Shown: positions 1 through 64,000, numbered from the stretch's first letter. The stretch: 64,000 nucleotides of DNA from Yuukianura sp. NJ FZ-2021 (GCA_046563655.1 CM102286.1:12028001-12092000), one strand, 5' to 3'. Program-made: numbers and translations. Notes: generated by a model from the letters alone, not told the origin.

Positions 1-2860
1 TTTCTTTCTCCGCTTTCTCATATTACCAGCATTAGGGAAGACCCTGGCTTTTTCAAACAAGAAAAAAAAAACTTTCAACTTTCTGCTCGTTTGCTTTTTT
101 AAAAACTTAGAACAGTTTTGGTTCATTCGAGTTTCACTAACGAAACGCCTCACTAGCGACGACTTTACTTCTTAGTCTTTTCTTCACGGGCTTCGCTACT
201 TTTTCTAACAATTTTTTTTACTAAAGTCGGATTCTGAAAATTGGTCCTTTTTCGAAATGACAGAGAAAGACTTTCTTTGTGCAAATGCAAAGTTTAGTTT
301 TGTACACCAATTATTTTTAAGTTCAGGAAAAATTCGAGAAGCATACAACGTATCGCTTTCTGAAAAGAAAAGTGACTTGAAAAAGAATATGAGCTACGCG
401 TTGTTCGAGTTCACCGGGACGCTTGTAATACTCGAGTATTAGCCGGAAAAGCGGGAAAGCATAAATAATATTAGTGTCAACTGCATGGTAGGACATTTAT
501 TATGATCTTGTTCTTGTCTTTAACATGTTTTCCAACCAATACCGTAACATGTCCTCTTCTACTTCAAAACTTGTGGGTCAATGCTCTAAATCTTCCATTT
601 TTGTGACATAAGGGGAGGATTTGAAAACGAAAACTCTAAGAAACAGAAACCCACCCCACTGGGATTCTGTTTGGACATAGAATGAAACATGACCTGCTTT
701 TTCTTTAAAACAAGACGCAAGAAACCTAAACATTTCAATGGTAACTGGACATAAGCTGGTATTTGAAATGAAAACAAAAAAGATGGAACTGTAAATAGCA
801 TTTGAGCAATTTGTAAAGAAGTTAAGATGACGCATGAAACTGCCCAATCGGGCCAAAAAGCAATGTTTTTGGTTTACGTCTGACATGAAAAGTTGATCCA
901 AGGTTTGATTTCGAAATGAACAAAGCGGAGCATCAAATTTTGGAACGAGATGAATGAAATTTGGTTCAAAACTATTATCATACAAATAGCCTCTTGGAAT
1001 CAACAAATGGACAATTTCTGAAATGGGACTCCTCTAACCTCCAATTCTTGATTTAAAGGCATTGTGTTTTTTTTTCTGAATCTGTGCCAAAATCTTTTTC
1101 AAAAACACAAAACAAGAGAGCAAAAGTCAACAAAAAATAGTTTCAAAACAAAATATTAAAAAATAGAAAAAGTGTGTTTCTAAAAATTTTTCTATAAGTT
1201 TTCAACAGAGTCAGAACTTCTAACCGTAACTTATGTTTTTAAGTTTTTGTTTTTGGCTCTAACCAAGTCAAAAGCGCGTGAATTGAAATGAGGAAGTTGA
1301 ATGTAATTTTTTTCTTGCAATTTTGTGTAAAAAAATATTTTGACTGATGATGATTTATTGTTGATTAGAACACTCGATTGTGTTTTCTTACTGCTGAGAT
1401 TCTTCAATTTTAACTTGTTTTGTTTTGATTTGCGGTATTTCACCCTCCAAGTGAATTACAACTTTCAAAAACACTTGTGAAAAAAAAAAGAAGTGATTAC
1501 TCAAATAGAGAACATGGACGGATTCAATTTAAAGATAAAGTCAATTGGAAAACGGAATCGTATAAAACAAACAATTTGTGAAACAGAATATGCCAAAACG
1601 CTACTTTTACAATTTGTGCAAAACCTTTAAAGCTTTGAATGTGAAAACCGAAAAGCCAAATTTTACTAAAACGTCGTGGTTTCAAGTTACCCAATCCAGG
1701 CGTAGGATTCGATACACGATATTGCGGCGTTTCAAATTTCAATTGTAATGATTTAGGAACTTTCAAACCTTAAGGGCATTTAATGTTTCGTATTATTTCC
1801 AAAACTGGAGAAATTTCAGCATAAATGTCGAAAGTTTGACGTCAGTAATTTCAGTATCTAATTTCATTTTAAATTGTAACTTGAGTAAAATAAGTAAATT
1901 GAAAACACGGAAGCTTTTGAAATACAAGGATCGTATTTTTGCAGTGTATAAAAATGTGATATTTTTGCTTTTTAGTACGTGAGTCGTTTCTTTCCACAAA
2001 GTTCTAATGATTTCTTAGCACGGTAACAATTACGATAGGATTGTATTCGCGTTGTATTCATTAGTAATTGTAACCATTCAGTGAAAGTGTAATCCTATAC
2101 TAAAAGCCACCATTTGTTAATGGGACTTTGTCGCTTTTCTTTTTCAAAAGAACTTCTACTGCTCTTTAAGATATAAAGATTCCCAAATGTTTTCCAGAAA
2201 ACTTGGAAACTTTCCACAATTTCAAAGGAGTAAAAGGAATCCAACTTTTGTTCAAATGACACAAAATTATGCGACTTCAGTTTCTAATTCCGTCACATTT
2301 TTTAATTTAGAAAAGAATTTAATGATGTTTTATCTCAATTCAAAAGAATCAATTTAACTTTTGGCCTTTTAAATTAAAAAAAAAACTAATCTTTTGAGTG
2401 CCAAAAAAATTCACTCACGGTTCAAATATCACGGCGACGCTTGGACTTTAACGCTTGTGAGTTTCTTAAGCCCAATTTATACTCGCGGTTTTGCCGGGAA
2501 ATTTCCCTGACAACGAATGGGGAACGCAATTTATACTTTTTTCCCTCAATGGCAAACCGTTTCCTGGGAGACGAGAGGGAAACGGATTTCTTGGGAAAAC
2601 AATTTATGCTTTTCCGCAACTTTGTCTTCTCCTCTCATTTTCCAAAGTTGAACACAATCCTACTTTTTTCCCGGGAAAGGCTGATTATCAGAGATTGACT
2701 GTCTGATTTAGAAAGTTGCCAAGGCGATTTTCTATTTTTTTTTCTCTAGACTAACAACTTCCACACATTTTTCCTCTACCAATTTATACTTTCTCCACGA
2801 CAAAGGTCAAAAGAAGGGGTTCGATTTTGAATGCATACTTGGCCCACGCAGAAAGTGAGT

Positions 2861-2955
2861 TGGAGATCCTGACAACATGGTGAAATTTGGACACGATACT
2901 CCTGGACCCTTTATGTGTATGGTATCCAATTTTCATAATGTTGTCAGGATCTCCA
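2861..2955. repeat. Short palindrome / mini-MITE
   Basis: TGGAGATCCTGACAACAT (2861-2878) is the exact reverse complement of ATGTTGTCAGGATCTCCA (2938-2955); imperfect pairing continues inward. Confidence 0.8.
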
Positions 2956-3094
2956 TGTCAGGTATTTGGGTTCCGAACATGGACACTTTTAACGTCCGAT
3001 GGCCTAAAATCTAGAAAAATTCCCATGGTAGCGATTTTTCGACATCGATTCTGCGTCTCTGAATTGTTGAAAACAAAATGAAATCGCAAAAATT

Positions 3095-3580
3095 AAGAAT
3101 GGTGCAGCAAGTAAAACCTAAAAGTGGAATTTGTGCAGGAGGAAAACGAACAAGTGGAATGTGTGTAGCTGAAAAACCGAAAAGTGGAATTTGTGCAGCA
3201 CAAAAACCAAAAAGTGGTCCGTTGTGCATCTTGAAAGCTAAATATTTTGAAAACGTACAACATCGAAAACCGAAATGTTTGAGAATGTGCAATACAAAAA
3301 ACACAAAAGTAAGCAGGTGCACATTGCCAATAACCCAAAAGGTATCATTCGTGCAGCAAAAATGGAAAAGGTTGGAAGTTTACAATGCACAATTTAAAGT
3401 TTTTGGAATTGTGCAATGTGAAAAACTGAAAACCTGTGTCCGTCAACCAAAAGTTTACGGTGTGCAACCTAAAAACCCGAAGGATGGTAGTTGTGCAACC
3501 CAAAACCCCAAAAAGTGGACTTTGTGCAATGTAAACACCTAAAATGTGGAATTTGTGCAATTTAAAAATACAAGTATCGT
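3095..3580. repeat. Degenerate ~30-bp minisatellite
   Basis: Units such as AAAGTGGAATTTGTGCAGCACAAAAACCAA recur at 30-bp period (3121, 3151, 3181, 3211, ... 3541). Confidence 0.85.
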
Positions 3581-4848
3581 GAAAGTACACACGATGCATG
3601 GGGCCCAGGTATTAACACAACGAGAAGGCGGAATGGGCCCAAAATCAATCAATTCCCGTAGGTGTCCTTTGTGTTTGAAAATCCCAGGGAAATTGCTCAG
3701 GATGAGTTGAGGGAAAAGTATAAATTGGTAAAGGCCAAACAAATTCCCAACGCAACTTTTCCCTGCTTTTGTCCTCGGGAAAAGGAAAAAAAGTATAAAT
3801 TGGGCTTTAAGGAAAAAGAAAAGTCGATGAATGAAAATTGCAACAATTCTTTTTTCTTTTTCTCACCACCCGATTTTTCGGTTTTTTCCACTTTACTTAA
3901 GGGTTTTTAAGCTGTTGAAATTCTTTGAATTGAACCACAAAAGTATCTTGAAGAGAAGGAAGAACTTTGTTCAAATTGAAAAACGTCAGAAATAATTGGA
4001 AATTGAAAACCTTTCCAATTTAGTTCCTCTTCGTGGAGCCACAGAAGATTTCCAAGTGCAAACAAAATGGAGGAAGAAATGGAATAGAATAAAAAAAATC
4101 AACTTCCTTTGATCTCGTTTTTTCTTTCGTTTTCACTTATTTAGGCTTGAAGAAATAATTTTCTACTAAAAATTCTAAAGACTTTATTTCCTTTACTTTC
4201 ACTATTTTCTCATCAAGTTCGTAGAGTTTTTGAGTCTACAAAAATAATTTTGGGCGCCTTCACTTTAATACCGTTTTCACGCCTCCAGGGTTTTTCTGCT
4301 GTTCTTATTCAACGTTTTTTTTTTTAGAAATGAAACACTGGATGACGCCATAACAAATTTCAAATTGCTATTTTTATTTTATTTTTTGAATTTTGAGTTT
4401 TATTTTTTAAAGAGCGATAGCTTCCACCACAGAAGCCAAAAAACGTGTACTAGCAAAAAAAAGAAAAAGAAAACGAACTTTCACGCACATTAAAAAAAAA
4501 TATTTAGTGTGCTCAACTTTTATTTTCGTATTTTGAACAATTTGATTTATATCATTTCAAGTGTTGGAAAAACTTTAACCGCGTTTGGCTAATCCCGGGG
4601 AAGTTTTGGTGTAAAAAAACTTCAGAGTGAAAGTTAATTGATACTAATTTGAAAATAGTGGCGTGTTTTTTCGTTGAAAAAAAGTGAAAATGGAGCACAG
4701 TTGGAATCAAATGAAAATAAATCTGGACAAAAAATTTTTTAGTAGATCTTGAGCTCAAGTCCAGCTCAATCCAAGTCTTGTCTTTCCAAACCTGAGATTA
4801 GAACGTGCCTTGCTGGAAGAAACCTGCACTTGGAACTTATGTGATCAG

Positions 4849-5529
4849 CAGACCTGCCAGAAATATTTCTTATCAATATTTTAAATATTTTCAATATTTG
4901 AGGGTTTTTGGTAAATACAAAATATTTAAGTTTAACTAAATATTTAACTCAATTTTTGCGGCTTTTTTGAAATTTTCATTAAAAATTAGAATAAAAAGTA
5001 GGAATCTGGCACATATTGACTTTAAATGAAAATTTAACACCGATGTGATGCGATTTTTTTTCATTTTCCGGCGCAAAACAAGGTAGCATATGTAGGCCGC
5101 ATTCAGTGACAACTCACAACGGGACTTTTGTATGGTATTTACTCCTGCTTAAATTCAATTTCAAAAGTACATAATAAAATTTAAATTGCATTATGTATTT
5201 TTGAAAGTGTTTTTGAAATACGTATTTAGTATAAATATAAACACAAAGAACGTAGCCAGGATTACACACGCATACACAAATCAACATTTTTGGTAAGACG
5301 ATGGAGCTTATAAAAATTGAGGATATGGAACTATTTGTGCTAACTGAACTGCGGTGTGCAGTACAAACTGTTTTTCTTCAAAGAACAGTATTCGACTACA
5401 TAATTTCCCTCTTTTCTTCAATAAATTTTCTAAAAGTTGATCAATATTTGCGTCAATATTTCAGCAGTTTTGAGTCAATATTTCAATAAATATTCCTTAG
5501 GTTTTTAGAAAATATTTTTGGCAGGTCTG
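4849..5529. mobile_element. hAT-like MITE, 681 bp
   Basis: TIRs CAGACCTGCCAGAAATATTT / AAATATTTTTGGCAGGTCTG; perfect 8-bp direct repeat GTGATCAG at 4841-4848 and 5530-5537. CAG termini with an 8-bp TSD are typical of hAT elements. Confidence 0.88.
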
Positions 5530-7074
5530 GTGATCAGGTGGAAGTGATATTTCACTTGGATTGAAGACGTCCTGTGGAAAGTAAACTAAAGAATCCGTAT
5601 TACACACAAACCTTACCTAAGAATCCAATCGTTCAAGAAACCTAGACATAATAAGAAACCAGTCAAAGGAAAAGCCCACTTTCTCTTTCCAATGAAGATC
5701 AATTTCAAAAGAAACGTCAAACCTAACCCAACGGAAAAGACGAGTTGACCACACAAATTAGATACGTAACGAACAAAACAAACAGAAGTTTCCTCTTTTT
5801 TGGATTTGGAACTTTTCTGGTGGATTTAGTAGAAACCTATGGAATTTAATATTCGTTTGACAGTTGGATTTAATGAAACTTATTACTAAAAAATTCAGAC
5901 TGCGTTTGTTGTTTTGGGTTACAATTTACCAATAATTTTCTGGAAGGTTACAACTTTCAATTATTTTGGCGGACTTGCTATAATGATTGGAAACGAAAAA
6001 TCGATTGTGTATTCAAGGGCTTCTTTGTAGACGGAAAATTGAATAAAACGAACAACATGTTTTTTCTAAACTTATGAAATACTTTCATTTTAAGTTGTGT
6101 CATGTAATATGATTTATGTTTTGAAATAGTTTTTTTTGTAGAATTGGGTTTTCCAAAAAAAAATTCCAACCAGGAACATTACTACACACAAGTAAGGACG
6201 ACTTTTTCGAGCTTTTTTTTCATAAGAATATTATCTAAGGAAAGGAAAGTCCAAAATTCCAAGAATACTTTTGTAAAGTTTTTTTTATGAAGTTTTTTAA
6301 AACTGCTTTTCGCTTTCGCACGTTCTCCAACAATATTTTTCACTAGCCAAACTTCAGTTTCTCACAGAGATTTATGCTTTCGGTGCTTTCTTTTCAAAAC
6401 GGAAAAAAAACTAACCTAAACAAGGTCAAAGTCTATCTCATCATGGTTTCTTTGCAAAAAATGCTTCTCTTTCAGCAGTGTTTTCGTGCCTACTGTTATC
6501 AAGTGATACATTATCACCTCATCAAAACCCCCTTGGCATGCACTTTTCAACAAAAGTTTTGAAAAGTGCCAAAGTAGAGCCATTTTCACGACCGCCTTAT
6601 GTTTGACACCATTATCCGTTTTTTCTTAAAGAAAATCTCGTCTGCTGCACTTATGACATGTTGCCAAAAATATCTCTCCACTTCCAAACTTGCTCAAAAT
6701 TGATTCCCTCATTTTTACCAAAATTACCCTAAAAGATTTTCTGTCAAGCTGTTTTTCAATTTTATAAAACTTGGACAAATGCTGCACAAAAATCGATAGT
6801 TTTTTTTTCCTTTGGTCCTTTTCCTACGTGTCAAAAAAAGGTATAATTTTCCAAAATTGGAAACGAACAGAAAGTGTCAACAAACATCAAAATAATGACT
6901 TCTGTTTGTTAAAAATTGGCAAAAACCAACATGCCACACAATGCTAAGTTATTTAGAGATCAAAATGACTGAAGACTTTTGGATGTGGGCAATACCGAAA
7001 AATAACATTAATGAAATTATATTAGTGTCGAAGCGGAAAATTTGAAGAAAAAATCAACCTTGGTGACCTCACGG

Positions 7075-7309
7075 GGTTACAGTAAGGATTAACGACCCTC
7101 ATTGTAGCCGCACAGTGTAGACACTCGGGGCATATTGTATGCCTACAATAGGCGGCTACACCTTGTGGCAACATGTGTAGCCACCTAAACGTAAACAAGT
7201 CTAGCCTAAAGTGGTCACATAAGTAGCCGCATAGGGTTGCCACCCATTGTATCCGCAGAGTGGCTACACTGCGCGGCTACAGTGATGGCCGTTAAAGCTT
7301 ACCTCAATC
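7075..7309. mobile_element. MITE with ~45-bp imperfect TIRs
   Basis: GTAAGGATTAACGACCCTCATTGTAGCCGCACAGTGTAG pairs with CTACACTGCGCGGCTACAGTGATGGCCGTTAAAGCTTAC; 8-bp direct repeat CCTCACGG at 7067-7074 and 7310-7317; internal GTAGCC/GGCTAC subrepeats. Confidence 0.8.
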
Positions 7310-10300
7310 CCTCACGGACAAAAAATAGTCGAATCTTTCCTTCGAAATTTCGATTCCATTCAAAATAAAGATTTCAGTGAAAGAGAGGAGAAAGACAATT
7401 GATAGCTGAAGAGTCACTTTATTTTTTTAATCCACCCTTTTGTCGCTAACTACAAAAAAAAAGTGAAATTTTGAAAAGTGTGCTTTCACCAAAGGACATA
7501 ATGCTTACAGATGTCTATTGTGAAGTGGTTGTTACACATTGCCGCTGAGACTGAAATCAAAGTAAAGCTGGTACGAAGCTGGTCAACACTTTAGATTTTT
7601 CTCAAAAAGCTTTTCAAAAAAAGTAGTGTTACACGATTTCCTAGCAGCATCCTAAACCACTTAAACTAGTTGAGTAGGAGTGAAACTGATTTGGTTGAAG
7701 TGGTTTACATGTAGAGAGGAGATCCTAAGGCATGTTGTATCCAACCAACAAACTTTGTTTGAACAGCATCAGCGAAGGAAACCCATCAAGTTTATAAAAG
7801 GATTCCATTATAGTAGATACGGATATTGGGTAGACACGTTAAAAAATGTTGACCGGATTGATTTTATTTTGTAAATTGTAAAGTTTGAATACACTTTTTT
7901 GAAAAGTTGTAGTAGTTTCAACATTATTTTGTTAGAAAAGTTTTTAGTTTAGAGCGGGATACAAAGTTTTCTTGAAAGCAACGCTAGAGCTGACGACGGT
8001 TGAAAACCTATGGCGCTCGGTAACAGTATCTGTGTACTGCTGGTGGCGACAGTTCAAAAATTCAAAACTTTTGGTCCAAAAAGTTTTCGGCTCGTCTTTT
8101 CACTTTTAACTTTTTCCTGCTTTCACCACTTTAACTTTACTTTCCCTAACACATAATTAGTAAAAGTAGTTCTTGTACGACTTTCAATTTCCCGCCTTTC
8201 CCAAACTTTACTTTGATAAGGGTACCTCTCACCACACCACAGATTGAAAAACATAGGCCACAAATTATAATTAATTGGAACCTGCTGAGCACAAACTTTC
8301 CCATCAACTTTCCGAATTTGTAGAATTTTTGTAAAACGCAGGAATTTGAAGCTTGCAAACTTTTACAGGGTGTAATTTTTTGCTCTAGAGGTTAAATATT
8401 TTTTCAATTTTTACAAACTTTTAAGCCTTGCGGTGTTTGACTTTTTTGGTTTGGTTTTCCCTCTCCAAATTTTTGGAAAAAGCACGACTGTCGTAATAAA
8501 AAAAAAGGAATGAGTTTTTTTTAAAAAAAAAGAAGTTGGCGGAAATAATATCTTCTGTGACTCTTGGCAGCGACACTAGTCTGCTTCGTATTTCAAGATT
8601 ATGACAATTGTAAAAAAAAAACGGACCAAAAACTGTATCGTTTTGGAGGTATTAAAGTAGCGGCAACATTTAAACATTTCAATTTAATTCAAAACTACTC
8701 AATTTTCAGAAATTTGTTATTTTGTTCTGATTCCTAATTTTTTTTTGTGCAAAATTGAAATTTCTTTGCAAATTTGCCAAAGATCTTTCTCTAGTAACTT
8801 TTGTTACAAAAGTTTTTGGAAATTTAATTTTGTTGTGGATTTCTTATATTGTTTTCAGTTTAAAAAAATTACTGCCGCGTTAAAACTAAGGGGAGTAAAG
8901 AATTGTAAGGCCGCTAATGAGAATTCTTGAAATTAATATATGATGAGCTGGTTTGCTTGTTTGTTCGTGAATGGTAATCAGAATGGGCTGACAGAGCGAC
9001 ATAAGAGCTCATTTCTATTTAGTAGCTTAGCTTATATTTAATAATATTTTCTTTGTTCTAAACAAAATAACTCTGCCATTGTCTTCCGGCAGAAAATAAG
9101 AGGAAGAACGATATGTCAACCACCAAGAATGGCACGAGTATTTGCTTTTTTTTTTCTTTTAAAACAAACGCCAAACCGGTCTGGCCTAGAAAATTACAAG
9201 CCAAAGAAGCCTCCTTAAGAAGAAAACTCGTAGTGGTACTTATGAATTTTTATTTTGTATCTCTCTCAGTTTTTGGAGCCTGTCGCTCTTTTGCGGAAAA
9301 AGCAATTTTCCAAAAATGGGTTGCTTTTTCTTCAGTTTTTCGCCTCCGGCAAAGTAAAAACTCTAAAAACCTAATCCTTGTGTCACTCTATTTTTTCGTT
9401 CTTTCCACAAAATGTTTAGGCTTCACTTCACACAGAGTGAAAGCTCATGTCGGCATATAACTTGTGGTTCTTTAGCATGTTCTGACTGTCTTGTTGATCT
9501 TTATGCTAGATAGGATAGGGTATATAGATCTAAACTTTCGTTTCCAACAGGAAAGAGCAGAAAATAAAAAAAATGTAAATTCATAAGGGAAATCTTAACT
9601 TTTTGGTATGAATGAATAACATAAAAACCAAAGTTCTTAAGTTGCATAAAAACACAAACTAACAAGAAGGAACAGAATAAGAAATGGGCATAATTTATCA
9701 CTTTCGTCTTCCGACTTTTTTGTCCATTTTGACTACACTACAACCTTGGTGTTGAGAAGTGAAAGCAGGAAGGACACGCTTTCTTTGTGGCAAAAAAACT
9801 GTGTGTCAAATGGCGCTTCATTTTTTTTTTTTTGTAGATTTTTTGTTGAAACGTGTTTCTACTCCTTTTTCCCAGTTGGGAACAAGAAAAAGTGAATTTG
9901 ACAATGGATACTCTTGGCCGGGATTTCCCAAAAATTTAGTCAGAATCTTTTCCCTAAAGCAATCCGGAGACCTTGGAGTAGTACCTTCGTCACCATTATG
10001 ATCTTCAATAGGATGCAGTGTCTCCGGGTCCCAAGATGTCCCCGAAGTGTATCCCAAAGTGTGTCAACCCAAATGTCAGACTTCCACTCGTTATCCAAAC
10101 CATGTTTACCTCAAAGACCTCAGCGGATCTGGATGGAACCCAAAGTAGACAGATCTAGAATCTTTAGGATCCATTTTGAATGGAGTTCCATTCTCCATTT
10201 TAGGCGCCAAGGGACATGAGGGAAGGAAACTGAATCAATTCCATTGCTTTCAGACTAAGGCTTTTGGAAGTTCCAAACTAAGTAAATCACCATGTGCTCA

Positions 10301-11921
10301 GAATATCAACAAATAGATTGGAGACAACAGCGGACAGAGAACTGAAACCGAGCTGGGAGGAGAAAGGCTCCTAAACGGATTTCCGCTTTCTTCAAAAAAA
10401 CTTGGAAGTTTACGAAAAAGAATTGGATGTGAACGTGACTTCTCTTCAATTTCCTTGACATTTATAGCATTTATTTACGCTTTGTACAAAATAGGCAAGG
10501 TTATGTCAACTAAAACGATAGATTCTTTTCAACATTGCAGTGCCTTTAGTGCTTTTTAAACTACAAAGAATGAGAAAGAAATTAGCTTGGACAGTCTATA
10601 AATATCAGTTCAACGTGAGGTTCTTACTACAGTTCAAGTTTCAAAAATTTAGACTTTGATATTCTAAGTTTCTCATTTTTTTTTTATAGAATTGTCACTA
10701 TTTTGTGAAACATGCTCATAGTAGCCTCATCTCTTGAAACAAACTGCCGGGCACTAATGCAGTTTTGGTGTGTTTATTAATTTCAGTGGGAAGGAACAAC
10801 ACGGCTCCATTATCTGAGGTTTACCACCAAAACTATTATAATCTCAACTTATTTGAAAATTCACTGCAGAATCCCGTTTTACCAACTTTCACCAAATTCC
10901 GAAACCGCTTTCACCAAAACCACAAAGCCATCTTCTTCAAAAACCATATTAGCGTTTGTCCAAAAACAAACAAAACAGTTGATAGGAATTTAAATGCATC
11001 AATCCATCTATAATTTACCTCGAAAATAGATAAAATTATGAGTTTTTGCCGAAAGATTTCAACGTGGAAACTTTTAGTCGCACAAGATAGAAAGGTCACC
11101 TAACCTGAAAAAGTCACGCAACCTGTCATGCCAGTTAACCTGTCAACTTGACATTCCATGTTTTGTGAAAGCAAAATTGCATTCAACTCTAACCGTCGTC
11201 TGAACTTTCACCCGCGTTATCACAATGATTGCCCAAAAACTTTTGAATCTTGTTTTTCATTTCACTTCTTTCCATTGTTCCAATTCGAATATTATTTTTT
11301 CAAACAAGAAGAAAGAAAACACAAACATTTTCTGTTCAATCTGTATGAAACAAACACAACTACAAATTCCAAACCCTCCAAGTTCCAATTTGTTCAAAGT
11401 TTCACGAAACTTCTACACGTTATTGCCGATGTAGTTTTCGTTACGTTTGTTTACGTTCGGTTATGTGTGGCTTCTAAAACTTTTTTTCTATTAAAAAAAA
11501 AACAGTGGTGCTGCACCGAAACTTAAGTTAGGTTGCCTTTTTTTTATTGGCCAAAGAAGCCTCTAGTTTCCTCCACAATGAAGCTACCAAACGAACATGA
11601 CTTAATCGAATCAAGGAAAGCTTTCTCTTGTGGATAGAAACAGAGCAAAAGAAAAACTAAAATCTTTAGCACCGTGGCTGTTCAAACCCTCTTGCCGTTT
11701 AAAGCTAGATGTCCAAGGACTAATAGAAAAGAACGAGGATTCAATTAAGTTCGAAAAAAGTGGGTCTGGAAAACCAAAAATTTTTATGGCTTTTCCAAAT
11801 CCTAACTTCCAGAAAGTTTTTGTGTCTCTGGTTCTAAAGATCAATGTTCTGTCAATTTAGAATTGATCTAGTGCTTCCAGAACTATTCCGAACACTAAAG
11901 TACTTTAGGGTTGTGTCAGGT

Positions 11922-12562
11922 CGTAGCAACCCATTTGCGCCACTCCAATAAGCGCCACTCCAATATGCGCCACTCAATATGCGCCTAAAAAATATGCGCC
12001 ACCACCCAAAATGCGCCACCATCCAAAATGCGCCACTTTCCATAAGCGCCTAACCAAAAAGCGCCACCGCCCAAAAAGCGCCACCATCCAAAAAGCGCCT
12101 CCAGCTCCAATTAAATACCAGGTATATTTGGTTTCATTTAATTACAAGTTTGAGTTCTCAAACATGCGTAGTTATACACAACCCAGGCGTCTATAGTTTC
12201 CCGCGCCGAAGGCGCGGTGTTAGGTTTTTAAATTCGCAATACTGATTACGTCTAAAGGGTTTAGATTGGGTAGGTTAGGTTTTTTTAAAGTTCGCAATAC
12301 TCATTATTCCTCAAGGGTTTCTGCTTAGGTTTGGTTAGTGTTAGTGGTGGTTTTTAATTGGATCTGGAGGCGCTGTTTGATTGGAGGCGCTTTTTGGCTG
12401 GTGGCGCTTTTTGGTGGAGGCGCTTTTTGGTTAGGCGCTTATGGATAGTGGCGCATTTTGTGTGGTGGCGCATTTTGGATGGTGGCGCATATTTTTTAGG
12501 CGCATATTGGGTGGCGCATATTGAAGTGGCGCTTATTGAAGTGGCGCTTATGACCTGGAACC
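11922..12562. mobile_element. Foldback/Mutator-like non-autonomous element
   Basis: Arms of about 180 bp made of ~16-bp GCGCCA subrepeats (11935-12115) and their reverse complement TGGCGC (12355-12550); 9-bp direct repeat GTGTCAGGT at 11913-11921 and 12563-12571; central TAGGTTAGG motifs. Confidence 0.85.
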
Positions 12563-15500
12563 GTGTCAGGTTACTCCTACATAACTCATCCCCTGCTAAA
12601 TAAGTTATTCTGTGGGAGTCTTCAATTATGCAGAGTGGTTTGGATGAGGATGGAGAGGTAAAAGGCGGGCGAAGCGGTTAAATTTAAATTCTCAAATCGT
12701 AGACGGCGGCAGAATTGAAATCCTATTTAGACACCACTACAACTCCATACTAGTCCTTCACATTACTCTGCCTAACCGCTTAAGTATTAAAAGTGTGGCT
12801 GAGAAAATGGAAGGTGAACAAGGATTTTCCCTTTGAAGTGTTTAAGCTTTCTCCGCAGTCCTCAGACTTCCAAAGTACTTTAGATTGGGTTAGGTTAACG
12901 TTTTTCTCATCGTTCGAAGGCCGCTGGCAGTACTTTGGCACTGGAGGGGATAAAGATGTATTCGGTTGAAGAAAGGGCGGAAGCCGATTTGTATGCATAA
13001 TGCACAACCACATCAATCTTCTGTTGATCTCTTCTTAACTGTAGTCCTCGACATTGGCGCTTCGTTCGCTAGAAAATTCTATTCGGCTGTTTGGTTCCTG
13101 AGTTTAACACTTTGGATTGTCCTGTGGACTTACACTTTCCCCTGTACTATTTTTGTGTGAATTCGTTCTTTGTATCTAGATTTAAAGTCGTCAACTTCGG
13201 TTTCAGGTTCCGGTTATGTACAAAAAAGAAAATATGCAATAGATATTTCCCTAGGAATTCAGGATCCATGCGAAGGAGTTCTTACTAACAAACGGAAGAG
13301 GGAAGTTTCAATTTGAAAATAATCCGCGCCGTATTACTGCCTGGTTGGTCACTTTGTACTAGGAATTGAAAAAAAAAAATTTGAAATCGGGCAGTACAAA
13401 ATTGAGAATTCCAAGTTACGTTTTCGTTTTTGTTCAAATTTAGCACAATTTATTGGTTTTACTCTGTCCAAAATCTAAACTTTCAAAAAATCCTGTTGTT
13501 TTATTGCAAAATTGAAGACAATTTGAAATTTTAGAAATCTTATTGTTGGTTTGGATTTATAAAATAAAGGAGAAAAAGAAATTGCAAACGGCGTTTCATA
13601 TGTTTTTTTTGCAGATATAGACAAAACTCGGCAGCGAAAGTAAAAGTTTTGTTTTAAAATTGAATTCCGCCTGATTCACCATAAGCACAAATACTAGGAG
13701 CCGCCCCTACTGTAATTTTCTCCACACTATAAACTATGCGAAATCTGTTTCATCTGATCACAGAGAAGCGGGAGAAAGAGGAAGATTCAGTTTTCCGGAC
13801 GGATTACTACCAAGGGAATTGAAGCGTCGGATTGGAAGCAAAGTAACGGATTGGATCTCTACTGAATTCAAATTTTGCATAAAATTTACGTCTTTTTTTT
13901 ATTATTCCGCGAGATGGGTTACTTTTTCTTTCGAAATCTTGGAGTAACATTTCAAAAATAAAGTGACATTTCATAAATAATATTTCCATTACAAAGATTT
14001 TCTTTGAGATATCAAATGTGACGGGAAAAATCAAAAGTCTAGTTGGATTTCAATTCCGGCAAAAAAAATTGTTTTGATTTCAAAACAGTATTTTTAGTTT
14101 AAAAGTTCATCTGGTGTAAATGGTGGCGAAACTTTTCGCAAGTTCACTACATGCTAACAGTTGCTTTTACTGTTGCTGTTATTTTTTGAATTTTTATTTA
14201 CTCCGACTTTAATGCTGTTAATCGCAATATTTGGATCAATACTTTCATAAAACGAAAAAACACTTCTATTGACTTCTAGACTGCATTTTCAATTTATCCG
14301 ATCGATTTGGATTCTGAGTGAATGCTGACAAGGCTTTGTTAACTTAAATTTCATAGATTTGCAATAGCATCACCGATAATTGTTTTCAAAGTCATGGATT
14401 TGGGCGAAAACAGTAATTGCGAATTCCGAAAGCTGGCATCATTTACACTTTTTTAGCTTTCATAGCTTTAAAAGTAAAAATGATATAGCTGTCTAGAACA
14501 CTTTTGTCTGATGCCAAATTTATTGAAATTAACCTCAATACTGTTGAAATTACGTAGTAAATCTTTAGATATTTTTTTTAATGCTCAACAATGTAGATTT
14601 CGAGTAAACCAATCTCGAAAGAAAAAAAAAGTTCATGTACTGCTTGGAGAAAAAAGTTGGCAACTCTGAAAGTGACCATTTTTGCACTGTAAAATTAGGT
14701 TTGCTAAAAAGTCCGGTGTGTTAGATTTTATCGGAATGCAGACAGTGTTGCCAATTCTCGAATTCGCTTTCGCGTTAATGATCGTTTGTGTATTTCATGC
14801 CCGTGGTTGACCTTTTCCGGGTTAAAACAAGAGTCGTTTTTTTTTATTTTTCTCGACTATGATATGACCCAATGGTGTGCCGATATGAGCAGTTGTTAAC
14901 AATTGCAGCAAAATTTTTTCCTACTTTTGTACACTGTGGGCCACAACTGGATTTATTTTCTTAAACACGAGATACTATAAATGAATTAATAAAACATTTA
15001 ACAGTGGTGCTCTTGGGTTATGTTTTGTATAGTAGAAAACAATGTGGAGAGTCATCAATCAAAGTGTGAAGGCCACTTCGCTATTATTTATACGTTTTCT
15101 ACCAAGGTTCGCTCTCCCCATCTCCAAACTTTCACCACGGCCACGTCCCGTAGGAACCCAAGGGAAAGTTTTCTAATCCAGGGCTAAATTACCACGCGCT
15201 ACATTAGACTCCGCTACGTTCTAAGAGAATCCGCTTTTCCCTCTGCCTTGATCTAACTTTGATGAATTCCAATCCACAAATAATGTTATAAGTACAAAAA
15301 ATCAAACATAACTTCTGATTTATACTGCCCTCCTAAGAAGTAACACATAATACATCTATTTTTTAATTTACGTTTTTTCCTGTAAAAGGACATGTAGCAA
15401 GCGTAGCATTAGACACTATAATCCCCGTTTTTTAATGTTAACAATTATGTTGCTGAAAATTCGTTAAACACTGAATCAGGCATCTATTTTTGTTCGAATC

Positions 15501-18500
15501 TGAGCTTTACCACGTCTATGTTCTGCTTTGTTTGCTTTTCTCCCAAGTCCATTAACCGTTATGTGCATCTAAAAAGCGCATGTGCCGTGGACTTTCTTTT
15601 TTCTCTATACAATGAGTTCATTGTTTGGCTCGTGTTTTGTAAATAAAGTAGAAATCACGTAACATGAAATAGTAAGCAGCACACGCCGAAACATGCCGTC
15701 GTTTGAACAAACCTAAAAGTAAATAAAGGTATTGCGTCAGAACAGGACGAGCAAAAGTTCCTTTTGGGACGAACTTTCTTTTTCTAAGTTTAAACATAAA
15801 ACCTTCCTTCTTTCCTTTAGTCACAGAAGAACTTCATCAAATTCAAAGGAAGAAAGTTTATTTTGTATAAAGACCAAACGACTTTCAAATTGAGCACATA
15901 AGTGTATAGACTCTTTGAACAAATTTTTGTGGAACAGGAAGACGAACAATCACAAAATTTGAAGAAAGCGAAAAATCTTTGTCGAGGAGAATTTCTTTTT
16001 CAAAAAATAATATTCTTTTTTGAAGTAGAAACTTTTGAAAAGTGAATACAATGGAGGTTTTAGGAAAGAAAAGTCAGTGGCACTGGTCTCGACCTTTCCT
16101 TTTCATTTTCTTCTAGAAGTTATAAGAAGTTTTCAAAAAAACCAAGAGTCAATTCTGGCTTGTCTTTTAAAAAAATCGAATTTTTTTCTTGTACTTTTTC
16201 ATAAAACCGTATGGACATCAAAGTGATAACATCTTCTTCTTTCATACTGTGTAGTCCTTTTATGGTGAAGATTTAGTTTCTAGTTGTACTCAAGTATAAA
16301 AAAATAATGCCAGGAATTTTTCTCCTCCATGTGAAACGAAAAAAAAATGGAATTGGCGTACTTAATGAAAGTGCGAATTGCTTCTCCGCTGATTTTTTTT
16401 TTCAAAAAAGCCGGGCTTTTCTGTAACCGCTTTCACCATAAAACCGAAGAGCTTTTCCTCCTTACCTCCCAAGCTCTTCGAATCCACCCGCCGGAGTTCA
16501 TCGCGGCTTCGGCGACCATCTTCCCGCAACTTTCTCTCAAGATTTGTGCTTTCTACTGAAATCTCCGAAATTCAGGGAAAAGAGGTGTCAAAGACGTTGA
16601 GTGCAAAATGTTGTAAGAACCAAGACTTAAAGTTTGGCGGGACAGCTTTACACTATGAAATGACCCGGTGACAAAGTGATTAAATCCGGGGTGACCTTTA
16701 CTTTGAGGTTAAGTTAGGTTTAAGTAGTTGAATTAACTTAAGAGCGTCTTTCCTTGACATGGTTACAGCGACGAAAGTCCTTTCAGAACTTCCGCTTTCA
16801 ATTCCCGTCTTAACTCAACCTCCTAAAAGTTGAATTTTGAGCTTGAATGGACAAGGAAAGCAAAAGGAGAAAGTTTTACTTCAACACTTTATAGACCTGA
16901 ACTTAGTTGCATAAACATAATTTATTTAATTTAATCATGACATATTAGACTTTTCATAATAAAGTTCACTTTCAACTCCGACCTTAAGTTGTCATAATTT
17001 AGATTCTCCAGCCGTCTAACCCTAAGTTGTGCAGCTTTGCTTACAGTTTGTATATTCCTATAGAGTTGCATTTTATTAAATTTTATGACGGTTGGAGTTC
17101 TAGGTTCAATTTGAACAAATGGACCAACACCGTTGGGTTAATAAAGGAAATGGTGGCTGTTGGACTTTAAACAACCCGCATCCACTTTCTCCTCAAGTTT
17201 CTCCAAGTCCTAAAGCCTTTTGACTCAAACTTAAGACTTGTTTAACCTGTTCTGTTGGGAGTAGGTTAGGCTAAGGTTTGTAAGGACTAGTCCAATAAGT
17301 TCAAGGTTTCCCATACTTTGTTTAAACCAAAGGAAGAAACCTGGAGGGAGACCATTAGAATGGAATTGGAGACTGGGCCATGATGAGGGTCCGTTTTCCT
17401 TTGGGTATTAAAGTCGAAAGAGACATCAACATCACTTTCACTCTCCACCGTTTCCTTCTGCAGCAACAAAGTGAAAGCACTGATTCTAACAAGTTCTGCT
17501 TTTTTCAGGACGTTCCTGGACGCAAACTTATGAACGACTGGGGCAGTGGAAGTATAGTTTTATAGACTAAATTGTGTAATTATCAGTCGTTTATAAGAAT
17601 TATACGAGTTTTGATTTATAACAACTTTAATAAAACACAGGTTTAAAAGTTTCCGTGCAGGTTTATCTTGGAACTAATTTTGCCCAGCTTTGCTCCAGAT
17701 AAGCTCAAGGGACCTGAGAAGGCTAACACTGAAATCTGATTGGTGCAGGAAGAAAGTGGTAGAAATGGGTGGCGAGGGGCCACTCTGTCTTGGCCTAATG
17801 ATACTTTTCCTTTTCAAAAACACGAAAATTTTAGTAGCTTTATTTACCCTAGCGCTAGACAGTAGCATACAAATTCAAATTTCCGGAACACAACTGTATA
17901 AATAAGTTGGACCACGCCCTAACTATTTTCAAACCACCATAATTTTTTAATTAGATTCACAGCATAGCTCAGGTCTGTGGGATTTGCTAAATTGTTTTAA
18001 AAGTGGAATTTTTTTTTCTAACTTTCAGTTTTTTCAACAACAAATGTGAAGAAACATAGAAATTGTTGCGATCAATTTAGTTGTTTAGTTGTTTCGTCTC
18101 CATTTCAAAATTTTCAGCACATTGTAACATCCGTTCCAGATTTGAACATAGTATTGACATAAATTATTTACCAAGAGCTGGCGTTTCCGTTGCAGTTTTA
18201 TTAGATTATTAGCGCGTGGGTATTGGCGTGTTTAATTTTGGAAACATTTTAGCATGCTGTTAGCTGCTTCTGCATAACAACATTTCTGTTTCGGATTTAA
18301 TTTGATATACGAGGCTTTAATTTAGAGCGAAAGCCTTCTCTCGTACGTCTGAGTTTACAACTGAAGATCATTAAATCTCATCTTCACCACAGTTAAAATA
18401 GACTCTAAAGGAAGATGGGGATGTCATTTGACATTTTCCTAAGTTCGTAAACGTGTCTCATGAAAGGAGTGATTTAGATCTTCAAACAGTTTGTTGGCAT

Positions 18501-21500
18501 ACTATAAAGCCAGGAGAAAGTCGTTCTCAAGCTCCAACACTTTCTAGTTTTAGTAGTACGCACATGACGGTGCAAACTTCTGCTCGTAGTAGGAATGTTG
18601 TCGACATGTAATGTTCCATGATACCGCTTGTTTCACACTTACCATTCTCATTGCCACTTTCTCTACTACGCAATTTGGTTTCATTTTCACGGAAAGTGAA
18701 CTAGACTGGCCCGGAGCGTCAAGACTTTTTCGAAAAAAGCAGTTTAGTTTTAAACAGTTTTCAAACTGCTTCAAAGTATATTCCATGCTAAGCTTCATTT
18801 CCATTTCTCCGGGAATGTTTCAAATTTTGAAAAAAGGGATACAAAATTGATGATTCTGTTTTTTTAGCAAGTTCCAACGAAGGACGCTTAGAATCGATCA
18901 AATTTCTACGTTCTAAAAACAGAGATCGTCACTGCGATATTGGAATCTCCGTGAGAAGATCGATTTTGTTTACGAACGTTTCCCCTACTCTTCTCTACAC
19001 GTCATTTCCCTTTTCTGCCAAAATTGAAAAGATATTCACCGCCACACTATGACTTTACTATAAAGTAATGCTAGAGATATTGAATGCCTACGCTATATGG
19101 CACTGAAACAGTGTCAACGAATCGATACTTCCTGGTGGTACGACACCTTTAAGGGACTCCAGGGCCCTTTCATTTGTGGTTTCCTAACATAACCACACAA
19201 AAACACTGAAGTTATGCGAACAGAAGCAAGTTTTGTACTTTTTAGGCGCGTAGAAATTTTCTGTTTTGGCCTGTAGGTCAACAGGTTCTAAAAATGCCAG
19301 GCGGGTTTGGCGCAAACGCAGAAGAGCAATGTTATACACCTCTTTTTTGAAAACGTGTCACGTCACTGTGACATTTGAGATTCACTTTCACCGTCACCAC
19401 GGTCGTTGTCGATTTGAAACCTAGCGCTTCACGCGGTTGTGTGAAGGGGGAAATGGGCCGTGACGATACGCAAAGGAAGAGAAAGCTGAGCTGACACAAT
19501 AATGTGTCAACCTGACTTCCAAAAGTGTCAAGCCACTAATTGAGTTGAACGCGGTTTTGTGTATGAGGCACTCAATGGTTGACGGAAAATAATCTCCTGT
19601 TGGAGTCCACTTAATATTTCCAGACTTTCTTTTTTCTTGTCATGAGACATGATACAAAACAAAACGGAGACACAAAAGGAACACATACGGTGGATTTTCA
19701 TATTTCTGTTTTGATTTATTATTTTTTTGCTGTGTGACATGAAAACGCAAAGTGCAAATCCTCGTTTTGTTTTTGTTTGTTGTTGGGCTCAAACTTTTGA
19801 GAAGTGGTGGTTACCCCATGGGGAGAAAGTTGACACTTTCTCGCCCGCTACATTCCTGCTCTGGTGTGCAAGTGATGACAGAAGCCGTAGATAATTCTGT
19901 CACTAAATATTGCTCCATTTCCCGTCAACAAAGTGTTACCAAAACCGTCAACCGAAAAAACCACAAATAGGATCTCACGCTGCTAGGAACGTCGGTGCTG
20001 CTAGATTACATTGGTGCAATTTGGCGGCAAGCGCAAGTTTCTCTAGGGAAAGTATGGGCGTGAGGACGTAATTATGTCCCACGTGGAGCATGGACGTCGT
20101 AAGAGTGCTTGCCCCTTAGAAGAAAGTCAACATTGACAACAAGCTCCCTGGGACTTCATCATTCAACTCCCCTAAACAGTACTGCTTTCCTCGGTTCAAA
20201 CGGTCAACACCTTTTGGTCAACTACAAAAACGTCAACGGCAAAACACCCCACAAACGCTTGCCAAATTTTGACGCTTGTTTTATGCTGATATAGTGCCGG
20301 TGTGGAAGAATTTTTGTTAGATTTTGGTTTTGAGAAAGTTTTTTTTAGACTTGGGCGTGTACAAAAATTGAAGTTTGCCGCTAGCGTTTGCCCGTTTTTT
20401 GGAAAATCCTATTACAGTAGAATTTTATTTTATGGGGTCCATAACTCAGACTTAATTTCTCAAAGTGACAGGATGATAATAGCAATTTTCCAGCGGGAGT
20501 AGAAAAAAAAGTTCGAAAAAGTGGAGGATCATCATCATCATCGTGTGTGATGAAAAAAGAATCAACATGATCCTAAACAGCATCTGTCGCATGTGAAAGT
20601 GAGGTAAGGCGTTCTACTATCATTACCACAAACGTCCCACTGGCTCGTGTCACCTTTGACCTTCCACTTTCTTCTAAAAGGTCAAAAGGTCACAGTTTCT
20701 TGCTCTTTTTAAACGAGAGTCTTCGCTTGGAAAAGAAAATCCAGGCCTATTTCCGTATCTGCGTAGCTCGCTTCCTTTCCTTTGTATCCGAATTTCAGAA
20801 ACCCGGGAAAGGACAAAGGGGGAAGAGGAATCTGTCAAATCGCTTTTGTTCCAATTCCATTATCTCCGCATGCTTTCCACTCCTCTGCCCCTGCTCTTAG
20901 TACTTTTCTTCTTCAAAATTGAACTCAATTCCCATGGATCCACTCCAAACCAAGCCAAGAGAAAGTCCTTTCTCCAAATGAGCCAAATAATCTTCATGTA
21001 TGCAACAAGAACTAGCATAGGCAGCCAAATCCTCCTGGAATTGCATTTCACATCAACTTTTAAGCAGTACATAGCCTACTTCGAGCGGAAGAAGCAAGCA
21101 TCTAGATGCTGGAAAGCAGCGACTAGCATCTGGAAGCGGCGACTTTAAATTCAGGAGCTCCACTACATGCCGCAGTTTTATTTTGAAAAAATTTGGATTC
21201 CGCCAATCACATTTTCCATTTTAAGCTAGGTCCTTGTCATGCCAATTTTTTTGAAATTATGTAAACCAAGCTTAACCGAGAGTACTGCGTACTCTGGTTT
21301 CTGTGGTAGTGGTAGAGGATTTGATTGTAAAATAAATGGAATTAGAAGGGAGGAATTGGATTAGTAGGTTGATGTTGAATATTCAACTGGGTGCAATTGG
21401 ATGAGGAAACCTCTATAAATATTCATGGGCTTCCTACTAATTAATTTCTCATTGGCGAAAGCTTACACGGGTAGGACCTTACTATGGTTAGGCTCTACAA

Positions 21501-23208
21501 TTCAAGAGGAAAGGCGATCAAGTGGAAATTAAAAGTTCCCACGACCACTTTCATCACTATGGTTGGATAGAGGACGCTTTGCTTTTTATAACGAAACCAT
21601 ACGAACTCTTCTAACCAACATTGTTTCCATTGTTTTCATTCTTTGCCACTTTGAAATTTCCCACGACCCGCTGCTACGCTTTCACGCTCAAGAGATGCCG
21701 AAAGACTAAAGTGAAAGCCAGGAGGGAGAAAGCGATGGAGGTGAAGTGGGAGATTGGAATTCCGGCCTACTTTTTCCCAAGCTTTTCATGTCTTTGTAGA
21801 TTTTTTTTTTGAATTGAGGTTTTCTTTTAGAATGCTTCTGAAACTGGAAGAGATTTGGGCTAGTACTGGTAAAAATTTAATCAAAACTCGAACTTTAATG
21901 TTGACATCGTAATTTAAAAAGTAATCAAATTAGTTTTGCTTAAAAAGGGGATGGAAGCTTGCAAGATTTTTAAAAAAATCAATGAAATGGAAGTGAAAAT
22001 ATGGCGGGAAATTAAAAAATCCTTTGTTTCAGTTTTCAGTTTTATACGAATTGAAATTGTGTTTAGAATGTTCTAGAATGTTCAGTCGCATTCTCAAAAT
22101 TTAAAAGTCATTTTCCACTTACAGATTGATATCAGCAGTAGCATTGTACAGTTTTTTGAAAAATTGCATTCGAGCTTTGAACTTTCAAAAACATGTTTAT
22201 AAAAAAAACTAGATTAAAAACACAGATTATTGAATAAGGAAACTAGTTGGCTAGTTTGTGTTTTTCCTGAGTTTTTCTGGCTGTGGCACTAAACTCCTGA
22301 AGCACTGGACCGATTTTAATTTTGGTTTTACTGTTGATCACTTGATGTCTGAAAATTTTTGTTTCTAATTAAGAATACATTTGATTAACAATTTTTTAAA
22401 AACGAAAACTATAACATAGGTTTTTTTGAATATTCCGACTGGGGAAGAAACGTCAAGACAAGGCCTTGCTAATTTCGAAAACTTTCACTCTTGACTTTCT
22501 CCCGCCGTCCAAACAGACTGTTGAGCCTAAATTAGTTTACAAGTAGGTTGTTAATTTCGTAACTTTTGCAAATTTCTTTCCTTCTGCTGCAGCTCCTTTC
22601 CCTGATTTCATTTCAAGTTAGTAGGTCAATGTGTCTTAATTTTCAACAGCAAACAGTTGCACACTTGCAAACTTGCCACTAATATTTACAAATTGCAATT
22701 AAATTCATTATTAATTTAAAAAATTATGTTGTTTTTAAGTTTTTGGATTTCCTTCAATACTTGAAATTTTTTTAGACTTGTTGCTGTAATTGCTTGTATT
22801 TTATACATTTATTAATTTACTTAAATTATATTAGTAAAAATGATTAAGCGTCGTGTGACCTGCTGGTCTGTGTTTAGCTTTTGCCAGTCAGTGACGAATG
22901 GCATTAGAAAATTTACTAAAAGGGAGTGACGACGCCTCCTGCCTCATTAACTTCCCTTTGTCGTTCAAGTCAATAACATGTCTCGGCTGTTCTAATATTC
23001 CCGCCCTTCGATCTAAAATTCTATTTCGGTAAAGAGTCCAAAGTCCTGGAAGGCTGAAGGAAGATGAAGGGACTTTTGCTCATTATGGCCCTTAGCTTAA
23101 GGGCACTCCGCTCCCTACCGTGTCTCTGTCAATCCATTATTCATAACACACGGAAAACCTGAAGTCCTGCGGCCCATTGTTTATGTTCAGTAGTACACCA
23201 CTTCTTTG

Positions 23209-23235
23209 ATAATAATAATAATAATAATAATAATA
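23209..23235. repeat. (AAT)n microsatellite, about 9 units
   Basis: Direct reading of the sequence. Confidence 0.95.
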
Positions 23236-26010
23236 TACTTCATGCATTTAATTATGTTGTTCCTCCAGCTATTACACAAATAGCTGGAAGAAACCCACTC
23301 GATATAGAAAAGCACGAAATGATTTGACAAATTCGGCCAAAGCTTTACTATTCTGAAAAGGATCTTTTGTGTCAGCCGAAATCTGATTTGTCATTTCTTG
23401 TTGCAGACTTTTGGTTTGCTTTTTTCTTAAGTTAATGTATTTTGAACCTCAAGTGAAAGTCCAATAAGAGAAAGTAGGCCTGGGAATTGGTTCCAATCCA
23501 TTTTGGCGGGAAAGTTTCAAAAAGAAAGTGCGATGGGATTAGACCCTACGACCTTGCCATCAAACCGATTTAGTCCAAAGAATATCAAACCAAAAGTCTC
23601 TAAAGACTCAACTGTCTCAATAGGTTGGACCATTTCCAGTTGGAGTTTGTACGGTGGAAATTGATAGAACAAGATTTTTAGGTTAGGTTATGTTCAGTTA
23701 GGTTAACTTTTTGGTTAGGTTGAGAATGATAGAATGAGATTTTTCTCGTCTTTTTTTTCAGCTCTCAGGAGACAACGTCCTGGTTTGAAAAATGAAAGGT
23801 CAACATTTTGAAAAATAGAGAAAGTGAAATGCATTACCGTTGGTCCAAGTTTACGACTAGTGGAGGATTCCTTACATTTGAAAACAGTTCTTAAGTTAGG
23901 CTTTTTTAGGTTAGGTTTAGCCCAAAGCCAAACTCTCACCTTATGCGTATTCGAGAAAGGAAAGTAAAAGTAGATTCCAAAGTCCTGTGGGACTTTCTTA
24001 CTTTAGAAAAGAGATCAGGCAACTAAAGTGTTATCTGTGGAAACACTCTCTGTACTTTCACTTCCCTTTTCATGTGACCATAAACTTTACCAACACAATC
24101 CGTACAACCATTTGGGCCTACCCTAGTAATTTGTGTAACACATTTGTGAAAATTTGAAAAGTTTTTCAAATCAAATTTTGTGCTCGCAGTTTCATTTTTT
24201 AGAAATTGTAACCGGAAATTTACAAAAAGTGATTAGGTATTTCCGTTTTCTTGGATATTGCTTTTGGAATACCGTTAAAAAATAGAAAATTCCCAATTTC
24301 ATTTAAGTAGCTTCAGTTTTTGGAGAGTTTCTTAAGTGGAAATAACATCGAATGCACAACTTAGACTTCAAGACATTTGAGGGAAAGGAAGGAATAGAAA
24401 AATGCGGGAAAATGAAGACCCGGGACATTAACTTACAGACTTTTCTGTAGGGAAAAAGAATTTTCCATTTGAAATCTTCTGTCTTTTTTTCTCATTTCCC
24501 TAAAGATTGAAAGAAGAAAAGAAAAAAACGAGAAAGGACAAAAATCCTCGAGGATCTCTCTTCCGCCTCTTGCATACTTCTACAAAGTTAAACCAAATTT
24601 GTGCACAGAGATTCTAAAATTCTGGAAAACTGGAATGAACTCTTCTTTTACTAAAAGCTAAAAGAACCGAATCCTAAAGGACTTAGATTTTTCTAGAATA
24701 AAAATTTGAAATAAAAAGCCTAGTCGCATAGCTTAAAGTAAAAGAAAGAACCAAGCATACAATTAATTCACGGTCAATTTAAGTAGATGAGCTCAAGCTG
24801 GAAAATTGCATCTCCTTTAAAAAACTAAAAGCAGATTTGAATTTGGTACCAAATCGCTTTTTTTTCTCGAAATTTTGAATACCAAGACTAACGAGAAGTC
24901 GTTTAGAGTCCATAAATGTCACTCAGTGAGCCCTGAAAATAGAATTTGGAAAAGGGCCTGCCTTTGATTAAAGACGATTGAAGCAAAGTCGATTTTTTTT
25001 TCAAAAATAAAAAACTGTGGAAATAACGGAGCAGCAGAAGGAGAAAGTAGAGAAAGCACGAAATTCCGTATTCTTCTACAACCTAAAGAATTCCCAAGAG
25101 GCGGAAGGAAACAGAAGCGCAAGAAGCACAAGACGGAAATCAATCACACAATGAAGTTGTCTTGTCTCCAACATATTTTTTCGAAAAAAAAAAAATAGTA
25201 AAAAGCTAAGTCAAGCTAAGAATTTTAAGAGAAAAAAGAAATTCGGTTTTAGAAAGCTTTTTTTTTCGTTTTTGAGATACGCAAGGACTAACATTCTGTA
25301 AAACATTTTAGGTTTCTCTTGATTCACTTTGCCCTATGATTTGATACTGGAAAAATTTATTTCCGCTGTGGGATTACTCCACAAACTTACGATTAGTCTC
25401 GAGCTTCTTGGGAATTGGGTATAATATAACTTTGAAAAAGAAATTAGCTTCCAGTGCACGATCATACATTCTGAAATGGAAACGGAAAGTGCAAGTTTTT
25501 CTTTTCAAAAAGAGAAACTCAGAGTCGGGAAAAAATTCTTGTCTCGTTTTCGTGTCGTGTCAGATGCAACGCTGTTTCGAAGCTTTTTTTTTTAAAAAAA
25601 AGAGTTTTACCATTGAAAGGTCAATTTCGTTAAAAAATAAATTGGACACGTCACAGATATAAAAAAAAATTAAATCTGAAAGTTTAGACCAATTATTTCC
25701 AAAAATTGTCCAAGTGGGTAGAAATCACAGTTGCCCCTTTAAATTACATTATTTGAAAAGGCCAAGCTATCATTCTCCAAAAAAGATTTCAAAAATAGAA
25801 AACTTTTGTCATTTTATTACGGAAAGGCTAGTTCTGTTTCCGGACAGGAAACTAATCTAGGGATTCTATTCTGTTTTTAGCCTTTTCTTCGGAAAAAAAA
25901 TAAAGTACAAAACGAGCATTTTCAGAGGCATTTTCCAGCTGCTATTAGCTATGTGTAGTTATTTTAGTTATCTTTAATCAATCTGAAAAAAAACTCAACT
26001 TTCACCTTAA

Positions 26011-26340
26011 GGTTCCTTGCCAATAATCCGAATGAATTGCTCCGAACCGAATTGTTCTAAATGAATTGCTACAACTCCAATTGTTACGAAAGACATATTG
26101 CTCCAAAATGCAAATTGCTCTGAAAATGAGTTTTAAATTCTAGCCTAATCTTACCAGTCTAATTTTATGATTGTTGGCCTAACCAAACTTAATCTTACGA
26201 AGTCCAACCCAACCTACTTACTTAATCTAATTATAATCCTATTTCGTAGAAACTTGGTTTTCGGAGCAATGGCTTCGCAGGAATTCATTCGGAGGTATTC
26301 GCTTCGGAGCAGTTCATTCTAAACAATGGAATGTTACGTT
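26011..26340. mobile_element. Degenerate foldback-type MITE
   Basis: Left ~16-bp subrepeats GAATTGCTCCGAA; right inverted copies TTCGGAGCAAT/TTCGGAGCAGTTC; centre has CCTAA/CCAAC motifs. Ends approximate. Confidence 0.65.
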
Positions 26341-26984
26341 CAACTAAAGCGTCAGTAGCGAAACCTTACAAGGAGAAAACACATTTTTTGATGGAAATGG
26401 TAGCTATTTACTTGAATTTGAAGCAAAATGACTATTGTAAATGTGAACATCGTTTTCGATTTTTTTTTCTTCTCAAAAACCTTTTAACTGAAAAGTTACG
26501 AAGTATTAGAAACTAGAGGAGATAAAATGATTTATTGTTGACACTCAAAACCTAGTTGGCTGCTGTTCGGAAGGAGCGGCGAGACTCATATTTTCACCAA
26601 AAGTTTCCTTCCATGTCAATTTCATGATCCAAATCGCCTCGAAAACTTTTTTGGAATTGAATCAAAAGGTGTCTGCGCATGACCATAAACAGAAATTTCT
26701 GCTTTTCAGTTTCAGATTAGCTTTCAAATCTGTTCTCGCTCAGTTTTCACTTTGTAATTTTCATGCATAGCTTTGATGCTTTCACTTTCTAACAAAACTT
26801 TTAACAACTAGAATTTCACAGCATATATTCTATGTTTCTCTATTTATTCAGTGTGCTCGCGCTCGCTCATCATCAAAAAATTCTTAGAACAAGAAAAGTT
26901 TTGTGTTTGAGTTGCTTTTCGTGTCTTTTAAAGCTGAAATTTTGTTCTATTTTTTAGAAATACTTTTTTGAAAGTTAGGCTTAC

Positions 26985-27866
26985 CAGGAAATAGACGCCG
27001 AAAGGCATGACAGCAGCAGCTACAAGAAGATCTGCCACGGCCAAGCTTACAATGAAGTAGTTAGTGACGTTTTGAAGCGATCGTTCCCGCTTAACGCTGA
27101 GTATCACCAGTACATTTCCGAAAACTGTAAAAAGCGGGAAGACGAGGAGCAGTAGAGCCCAGTAGTTCTTGGCTGTCACTCCTCCGCCAAGGTCAGGTTC
27201 GGTACAGTTAGTAAAGTTATCATAGGTCGTTAGATTGTTGTCCAGGAAGTAGGAGCAGGTCTCATTGAGTGACTCATTAAGAGTAAGTGGGAGGCTAAAT
27301 GGATCTTGCTCTTGGACAAACCCACTCCCAAAGTTTTTGAACCAAGAGGCAATTCCAGAAACATCTACAAATTGTGCCTCTGTAGTACTGGAGGATGAAA
27401 AAGTACTGGAGGTTGAGTATGTAGCAGCAGAAGTGGATTGGTTTCCAGTGGTTACATTCTGGATCAAATGTTTTAGGGAATCGAATGTCGTTGAATAAGT
27501 CGAAACTGGAGATTCCGAAACTTCTGGCGGTGAAGAAGACAAAGTTGAACTAAAGTTGGAAAAGAATGTGGCCGTAACCGAGGAGACAGTTGTGTTTGAC
27601 TCGAGGTCGTCAGTGACAATAGTTGTTGACATGTCCATGTCACCGTCACTGTAGTTTTGGGTAGTTGATACATAATGGTCGTAAGTCGCTGAAACGGTAG
27701 TCGTCATTGATGTTCTGATTGGTTGGAAACGGTCAAACAAGCTTCCAGTAGACGTCGCTTGTTCAGTTGTGTAACTGCCACTGTCAACTGTGTTCTGCAT
27801 CAGTTCCAGCGATGACGCCAGCAGTCCGTTGTCTGTCGTAGATTCCATTAAGTTTTTAGTAGTCAT
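26985..27866 (-). CDS. Dop2R: Dopamine D2-like receptor (class A aminergic GPCR), first coding exon: long N-terminus, TM1, TM2
   Basis: [62 protein letters not shown] matches the D2-like TM1-TM2 signature (GNx[19 protein letters not shown]); phase-0 donor CTG|GTAAG at 26985/26984; in-frame stop upstream of ATG 27866. Subtype call from recalled motifs. Confidence 0.85.
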
Positions 27867-30537
27867 GAACTGCTTCGACGCTGCTGTTTTAACATACTTT
27901 GAAGTCCTATTTTGGCAACCCTTGTTCTAAACACTACCACTTGCGTTGTAGTTACAACAATGTTGATAGGAACTCAGCGGGAGGTGAAGTTTAGTGGCCA
28001 ATAGAATTGCACGACGACAGTTTCCATAAAGTCATGTCTTCCGCAAGCCAAAAACTTGGCAGAAAGAAGGCTCTCTTCGCCCGTCCATCTCTATGAATGT
28101 CACTCTGCTGCTGTTTCTGTTTACTTTTCTGGAGTGTTTCCGTGTAGTTAAGGACAGGCGAAGTCTTGTTCCCTTCCGCAGCTCCGCTGAGATTTTTCTT
28201 CTTTCAAAAAAGTTGGAGAAAGTTTTGAGCGGGAAAGTCTGAAAAGAACGTTAGACGTTAGAAAATGAAAGCAAGAGAATGTCAGAAGAAGGATTTTGAT
28301 TACATAGAGTGCTGGGTCAGAGGGCATAGAAGAAAAGTTGAACAAATTCAACTTTCTTTTCCAACTTTTCCAAATCTAAAAGTACGAGTGTTTACATAAA
28401 TAAAAGGCGTCATGGGCTTTTCCAGCAGGAGTTAGAGACAAAATGTGACTGACAATCTCTAGGCGCATACTAATTTTCTAAAGACGCTACAACGAAGAAG
28501 AGGATGGTCCTGAAGCAACATGAGACAACCATCTTAATTTCCGTCTTCCATTTGTCTATGGGTCGAAACTACAACTTCCGCTCCTTCCAGGCCTGTCGTT
28601 TCTTCCAGCGCAAAAGCTAATTGTGCACTCTCGGAAGGCGGAAATCCTTATCAAAAACGCTTTGGACATTGCCGCTCCTTTTCTTGTTTTCAAAAACGGC
28701 ACGAGGAGGAGGTCACATCCGCATTTCAAGCCTCATTCCAATGAATTACCCTTACAAATGTTTAAAATGTTTAAAGAAGACGTTAGCAAAAGAATAGCAA
28801 AAAGAATTCGTTTTCGTAAAGATTTCTTTTTAAATGCTTTAGTTTTAGACAAATCGAAAATGCAAAACCAAAACTTACAACTCTTCAGCATGTTTTCAAA
28901 TTTTTTTAATCTTTCGGAAAATGGTTTGGAGAGTTTCAACTTTTTCAAATTGGTTTGAGTTTTTGACTTTTGGTTAAAAAATGATGTACAAAATTAACTT
29001 CAAAACAATGACTGCTTTTGTAAGTTGGAAACTGGCAATTTTTTGAAACAGTTTCATTGTTACAACATTTTTTTTCACAGAAAGTTCGTATGATTTTAGA
29101 ATGAGAAATCGCAATAGCCTACACTCACTTCGAAGCAGCCGGTACATGTAATTTCAGTTGAAAGGAATATAAAATCCAGTTGGATTTAAGCATATTGGGC
29201 TCCCATTCATAAGAAGAAAAAAAACGAAATTTTTGTTCAAAATTCAAAAAATAAAATGCCCGAAAACGTCTTGTGCAGCCTGAGAGATCGATTTTCTTTT
29301 TTGGTGGTGTGGTAGTGATCTCATTGTTTAAACAAAAGGCTTTCAGCACTACACTCTTCTTTCTGTTCTTGTGTTGAAGACGATGGAGTCTGAATAAATC
29401 CATAACTTTTCTCACAATTTTTTTCTTCCAAAATTATGCACTTTCGTTCTTGACATGACATTTTCTTCTGCTATTTATGCAGAAGGAAATGGAGGCTCAA
29501 TTGAGCTTTTTCGAAACCACTTCCAACATAACTACGATTTGGAATTGTAAGGAGAATGATTCTCATATTAGGCACAGATTAGCATTTGGCTTCAATTTTC
29601 TCGGCAATTTAAAACCACTTCTAGAAAAAAAATGGAATAATGAAAACCGATGCACGCTTCGTTTTTTGTTTTGGAAAAATTCAATACTAGTTATCACAAA
29701 ATTGGCTGGTGATGGACAAGTAATCGATTACTACTCAACGGTCACTGTCATTGGTGTGATATGAAAAAGCATAATAGGAAGGTCATGTCATTTGATTTCA
29801 CTTTAATAAGGAACAAAAGCAGCAGCAGTAGAGAACGTTGGAGAGAAAGTTAAATAGGACTTGAATAATATAGAAGCGAATTGAGTGGGCACACTTATGC
29901 CAAAATGTTATGGAGAAAACTGACAGGACGAAGATGGATGGATTTTTTTTCAAATCCAACCGAGAAATATAACTTTTTTTTTCTTCCATATGTATTTTTT
30001 TCCAAACTGTGTAGAAGGAAATAAAAAACGTGTCGAAAAATTGTGCACTATTTTTTTGTACATACTAATATGATGTAACGTATCAGTTTTTAGAAAATAG
30101 TAACGTCAGTTTTTGGAGAATGGTAAGAAAATTGACCTAAAAGAACCTCATTGCTTGTAGTTAAATATTTTCAAAATCTTATTTTTTCAACTAAACATGG
30201 ACGAAACTTTACGAATTTCGTAAAACTATCGTTCATTTTCTATGCATATTTTTTTAACTCATCGGTTGGAAATTCACAAAAAAAGACGACCATATTTTTA
30301 ACGAACTGAAAATACTTTAGACTAGCCAAACTTAAAATATTCTGCGCATTTTAATTAAGTTTATCAATTAAATTGATTAAGTCGCCAGGAATTAATTTCA
30401 CACATTGAAATGTATTAAGTCTAACATTTTATGTGGAAAATCTAACTAAATTAATATTAACTGGTCGACTGTTAATTACCTATTAACTTAGCTTAACCTC
30501 GACGTAGCGTCCACTTGAAATCTATGAAGCAACACCT

Positions 30538-30545
30538 TATAAATA
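30538..30545 (+). promoter_or_regulatory. TATA box of peptide gene 1 (equivalents at 31861, 33196, 34194, 35526)
   Basis: TATAAATA about 80 bp upstream of each ATG; TCAGT initiator about 29 bp downstream in copies 2-5. Confidence 0.85.
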
Positions 30546-30615
30546 CTTTAAGTCTAACTAAACTTAAGCAAGAAGAAAACAAAACTAACCAAACCGGTAT
30601 TACAAAACTTTGACA

Positions 30616-30947
30616 ATGAAGTCGTTGTTTATCATCGCTGGGATTGCGGCGATCGTTGCCTTTATGCATGTCGCCGAGTCGGAAGGTTAGTGAGGCAAAA
30701 AAGAAATTCCAAAATTTCTCCCATATAATGCTTTAGTATGTTCCAAATAAAAGTTCAATAAGTTTTATATGATTCTCAACAACTCTATTCATTAGGCGCC
30801 TGCCCTCAGATTGACAGGACCGTACCGTACATGTGTACAAAGGAATTCCAGCTTTACCATTGCAACAATAAAGCCGAATTGGCTTGCAGTGCCAACGAGG
30901 AGTGCTGTCAAGACCAATGTTATAAGTACCGGTGCTACCCCAACTAA
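30616..30947 (+). CDS. Secreted 8-Cys WAP/crustin-like peptide, copy 1 (73 aa); exons 30616-30685, 30796-30947
   Basis: MKSLFIIAGIAAIVAFMHVAESEG-ACPQIDRTVPYMCTKEFQLYHCNNKAELACSANEECCQDQCYKYRCYPN; signal-peptide-like exon 1, phase-1 GT-AG intron, AATAAA downstream. Confidence 0.9.
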
Positions 30948-31944
30948 ACCAACCAAAACAAAATATGCTATATCTGCATGCAAAAATTCTAATAAAATGT
31001 TGAAGAAAAATTAACTTCTCTACGAGAATAAGTGAAGCTGTGTCCACGTTTAAGTTGTCTTTACCGTAAAAGAGTTTGATGAAATTAACGTAGGTTAACC
31101 AATATGCACTGAATTTGCGAAACATAATGTGACCCCCTACAGTGAAAGCCGTGAAACATATCGGAATATTCCGTTGTTAGAAAAAGGAAAAGTAAAATTG
31201 CAGGAGGATTTGTTTACTTTTTGAATTTCAATTCTCATAAATAACAGCAAAGAGAAATTGCAATTTCAAAAGTCAGTGAAATTATTCAGTTCATCAACCA
31301 AAAGTTCACGTATATGCAAAATTCCAAATTCCAAAAATCCTAAAGGTGGTACTGGTGCAACGTAAAAACCCGAAAGAATACGCATGTTCAATGTAAAAGC
31401 CCGTCAAGTGAGTGCAATTTAAAAACCCGGAAGGTGGTAATTATATAATCTAGAAAATATAATATTGTTAACACAACGTATGGGCACAGAAATTAACACG
31501 ATGAAAATGCGGATTGTGCACAATTGTTTTTGAAATTCAACACATTGGTAGAGAAATTCAGAAAAAAAAGTTCGCCCAAATATTTTTAAAAACTGAAAGT
31601 GTTGCAAGAGGTATGATGAAGTTAGACAAGTTGCCAAACTTAAAACATTCTGTATAGTTTAATAAAGCTAGTCAATTTAATTGATTAAACTGCTTTGGAA
31701 TTGATTTTGCACTATGGCAAATTATGTGCACGTGCTGATTTCAACGTATTTGTCTAGTAAACCTAACCTAATTAATAGTATATGATCTACTGTTAATTGC
31801 CTATTAACTTTTAGCTTAACCTCAACATTGCATCCACTTTAAATCTATGAAGCAGCACGGTATAAATATTTTAAGTCTAACTATTCTTCAGTAAAAAGAA
31901 AATAAAACTACCTAACCAAACCGCGGTATTGCAAAACTTTGACA

Positions 31945-32278
31945 ATGAAGTCGTTGTATCTCATCGTTGGAATTACGGCGGTCGTTGCTTTTATGCACGT
32001 TACCGAATCGGAAGGTTAGTGAGCCAAAAAAAAATTGCATTTCTTCCGCATAATACTTTAGTTTCATTGTTCAAAGTAGAATAAAAGTTGAATAACTTTT
32101 AAATGACTAACGATTTTATTCATTAGGCGCTTGCCCTCAGTTTGACACTGGCACTCGACGAATTTGTACAAAGGATTTCCAGCGTTACCATTGCAACAAT
32201 AAAGCCGAATTGGCTTGCAGGGATAACGAGCAGTGCTGTCCAGATCGATGCAACAAGTTACGATGCTACCGCAACTAA
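31945..32278 (+). CDS. Secreted 8-Cys WAP/crustin-like peptide, copy 2 (73 aa); exons 31945-32014, 32127-32278
   Basis: MKSLYLIVGITAVVAFMHVTESEG-ACPQFDTGTRRICTKDFQRYHCNNKAELACRDNEQCCPDRCNKLRCYRN; same exon structure. Confidence 0.9.
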
Positions 32279-33277
32279 ACCAACCAAAACAAAATATGTT
32301 ATATCTGTATATAATCAAAAATTCTAATAAAATTAATGAATTCGTGAAAAATTTAACTGTTCTTCGAGAAAAAGTGAAGCTTTTTCTACATTTAAATTGT
32401 GTTTACCGTAAAAGAGTTTGATAAAATTAACATAAGTTAGCTAATGCACTAAATTTGCCAAACATAATGCGACCCTTACAGTGAAAGCCGTGAGGCATAT
32501 CAGAATATTCCGTTGTTAGAAGAGAAATGTAAAATTACAGGAGGATCTTTTTACCTTTGGAATTTTCAATTCCCATAAATAACAGCAAAGAAAAATTGCA
32601 ATTTCAAAAATTATTCAGTCCCTCAACCAAAAGTTCAAGTATGCAACCCAAAACCCCTAAGGTGGTACTGGTGCAACGGAAAAACCCGAAAGATAGTGCA
32701 TGCTCAATGTAATAACCTAACCTGTCAATTGGCATTTGTGAAATTTAAAATCTCAGAAGGCAACAACTATGCAATTTAAAAAACTTAATATTGTTAACAT
32801 ATGGTCCCAGGAATTAACACGACGAAAATGCGGACTGTGCAGAATTGTTTTTGAAATTCACCACATCGGTCGGAAAATTCAATAAAAAAGAGTTTGTCCG
32901 AATATTTTTAAAAACTTAAGGTGTTGCAAGAGCTGCGATGAAGTTAGACAAGTTGCCAAACTTAAAACATTCTGCGCATTTTAATTAAGCTACTCAATTG
33001 AATTGACTGAACCGCTTGGTAATTGATTTCGCACAATGGCCGATTATTGGCATGGGCTGATTTCAATGCATTTCTGTAGTAAACCTAACTAATTAATAGT
33101 GATCTGCTGTTAATTGCCTATTAACCTAGATTAACTTCAACACATTGCATTGCAACTGAACATTGCATCTACTTGAAATATATGAAGCAACACCGTATAA
33201 ATACTTTAAGTCTAACTGACCTTCAGTAAGAAGAAAATCAAACTGCCAAATCAGAGCAAAATTACAAAACTTTGACA

Positions 33278-33623
33278 ATGAAGTCGCGTTTTTTCATCTT
33301 CGGAATTGCGGTGATCGTTGCCTGTTTGCACGTTGCAGAGTTGGAAGGTTAGTGAGCCAAAAAAATAGATTGAAAAATTTCTTCCGTATTATACTTTAGT
33401 ATCATTGTTCAAAATAAAAGTTCAATAACTTTTACATGATTCCTAAAAACTTTGTTCATTAGGCGCCTGCCCTGAGTATGACAGAAAAATGCCGCGCATG
33501 TGTACGGTGGATTCGCAGGTTTACAATTGCAACAATAAAGCGGAATTGGCATGCATTGCCAACGAGGAGTGCTGTTACGATGAATGCTACAAGTACCGGT
33601 GTTTCCCCAGTTACCCCAACTAA
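33278..33623 (+). CDS. Secreted 8-Cys WAP/crustin-like peptide, copy 3 (76 aa); exons 33278-33347, 33463-33623
   Basis: MKSRFFIFGIAVIVACLHVAELEG-ACPEYDRKMPRMCTVDSQVYNCNNKAELACIANEECCYDECYKYRCFPSYPN; same exon structure, 3-residue C-terminal extension. Confidence 0.9.
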
Positions 33624-34281
33624 ACTAAATAAAATATGCTATATTTGAATACAGATCAAAAATTCTATTAAAACGTTGATGAAAAATTAACTTCTCTACG
33701 AGAATAAGTGAAGCTTTTTCCACGTTTAAGTTGTCTTTACCCTACAAGAGTTTGATGAAATTAACATAGGTTAACTAATATGCACTGAATTTGCCAAACA
33801 TAATGTGACCCCTACAATGAAAGCCGTGAGACATATCGGAATATTCCGTTTTTAAAAAAAGGAAAAGGAAAATTGCAGGAGGATATCTTTACCTTTTGAA
33901 TTTCAATTCTGAAAAAACTGAAAGTGTTATATTGCAAGAGGTATGATGAAGTTAGACACGTTGCCAAATTTAAAACATCCTATGTAGTTAAATAAAGCTA
34001 GTAGTCAATTTAATTGATTAAATTGCTTTGGAATTGATTTTGCACGATGGCAAATTATGTGCACATGCTGATTTCAACGTATTTTTGTTGTAAATCAAAC
34101 CTAATTAATAGTATATGCTCTACTGTTAATTGCCTATTTACTTTTAGCTTAACCTCAACATTGCATCCACTTTAAATCTATGAAGCAACACCGTATAAAT
34201 ACTTTAAGTTTACCTAATTGTAAGTTTCAGTAAGAAGAAGTTAAAACTACCTAATCAAAGCGGTATTACAAAACTGTGACA

Positions 34282-34612
34282 ATGAAGTCGATATTTTTCA
34301 TCGTTGGGGTAGTGGCGATCGTTGCCTTTATGCACATTGCCGAATCGGAACGTTAGTGAGCCAAAAAAATGCATTTCTTCCGCATAATACTTTAGTTTCA
34401 TTGTTCAAAGTAAAATAAAAGTTAAATAACTTTTACATGATTAACGATTTTATTCATTAGGCGCTTGCCCTCAGTTTGACACAGGCACGCCGCGCATTTG
34501 TACGAAGGATTTCCAGCGTTACCATTGCAACAATAAAGCCGAATTGGCTTGCAGTGATAACGAGCAGTGCTGTCCAGATCGGTGCAACAAGTTCCGATGC
34601 TACCGCAACTAA
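34282..34612 (+). CDS. Secreted 8-Cys WAP/crustin-like peptide, copy 4 (73 aa); exons 34282-34351, 34461-34612
   Basis: MKSIFFIVGVVAIVAFMHIAESER-ACPQFDTGTPRICTKDFQRYHCNNKAELACSDNEQCCPDRCNKFRCYRN; same exon structure. Confidence 0.9.
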
Positions 34613-35607
34613 ATCAATCAAAACAAAATATGCTATATCTGTATATGATCAAAAATTCTAATAAAATGATGACTTCGTAAAAAAATTAACTGTTCTACTA
34701 GAAAAAGTGAAGCTTTTTCTACATTTAAATTGTCTCTAACGCAAAAGAGTTTGATGAAATTAACATAAGTTAACTAATGTGCACTGAATTTAAAAAAAAA
34801 CATAATGTGACCCCTACAGTGAAAGCCGTGAGACATATCGGAATATTCCGTTGTTAGAAAAAGGAAAAGTAAACGTACAGGAGGATCTTTTTACTTTTGG
34901 AATTTTCAATTCTCATAAATAACAGCAAAGAAAAATTGCAATTTCAAAAATTAGTGAAATTAATCAGTCCATCAAACAAAAGTTCAAGTTACAACCCAAA
35001 AACCCTAAAAGCGGTACTGGTGCAAAGTAAAAACCCGAAAGATAGTTCGTGTTCAATGTAAAAACCTGTCCATTGGCATTTGTGTAATTTAAAAACCCAG
35101 AAAGCAATAACTATGTAATTTGAAAAATTTAATATTGTTAACGTATGGACCCAGGAATTAACACGATAAAAATGCGGACTGCGCACAATTGTTTTTGAAA
35201 TTCAACATATCGCATCGTTCGGAAAATTCAATAAAAAAAAGTTCGCCCAAATATTTTTAAAAGTTAAATGTGTTGCAAGAGCTGTAATGAAGTTAGACAA
35301 GTTGCCAAACTTAAAACGTTCTGTGTATTTTAACTAAGCGAGTCAATTGAATTAATTAAACCGTTTTGGAATTGATTTCACACAATGGCAGATTTTTGGC
35401 ACGTGCTGATTTCAACGTGTTTCTGTAGTAAACCTAAGCTAATTAATAATGATCTACTGTTAATTGCCTATTAACTTAGCTTAACCTCGACATTGCATCA
35501 GCTTGAAATCTATAAAGCAACACCGTATAAATACTTTAACCGTAACTAACCTTCAGTAAGTAGAAAATAAAGCTACCAAATCAGAGCAATATTACAAAAC
35601 TTTGACA

Positions 35608-35939
35608 ATGAAGTCGCTTTTTTTCATATTCGGAATTGCTGTGATCGTTGCCTTTATGCACGCTGCCGAGTCGGAAGGTTAGTGAGCCAAAAAAATAAAT
35701 TGGAAAATTTCTTCTATAGTTTACGTTAGTATCATTGTTCAAAATAAAAATAACTTTTACATGATTCCTAAAAACTTTATTCATTAGGCGCCTGCCCTGA
35801 GTATGACAGAACCATACCGCGCATGTGCACGGCGGATTTCCAGGTTTACCATTGCAACAATAAAGCGGAATTGGCTTGCGGTGCCAACGAGCAGTGCTGT
35901 CAAAATGAATGCTACAAGTACCGGTGTTTCCCAAACTAA
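35608..35939 (+). CDS. Secreted 8-Cys WAP/crustin-like peptide, copy 5 (73 aa); exons 35608-35677, 35788-35939
   Basis: MKSLFFIFGIAVIVAFMHAAESEG-ACPEYDRTIPRMCTADFQVYHCNNKAELACGANEQCCQNECYKYRCFPN; same exon structure. Confidence 0.9.
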
Positions 35940-38900
35940 ACCAACCGAAACAAAATATACTATATTTGTACACAGATCAAAAATTCTATTAAAACGTTGA
36001 TGAATTCGTGAAAAAATTAACTGTTTTACAACAATAAGTGTAGATTTCTCCACGTTTATGTTAAGTCATTACCATGAAAAAGTGAGATTAAATTCACCTA
36101 GGTTAACTATAAAGCTCTGTATCATTTGCCAAACATAATGTGGCCCCAAAAGTGAAAGTCGAGAGACTTATTGCAACGTTCCATTGTTACAAACAGGAAA
36201 AGTGAAAGTGCATGAGGATCTACTTCCTTGTTGAATTTTGAATTCTCATAAATAACAGCATGGAGAAAGTGCACTTTCAAAAGTATAAAAGAAAATCAAT
36301 TTTCAAACCTTTCGCCAAAATTGAACAACATTTCAGTACTTTGTATTTTCAACTCGTTAAATTTGAAAGTATCCTGGCGCGTCAGGGTCTATACTGCGCT
36401 GTGTACAAGTTGCACTGTTAATGCAAATCTCAAACAAATCAAAAACTTCTCCTAACCTGTTTTTTGCACATTTCCTGCAACGTAATACGCATGTATTAAC
36501 TTTTTATAAATTCAATAATTGTAGCTCAAACGAAATAGAACAAATCAGCAACTTGGGTTTTTATGAAACATATGAGTAAGTTTAAAGAAATTTTTTTTAA
36601 TTGCACAAAAAAAAAACTGGTACTGGGTGAAATTCTAGAAAAGAACCGAAAACACCGAAGTAAGCTTGGTTACATATTGTTTGACTTTGTCAAAAATTAT
36701 CGACTGTCTGAGAAAAATCAGTTCTAAACATGATCCTTGATTGCGATTCTGTTCAAACAAAGTTTCAACTTGAAAAATTAGGTTGTCAAGAACCATTTAG
36801 GTTCCATCTTGAGCCTCGGCAATCTCGTAACAAATGAACCAATCAGCCTCCTACATAACATCTAAACTCTATGATCAATTTCCCTTTGCCTCACTTCACA
36901 TTATGTTCCAAGACATTCAACTTAAGGCATCAGTACACTTAAGTTTTGTGGTAGAAGCAGGAGGGTTTGAGCATAATGAATACGAGAATAGTACTATACT
37001 TTCCCCTTCACTGCTACTTACGACTACTTGACTTTCTGACTGAAAGCTACTTCAGATGTTAAATGGAACGAAAGGAAGAAAATGCTTTCCTGTTGCTAAT
37101 AAAAGTCTATTATATCCATAGTCTTTTTTCACTTCAACTTTGACATGAAACAAGTGGAAAGATTTTCTTTTCAAATACTAGGTTTGATTTAACAAACTTA
37201 TTTTGACTCTTCAAGAACAACACGACCCTCCCATCGTGCTCTTTTAAGTGTCGTTCTGTTCAAAAAATCATTTTTTTTAGATTTGCTTTTCTTTTAGTCT
37301 TTTAGACTTTCTTTCTTGAGCTTTCTTTGACTTGTTGGTTAAAGCACCCGAAGCAACCGAGTCTTTAGCCTTTGCTTTCTCCTTCTTTCGACACATCAAA
37401 AGCTTCTGAAAACATGAATTTAGAAAAGACGGCGCGACGACTAGAAGAGATGAAGACTAGACGCTGAATAGACTCGGACAAAAACCACTTTTCATGCATT
37501 TATGTCTCTGCTTTTCTTCAAAAGGAGATTTTCATGGTTTACTATCCATCTGTAGACGGATTTGGTTCAAATCTTGACAGATGTGTTAAAGGCTCAAATT
37601 CAGAGGCCATAACTCTTCTCCGAGAAGAACTCGTTCGAGTTTACGTTAGGCTAAAACCTTTAAGTTAGGTTTATGTTAGGCCAAAACCTTTAGGTTATGT
37701 CTCAGCTCTCAAAAAAAAAATTTGGCAAATGGATCCTTTGACTCTTGAAAAAAAAAAGCGGCGGACGTTTGTCGTTTCCAAGATTTGAAATGTTCGTGAA
37801 ATCTAGGAGAAAATGCGTGGACAGCCTTTTCTACTTTGTGTAAATCTTCCACCGCTGCAGTGGCAATGAAGGACATCACTCCCTAGGCTAGGTTAGGCCT
37901 AACTCAACCACGGAATAAAAAAAAAGACGAAAACCATTGGAAATTCAAAGAAGCGGAAGGAAGGAAGCTCCTCGCGCCGGACTTTCTCCTTGACGTTCAT
38001 GTCCAATAAATGTATTGTACGTGCCAAAGGCTTTTTTGAGACTTCAAAGTCACCCGACACAGTCCGTTTTTTCGCCACCAAATCTCCCGCATGTCATTTA
38101 TCATCGATAAAAAGAACATCAAAAAACAAACCGAACAGCTCCTCTCCACCGAATCGGCTTTTCCCGAATCAAGTTTCATCAAACTTGTAAAGTTTTCTTT
38201 GTATTCTCGCCTAGGCACGAATGATGTTCCTGCTTCCTTCCAATTTCAAAATAATTCAGTTATTTTCTTTTTGTGAAGTTCTTATTAAAGAAAACAGAAA
38301 ACATCTTAACAAAGTTCAAGAATGATAAATATTGACCCAAAGCTTTCATTAGAACAAGAGAAACCAAGAGAAACTTGAAGGGAGTACTTGATGCTAAAAT
38401 AAGTAAAAGTGGTGATTTTTAAATTTTTTTTTCTAAATTTGAAAATTCTTGTGAAGAAAATTTATCTAGTTTTGGTGGTAATACTTGGACAAGAATTTAA
38501 AATTTATTATTCATACTAGCCGCATGTTCTGACATGTCTTCCTGTACTGTTTCTTTCTACGGTTTCTTCTTATACTGTGTTATTAATAGGCATTGGGGAA
38601 AACGAGAGAGAAAGCAGCTTGAGAACAAACCACCTGTAGTAAACAGATTCTAAAAAAAAACTAGAGGAAGCCTAAAAAGCGGCATTTCCATTCCAAACCG
38701 AGCTGCATCCGGTTCATTTCTCACCCATTAAATTTTGACAAAATGGTGCCCCGTTTATTTAAATTATTTTCAAGCCTCCCCGCTTTTCGTATGTATGGCT
38801 TTGGTTGAACGTTTCAACATATTTTGTTTAAAAACTTTCTCTTTAAACAGAATTTTTAAAGAAATTATTATGTCGAATCGATTAAGAACGTGGAAATCTT

Positions 38901-41900
38901 TCCGGCGCGGGTTTTGTTTTGTTAAAGATTAATAAGAACTTTATTTTCTTAAAACAAAATTTCAGGTTCGGTTTTGAATAAAGATTAATAACAATTTAAT
39001 TTTTTTTTTACAAGAAACTTTCAGGGTTCCAAAAATTTTAGTTTAAATGCAGGGTTTACTTTATTTTGAAATCGGAGTACAAATTTTTTCTTGGAAATTT
39101 TTGACAAGACTTTTAGATTGCTCATGCTCAAAAAGATTATTAATATTGTGTACGTTCTAATTAATGTTTAAATGTAACCCTGATTGGCATGAGTTTCACG
39201 AGTTTGTATGAGCATATGTACAGAAAACATGTACATGTTTTTACATTCATATAATTTTAGTTTTTTTAATTTTTCAGGAAATGTAGAAAGTCGAAATTTA
39301 ACTAGAAAAAAAACCATGCGTGCTGGAAGCTCATCTACTTTTTGCCGTTTCGGGCTTTATTTTTGTTCATTAATTGTATGCCATGTGATTCCAGTGTTAT
39401 CATTGGAGTGACTCCAGGGAATGTCAGCCAAAAGTGGTGTAATAAAAACGAATCTTGGAAACTCGCTCCAGCATCACCCAAATTGTCCAGAAACAAAGAG
39501 CAAAAACGAATGTGATTCCTAACGTTAGCGGTCGTGTGCCCAGTAGGCTCATTTTGTTTCCACAAAATTACATAGCATTGTGGAGCCAAAGTGGACAATT
39601 TTACAAAAAGAGTAAACTGATGCTTATCAGGAAGGAAATTTGCTAGAGAGATTTTTTTTTCTAGCGATATAAAACCGGGTAAATTGATGACTGTGTTTCC
39701 TGCGCAAAAGTATTTGCGCATAAACCGACATTTAGTGACTATGCATTGCGCAGAAGCATACCCTGACTACTTGGAATTAAAGAGTTGCAGCCTTTACATG
39801 GTCTTTATAGTGCCCACGGTGACAATTTGGTGGATGAAGTAAAATTTTTGAAAATAACCTCAGGGAGTTAGAACAGAACAGTCCTAGAGCTAGGAATAGG
39901 GAAAACACTTAAGGAAATTACATGCAGTTTTTGGTGTGTTCTATTCTTCATTTAAAATGTATTTCCTGAATTCAAAAATTTGAAGTTACACTATTTACTA
40001 ATGTGTTTTCGTGTTAAGTTTTAATTATTTTAATGATCCTACGTTAGACTTTTGCACAAAACTCAGAATTTTACTGATTTTAGCACTTAGTGAAATTGGG
40101 TGCTGAAATCCGCAAAAGATTTTCTAATAGCCGAAATCTCTAAAAGTTTCAGAGACTAAACTGTCCAATAAATCAATTAAATAGAACTTTATGTTTAGCC
40201 CATAAAATTTTTTTTCCCAGTTTCAGTTTACTCGATTTTTCGATATTTTGTCCAAAATATAAAATTTCAAAAAAGAATAGTCCAAGTGAATAGCCATTTT
40301 TTGGAAAACGAGATTAGAGATTGACTTGCTTTTTCATTGTTAATTATTTAAAACGATAGATTGACAGCTCGAGATTGGAATTGAGACATGCACGATGCGT
40401 GGGTGGGTGGTTTTGGATAGTTTTAGCCTTCATTACGTCTCAACATCATCTTCCTCATAAAAATGTAAGACTTTAACGTCGTAAATTCTGCCCTAACCTA
40501 TATCAGTCAAACTTACCTAACTTTTGTGCAACGCGAAGTCATTATTTTTAGGTTTCAAAAGAAACATAAAGTGAAAGTTCATATGAAAACAGGGAAGAAG
40601 GGCTTTTTATTCTTTTTCATTTCGTTCTTAAGCTTTTCCGATTTTATATAAACTAATAACGTCATCTTCTTCTGTAACTGCAAAAAGACGTCCTGTAGTG
40701 CTCAAACCGTTGCGATCTCAATTTACTTTTTGACATTTCGGTTAATAAAAGTCATTGGCAGGTTTCCTAAATGCTTACTGTCAAAATTTTACCACAAAAC
40801 CTGATACTAAACTGGGCTAAACTTGCATAAACTTGTACAACTTAAACTGCGGGTGGGAAAATGCATTTGGGTAATTAAAATTTTTAGTCAAGTCTTTAAC
40901 AAACTCAATTAAATTCAGTTTTCACTCAAAAAGTTTTTTCGGACTTGAACTTTTTGAAATATGGCAAGTGTTTTGGAAATAAATCTGAGTCGTTCTATTT
41001 TTCAAAAACTTGTCATCTTTTTTTCTCTAAAATTGTACTGGGTCTAATTTTTTTTTGTCAATTCCCAGCAAGCTTCAAGAAGACACACAAGAGTTTCAAA
41101 TTAGGAAACTCACTGTCGCCTAAACTCAAACTCAAGGACTTTTTTTGACTTTCGCAAAAAAAAAAAGTTTTCAGCGCCTTTCAATTTCAAAAACAAAGTC
41201 TAAAGTGAAAAGGTCTCTAGATTGGAAAGGCTCAACAGTTTAAATTTTCGGCACTTTCACTTCAAAAGAAGCAAAGAATTTGGATATAGCGGGAAACTTT
41301 TCAAATTGAAGTTAGCATAACATTTCAAGTTACTCTTTCTTTTCAATAGGCTAAATGAAACTTTGTTTGCTTCATAATCAAACGTGGAGCCACAATGGGA
41401 ATCGAATTCTGTAGCGCTTAATTCAAACTCAGGAGCAGTCAGTAGATTATTACGCAGATAAGTGTTAAAAGTGGATGTTATGAAAAAAAAATGACTGTAA
41501 AAATTCTAGCAACACCTTCACTATAGCTGTTTTTTTTTAAATTTCAAAGTGAAAAACATCAAAAACGCGAGTCAAGAGCACAAGCTTAAGTATGCCAAAA
41601 CCACCATGTTTGCTCATCTCAGATGCAGTATTAACTTTGAGGCAGGTTAGGTCATGAAAGTAGGACGTCATGTAAAAATACAGTAGATATAAGTAATTAA
41701 AATATTTTAGGAACTTTACCTCCAGGAAAAGAACTCCACGTAGTCTTCTATAGACTTTAATTATCAAATGTATCTTATTTTTTCAACCTGCCTTAGGCAG
41801 GTTACCGTGATATTTTCGCAATAAAAAGTGTTTCGATTTAAAAAAAAGCATGTAAAAGCTCAAATTTTAAAACGTTTCAAACAAAATTTACTTGAATTTC

Positions 41901-44900
41901 AAAATTTCCTATTCCAAGAAATTTTGCAACCATTCAAACCCTTCAATTTAATTTTCTCTCGGCAAACATTTTGTTACCTGTGCTAACGTTTTTTAAACTT
42001 TTGTGTAATATTAAAGTAGGTGTCCTAATTTTAAAAAATAAATTCTGACTTTTATAAAAGACAAGGATCATAAAAATTCAACAAACGCCCCTGCCAGTCT
42101 CACTTCTGCTTAGAATATAAAGGTGCAAAAAACTTTTTGAATGAAAAAAGCCGTGAATTTGAAATTTACTGTATGAAAATTAGTAAGGCGTCGAATATTG
42201 TAATCCACGGGAAAAGTAGGCGGAAAATTAAAGTTTATCGATTGCACGATGGGTCGAACACTTACCACTTGCTTTCTTCACCGCTTGCTACTAGAAGTTC
42301 TTGTAACGCTGAAAAGCTAGGCAGCTTGACTCCGAAGCTTCAAAAACCTTTTCGTTAGACACAAAAAGTCGTCCAGCGTTTCTCGAAACCACAGTTTGTC
42401 TAGCTTTAATCGACTAAAAGTGTCACACTCTGAAATGTTTTTTTCGCATTCGATTATTTCGAAACTGTCAATTTTCTTATTTTTTTCTCCAATCGAACAC
42501 CTTGAAGCTCCTGAATTGTTTTTCTGGTTTTGGGGTCAAGGGAAGCAATCCGATTGCCCATTAATTAACATTTCTTAATGAAATCGATACTTAATAGTTG
42601 AAAACACAGGAAAAATGTCAATAAAAGTCAAGTTCCGTACTATTTGGGCACAAAATTATAGGGTGAAAGTACTTTTTCCTTAAGTTGCACTACAATAACG
42701 TTTGGCTAATGGACCAATTTGTTCTGTCGTAGCTACAAAGCACCAAAAATTTATACGAGCACTGAGAACTTTGTAATGGGTTCGGTTAAGAATAAACCTA
42801 ACTTGGGTATAACTTAAAAGAGAAGACGTCTTGATGGACTCTGCACTTTCTTCCGAGTGGGCCCTTCAGCTAATTTGATACAAGAAAAAACTTTTCCTTT
42901 TGGTGCAAACTTTCTACGGTTTTTTCACTTTCTCTGGTGAAGAAGAATTCTGGTGGAGTGTCGAGATCTTTCTTGGTGGAAAGAAGCACACTGTTTCCAG
43001 GGATAAGTTGAAAGTTGTACGTATGTGTTTTAAGGTAAGGTTTTTGAACTGACTGCTGCTGCTTTTGCTGAAGACTTGCGACCTAGACGAAGAAGCCTGA
43101 GCGAATGAGCTCACTTGCGTTCAATTCGAACCTAGAAAATGGAAGGGAAAGTGAGGCTGACGGAGCTAGCTGGGTGGTGGACAAAGTGAAAGCTACTAGC
43201 GGCCTGGGTAAAGCCTATTTTCTGACGCAAGGAAAACCTGTCTGTCAAGATTCTTCTGCTTCTAACATGCTTTGCTCCTGGGGTCGGCCGTGGATTTGAG
43301 GACGACGGGGCTCAACTTTTTTTTCGTTTCTGGATCCTAACATCTACTTTCATCTTCATTTGATCTGTACTTTACTTGGGGGTACTCAATTATTAATCAA
43401 GAAAATTTAAGATAAACTTTCTGAGGATTAGCGCTGCTTCGGTGCGGAAGCGGATCAATTCCTTCCTAACTTTTTCAAAAACAACTTACGGAAAATTTTT
43501 TTGTAAGATAAAAGTAAAAAAAAACATTTCAGAAAATCCATTAAACAATTGAATCAAAATAAAATCTTCCAGCAAAAAGTTAAGTTTGAAATTTCATCCC
43601 TAAGATGCATTTCCAAAAATTTAGTCTAATAAAAACAACACAAAAGAGCAGATATCGCAACATGTTTAAATTTTTTTTGTAAATTTTCTGGAACTATCGA
43701 AACACAAACTTTTTTTTTGGAACTTTTCGAAAAATCAAAATGGGGATAACAAATTCATTAAAAATAGTAGACAAGTTGAAAATCTTGTGTAAATTTGAGG
43801 ATTGCACGCTCGTTTGACGTCTATGTACTACTTGATTTGTGGTTATGAAACTGAAATAGACAAAAAGCAATTCAAACTTGACGAAAAAAACACCAAATGA
43901 CTCCAGGGGAAGAGTTTTAGGTATAAGTGGCCTCAGCCCTTCTAGACACGAAACACGACAACAATTTCGTACTCCACAAGCACGCATTGTCCTTACAAAT
44001 GACATGACCATGTTAACTTCCAATTTAAGTCTCAAAAATACCATTTTCGGGAAAATGGAGCAGAGAAGACTTTCTTTTTTTCAGGAAAATTGCAATTCCT
44101 CCTACATTTTGATGTTCAAATTAAGAAAACAAGTAGAGCATTAGCGGACTAAATGTTTGCTTTGGTTGTTGTGTTATGTCTATTTCATAGTTTCATCAAG
44201 GCTTCTAATGTCCTTGTGTGCTCTTAATATTAATAGAATTTTCTAAAACGTTAGCTTTGGAACGGAACAAGAAGGGAAATGTCTGACGGAAAGCGTGCCG
44301 AATTGTTTCAAAAGTTTTCTTTTGATTTGAAATTTGTTTGAAGTCAAAAAGACATTACATCATCCACTTTCTCCACTGTATAAGTCTCTTTGATCAAAAG
44401 CTAAATTTGGAAATGAATTTCATGACTTTTGTCTTTCTCTTTGCGACTGTATTCAACTTTTTGAATGTGTCACATTTTGGAAAACCTGTTTCGTTATTAT
44501 CGTTCAAATTATGTAAAGTTAAGATTAGATTTGTTAAATTTTAGTGTAATCTCTGCCTTTTTGCCTTGACCTTGTCCTTCACTTTTAGTAAATCAAAAAC
44601 GCGGAGAAAGTTGCTACTCCTTTCTCTGCATGATTTCTTTTTAAATTGTGTCATAACCAAAAAAAAATCAAATTCAATCACAAAATCCAATTAAAACTTG
44701 TTTCTAAAAAATGTAATTTGAACTTACAAGGTCTCCTGCTGTTTCGAAAATTCTGTTTCATTACAGCTGCTGTGTGCTTTGCAACTAAAGGCGTTTCGTT
44801 TATAGATGAAAAAAAAATTGCGCAAATTATTTATGGCATTGAGAATTTTCCAAAACTCCCAGGCCCTCCTATTTGCAAGGTGTAGAATTACAGCGCCGGA

Positions 44901-45260
44901 AATAGCCGGTTAGTGTTACTTTTTCATTAGTAAAAATTATACTTCAAAGTTCATATCACGCAGCGCAATTTGTAACTTAATTAATAACTGTTGCATTGTA
45001 AATTACAATTACAATTAATGGAATTACAATTCGCAGTTTCATTCTTTGAGACTATGGAGGTGATTCCCCTATTGACTTTGTCGTCCATTCATTCCCTTAA
45101 TTACAACATGCTAATGAATTAGTCAACTTTCACTTCAATTGTATAGTAATTAGCACTAGGTCAAAATTCAAAACGTTCAATTATTACTGTACTACCCACG
45201 CACCTAATGAAGTAATTTTGAATTAGTAAAGCTTGTGTTAGTCAGACATCATAACTGGGT

Positions 45261-45424
45261 GAAGTAAGGCAGACGTGGCGTGGGCGAAACGTCGATGTCC
45301 ATACTGCCTTATACACTACAATGCGTTGCCAAAAGCTAACTTTACATAACCTGTAATATCTTAACACTGTGGCAACACTGCTCGCTTTTACATTGAAGAG
45401 TACACGCCACATCTGCCTTACTCC
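45261..45424. mobile_element. Small MITE-like inverted repeat
   Basis: GAAGTAAGGCAGACGTGGCGTG (45261-45282) versus CACGCCACATCTGCCTTACTCC (45403-45424), 20/22 complementary. Confidence 0.65.
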
Positions 45425-48400
45425 TGCAAAGGAAAACTTTTTGTCAATTGATTAGACTTTGACAAAAAGTTTCCATTACTTCTAGAAATCACGGGGCGAA
45501 TTAACTGAGCAACATTCCGTAAACATCAGAGAAAGCGCCGATTAAGGCACGCGTGTTTCGGCGTGAAAAACGAAAATTTTCGCGTATTTGACGTTTATTG
45601 GCACTCGTAACAAGGTTGGACCTTCAGCAGAACATTTTGACATAAAAAAACAATCAAAATGGCGCCAAATGTCATGTCAATTGTTTTTTTAATTGCATGA
45701 TTGACATTGACTCTCTAGTTTTGCCATTTCAAAATTTCAATTTTGACAGCTTTTTAAAAAAAAAAGTCTACATATGCTTCCTTATAAGAATAAAATTTTG
45801 ACCACAAAGTGGTATTATTTCGTTTCCGCAACTTGACATTTTGAACGAGGAATTTCTAGGAAAAGATGGTTTCGAAAATAGGAAGCCAACAAAATGCAGA
45901 AGATTGCCCCTTGCGCAACCAACGAAACCATCAAACGGGATTTCGTTTAGACGAAATTGGTTTCAGTTTCCGTGCTGCTGACGTCATGCAGCAAAAATGA
46001 AAATTTTGTATTTGTGAACTTAACAAATACTTGTCATGCTTTCTATCACTTGAGTACAAAGCAGCTAGCGCAACAGCGAGCGGCAACGAGCAATCGCTTT
46101 CACAAAAAGTAAATAGAAAGCTCGTTGTTGCATATCCAAATAAGAATAAGATTCCATTAACTTAGGGCTCCCACATTTATCATTCTCCAGCCTCCCCCCA
46201 TCCTTCTTTTTAGAATGCACGGGCGCTTTTTTCAAAATTTATTTTTATGAGGCTCCCCTTCTTCATTTTTCTTTGAAAATTAACAAATTCAAAAAATTCT
46301 GAAACTTCTGAGTCATTTTGAACAAGTTGTAAACCATTTTTTCACAAGTTTAGACAGTTATGCCGAACTCATTTGCTGAATGAAATGAAACGGAAATATT
46401 GAAAGGCTGTTTAGAAGTAAAATTTGAAAAAAAAAATCACACAAATTTTGGTTTTTTGGTGCAACCGATGTAGTAGAAGCTAAACAAACATCATTTCTTG
46501 TTAAAAATCTTTTAAAGATGGAGCCCATTTCTTTGAAAATTTTTGCAAAATAATGAAATTTCTTTGTAAAACCTATAAATGTTTTGAAAACGGAACAGAA
46601 ACAAAATTTGAATCACACAATTTTCACTGTAAAAAATGAAATCCAGTGACTGTCGTGAACACTTGAACTATTTACACTTGAACATGTCGTTTTTCAAGGA
46701 AAATTTTCTTTTTCAATTCTACAGGATTTTTTTCAGTAACATATTACATTATTCCGCTAGAATAGTTTTCTATTTACTTCTTGCTACATCAGAGGAGGCT
46801 CCATAGCTTGCTTTCCCTTCAGCCAAGTCATCCTGTATTTTATAAGAAAATTGTAAGAAGGTGAAGGTACAGAGAAGATGATATATTTATTTACCAAATG
46901 ATTTCCCTTCATCTCAAATCCTTTTGATGCAATTCCCTTCTGTATGATTACTGTTTGCGCTTCACTGTGTTAGTTACAAGTACCACAAAAGTTGTTCCAA
47001 GAAATTGCAAACCCCTTTGATACAGTAAACATCACAGTAGTTTATTGCTTTCTCTACTAAATTGATTCCAAGTACGGAAGCTATTAGGCTCCCCGTAGAT
47101 GATCCACTTAAGTAAGAAAAGATTTCATTTCTTCTCAAAATTGTAATAAATTTATGACAAAAACAGGAAATGAAGCATATTTCCAAAAGCAGAAACAAAA
47201 TTACGTTAGAAAACAAATCAAAACTTGACATTCAAAGACGAAGTCCATCCTTTACAGCAAAGTGCAAATTATGAAATTATATGAAATTATCAAATTTTGA
47301 AATTTTCATTTCATTCACTCTCGCAAATTTTGAGAGCTCCGGACATGTTGTCAAAATTTCCAAATTGTTCCAATAACCAGTATCTCCAAAAATGTTTTTT
47401 TCACACCAAATTTTTGTCGACATTTGCAAATCTGCTCTGTTTTCATTTTCACTAGAATTGCAACAAGATTAGAGAAACACGTTGGAATCACGAAATTTCA
47501 TTTTTGATTCAAAACAAGAGCGTAGCGTAACATGAAGTTGACAACCTGTCAAAATCACATTCACTGTGAACACGCAGTGATGGAAATACAAAAGAGAAAG
47601 TCAAAATTTGGTTCATCATCCTTTCTATCTCTCTCCACCTAAAATTTCAAAGTTGAATAGATTTTCTTATCATTCGAATGTCCAAATTGACTATGTTATT
47701 TTCCCAACAAGAAACTAATTACAAGTTTGTGTATCCACAGACCTTGTCTTTCCATGCAGTGCAGTAGAAAGTCCATGAATTCACTAAAAGGCAGAAACGT
47801 TACTCATCTTCCGTGAAAGTATACACAAAAGGCCTTTTAGACTTTTAGTAAAACTCTATTGATGAACTTTTGAAAGGGAGTCAAATCCATCTTGGTTTTG
47901 AGTAAAGAAATGGTTTGGCAGTTATACGCATCTTGTAATTTCAAAGTTATTTTGAGATCTCTCTTACAATCCTAATAGAATGGAAGAAAGCATTTGGACT
48001 GGCAGGAAAGTTCAAATTGGATTAACTGAGTTAAAGCAAGAGAAAACCAGAAGTAAGAGAAAAGTTAAAGTGAAGGTTTTAGGTTAGGTTGCGGGAAAAT
48101 CAGCCAAGGCGAAAGTTAGACTAGAGGCCTAGCCTAGCAACGCATTCAATTTATGCGCTTCATCCCGGAGTTAATAAAAGTGAAAATAGAATTTTCCAAA
48201 AACGGAGCCGAAAATGGTGGAAATGAGAAAAGTGAAAGTGACGCTTACAAGGTTAGGCTACGCCTCCTTACGTGTTTTTGCACAACGTGAAACTTAAAGC
48301 TACGCATAACCTAACCTCTACAGCAGGAAATTGTATGAAAACAATTAATCATTCTCGTGGCCTGTCCGAGCATGCAAACGTACTAACTGTCAAGCTGCGC

Positions 48401-49352
48401 CTTGAACCAGCTCTAACCTAAAACCGGATGCTCAACCACACGACACTTTTATTGCATTTTATTTTCAAAGGGCTTTGGACGTGGGTTATTACTTGGGTGA
48501 AATCCTTCTGATGCTGATGTTGGAGATCCCATAAGTGGTGTGGTTGAGTGTCCATTTCAAAGTGATCTGGAAACCGTAACTGGACCTGCTGGAGCCATCC
48601 GAGAAGCGTGGATTATGCAAACGAACTCACTTATGGGCACCGCAGTGGTCAGATGCATACGGTTGGTGTTCCAGAATGTAACGTTAGCCACTCCACATTT
48701 CCATTTCCACCGCTGGTTTTTGAATACTGAAAAAAGAAAGAAAAGTAATTAGAATTCCAACGAGTGAAGATAGAGTTCTGACTGGAATGGAGAACAGAGG
48801 GCATGTTAGAATTTTTCAAACAAAAAAGTTTTTGTTCAAAACACTACACTCCTCTGTTCAAAATGTTCAAACGAAAAGTGATAGCTCACCCATACCAATA
48901 GTATTGTTTTTCAGTTGCTCCTCCTGTGAATGAGAACTGGAATTTGATTTTTCCGTGGAAATGATCTCTCCCAGGCAGTAACTCTCCAACTTTCTACCAA
49001 ATCTGTACCGAAACTTGGAAAATTAGAAAAACACGAGAAAAGAAAGTTATAAAATGCAGTTAAAATTCAACACACATCGCACATGGCTCTGAAGATATTG
49101 CAAAAACATTTTCGGCCAATGTAAAAACAACAGTGGATGTTCCATTTCTGATTTTGATACGTTTTAGAGCTGTTTTATTTCATAACAAGTACTGAAAAGA
49201 AGAAACGAGTAGAAAAAATATTAAAATTAAAAAAAAATAAACATACCGAATCCGAATTTTAAAGGCACGATGATGACGTTTAAAGAGATACAAGATTAGT
49301 TTAATGTCCTTGTAGCTTCTCTTATGTCGCGGCGACATTGTCGCCTAACTTA

Positions 49353-52300
49353 TTATTCCGGTGAAATGATGAAGCATTCCTTATCGACGAGTTTGTTTTC
49401 TTGAGCACAAGTTTCAATCCAGCGTGCTTGAACGATTTCAGCATTTGGGTTTTGTGACATCAACTAAAAAAAGCATTCATAAATAATTTTGAAAAAAGTC
49501 ACACGAGCGTATGAAAATACCTTCAAAATCCTTCATCATCAGCGTCAAAAGTAAATGAAATTAAGTTAGTGAAGCACCGAAGCATGAAATAAAAAAAAAT
49601 ACCTGAGAGAATTCTTGGATCCAAGTCGTTTCCCACGTCACAATGTAGTTTACGTCTGAACCAGAGGAACATGTCACAAGTCTGGAACACAAAAGTTAGA
49701 TACAAAACAATGAAATTAAACCAATTAACAGAAAGTTCCAAGTTCTCTGGAATGTTATTCAGTATCTTTAAGCTGATGAAAGCGCCTCTTCCTAAAAAGT
49801 GAGCAACTAGTGAACAATACCGTTGATCTAAAACTTTTCGACTTGTACAAGTTACGGGTCAAAGGTCGACAAAAGTTATTGCAATAAAAGTTGCATTTCT
49901 CTCCTACTGGCGCATTAAGTTTTAACTAAAATCAGTCATTAAACATTTGCTTAGGAAGACTTAAAAAGAAAGGAAAGCGTTAATGCAGACTTTCCAAAAG
50001 TTTTAGAGAATTATTTTTAGTCCTTATAGTCATTTCGTACGAGTTTAGAAAAGTTTGAAAATTTTTAAACAAAAGAAAATGTACCATTAGCTTACGAGTA
50101 ATTGCAATTATAACTTTCTCAGAAAATAGCATAAAAATATGACTCAGCCAGCAATTTTTACTTGCAAAAATGCAGTGCATATTTTTCTTTCTTTTCATAA
50201 ATTTAAAAAATTAAAAACTTCCATATAATAATAATAAAGAAATCTACCAGTCTATTTCCAAAAAAAAAAACGAAATCACTAATGGGAGAATCAGAAGTCG
50301 TAAGAAACGTAAAAGTTTTGGAAGAAGAGCAAACACAAAGGCAAGAGTAAAAGAGGAAACAAGGAAAAGTAAAAGTAGAATTCTCTCTCAGTAAACTTTT
50401 ACTTACAAACAAGCTTGGGGGAGATGAGGAATCCAAGGCAATTTACTACCGAACAAGGAAACAGAACTCACCCTTTGTGTGTCTGAATTATTTGCTCAAT
50501 CTCCTTCCGTTGATCTTCGGATTCAGCGTTTGGACGTTGGAGAAGAAACAAGTTGGAATTGAAGAAATCATTACATTTGTTGTGGCGATGATTGGATTCA
50601 ATACTCGTACGTTCCGAGAAATCATTAGTATGGCTCCCAGGCTCATCAACTTCTGTATCAACATCGTAGGCTGAGTCGTCGTCTTCTGAACTCGACGAAA
50701 TACGTGCAATTCGTCGCCTCTTTGTACCACCACCGGCCTTTCTGTAATAACAAAAGATCAAAACATAAGAATAACATCTCATTAAGGTTTCAAAAGGAAA
50801 AAAAACAAGTAAGTTAAGGGGTTGGCGGGAGAATAATGCAAAAGGTCAAACAAATAAAGGAAAGTTCAAGGAACTATCACAGTTTGTGCAAGCTTGTGTT
50901 TGACCAGTTGTGGTCAAGCACAAGCCCATCCCAAGCGTACAATCTATTGCAAATTCATCGCAAACGAAAAGCGGAAGTTTAGGAATGATAGCAGAAATTT
51001 TAACATTTTGAAGGAAACTGTGAATATTTTGAAATCCTTTACCGTTTCCCGCTCGTTGAAGCATCGGACATGAGTATGTCATCTTCGTCACCTTCTTTAT
51101 CTTCTTCACTGTCTCTTAGACGGACAGATCTGCCTGAAATACATTATTTGAACTGTAATCTCTTGAGAAACAAATCGAATGTGTTCTAGAAACAAGACAG
51201 CTTGTGACATTTGAACTCACCGCATCTGTGCCCATTCTTCTTGTCTATAACGATTCCACTCTCTTGACTGTCCAGAATATCCACTGCAAGAGTGTAACCC
51301 TCATCTGAACCTTCTTCTGTCTCTGAATTTGTACTTTCTTCTTGTTCTTCTTCCTCTACTGCTGGAATTTCGTCTTCGCTCTCTCTTCCTTTATCCGATT
51401 TATCCAGGCAATATCTAAAATTGACAACAATATATTATAATTAAGGGATACTAAAAGAAAGCTCAAGTTGGAAAGATCCCAAAAAACGAGTAGTTCCAGA
51501 AACACTATATTTTTTCATCAGAAATCACCCAGACGGAAAAGAAATAGACAAAAACTGAGAAGAGCCGAAATCGTTTTGTCGTTGAAGTTACTATTCTGAA
51601 ACGTCTGACAGGATTGGGATGCATTAGGTTTAACCAAATTCTAGGCGTCAAATAAAGAAAGGAAGCACAATCCTGAATAGCAAAATGGAAGCATAGAGTG
51701 AAGGCAGCACGTGGAACAAAGAAAGCAGACAGAGAAATGTTTTTGGCTTACCTTCTCCAGGGGAATCGACGTTTCAGTCTATAAGAATCTTCAATCCAAT
51801 TCTTTGTAACAATCTTTCCATGTCTGGTTCCTTTCACTTGACGAAATTTTGGTGTATTCACAAACGCACATCTATGCAAAAAGAACAAGAATGAATGAAA
51901 ATTTGCATCAGAATACACTAGCATCTAGAAAACTTTGTAACATCTAAAGAAACTGCAACGAATGTTGAAGCAATTTGACGCTTCTGTGTCTATCTCTGTT
52001 TAGTATTCGGAGAAATCCTTAGGGATTATGACTCTGTGATTCTGCTGTTTGTCAAACTTACTAACTTAATGTTTTTCGCTGTACGAAGCCTTTTTGAAAA
52101 CGCATGGTTTTTACATTTCGTTGAGAATTATCTTACAAAACCGACAATGACTTGCAATTAATCGATTTGAGTCTGAAAAGCATAAATCATCCTGATTAAT
52201 TCTATTCTTAAATCCGACAAACATGAAAAGTTGAAAAGTAACGTCCCATTTCCGTTCAAAGTTGGAACAGAAGGGAATTTCAAGATCTTACAACCAGTCA

Positions 52301-54019
52301 TATGAAATCGCCTTTTCTACTTTTTAAAAATGGCAAACATTGTATGCAATCAATCCAACTTACATCAAATGTGTACATGCCGGAGTCCAGTCTGGTTTGC
52401 ATTGCCCTCCCATTTCAACCGCTTTTCGGCGAAGTGTACTTCTAAAAGGATTTTCAAATCCACTCAATACGAACACGACGTCGTCGAACAATTTGTGAAA
52501 TGGTTTCCCCGATGTCGTTTTAGACTTGACTGGAGCTTTTGATTTAGCAGCCACATTTGGAAGAGCTGCGGTGGCGGTGGAAGAGGACGGTTTGCTGGAC
52601 ATGGTTTGTTTATGGCTACTGGACGTGGACAGTAAAGGAGAAGTGGATGGCTTCGGAGATAAATGTTGTGCTAGTGCTGTAGAAGCATGTGGAGAGTGGA
52701 TTTTAGTTTTCGCGTCTGTCTTATTTCCAGTCACCGAAGCATTGAATGACCAAATAGGAGATTGACCACCTGAGTCTGCCAATGGAGTAAATTGATGCTT
52801 AGTAGTTGCAAGTAAAGGACCTGCAGAAAAATGATTGTAATTTACAAGTGAATTTTCAATTATACAAGAACTAATCGTAAGTGGAAGTGGAGTAAGGCCC
52901 AACGCCGCTAACCATTTTTAGTCGGAGTGTTGTCAACCTTAGAGGAACAAGTTGTGGTCAAGTCCTCCTTTGACTGCAATGGTGGAGGTAGGGAAGTGGT
53001 ATGTCCTGTTCCACGAGTCTTAGATAAAGGAGGAACTGATGTTGTCCGGATCGCCGCTGCAGGGGAAGCTGCTAACCGGGAATTGGAAGTCGTAGGTGGC
53101 GATTTGGCTCCTGCAAATAAATCCGAAATAAACAAGTTGCCTTAAAGGAATTTAAGAGGATAACTGAATAGAATAATGAGTACACTTCCCTATTTCCAAA
53201 TTAAAATTCATACCTTTTGCGTCGTCTGCAGCCGCCATCCTCTTAGCGAAGAAACTCCCGATACGAATCGGATCTGGATTAACGGCGGAAGAATCAATAT
53301 CCTCAGTTGCGGTGTTCAACACGCGGAATTTTCCAATTGTAGAACTATTCGGATGTGACGATGGGTCTGCCTGGATAATAACATTAATGAAAGATATACC
53401 ATACTGAATTCGACGATTAAAAGGTTGGATGCAGGAGATTTTGATGAGATCCCATTTTTCCGCTGCAACTGATTTAACAAGGCTACTCGAAAACATCTTT
53501 ACTCGATTCAGATTCGTTTCTTCTTTAGATTCAGTCACGCTCATGAATGCAGTTTGATTTTGAATTACCTGCAGAACAAAAAATTACCGAACTGAACAAC
53601 GAGCGCTAGATTTCATAAAAGTAACAAGGAAACTACCGGAAATCAATAATTAATCTTACATGGAATTCTTGATTTGTTCCACCGGATCGAGACACGGAGA
53701 TTTCAATAAATGCAGATCCTTCATTCCCAATATCTAGTGACATGATTTTTTCAACTTTATCCAATTGAATGATTACGAAAGCCTCCTTCTCTCCAGCTTC
53801 CCGACATTTCCATTTCCGGAAAGTGTCCGGCTTCAATAAATTACTCGCCGGATGGTTCTAAATAATTAAACACGACTAAAATTAAAATATTCTCACTTTA
53901 TAACTTCCAACAGTTTACTAATAATAGTAGTAGTAAATCAAGGTAAATAGAATAGAACGTCTTACCGGATCCTCACTGCTGAAACTGCAAATACAGTTCA
54001 ATGGTGCCTTGCAGCTCAT
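49353..54019 (-). CDS. XRCC1: DNA repair protein XRCC1; exons 54019-53966, 53857-53660, 53568-53214, 53110-52913, 52820-52364, 51871-51752, 51414-51221, 51133-51043, 50741-50472, 49681-49603, 49463-49353
   Basis: N-terminal domain (FSSEDPNHPASNLLKPDTFRKWKC...LDIGNEGSAFIEI), BRCT1 (VVFVLSGFENPFRSTLRRKAVEMGGQCKPDWTPACTHLICAFVNTPKF...W), acidic linker, BRCT2 (DFF...VNYIVTW...NPNAEIVQARWIETC); GT-AG junctions with compatible phases. Confidence 0.93.
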
Positions 54020-54182
54020 TTTCAATCGCTTCGCTGGCTTCTCTTCTTACTTAGGATAGTGTCGCTGTCCTGTCACTGTTACGGTGATGACTTTCAGCTA
54101 GAGTCAAGTCGCTGAATCGCTGAATGGAATCCCCGTGAACGAACAACAGCAACAGAAGGTTTCTGTCTCTGTTTTGGTATAG

Positions 54183-54377
54183 AGATTAAGGTAAGGATTC
54201 ACGACCATTGTTGTAACCCATCTAGTAGGCTATAGGCACCAGGCACGCCGGCCATCTTGTGTGGCTACAATTGGCGGGTAGTGACAAAATTTTTAGCCAG
54301 TTTAACGTCAACCTACACGAAACGAAAGTGGTGGAATAGTGTAGCCACTCATTGTAGCCGCACAGTGGGTAATCTCT
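54183..54377. mobile_element. Degenerate copy of the 7075-7309 MITE family
   Basis: Shares GTAAGGATT(C/A)ACGACC and CTCATTGTAGCCGCACAGTG with the 7.1-kb element. Confidence 0.6.
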
Positions 54378-54784
54378 GATAGATAATGATGATAATTAAA
54401 CCCTACTCCAACCGGTACTATTTTATTCTTCTACCGCGCGCGCGATCGTATAAAATGAACAGCTGATTATGGCAACATGGTAAGGGGACAAAAAAACAAA
54501 AATACTAAAGTACTAGTATTCAGATTTCAGATCGGAAAAAGATAGACTAAACCCATTTTTAAAATTCTTTTCCAGGTTATTTGGAGTAATACTTCAAACA
54601 ACAAGTCAGCGACATAGTACAACTAACGAAACTCGTAGAGCTGCTTGTTCCGTTTTTGAGCATCAAGGTCCTTAACACAACACATATTCATATCTAAGCG
54701 TTAACGACTTTTCTGACGGGGATTGAATGGTTTACAATTTCAGGACGGACTGAATTGATCTCCAGTCCAGTTTACGGACCCAAT

Positions 54785-55306
54785 ATGGCTGAAACAAGAC
54801 CCGTACCAATTCCGGGGAAAGTTGCCGCCATTAAAATTCCCTGCAACGGAGAGCGTGGTGCTTTATTCATTCCAGTGGAAATTGATGAAAATGATCCTAT
54901 TTTCACGGATGAAGTGGGCTTCACGGCGCCGGTGTCCCGGAAAATAGAACTACCTCTGCGCATGCGCAAGTGTTCGTCTTCAGATAAGCGTGGATTTGAG
55001 CGTGCTGCTCTGGATAACCAAGTTGCTACATACTTGATGATTGAAACTGGGTCGGGATTAGCCAAAATGATTTGGCAAACTAATGTTGGGACTGTGATTG
55101 TAGCTCGAGAGGATAAGAAACCATTGTCGGAGGAACACTTGGAGGCATTTTGGAGCTACAATTCGGCTCTTCTAGATCGATATGGCGACGACGATTCGGA
55201 CAGCGTTGAGAAGTCTATTACGCAAGTCAACTTTGGGAAGTTTTTCAAGTACAACTACAATCGACCGAGAGCCACCGACTTCGTTGAAGAGTGGAACAAA
55301 GCTTGA
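54785..55306 (+). CDS. Uncharacterised 173-aa protein, paralogue A (uninterrupted ORF); resembles a domain of fungal MYND-finger-associated proteins
   Basis: Open ORF MAETRPVPIPGKVAAIKIPC...LDNQVATYLMIETGSG...WQTNVGTVIVAREDKKPL; codon-wise conservation with the adjacent paralogue; AATAAA near 55469. Family resemblance recalled, not searched. Confidence 0.8.
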   Translation: MAETRPVPIPGKVAAIKIPCNGERGALFIPVEIDENDPIFTDEVGFTAPVSRKIELPLRMRKCSSSDKRGFERAALDNQVATYLMIETGSGLAKMIWQTNVGTVIVAREDKKPLSEEHLEAFWSYNSALLDRYGDDDSDSVEKSITQVNFGKFFKYNYNRPRATDFVEEWNKA

Positions 55307-56505
55307 ACAATTCAATGAAAATACTCCATGCCTTAAGGGATCTGTTTCTCTGGAACCATTACATCTGAAGTGAGGCCGTAAAATTCATAAGCAATAACGT
55401 CTCGAGGTTTACCTAGTTTAATGCAACCACAAAAGTTTCTAATTTCCTATTTACAATTTACAATTATTAATAAAGATCTTTCTTGTCTCTAATTTGTTGA
55501 GGTTTGGCAATTTCGGTAAGGTATTTTAATGGTATGTGTAAGAATTCTTCATTCTATCTTAAACGTTTTAATACTCCACATCGCAGTATATTGTCATTAA
55601 TAATTGCGCCCACCACAAATCCAATCAATAAGTCCACGTAGAGGCAATAAAGGTAACCTCTCCATCCAAGTTGGCAACCTGTAATGATGAGATTGCTGTT
55701 GAAAGTATTAATTACTATTCTTAAATTAAATAACCTACTAACATTACTCGCCTTCAGCGCCGGAAAATAGAAGTGGATTTTTACTTACAAACCGTAATGA
55801 AGGTTGCCAGGTGGAATTCTTTATTGCCCCTAGGTGGACATATCGTTTTAAGTTGTGGGTACAAATGTACCCACCTGGTGGATACATCGGGTGGATGCAA
55901 TGGTAGCGGCGCGAAAATTTGAACGGGTGGGTACAACCGGGGCACCACGATTACTTCAACCACGGGACGCGCACCCCGCTAGAGATTGCACGATCGATCC
56001 CCAATAGAATACGGATGTTCTCTTCGTGTCACACGAAGTGGACATCCGAATAATTTTAACTAGAATCTGCACACACAGGAATCGTGTCCGTGTGTCACAC
56101 ACGGTGTCTGTATAGCTTATACCTATTAAGTTTAAGTTATTAAGCTGACGACCGACGAAGGTGACAGACGACAACGACATATATAGGACAGCTTAACAAT
56201 AAGGCAATACGTTTATTCGATTAGATTAGTAGATAAGATAATAGATTAGTAGGTAGTAGTTAAGTAGATTACCTTGTTTCAAATTCTTTTTTTCAGTTAG
56301 TTGCTTAAATCCTTTCGTTAAGCTGCAAATCAGCGACTTGCAAAAACAGAGTGCCTCTCTGGTTTCTCACCTCTGACGTGACGTGAGTGTGAGCAACAAA
56401 CATGATTATGTACTTAATTGGTTATGTAATTGGAACCCATTTGGTATTTCTAATCTATTTGATCGGTTTCGTTTATATAGTACTCATTAAACTCCCTGAC
56501 TGAAA

Positions 56506-57065
56506 ATGGCCGAGACCAAACCTTTACCCACTCCAGGGAAAGTTGCCGCCATTAAGATTCCTTGCAAGGGGAGCGCGGTGGAATTTCAGTGAAGTGTGGT
56601 GAACTTCCAGCGAATGCATTCATTCCTGTGGAAATTGATGAAAATGACCCGATTTTCAGGCAGGCTGGCTTTACGGCACCGGTGTCCAAGAAAATAGGAC
56701 TACCTCTACGCATGCGAAAGTGTTGGTCTTCGGACGACCAGGGTTTATACCGGAATGGGGTTGATGACGTTAATCAAGTTGCTACATACCTTGTGATTGA
56801 AACTGATTCGGGAATAGCAAAATGGACGTGGCAAGATGATGTTGGGACTGTGATCGTAGCACGAGAGGATAAGAAGCCATTGTCAAGGGAGCATCTGGAA
56901 GTATTTTGGAGCTACAATAAGTATCTTATTTATCGATATGGATACGGGGATTTTAGCAGCGTTGACAACTCCATCACGCTTGTCAACTTCGAGAAGTATT
57001 TCAAGTACTACAATTGCAAGCGACCAAAAGCTACTGACTTCGTTGAAGAGTGGAACAAAGCTTAA
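56506..57065 (+). pseudogene. Paralogue B of the 54785 gene with a 1-bp frameshift (pseudogene or sequence error)
   Basis: ATG 56506 gives MAETKPLPTPGKVAAIKIPC, then the frame shifts at the G run 56568-56571 (stop TGA 56590-56592); the homologous remainder is open in another frame to 57065. Confidence 0.7.
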
Positions 57066-57205
57066 ACATTTAATAAAAATTACTACATTACTAAGGAGTA
57101 TGAATTATTTGAAAAAAGCAATACATAATTAGTTTAACGTTTGGATATTTTTCCATCCAGATCCAATTTCCAAGCGAGCAAAAGAAAAATATTAACGCAA
57201 TCATA

Positions 57206-57839
57206 TGGGGGAAGTTTTGCTGATTCATGTTTCCGCAATTTTTCCACATTAGGAATTACTAAAATAGGGCTATTCGTAATGCAGAAAATCCTCGCGTTTA
57301 ATTCCTAATGCAGAAAATCCTGACGTTTAACTCCTAATACAGAAATTCCTGACGTTCAATTCCTAATGCAAAAAAAATCCTACTGTTCAATTCCTAACGC
57401 GAAAATTGTGACATCCAATTCCCAATGCAAAATTTCTGACAGTAAATTTCTAATGAAAAAATTCCTAGCAGCGAATTTCTAATATAGAAATAGCTGACAG
57501 GTAATTTCTAATGCAAAACTTCAGCTGTTTACGTAAGAAAATGTTGGTCAGGATTTTTTACGTTAGAAATTGTCTGTCAGGATTTTTTATATTAAAAATT
57601 ATCTGTCAGCATTTTCCACATTAGAAATTCGCTCCCCAGGAATTTTTACGTTAGAAATTCACTGTCAGAAATGTTTACATTAGGAATCGGACGTCAGGGT
57701 TTTCTGCGTTAGGAATTGGACGCCAGGATTTTCTAGAGTAGGAATTGGACGCGTGCATTTTCTGTATTAGGAATAGCCCGTATTTTTTGTCTTTCCTAAT
57801 GTTAAAAATTCCTAACATTAATCAGCAAATCTCCCCCCA
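57206..57839. mobile_element. Foldback-type MITE flanked by TA
   Basis: TIRs TGGGGGAAGTTTTGCTGATT / AATCAGCAAATCTCCCCCCA; internal ~28-30 bp subrepeats TTCCTAATGCAGAAAATCCTGAC inverted about the centre (~57530). Confidence 0.85.
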
Positions 57840-58146
57840 TAGAATCAGAAAAGTTTATCTCCTGTCTATTTATACAAGTAAACTTAACCTCTTTCTTGTT
57901 TCCAATTCCCTGATGTTTGACAATTACATTACAGCTTCTTAATGGTAATTGTACTTATTTTTATTCAATTTTAAAAGTTAGGTTAGTTTAGTAGTCGTTC
58001 ATAGATTAACGTCGCTGTACGTTTACTATTGTTGCCCAACTGTGAAGGACTGGGTGTGAATTAAGTTGTGTGGTTAATCTAAATTTCTTTGATTGTCTAT
58101 TGTTTTAAAAACTGACTGTGTTTACAATCATCAATTTTTAACTTCA

Positions 58147-59167
58147 ATGTCTGGAGTTCCTGTGATTACCGATTTTGGGCCAGATTCAGGTGGAAGAATA
58201 AAGGTAAAACAAAAATTCTCACCGTTCACCGACGTTTTGTTACAGCGTTCTTTGATAAAATAAATATATGCTTCGTGTAGAATTTAATCGTCTGTCTATG
58301 CGTTGCAGGGTGTAACAATAATCAAGCCAGTGGTAGTTGGAAATGTTGCCAAGTATTTTGGAAAGAAGAGGGAAGAAGATGGACACACACATCAGTGGAC
58401 TGTATATCTGAAACCATTCGAGAACATCGATTATTCACCTTTCATTAAGAAAGTTCAATTCAAATTGCATGACAGTTACGCCAATCCAACCAGGATTGTC
58501 ACAAAGCCTCCTTATGAAGTAACGGAAACGGGTTGGGGTGAATTCGAGATCAATATAAGAATCTACTTGAATGATCCGACAGAGCGACCAGTAAGACGTA
58601 CACGAATAGAATATTTTGTTGAAACATAGAAAAATTCTTCCTTCTTTGTATTTAGATAATTCTAAGCCATGTTCTAAAACTGTTCCGCACTGGGACAGAC
58701 CCATCGACAGAGAATCTTAGTAAGAAGCCACTAGTTACGGAATCCTATGACGAACTCATTTTCCAAGATCCAACAGCACTGCTGAAGTCTCTCTTGGATG
58801 ACGTGAAACCACTTACTTCGGGGCCTTATTTTCATGAAACAAATTGTAAGACATATTCTCCGCATGAGCCATAACTTTTTAAAATACGTTGCTTAATTAA
58901 GGTTCTGTTGTTTGTCTTCGAACAGTTGAAGAGAAGAAGGCCCAATCGAAGGAAGAGATTCTGAGAGCCAAATCAAAGCTACGTTCTGAGATCCAGACAT
59001 TAAAAGCTAAACTTGAATTATCGAAAACAACAATTCAAAACTTTAAGGCCGCCATTGCCCTCGCTTCTTCAAAAGCTGATTCCCAACAGCCATCGACATC
59101 TGCTTCTGCGGCAGTAGTATCGGAGGGTTCCTCAGCAGTTGTAGCACGTGATCCCGTCCCTAAGTAA
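58147..59167 (+). CDS. YEATS4: YEATS domain-containing protein 4 (GAS41); exons 58147-58203, 58309-58590, 58656-58845, 58926-59167
   Basis: [47 protein letters not shown]...[15 protein letters not shown]...YDELIFQDP plus a C-terminal coiled-coil-like segment; canonical splice sites. Confidence 0.96.
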
Positions 59168-60100
59168 ATCAACAGGCAACATTTCTTATTCTTACGCTAA
59201 ACCTTATTAGTTCATGGCTTCTTATTAGTCTCCTCTGCTTACTTTACTAAATGTTCTTTTTCTCTTTAGCAATTGAATGGGTGTTACTTTATCCTTACGC
59301 TTACACCACTAGACCCGTACTTTTAGGTCAAGGTCATTCCTTAATTCAAATACAACTTGTATTACAAGTTGTAATACTGTTCTTAAAATATATTTCTGTA
59401 CGTTTTACTTGTCAGTGTACGTTTTCAATTTGCCCGACACTAATTTCAATTACTCCGTGGTAATGGTTGCGTGAGAGAACGCATAGTGAAACCTGCTGTG
59501 TAGACGTGTCATTCATTTCCTTCAGGTAATAGTTAGGCAGGCGACAGCTGTGTTTGTTAATTCCATTTTTTACTTAAAAACTAATTGAAAGAGTACTCTG
59601 TCGTTATTGTGTCATTCCCATTTAATTTTGAGTAAAGAAGCATCAAACGTATATTGAGTTAGGAGTAATTGAAATTTCGAAGGAGTCTGTAAATTAGTTT
59701 CGCCGGGTTGAACAAAACCACGCCACGGTCGTTATTTTGTTTTTGTAGTAATTTCATTTTCATTTACACCTGAATTAATCGTTCGTCGAACGCCGAAGTC
59801 GAGCAAAGGACGACGGAAAAGTGTTGGTGCACAACGGTTTGTTGCGTCGGTAAGCACTATACGACAGCACATCATGGCAGAGAGTGGAAATTAAATTAAT
59901 ATTCATTAATCAATGAGTATTAACATTGTGGTAATGGTTATTGTTTTTCTTAATTTCATTTTTGATGTTTTTTTTCAGGTTAGGTTCGTTGCACAATGCT
60001 TTTTCTGCACTAGAAGTCGGGCAGTATCTACGGCTGATTACCATGGCGGTATCTAGGACGTAGCGCATCCTTGGAGTTGAAATGCAACAAAGTGCTGACG

Positions 60101-61790
60101 ATGGCCTTGTTAAAACTTCTTAGGTTGTTCATGTCCGTGATGCGTCCAAAGAAAGGACGCACGGAATATTCGGGTCTCGTATTCGTCAGAAACGCCATCC
60201 TGATAGGCTTCTACTTTTGTTCGTCGATAGGTCTTACTTTTTTTCAAAACCATCTTCTCCAGGTTGGTTTTAAAATTATTATAAGTGTTACGCTTACAAA
60301 CCGACATTATATTGATGGCCAGTTCTACCATTGCAGGTTAAAGTTAAACGGAGTTTAGTGCAAACTAGTTCCACCTTTAAACTCAATTAACTTAATTATG
60401 CGTCAATTAATTTTGTCATGCAAGGTATCAAAATTCTTGTATTCCTCCGCCGGTTAAAGTCCGGTTAAATTTAACCGGCCGATTTTCTCCAGTTAAATTT
60501 TTTAATCTCCGGTTAAATATTTAAACTCCGTTAAAACTTAACCTGCAATGGACGAACTGGGCATGAATGTTTCATTGATTATTGTTTCCTATTCCTAGCA
60601 AGTCAAGTTTCCGCTGTCCATTGTGTGCTGTCATTTGTTATTGAAGTTTCTCATCTCCGGTTTTCTGAGATTGTGTTATGTTCTGTTGTGGAAGAAACAT
60701 CGCGTCACATTAGATGCTTGGACATGGTTTTCAAAATTGTGCCTAGTCGGCGTCAGTTCGGGGTGAGTTTTTCCTTTTCTAAAAAGAAATACTAAACAGC
60801 ATATACAAGTTGAATCTATTTCCATAATTTCGTTTTCAGCCTCGACATCGGGCTGTCTAATTGGGCGTTGGAGCTGGTCTCTGTTTCACTGTAAGTCCAT
60901 ATTTGAAAACGATTTAATTAACCTAAGTGCAATGTGTATACTAAAGGATTTTGTTTTGATGCTGCAGGTACACCATGACCAAAAGCACTGCCGTCATCTT
61001 CATACTTCTCTTTGCACTCCTGTTTCGTTTAGAAGAGCGACACTGGAGTAACCTTCTGATAGTCGGCCTAATTTCCGGAGGTCTGACTATGTTTACGTAC
61101 AAAAGCACTCAGTTTCACGTGATCGGTTTTCTGCTGGTCCTTGCTGCCAGTGTTTTGAGTGGATTCCGGTGGTCAATGGCTCAACTAATTCTACAAAAGA
61201 GTAAACTGGGCTTGGAAAATCCTGTTGACATGATTTACCATATTCAGCCTTGGATGCTCGTAGGAATAATTCCATTTGCAATGTATTTCGAGGGTCCAGC
61301 TCTGATGAAGTTGAGCCAAGGAGACATGTCGGTTGAACAGCTCAAGTTTGGAGACTGGCACGGAACGGGTGAAGAGACATCATACTTTATACTTGAATCA
61401 ATCCTGATTGGTTCACTTATGGCGTTCTTCATGGAGGTTGCAGAGTACCTTCTAGTCACTTTCACGTCAAGCCTTAGCCTCGCCGTTACGGGAATATTCA
61501 AGGTAAACCTATAAAATCATTGACGCAGATCGCATTGCTGACATTTCTTTTGTGATGTTATTTTTCAGGAGATTTGTACTATGGTGTTGGCTGTGATATT
61601 CAATAAGGATCCATTGTCACTGATTAATTTGTTTGGACTTCTTCTTTGTCTCTCTGGAATCACTGCTCATCTTGTGAGCAAGACGATGCGAGGGGGTGAA
61701 CATCTCACCAAAGAGATGGACAGCGATGAGACGTTTATGCTAGAGGAGCACGATTTTCCACTTCTAAATGGCGATTCCGACCAGGACTGA
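60101..61790 (+). CDS. SLC35C2: Solute carrier family 35 member C2-like nucleotide-sugar transporter; exons 60101-60262, 60599-60762, 60840-60890, 60968-61502, 61569-61790
   Basis: SIGLTF, FPL, GLDIGLSNWALELVSVSLYTMTKST, SGFRWSMAQLILQKSKLGLENPVDMIYHIQPWM, TSSLSLAVTGIFKEIC. Start codon uncertain (60101 or 60131). Confidence 0.92.
60317..60562. mobile_element. MITE in the first coding intron of SLC35C2
   Basis: About 40-bp TIRs CCAGTTCTACCATTGCAGGTTAAAGTTAAACGGAGTTTA / TAAACTCCGTTAAAACTTAACCTGCAATGGACGAACTGG; internal CCGGTTAAA repeats. Confidence 0.85.
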
Positions 61791-62027
61791 AACAATTATT
61801 ATTTAACTTTTTCCCAAAATGAAAAATGTCAAATGCAATTAAAATATTTTCATATTTTATTGGTATTGGAAACCAGTAAGTTAAAATTATAACAAACAAC
61901 GGTTGACTGGTTACGGAGTATAAAACTGAGGTCCTAAACGCCAAATGCAAAAGGGGTTTGGCGTCTGAATCTTAAAAGTTGTGGCCATAATTTCATCTGT
62001 TTCAAATTTTGTACTTTCCTGTTGACG

Positions 62028-63260
62028 ATGTTCCGTAAAAAAAATAGAAGTATGGAAGAAACAACAGAAGACATTGAGGCCAAGTTGCGACATGGACTAC
62101 ATCAATGGCCATCAATGTCTAATGCAGAATTGGACGCTTTTGGTAAATGACATTGGGGAGAATGCATATTTCAAATAACGCTTTCATTTTTTTTTGTTTT
62201 AAAAGACTCAGAAATCCAACGGATTTTATCGGTGGACTTGCACGAAGATTCACAGAGCCTCCATGATGCTGAAGCGAAACTTTCCGCTAATCAGATGAAG
62301 ATCATTCAATTATTCAAAGGCGAAGGTCAAGACCAAGAGGGAGGCAGGTTAGGCAAGTTGCGTTGTTGGCTGCGCAGTATGAAACTCAAATTTACGAGAA
62401 ACTGGCCACAATCCAATGGAGTCATGTATGTCTCGACGCTGTTTGGGTTCAATGTCGTTTGGAACAAAGCTGTGTGCGAAGAAGAGTACTTTCGAATTGT
62501 AAGAGCTTTTTCTATAACTACATCTCAAGATAATAACAAATTCGATTTTTCTACAATTGGCTAATGTTAAAATATGTATCAGCTTAACGTAATGGCAATG
62601 GAGGCAATGCCAGGGAGTGACTTCATTTCCTCCCACTTAACAATGGTTCGCGTTGCTAGTGCTTTGCGGTGGTGGTGCCCTATAGTTCCAGATGTAGTCG
62701 ACGAAGCGTTCGGGTTTCTCTCATGGAATATTGAAGCGTCTCCCCACGAACGCTTCTCAGCTAAACAACGCGGAGCAGTTCTGAACGTCGAGAAAGGAGT
62801 GTTGATTAGTGTTTGCTCCACGGGCGTCGACTTTCAAGTGACAACATTTGACCATGGATCGTTTTCTCTCGCCAAAGAAACTGCACAAGGAGGTGAAAGT
62901 TTTATTGAAACGATTTTTTTGTGGGGTTTCTCAAATGAGTTTTAAATTTTAGTCCTTGAGAAATTCAAGTCAGCGATTGCAAAACTGGGGAAGATCCATG
63001 AAAAGACGCTGCAGGGTTTCCGCATCCGTGTCAAGCTTTGCAAAGAAGCGCAACAATGTATCTCTTTGAAGGACATTCCAGAAGTAACGATGCAATCAGC
63101 TCTGCCTCATAAGGCAAACTACAGCGAAGTCGTCGAATTTTCGAGAGTTTTAGCCGCTGCTGATGAATCACAAATTGAAAAGGAAAAGCGATTACTGCTC
63201 AAGAAACTTTCAAAATTTATGACGAAAGAAGAACAGCAGCAAGAAAATCAGTCCATGTAA
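62028..63260 (+). CDS. Hypothetical protein, about 341 aa; exons 62028-62142, 62206-62498, 62583-62892, 62953-63260
   Basis: Four segments join through three short GT-AG introns (63, 84, 60 bp) into one open frame of 1026 nt; AATAAA near 63323. No family recognised. Confidence 0.75.
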
Positions 63261-63868
63261 AAATACAATACAAACGAAAGCCGGAGGCAAGCATCAATGA
63301 AATTAATTTGAAGCCATTTAGAAATAAAACCTCATAATTGCCGTATGTAGTACTACTACGTTGTAGTGGTACTCAAAATTAAAAAACGAATTACCATATG
63401 AATTTGAATTCGAAACTAATAACTATAACCTTACAACTACAATTGATAATTATTATTGACATTAACTAAAAACCAAACCTGTTTTCCTATTGTTTTGAAT
63501 AGTTAATGCTTCAGTTTGAGTTGAGACGAGCAGAATGGGTGTGCAAACTTCACAGAGATGTGAGTTTGTTATGTATTTTTGTCAAGCCAGAAAGTTGGGT
63601 TTATTTTGTTGGCTGCCCGGCCGAACTTTTTTTTTTTACTTCCTTCTTCATCGGATCGACATCGGACACCAGTTAGTTGCCTTGCAGAACAATTAAACTT
63701 GGAATTAATCGTACGTTTTTATCGCATTTGGTAACTTTCAAACTCTGAATGCATAAATGAACTATTCGTTTACCATAACAGTTATGTCCTAAGTGATCCG
63801 ACGTTATCAATTGATTTCTGTTTTAAATAGTGTTGTTCTTTTTAACATCAGGTGTCAGGTCCCCCTTG

Positions 63869-64000
63869 ATGGAATCCGAAACATTTCAAAAGGTCGAACT
63901 TGCAGAAAGCAACAACGAGCCTCTTCATAAAAAAGTCAAAACAGCAGGCGCAGGCGGCGATACTGAAACGGCGAATGGAGAGGACTCTAACGGTGTAATC
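63869..64000 (+). CDS. 5' part of an unidentified gene running off the window
   Basis: Open frame MESETFQKVELAESNNEPLHKKVKTAGAGGDTETANGEDSNGVI after a polypyrimidine/CAG acceptor near 63850; NLS-like HKKVK. Confidence 0.5.
   Translation, partial: MESETFQKVELAESNNEPLHKKVKTAGAGGDTETANGEDSNGVI

Follow-up and report, generated by a model that had tools for sequence, protein, structure and literature searches.

Five tandem genes predicted to encode secreted eight-cysteine peptides with a WAP-like cysteine order and atypical spacing

The described systems closest to the locus analysed here are the SWD/Type III crustins, waprins, elafin and SLPI (Pfam family PF00095), in which a signal peptide is followed by one eight-cysteine domain of ~50 residues. 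The cysteines of the WAP domain are paired C1-C6, C2-C7, C3-C5 and C4-C8, its hairpin sits at the CC...C8 segment, and the PROSITE 4-DSC signature carries [DN] in the C3-C4 loop. In inhibitory WAPs the C2-C3 segment is an extended binding loop, and in elafin and SLPI it is this loop that binds the protease. For shrimp crustins the WAP formula is given as CX5-9CX6-31CX5CX5-7CCX3-4CX3-6C, with C3-x5-C4 in 34/34 of the domains presented (PMC7401287), and inhibitory human WFDC domains have a C2-C3 spacing of eight residues (PMC11408880). As set out in PMC9680087, Type I and II crustins are defined by a 12-cysteine signature, i.e., a four-cysteine region plus the WAP domain, with or without a Gly-rich region. 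Another point of comparison is MgCRP-I of Mytilus, a lineage-specific Cys-rich multigene family of restricted taxonomic range; as described in PMC4558851, its Cys pattern is toxin-like, yet its disulfide organisation is different and no activity was found.

The window, i.e., the whole 64 kb stretch of DNA that we analysed, contains a head-to-tail array of five units of 1.0-1.35 kb, with one two-exon gene model in each:

30325..36282, + strand: tandem array; units 30325-31618, 31600-32940, 32922-33909, 33932-35284, 35271-36282
30616..30947, + strand: gene 1; exon 1 30616-30685, intron 30686-30795, exon 2 30796-30947 (stop included)
31945..32278, + strand: gene 2; exon 1 31945-32014, intron 32015-32126, exon 2 32127-32278
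33278..33623, + strand: gene 3; exon 1 33278-33347, intron 33348-33462, exon 2 33463-33623
34282..34612, + strand: gene 4; exon 1 34282-34351, intron 34352-34460, exon 2 34461-34612
35608..35939, + strand: gene 5; exon 1 35608-35677, intron 35678-35787, exon 2 35788-35939
30538-30545, 31861-31868, 33196-33203, 34194-34201, 35526-35533, + strand: TATAAATA box of genes 1-5, respectively (motif scan)
30991-30996, 32326-32331, 34660-34665, + strand: AATAAA poly(A) signals of genes 1, 2 and 4
33667-33672, 35988-35993, + strand: ATTAAA poly(A) signals of genes 3 and 5

When unit 2 was compared with the window by blastn, units 1-5 matched at 78.2, 100, 78.6, 87.8 and 78.5% identity; ~330 bp of spacer is missing from unit 3. 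In a tblastn search with the gene-1 peptide these five loci had E values of 1e-36 to 7e-23, and the next match in the window had E = 1.3. Scanning all six frames of the 64 kb with a regex for the eight-cysteine pattern gave five matches, each of them on the + strand and within 30801-35927, and none outside the array.

The original prediction had placed five intact two-exon genes at these coordinates, each with a TATA box, a signal-peptide exon and a phase-1 intron, and all of these points were confirmed. The spliced frames are open in all five, giving precursors of 73, 73, 76, 73 and 73 residues for genes 1-5, the gene 3 product having an in-frame C-terminal extension of three residues. Exon 1, which carries the signal peptide, is 70 nt long in every case, so that the intron is in phase 1 throughout. 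The introns (110, 112, 115, 109 and 110 nt in genes 1-5) are of the GT..AG type, with the donor GTTAGTGAG and the acceptor TTCATTAG|G in 5/5; at the exon-intron junction the gene 4 donor reads AAC|GT rather than AAG|GT and its split codon 24 specifies Arg, not Gly. The single-exon ORFs of these genes are of 61 aa or less and the exon-2 ORFs lack an ATG, while longer, spurious antisense ORFs (147, 112 and 131 aa) lie over genes 1, 2 and 5, respectively, which makes plausible the original remark that the ORF track called none of the five. Because the coding exons are tiny, standard ORF and gene callers miss genes of this kind.

By motif scan, TATAAATA (TATA) lies 78-88 nt 5' of the ATG in 5/5 genes. 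A TCAGTA initiator-like motif follows 27-33 nt 3' of the TATA box in genes 2-5; a scan of the gene 1 promoter for TCAGT found none. Aligned promoters of the copies have a mean column identity of 78%, the start context (...gacaATGAAG) is the same in all five, and an A[AT]TAAA poly(A) signal occurs at a homologous position, 44-49 nt past every stop. With a promoter and a poly(A) signal present in every unit, the models are not two internal exons of a larger gene.

Gap events between the copies spare the exons: there are none in exon 1 (70 columns) and a single in-frame one, 9 nt long, in the 161 columns of exon 2, as against 7 in the intron (120 columns), 14 in the 5' flank (337) and 18 in the 3' flank (356), i.e., one in-frame event in 231 exon columns versus 39 in 813 non-coding columns. 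Exon GC is 0.488, compared with 0.341 for the array, and 36/73 third codon positions are variable as against 24/73 and 25/73 at the other two. Whole-CDS dN/dS is 0.24-0.52, and thus below 1, in 10/10 pairs. Judged by their open spliced frames, signals, exon-sparing indels, GC and dN/dS, the array units look like real genes. It might be argued instead that the DNA duplication is real and that the genes were never, or are no longer, functional, representing neutral young duplicates or a mis-modelled part of a larger gene. In keeping with this, overall substitution divergence in the exons (0.193) is not below that of non-coding sequence (0.166), gene 1 has no Inr-like motif, and the donor of gene 4 is weakened. 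However, all five frames have stayed intact despite exon-2 nucleotide divergence of up to 28%, and the eight cysteines, start, stop and splice sites are kept in 5/5. Given also the indel, dN/dS and GC figures above, we regard this explanation as very improbable.

At codon positions 1 and 2 the p-distances are 0.163 and 0.177 (non-coding, 0.166), and divergence is 0.192 in exon 2 versus 0.129 in the intron (bootstrap 95% CI of the difference, 0.003-0.125). Viewed across the aligned copies, the loops of the mature peptide are evolving fast while the scaffold is kept. The closest pairs in exon 2 are genes 2/4 (94% identical) and 3/5 (88%), which points to duplication of a B-A block.

Each precursor starts with an MKS n-region and a 14-residue hydrophobic core (mean Kyte-Doolittle 2.5-3.1 in 5/5), and the -3/-1 rule allows cleavage at small residues, a site after residue 22 and one after residue 24 each being found in 4/5. 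On the basis of the h-region and the -3/-1 residues, the products look secreted. There is no pro-region. With Ala25 taken as its first residue, the mature region has 49 aa (52 aa in gene 3), and 26 of its 50 positions are invariant. All five peptides have the spacing C-x10-C-x8-C-x7-C-x5-CC-x3-C-x4-C, with a domain start of G-A-C-P, an invariant NNKAELA as the C3-C4 loop and a conserved Y-x-C-NNKAELA-C block that is unchanged in every copy. The mature length of 49-52 aa, the cysteine spacing with its NNKAELA loop, and the absence from the gene models of a crustin-type Gly- or Cys-rich N-terminus had all been predicted correctly, the last holding for all five precursors. Type I and II crustins are likewise secreted, Cys-rich and multigene, and may have a WAP-like C-terminal domain in common with the peptides; we rejected assignment to these types, as the mature peptide has eight cysteines beginning at the domain and not the 12-cysteine signature by which PMC9680087 defines them. 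Type III crustins, as characterised in that source, also have neither a Gly-rich nor an extra Cys-rich region. The peptides fit the Type III architecture of a signal peptide plus a single domain; that type requires a bona fide WAP domain in a crustacean, and the domain here is a putative WAP that scores below the Pfam cut-off. Like these genes, MgCRP-I combines an invariant Cys scaffold in a fast-evolving mature exon with a phase-1 intron that lies within or adjacent to the part encoding the signal peptide (PMC4558851). It differs in having six cysteines, a pro-region with a dibasic site and four exons (PMC4558851), rather than eight cysteines, no pro-region and two exons, and there is no sequence relation between the two.

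That the peptides are WAP-like, as originally proposed, stood as regards the cysteine order, the C-x5-CC-x3-C-x4-C tail and the G-A-C-P start, but not as regards homology. The order C-C-C-C-CC-C-C over ~40-50 residues is that of WAP in 5/5 peptides, and PF00095 was the sole Pfam family common to all of them, aligning over profile positions 3-38/39 of 41. The suggested Pfam check was nevertheless negative: all five scored 11.6-14.5 bits (E 0.044-0.36), under the gathering cut-off of 20.8 bits, and the unrelated family Fer4_RLI came slightly above WAP for two peptides (E 0.011 and 0.02). A low score over eight aligned cysteines is probably a restatement of the cysteine layout, without added information. 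The C2-C3, C4-CC, CC-C7 and C7-C8 spacings (8, 5, 3 and 4) fall within the crustin formula given in PMC7401287, and C2-x8-C3 is also the spacing of those human WFDC domains that are inhibitory (PMC11408880). In contrast, C3-x7-C4 and C1-x10-C2 lie outside that formula (x5 and 5-9) in 5/5, so that the C3-C4 loop is as atypical as predicted when set against the 34/34 crustin domains with x5 (PMC7401287). The Asp/Asn-containing C3-C4 motif is not present in the peptides.

A profile of the five peptides retrieved 0 PDB chains at E <= 10, and a single-sequence PDB search gave no WAP among its seven matches, all antibody light chains attributable to chance (E 0.16-1.5); the solved PF00095 structures thus have no sequence match to the peptides. 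We know of no other named family with this cysteine order and spacing. No relatives were found in the protein or contig collections searched, which hold mostly prokaryotes and metagenomes and few eukaryotes. The suggestion of a possibly undescribed, lineage-specific family therefore stands in that no described relative emerged, but how far 'undescribed' can be taken depends on collections in which prokaryotes and metagenomes predominate.

Two AF2 models, both of low confidence (pLDDT 71.3 and 63.1), form a beta-hairpin from residues 35-40 and 44-49 in the CC...C8 segment, where the WAP hairpin also sits, and an alpha-helix in the C2-C3 segment (residues 16-22/24), in place of the WAP binding loop. 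To our knowledge, the WAP fold has no helix at this position. With these low-confidence models, Foldseek against pdb returned 0 matches with E <= 0.001, its weak rows (54 and 23) containing no WAP structure, and VIA-align gave 0/48,161 chains at Z >= 2 and 0/52 re-aligned chains. Because the models are weak (pLDDT 71 and 63), they carry no force for or against WAP. Protein language-model features yielded no WAP cluster, and the named-cluster search gave no usable match; the best clusters were unnamed, of 30-33 aa, and scored 0.77-0.78, a range also reached by shuffled sequences, one of them having 14% Toxin_12 members.

These results bear on a different possibility, i.e., that real genes encode secreted peptides whose domain does not derive from WAP. 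The domain would then be a four-disulfide fold of independent origin, restricted to one taxon and built of a helix and a C-terminal hairpin, and its agreement with WAP in cysteine order would be coincidental. Outside classical defence, such a peptide might be a gland toxin, might act in reproduction or seminal fluid, or might be a signalling ligand. We consider this alternative a genuine possibility, although we doubt it. The WAP tests by Pfam, PDB sequence and fold comparison failed or gave no clear match, the helix appears in both low-confidence models, and the language-model features include the Toxin_12-containing cluster and no WAP cluster. MgCRP-I, with its toxin-like pattern and other disulfide organisation, provides a precedent in the account of PMC4558851. 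Against this, the eight cysteines match over the full length and, taken with a G-x-C-P start and a C-x5-CC-x3-C-x4-C tail, make the domain hardly distinguishable from WAP, the language-model scores are no better than the shuffled-sequence range, and the models are too weak for a new fold to be established.

The reading that we favour, tentatively and at somewhat less than even confidence, is that the array comprises five functional paralogues for lineage-restricted, fast-evolving secreted peptides, probably with a divergent single-WAP-like domain whose loops contact an extracellular target. A TATA (+Inr) core promoter of its own would drive each gene, and splicing would remove one phase-1 intron of ~110 nt, yielding a pre-peptide of 73-76 aa with a signal peptide of roughly 20-24 residues followed by the mature peptide of ~50 aa. 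The eight invariant cysteines suggest that four disulfides hold the latter, in a WAP-like domain with enlarged C1-C2 (10) and C3-C4 (7) loops. The Cys scaffold and the invariant Y-x-C-NNKAELA-C block may form a rigid core, leaving the hypervariable C1-C2 and C2-C3 loops to touch the extracellular target, for which a protease (microbial or endogenous) or the surface of a microbe would be the likeliest candidate.

The mature pI values for genes 1-5 are 5.6, 8.7, 4.8, 8.5 and 5.6, i.e., genes 1, 3 and 5 are anionic and genes 2 and 4 cationic, with a net charge of about +3.8 for the gene 2 peptide. Duplication of a two-gene block would have produced this alternating row, and the alternating charge forms suggest target diversification. 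Neighbouring anionic and cationic products might also act as a two-component pair (a heterodimer, or an inhibitor plus a partner), which would explain the block duplication and would fit both the strict alternation of pI and the closeness of genes 2/4 and 3/5 in exon 2. However, one block duplication gives the alternation automatically without functional coupling, and an even number of cysteines presumably pairs within the molecule; we find such a pair very improbable. Less likely than not, in our estimate, is a new taxon-restricted four-disulfide fold (C2-C3 helix, NNKAELA loop, stapled C-terminal hairpin) sharing only cysteine order with WAP, with diversifying selection on the mature exon and alternating charge partners having distinct or cooperating targets.

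Unlike single-WAP-domain peptides, those described here have no Pro/Arg-rich N-terminus and 3/5 are anionic, which is unusual for membrane-active antimicrobial peptides and counts against an inducible defence role. Scanned only for arthropod-style consensuses, the five 330-nt upstream regions contain no Rel/kappaB-like motif (0/5), and one of them has a GATA motif (1/5), which argues weakly in the same direction. AT-rich homeodomain-type sites upstream are conserved between copies; together with the lack of a kappaB/GATA pattern they would fit constitutive, tissue-specific expression and a non-defence role. Toxins and reproductive proteins, too, typically show quick loop change on a kept scaffold.

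If expressed, the array represents an unannotated family of secreted disulfide-rich peptides, and such families are the usual source of invertebrate antimicrobial peptides, protease inhibitors and toxins. The five paralogues form a natural structure-function panel, with one scaffold, hypervariable loops and two charge classes, and a WAP-like domain with a seven-residue C3-C4 loop would, if true, widen the four-disulfide-core spacing rule. Otherwise the finding is of modest biological weight, since arrays of Cys-rich peptide genes particular to one lineage are common, MgCRP-I being one example (PMC4558851).

The neighbourhood of the array contains genes for an aminergic GPCR, XRCC1 and YEATS4, and belongs to an animal genome. 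Named mollusc, springtail, annelid, other arthropod and vertebrate proteins alike share 66-81% identity with this YEATS4.

The original prediction of five two-exon genes was borne out by a six-frame scan of the window, which found the eight-cysteine pattern exactly five times, always on the plus strand, and by exon-intron models in all five cases (genes 1-5, with ATG codons at 30616, 31945, 33278, 34282 and 35608). A blastn comparison of one repeat with the window placed these genes in five head-to-tail units (units 1-5, together the array):

Unit 1: 30325-31618; eight-cysteine match 30801-30935, plus strand
Unit 2: 31600-32940; eight-cysteine match 32132-32266, plus strand
Unit 3: 32922-33909; eight-cysteine match 33468-33602, plus strand
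Unit 4: 33932-35284; eight-cysteine match 34466-34600, plus strand
Unit 5: 35271-36282; eight-cysteine match 35793-35927, plus strand

By blastn in the window, unit 2 was 78-88% identical to the other units, and unit 3 was ~330 bp shorter. The gene-1 peptide matched only the five array loci in tblastn against the window (E 1e-36 to 7e-23; next match E = 1.3), so that no sixth copy or relic lies within it, and scanning the window for other cysteine-rich open frames gave no further candidate gene. A 138-nt stretch at 3438-3567, which sits among repetitive PKSG-rich ORFs on both strands, was 74.6% identical to part of the array intergenic spacer (e.g., 32618-32750). Each array unit appears to contain a copy of a dispersed repeat.

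The anatomy of the five predicted genes was uniform. A TATA box (TATAAATA) lies 78-88 nt 5' of the ATG in all five, and 27-33 nt on from where the box begins there is an initiator-like TCAGTA in four, gene 1 being the one without it. The 300-nt upstream regions had 78% mean column identity when aligned, with conserved AT-rich TAATTG/TAATTA blocks. The start context (...gacaATGAAG) is identical in all units. Exon 1 (70 nt) ends at the donor GTTAGTGAG and is followed by a phase 1 intron of 109-115 nt (73-77% A+T; 3' end TTCATTAG; 5/5); exon 2 closes at a conserved AAC/AAT-TAA stop, and a poly(A) signal (A[AT]TAAA) follows 44-49 nt past the stop in every copy. Read through unspliced, exon 1 meets a stop two codons on, and the frame of exon 2 has no ATG, so translation of the cysteine domain requires splicing. 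Genes 1-5 would encode precursors of 73, 73, 76, 73 and 73 aa.

When the five copies were aligned, there were no gap events in exon 1 (70 columns) and only one, an in-frame gap of 9 nt, in exon 2 (161 columns), whereas there were 7 in the intron (120 columns), 14 in the 5' flank (337) and 18 in the 3' flank (356). The start, the stop, both splice sites and all eight cysteines were preserved in every copy, despite exon 2 identities down to 72%. Variable columns fell mainly at third codon positions (36 of 73, against 24 and 25 at the other two), and whole-CDS dN/dS (Nei-Gojobori) was 0.24-0.52 in all ten pairs. GC content was 0.488 in the exons but 0.341 over the array and 0.363 over the window. 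At the level of sequence, the gene models of the five array genes are convincing.

We also considered a coding reading of the opposite strand, on which cysteine-rich ORFs overlap three of the genes:

30733-31176, minus strand: antisense ORF of 147 aa over gene 1
32064-32402, minus strand: antisense ORF of 112 aa over gene 2
35581-35976, minus strand: antisense ORF of 131 aa over gene 5

Over genes 3 and 4 the antisense ORFs shorten to 71 and 63 aa. Their length and cysteine count differ between copies, and they extend across the intron, where indels are frequent; we regard them as probably spurious and rejected this reading. A simple ORF track would display these antisense ORFs in place of the real genes.

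The predicted precursors begin with an MKS n-region, followed by a hydrophobic core of 14 residues (mean Kyte-Doolittle 2.5-3.1), and small residues at -3/-1 would permit cleavage after residue 22 (4/5) or 24 (4/5), the signal peptide being assigned by hydropathy and the -3/-1 rule. Neither a pro-region nor a dibasic site follows the predicted signal peptide. The mature part opens with G/R-A-C-P and has the spacing C-x10-C-x8-C-x7-C-x5-CC-x3-C-x4-C (cysteines C1-C8); that of gene 1, translated from 30795-30944 in the window, is GACPQIDRTVPYMCTKEFQLYHCNNKAELACSANEECCQDQCYKYRCYPN. Of the 50 positions, 26 do not vary among the five peptides, and the entire C-NNKAELA-C block with the C3-C4 loop is among them. 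Most of the variability falls in the loop between C1 and C2, in the C2-C3 segment and at a few sites near C7. The DNA of the C-NNKAELA-C block (30861-30887 and the homologous sites of genes 2-5) is conserved too: the five copies agree at 25 of 27 bases, most synonymous positions among them. In the exon around the block, 37% of columns vary. The conservation may reflect constraint on the nucleotide sequence or a short tract of gene conversion. Along the array the pI runs 5.6, 8.7, 4.8, 8.5 and 5.6, giving two alternating charge classes among the paralogues, although alternating charge alone is insufficient to claim binding between them.

The suggestion that the family is possibly undescribed was upheld to the extent that no described relative was found in the proteins, contigs, ESM Atlas and full-text literature searched. 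A word-indexed search of 5.8 billion clustered proteins with the five-peptide alignment gave no candidate. Among 1.84 billion cluster representatives, a full hmmsearch gave three matches at E ≤ 0.001 and no true relative: all three were partial, lay inside repetitive mucin-WxxW or Sushi/LRR proteins of 1426-2100 aa, and were judged spurious. Pattern matches in contigs (274 in metagenomes, 106 viral, 98 in prokaryotic genomes) were in no case confirmed by tblastn, and a degenerate DNA pattern for the C-NNKAELA-C block had no match in metagenomes. In the ESM Atlas the best scores (0.77-0.78) were inside the shuffled-sequence range, with no usable named cluster, and short motif strings in the full-text literature did not find the family, the sole match being an unrelated word. 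No relative is detectable in the collections searched, whose proteins include some eukaryotic proteomes but do not cover animal genomes or transcriptomes systematically; the neighbouring YEATS4 retrieved 680 relatives from the same collections. Tiny two-exon genes often go without annotation. We infer that the family is taxon-restricted.

[quoted passage not shown] In WAP domains the disulfides pair C1-C6, C2-C7, C3-C5 and C4-C8. In cysteine order, G-x-C-P start and C-x5-CC-x3-C-x4-C tail the array peptides agree with WAP, and their C2-x8-C3 spacing equals that of inhibitory human WAP domains (PMC11408880). Conversely, C3-x7-C4 and C1-x10-C2 fall outside the formula that fits all 34 crustin WAP domains of a shrimp (PMC7401287). 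Alone among Pfam families, WAP (PF00095) was matched by all five peptides, over profile positions 3-38/39 of 41, but at 11.6-14.5 bits, short of the cut-off of 20.8. So low a score on eight aligned cysteines probably means that all but the cysteines score negatively; if so, the match is not independent of the cysteine layout noticed originally. Against the PDB, the five-peptide profile gave nothing at E ≤ 10, and a single peptide matched antibody light chains only, by chance. Two AlphaFold models from five-sequence alignments reached a pLDDT of only 71.3 and 63.1; in both, residues 16-22/24 form a helix and 35-40/44-49 a hairpin. Foldseek comparison of these models, too weak to decide on the fold, gave no match at E ≤ 0.001 and no WAP, the weak rows being EGF, follistatin and granulin hairpins. 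VIA-align with the same models gave no WAP either: none of 48,161 chains reached Z ≥ 2, and none of the 52 chains that were re-aligned matched. Because of the sub-cut-off scores, atypical spacing, absence of a PDB match and weak models, WAP membership is not established, and the label is at present an analogy of cysteine layout only. We slightly favour a diverged WAP-like origin as the most likely, an unrelated fold being nearly as probable.

In exon 2 the closest pairs were genes 2/4, at 94% identity, and genes 3/5, at 88%, and the flanks agreed, which indicates that a two-gene block was duplicated after an older split into two types. As mean pairwise p-distance among the five copies, divergence was 0.193 in coding DNA and 0.166 in aligned non-coding DNA, a difference that was not significant (bootstrap 95% CI -0.009 to 0.065); it was 0.192 in exon 2 and 0.129 in the intron (CI of the difference 0.003 to 0.125). 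Codon positions 1 (0.163) and 2 (0.177) have thus diverged like non-coding DNA with half of the residues frozen, so the free loop residues change at least at the neutral rate. The pattern is like that of MgCRP-I, the hypervariable cysteine-rich peptide family of the mussel Mytilus (PMC4558851), and would fit diversifying selection as in that family, although a set of five sequences is too small to demonstrate it. Gene conversion homogenising the non-coding parts would yield the same picture. In its tandem layout, fast evolution and predicted secreted, cysteine-rich products, the array is of a kind already familiar.

In the mechanism we propose, a rigid four-disulfide core would display the variable loops to an extracellular target, which, by analogy with single-WAP peptides, might be a protease and/or a microbial surface. 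Inhibition of subtilisin, trypsin and proteinase K has been described for Type III crustins (a signal peptide plus a single WAP domain), and antibacterial activity for some of them (PMC9680087). Upstream of the five genes a kappaB-like motif occurred in none and a GATA motif in one, and we dropped an inducible promoter of the insect antimicrobial-peptide type. These counts, the anionic members and the modelled helix in the would-be binding loop are reasons to be wary of a classical role as inducible antimicrobial peptides; a gland toxin, reproductive peptide or signalling ligand, rather than a defence peptide, is possible.

The array has the following neighbours:

26928-27926, minus strand: first coding exon of a rhodopsin-family aminergic-type GPCR (7tm_1, E 7e-12)
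52360-53583, minus strand: XRCC1 (XRCC1_N, E 2e-19, plus BRCT)
58288-58629, plus strand: YEATS4/Gas41 (≤ 89% identity to any database protein)
60960-61514, plus strand: TPT/SLC35-type transporter

The GPCR has a long extracellular N-terminus rich in Ser/Thr and N-glycosylation sites, and its TM1-TM2 region presumably resembles a D2-type dopamine receptor. These neighbours mark the source as an animal, but YEATS4 is too conserved to tell lineages apart. The XRCC1 N-terminal ORF had no match in the database search, and Rfam gave nothing at the gathering threshold. The modest best identities of the housekeeping neighbours suggest that this animal lineage is sparse in the protein collections. Two long ORFs, at 54698-55306 and 56556-57065 (both plus strand), are paralogues (65% identity over 168 aa) that both terminate in ...ATDFVEEWNKA; they matched no Pfam family at E ≤ 0.01 except for one sub-threshold MIB_HERC2, and this pair may represent a second tandemly duplicated gene.
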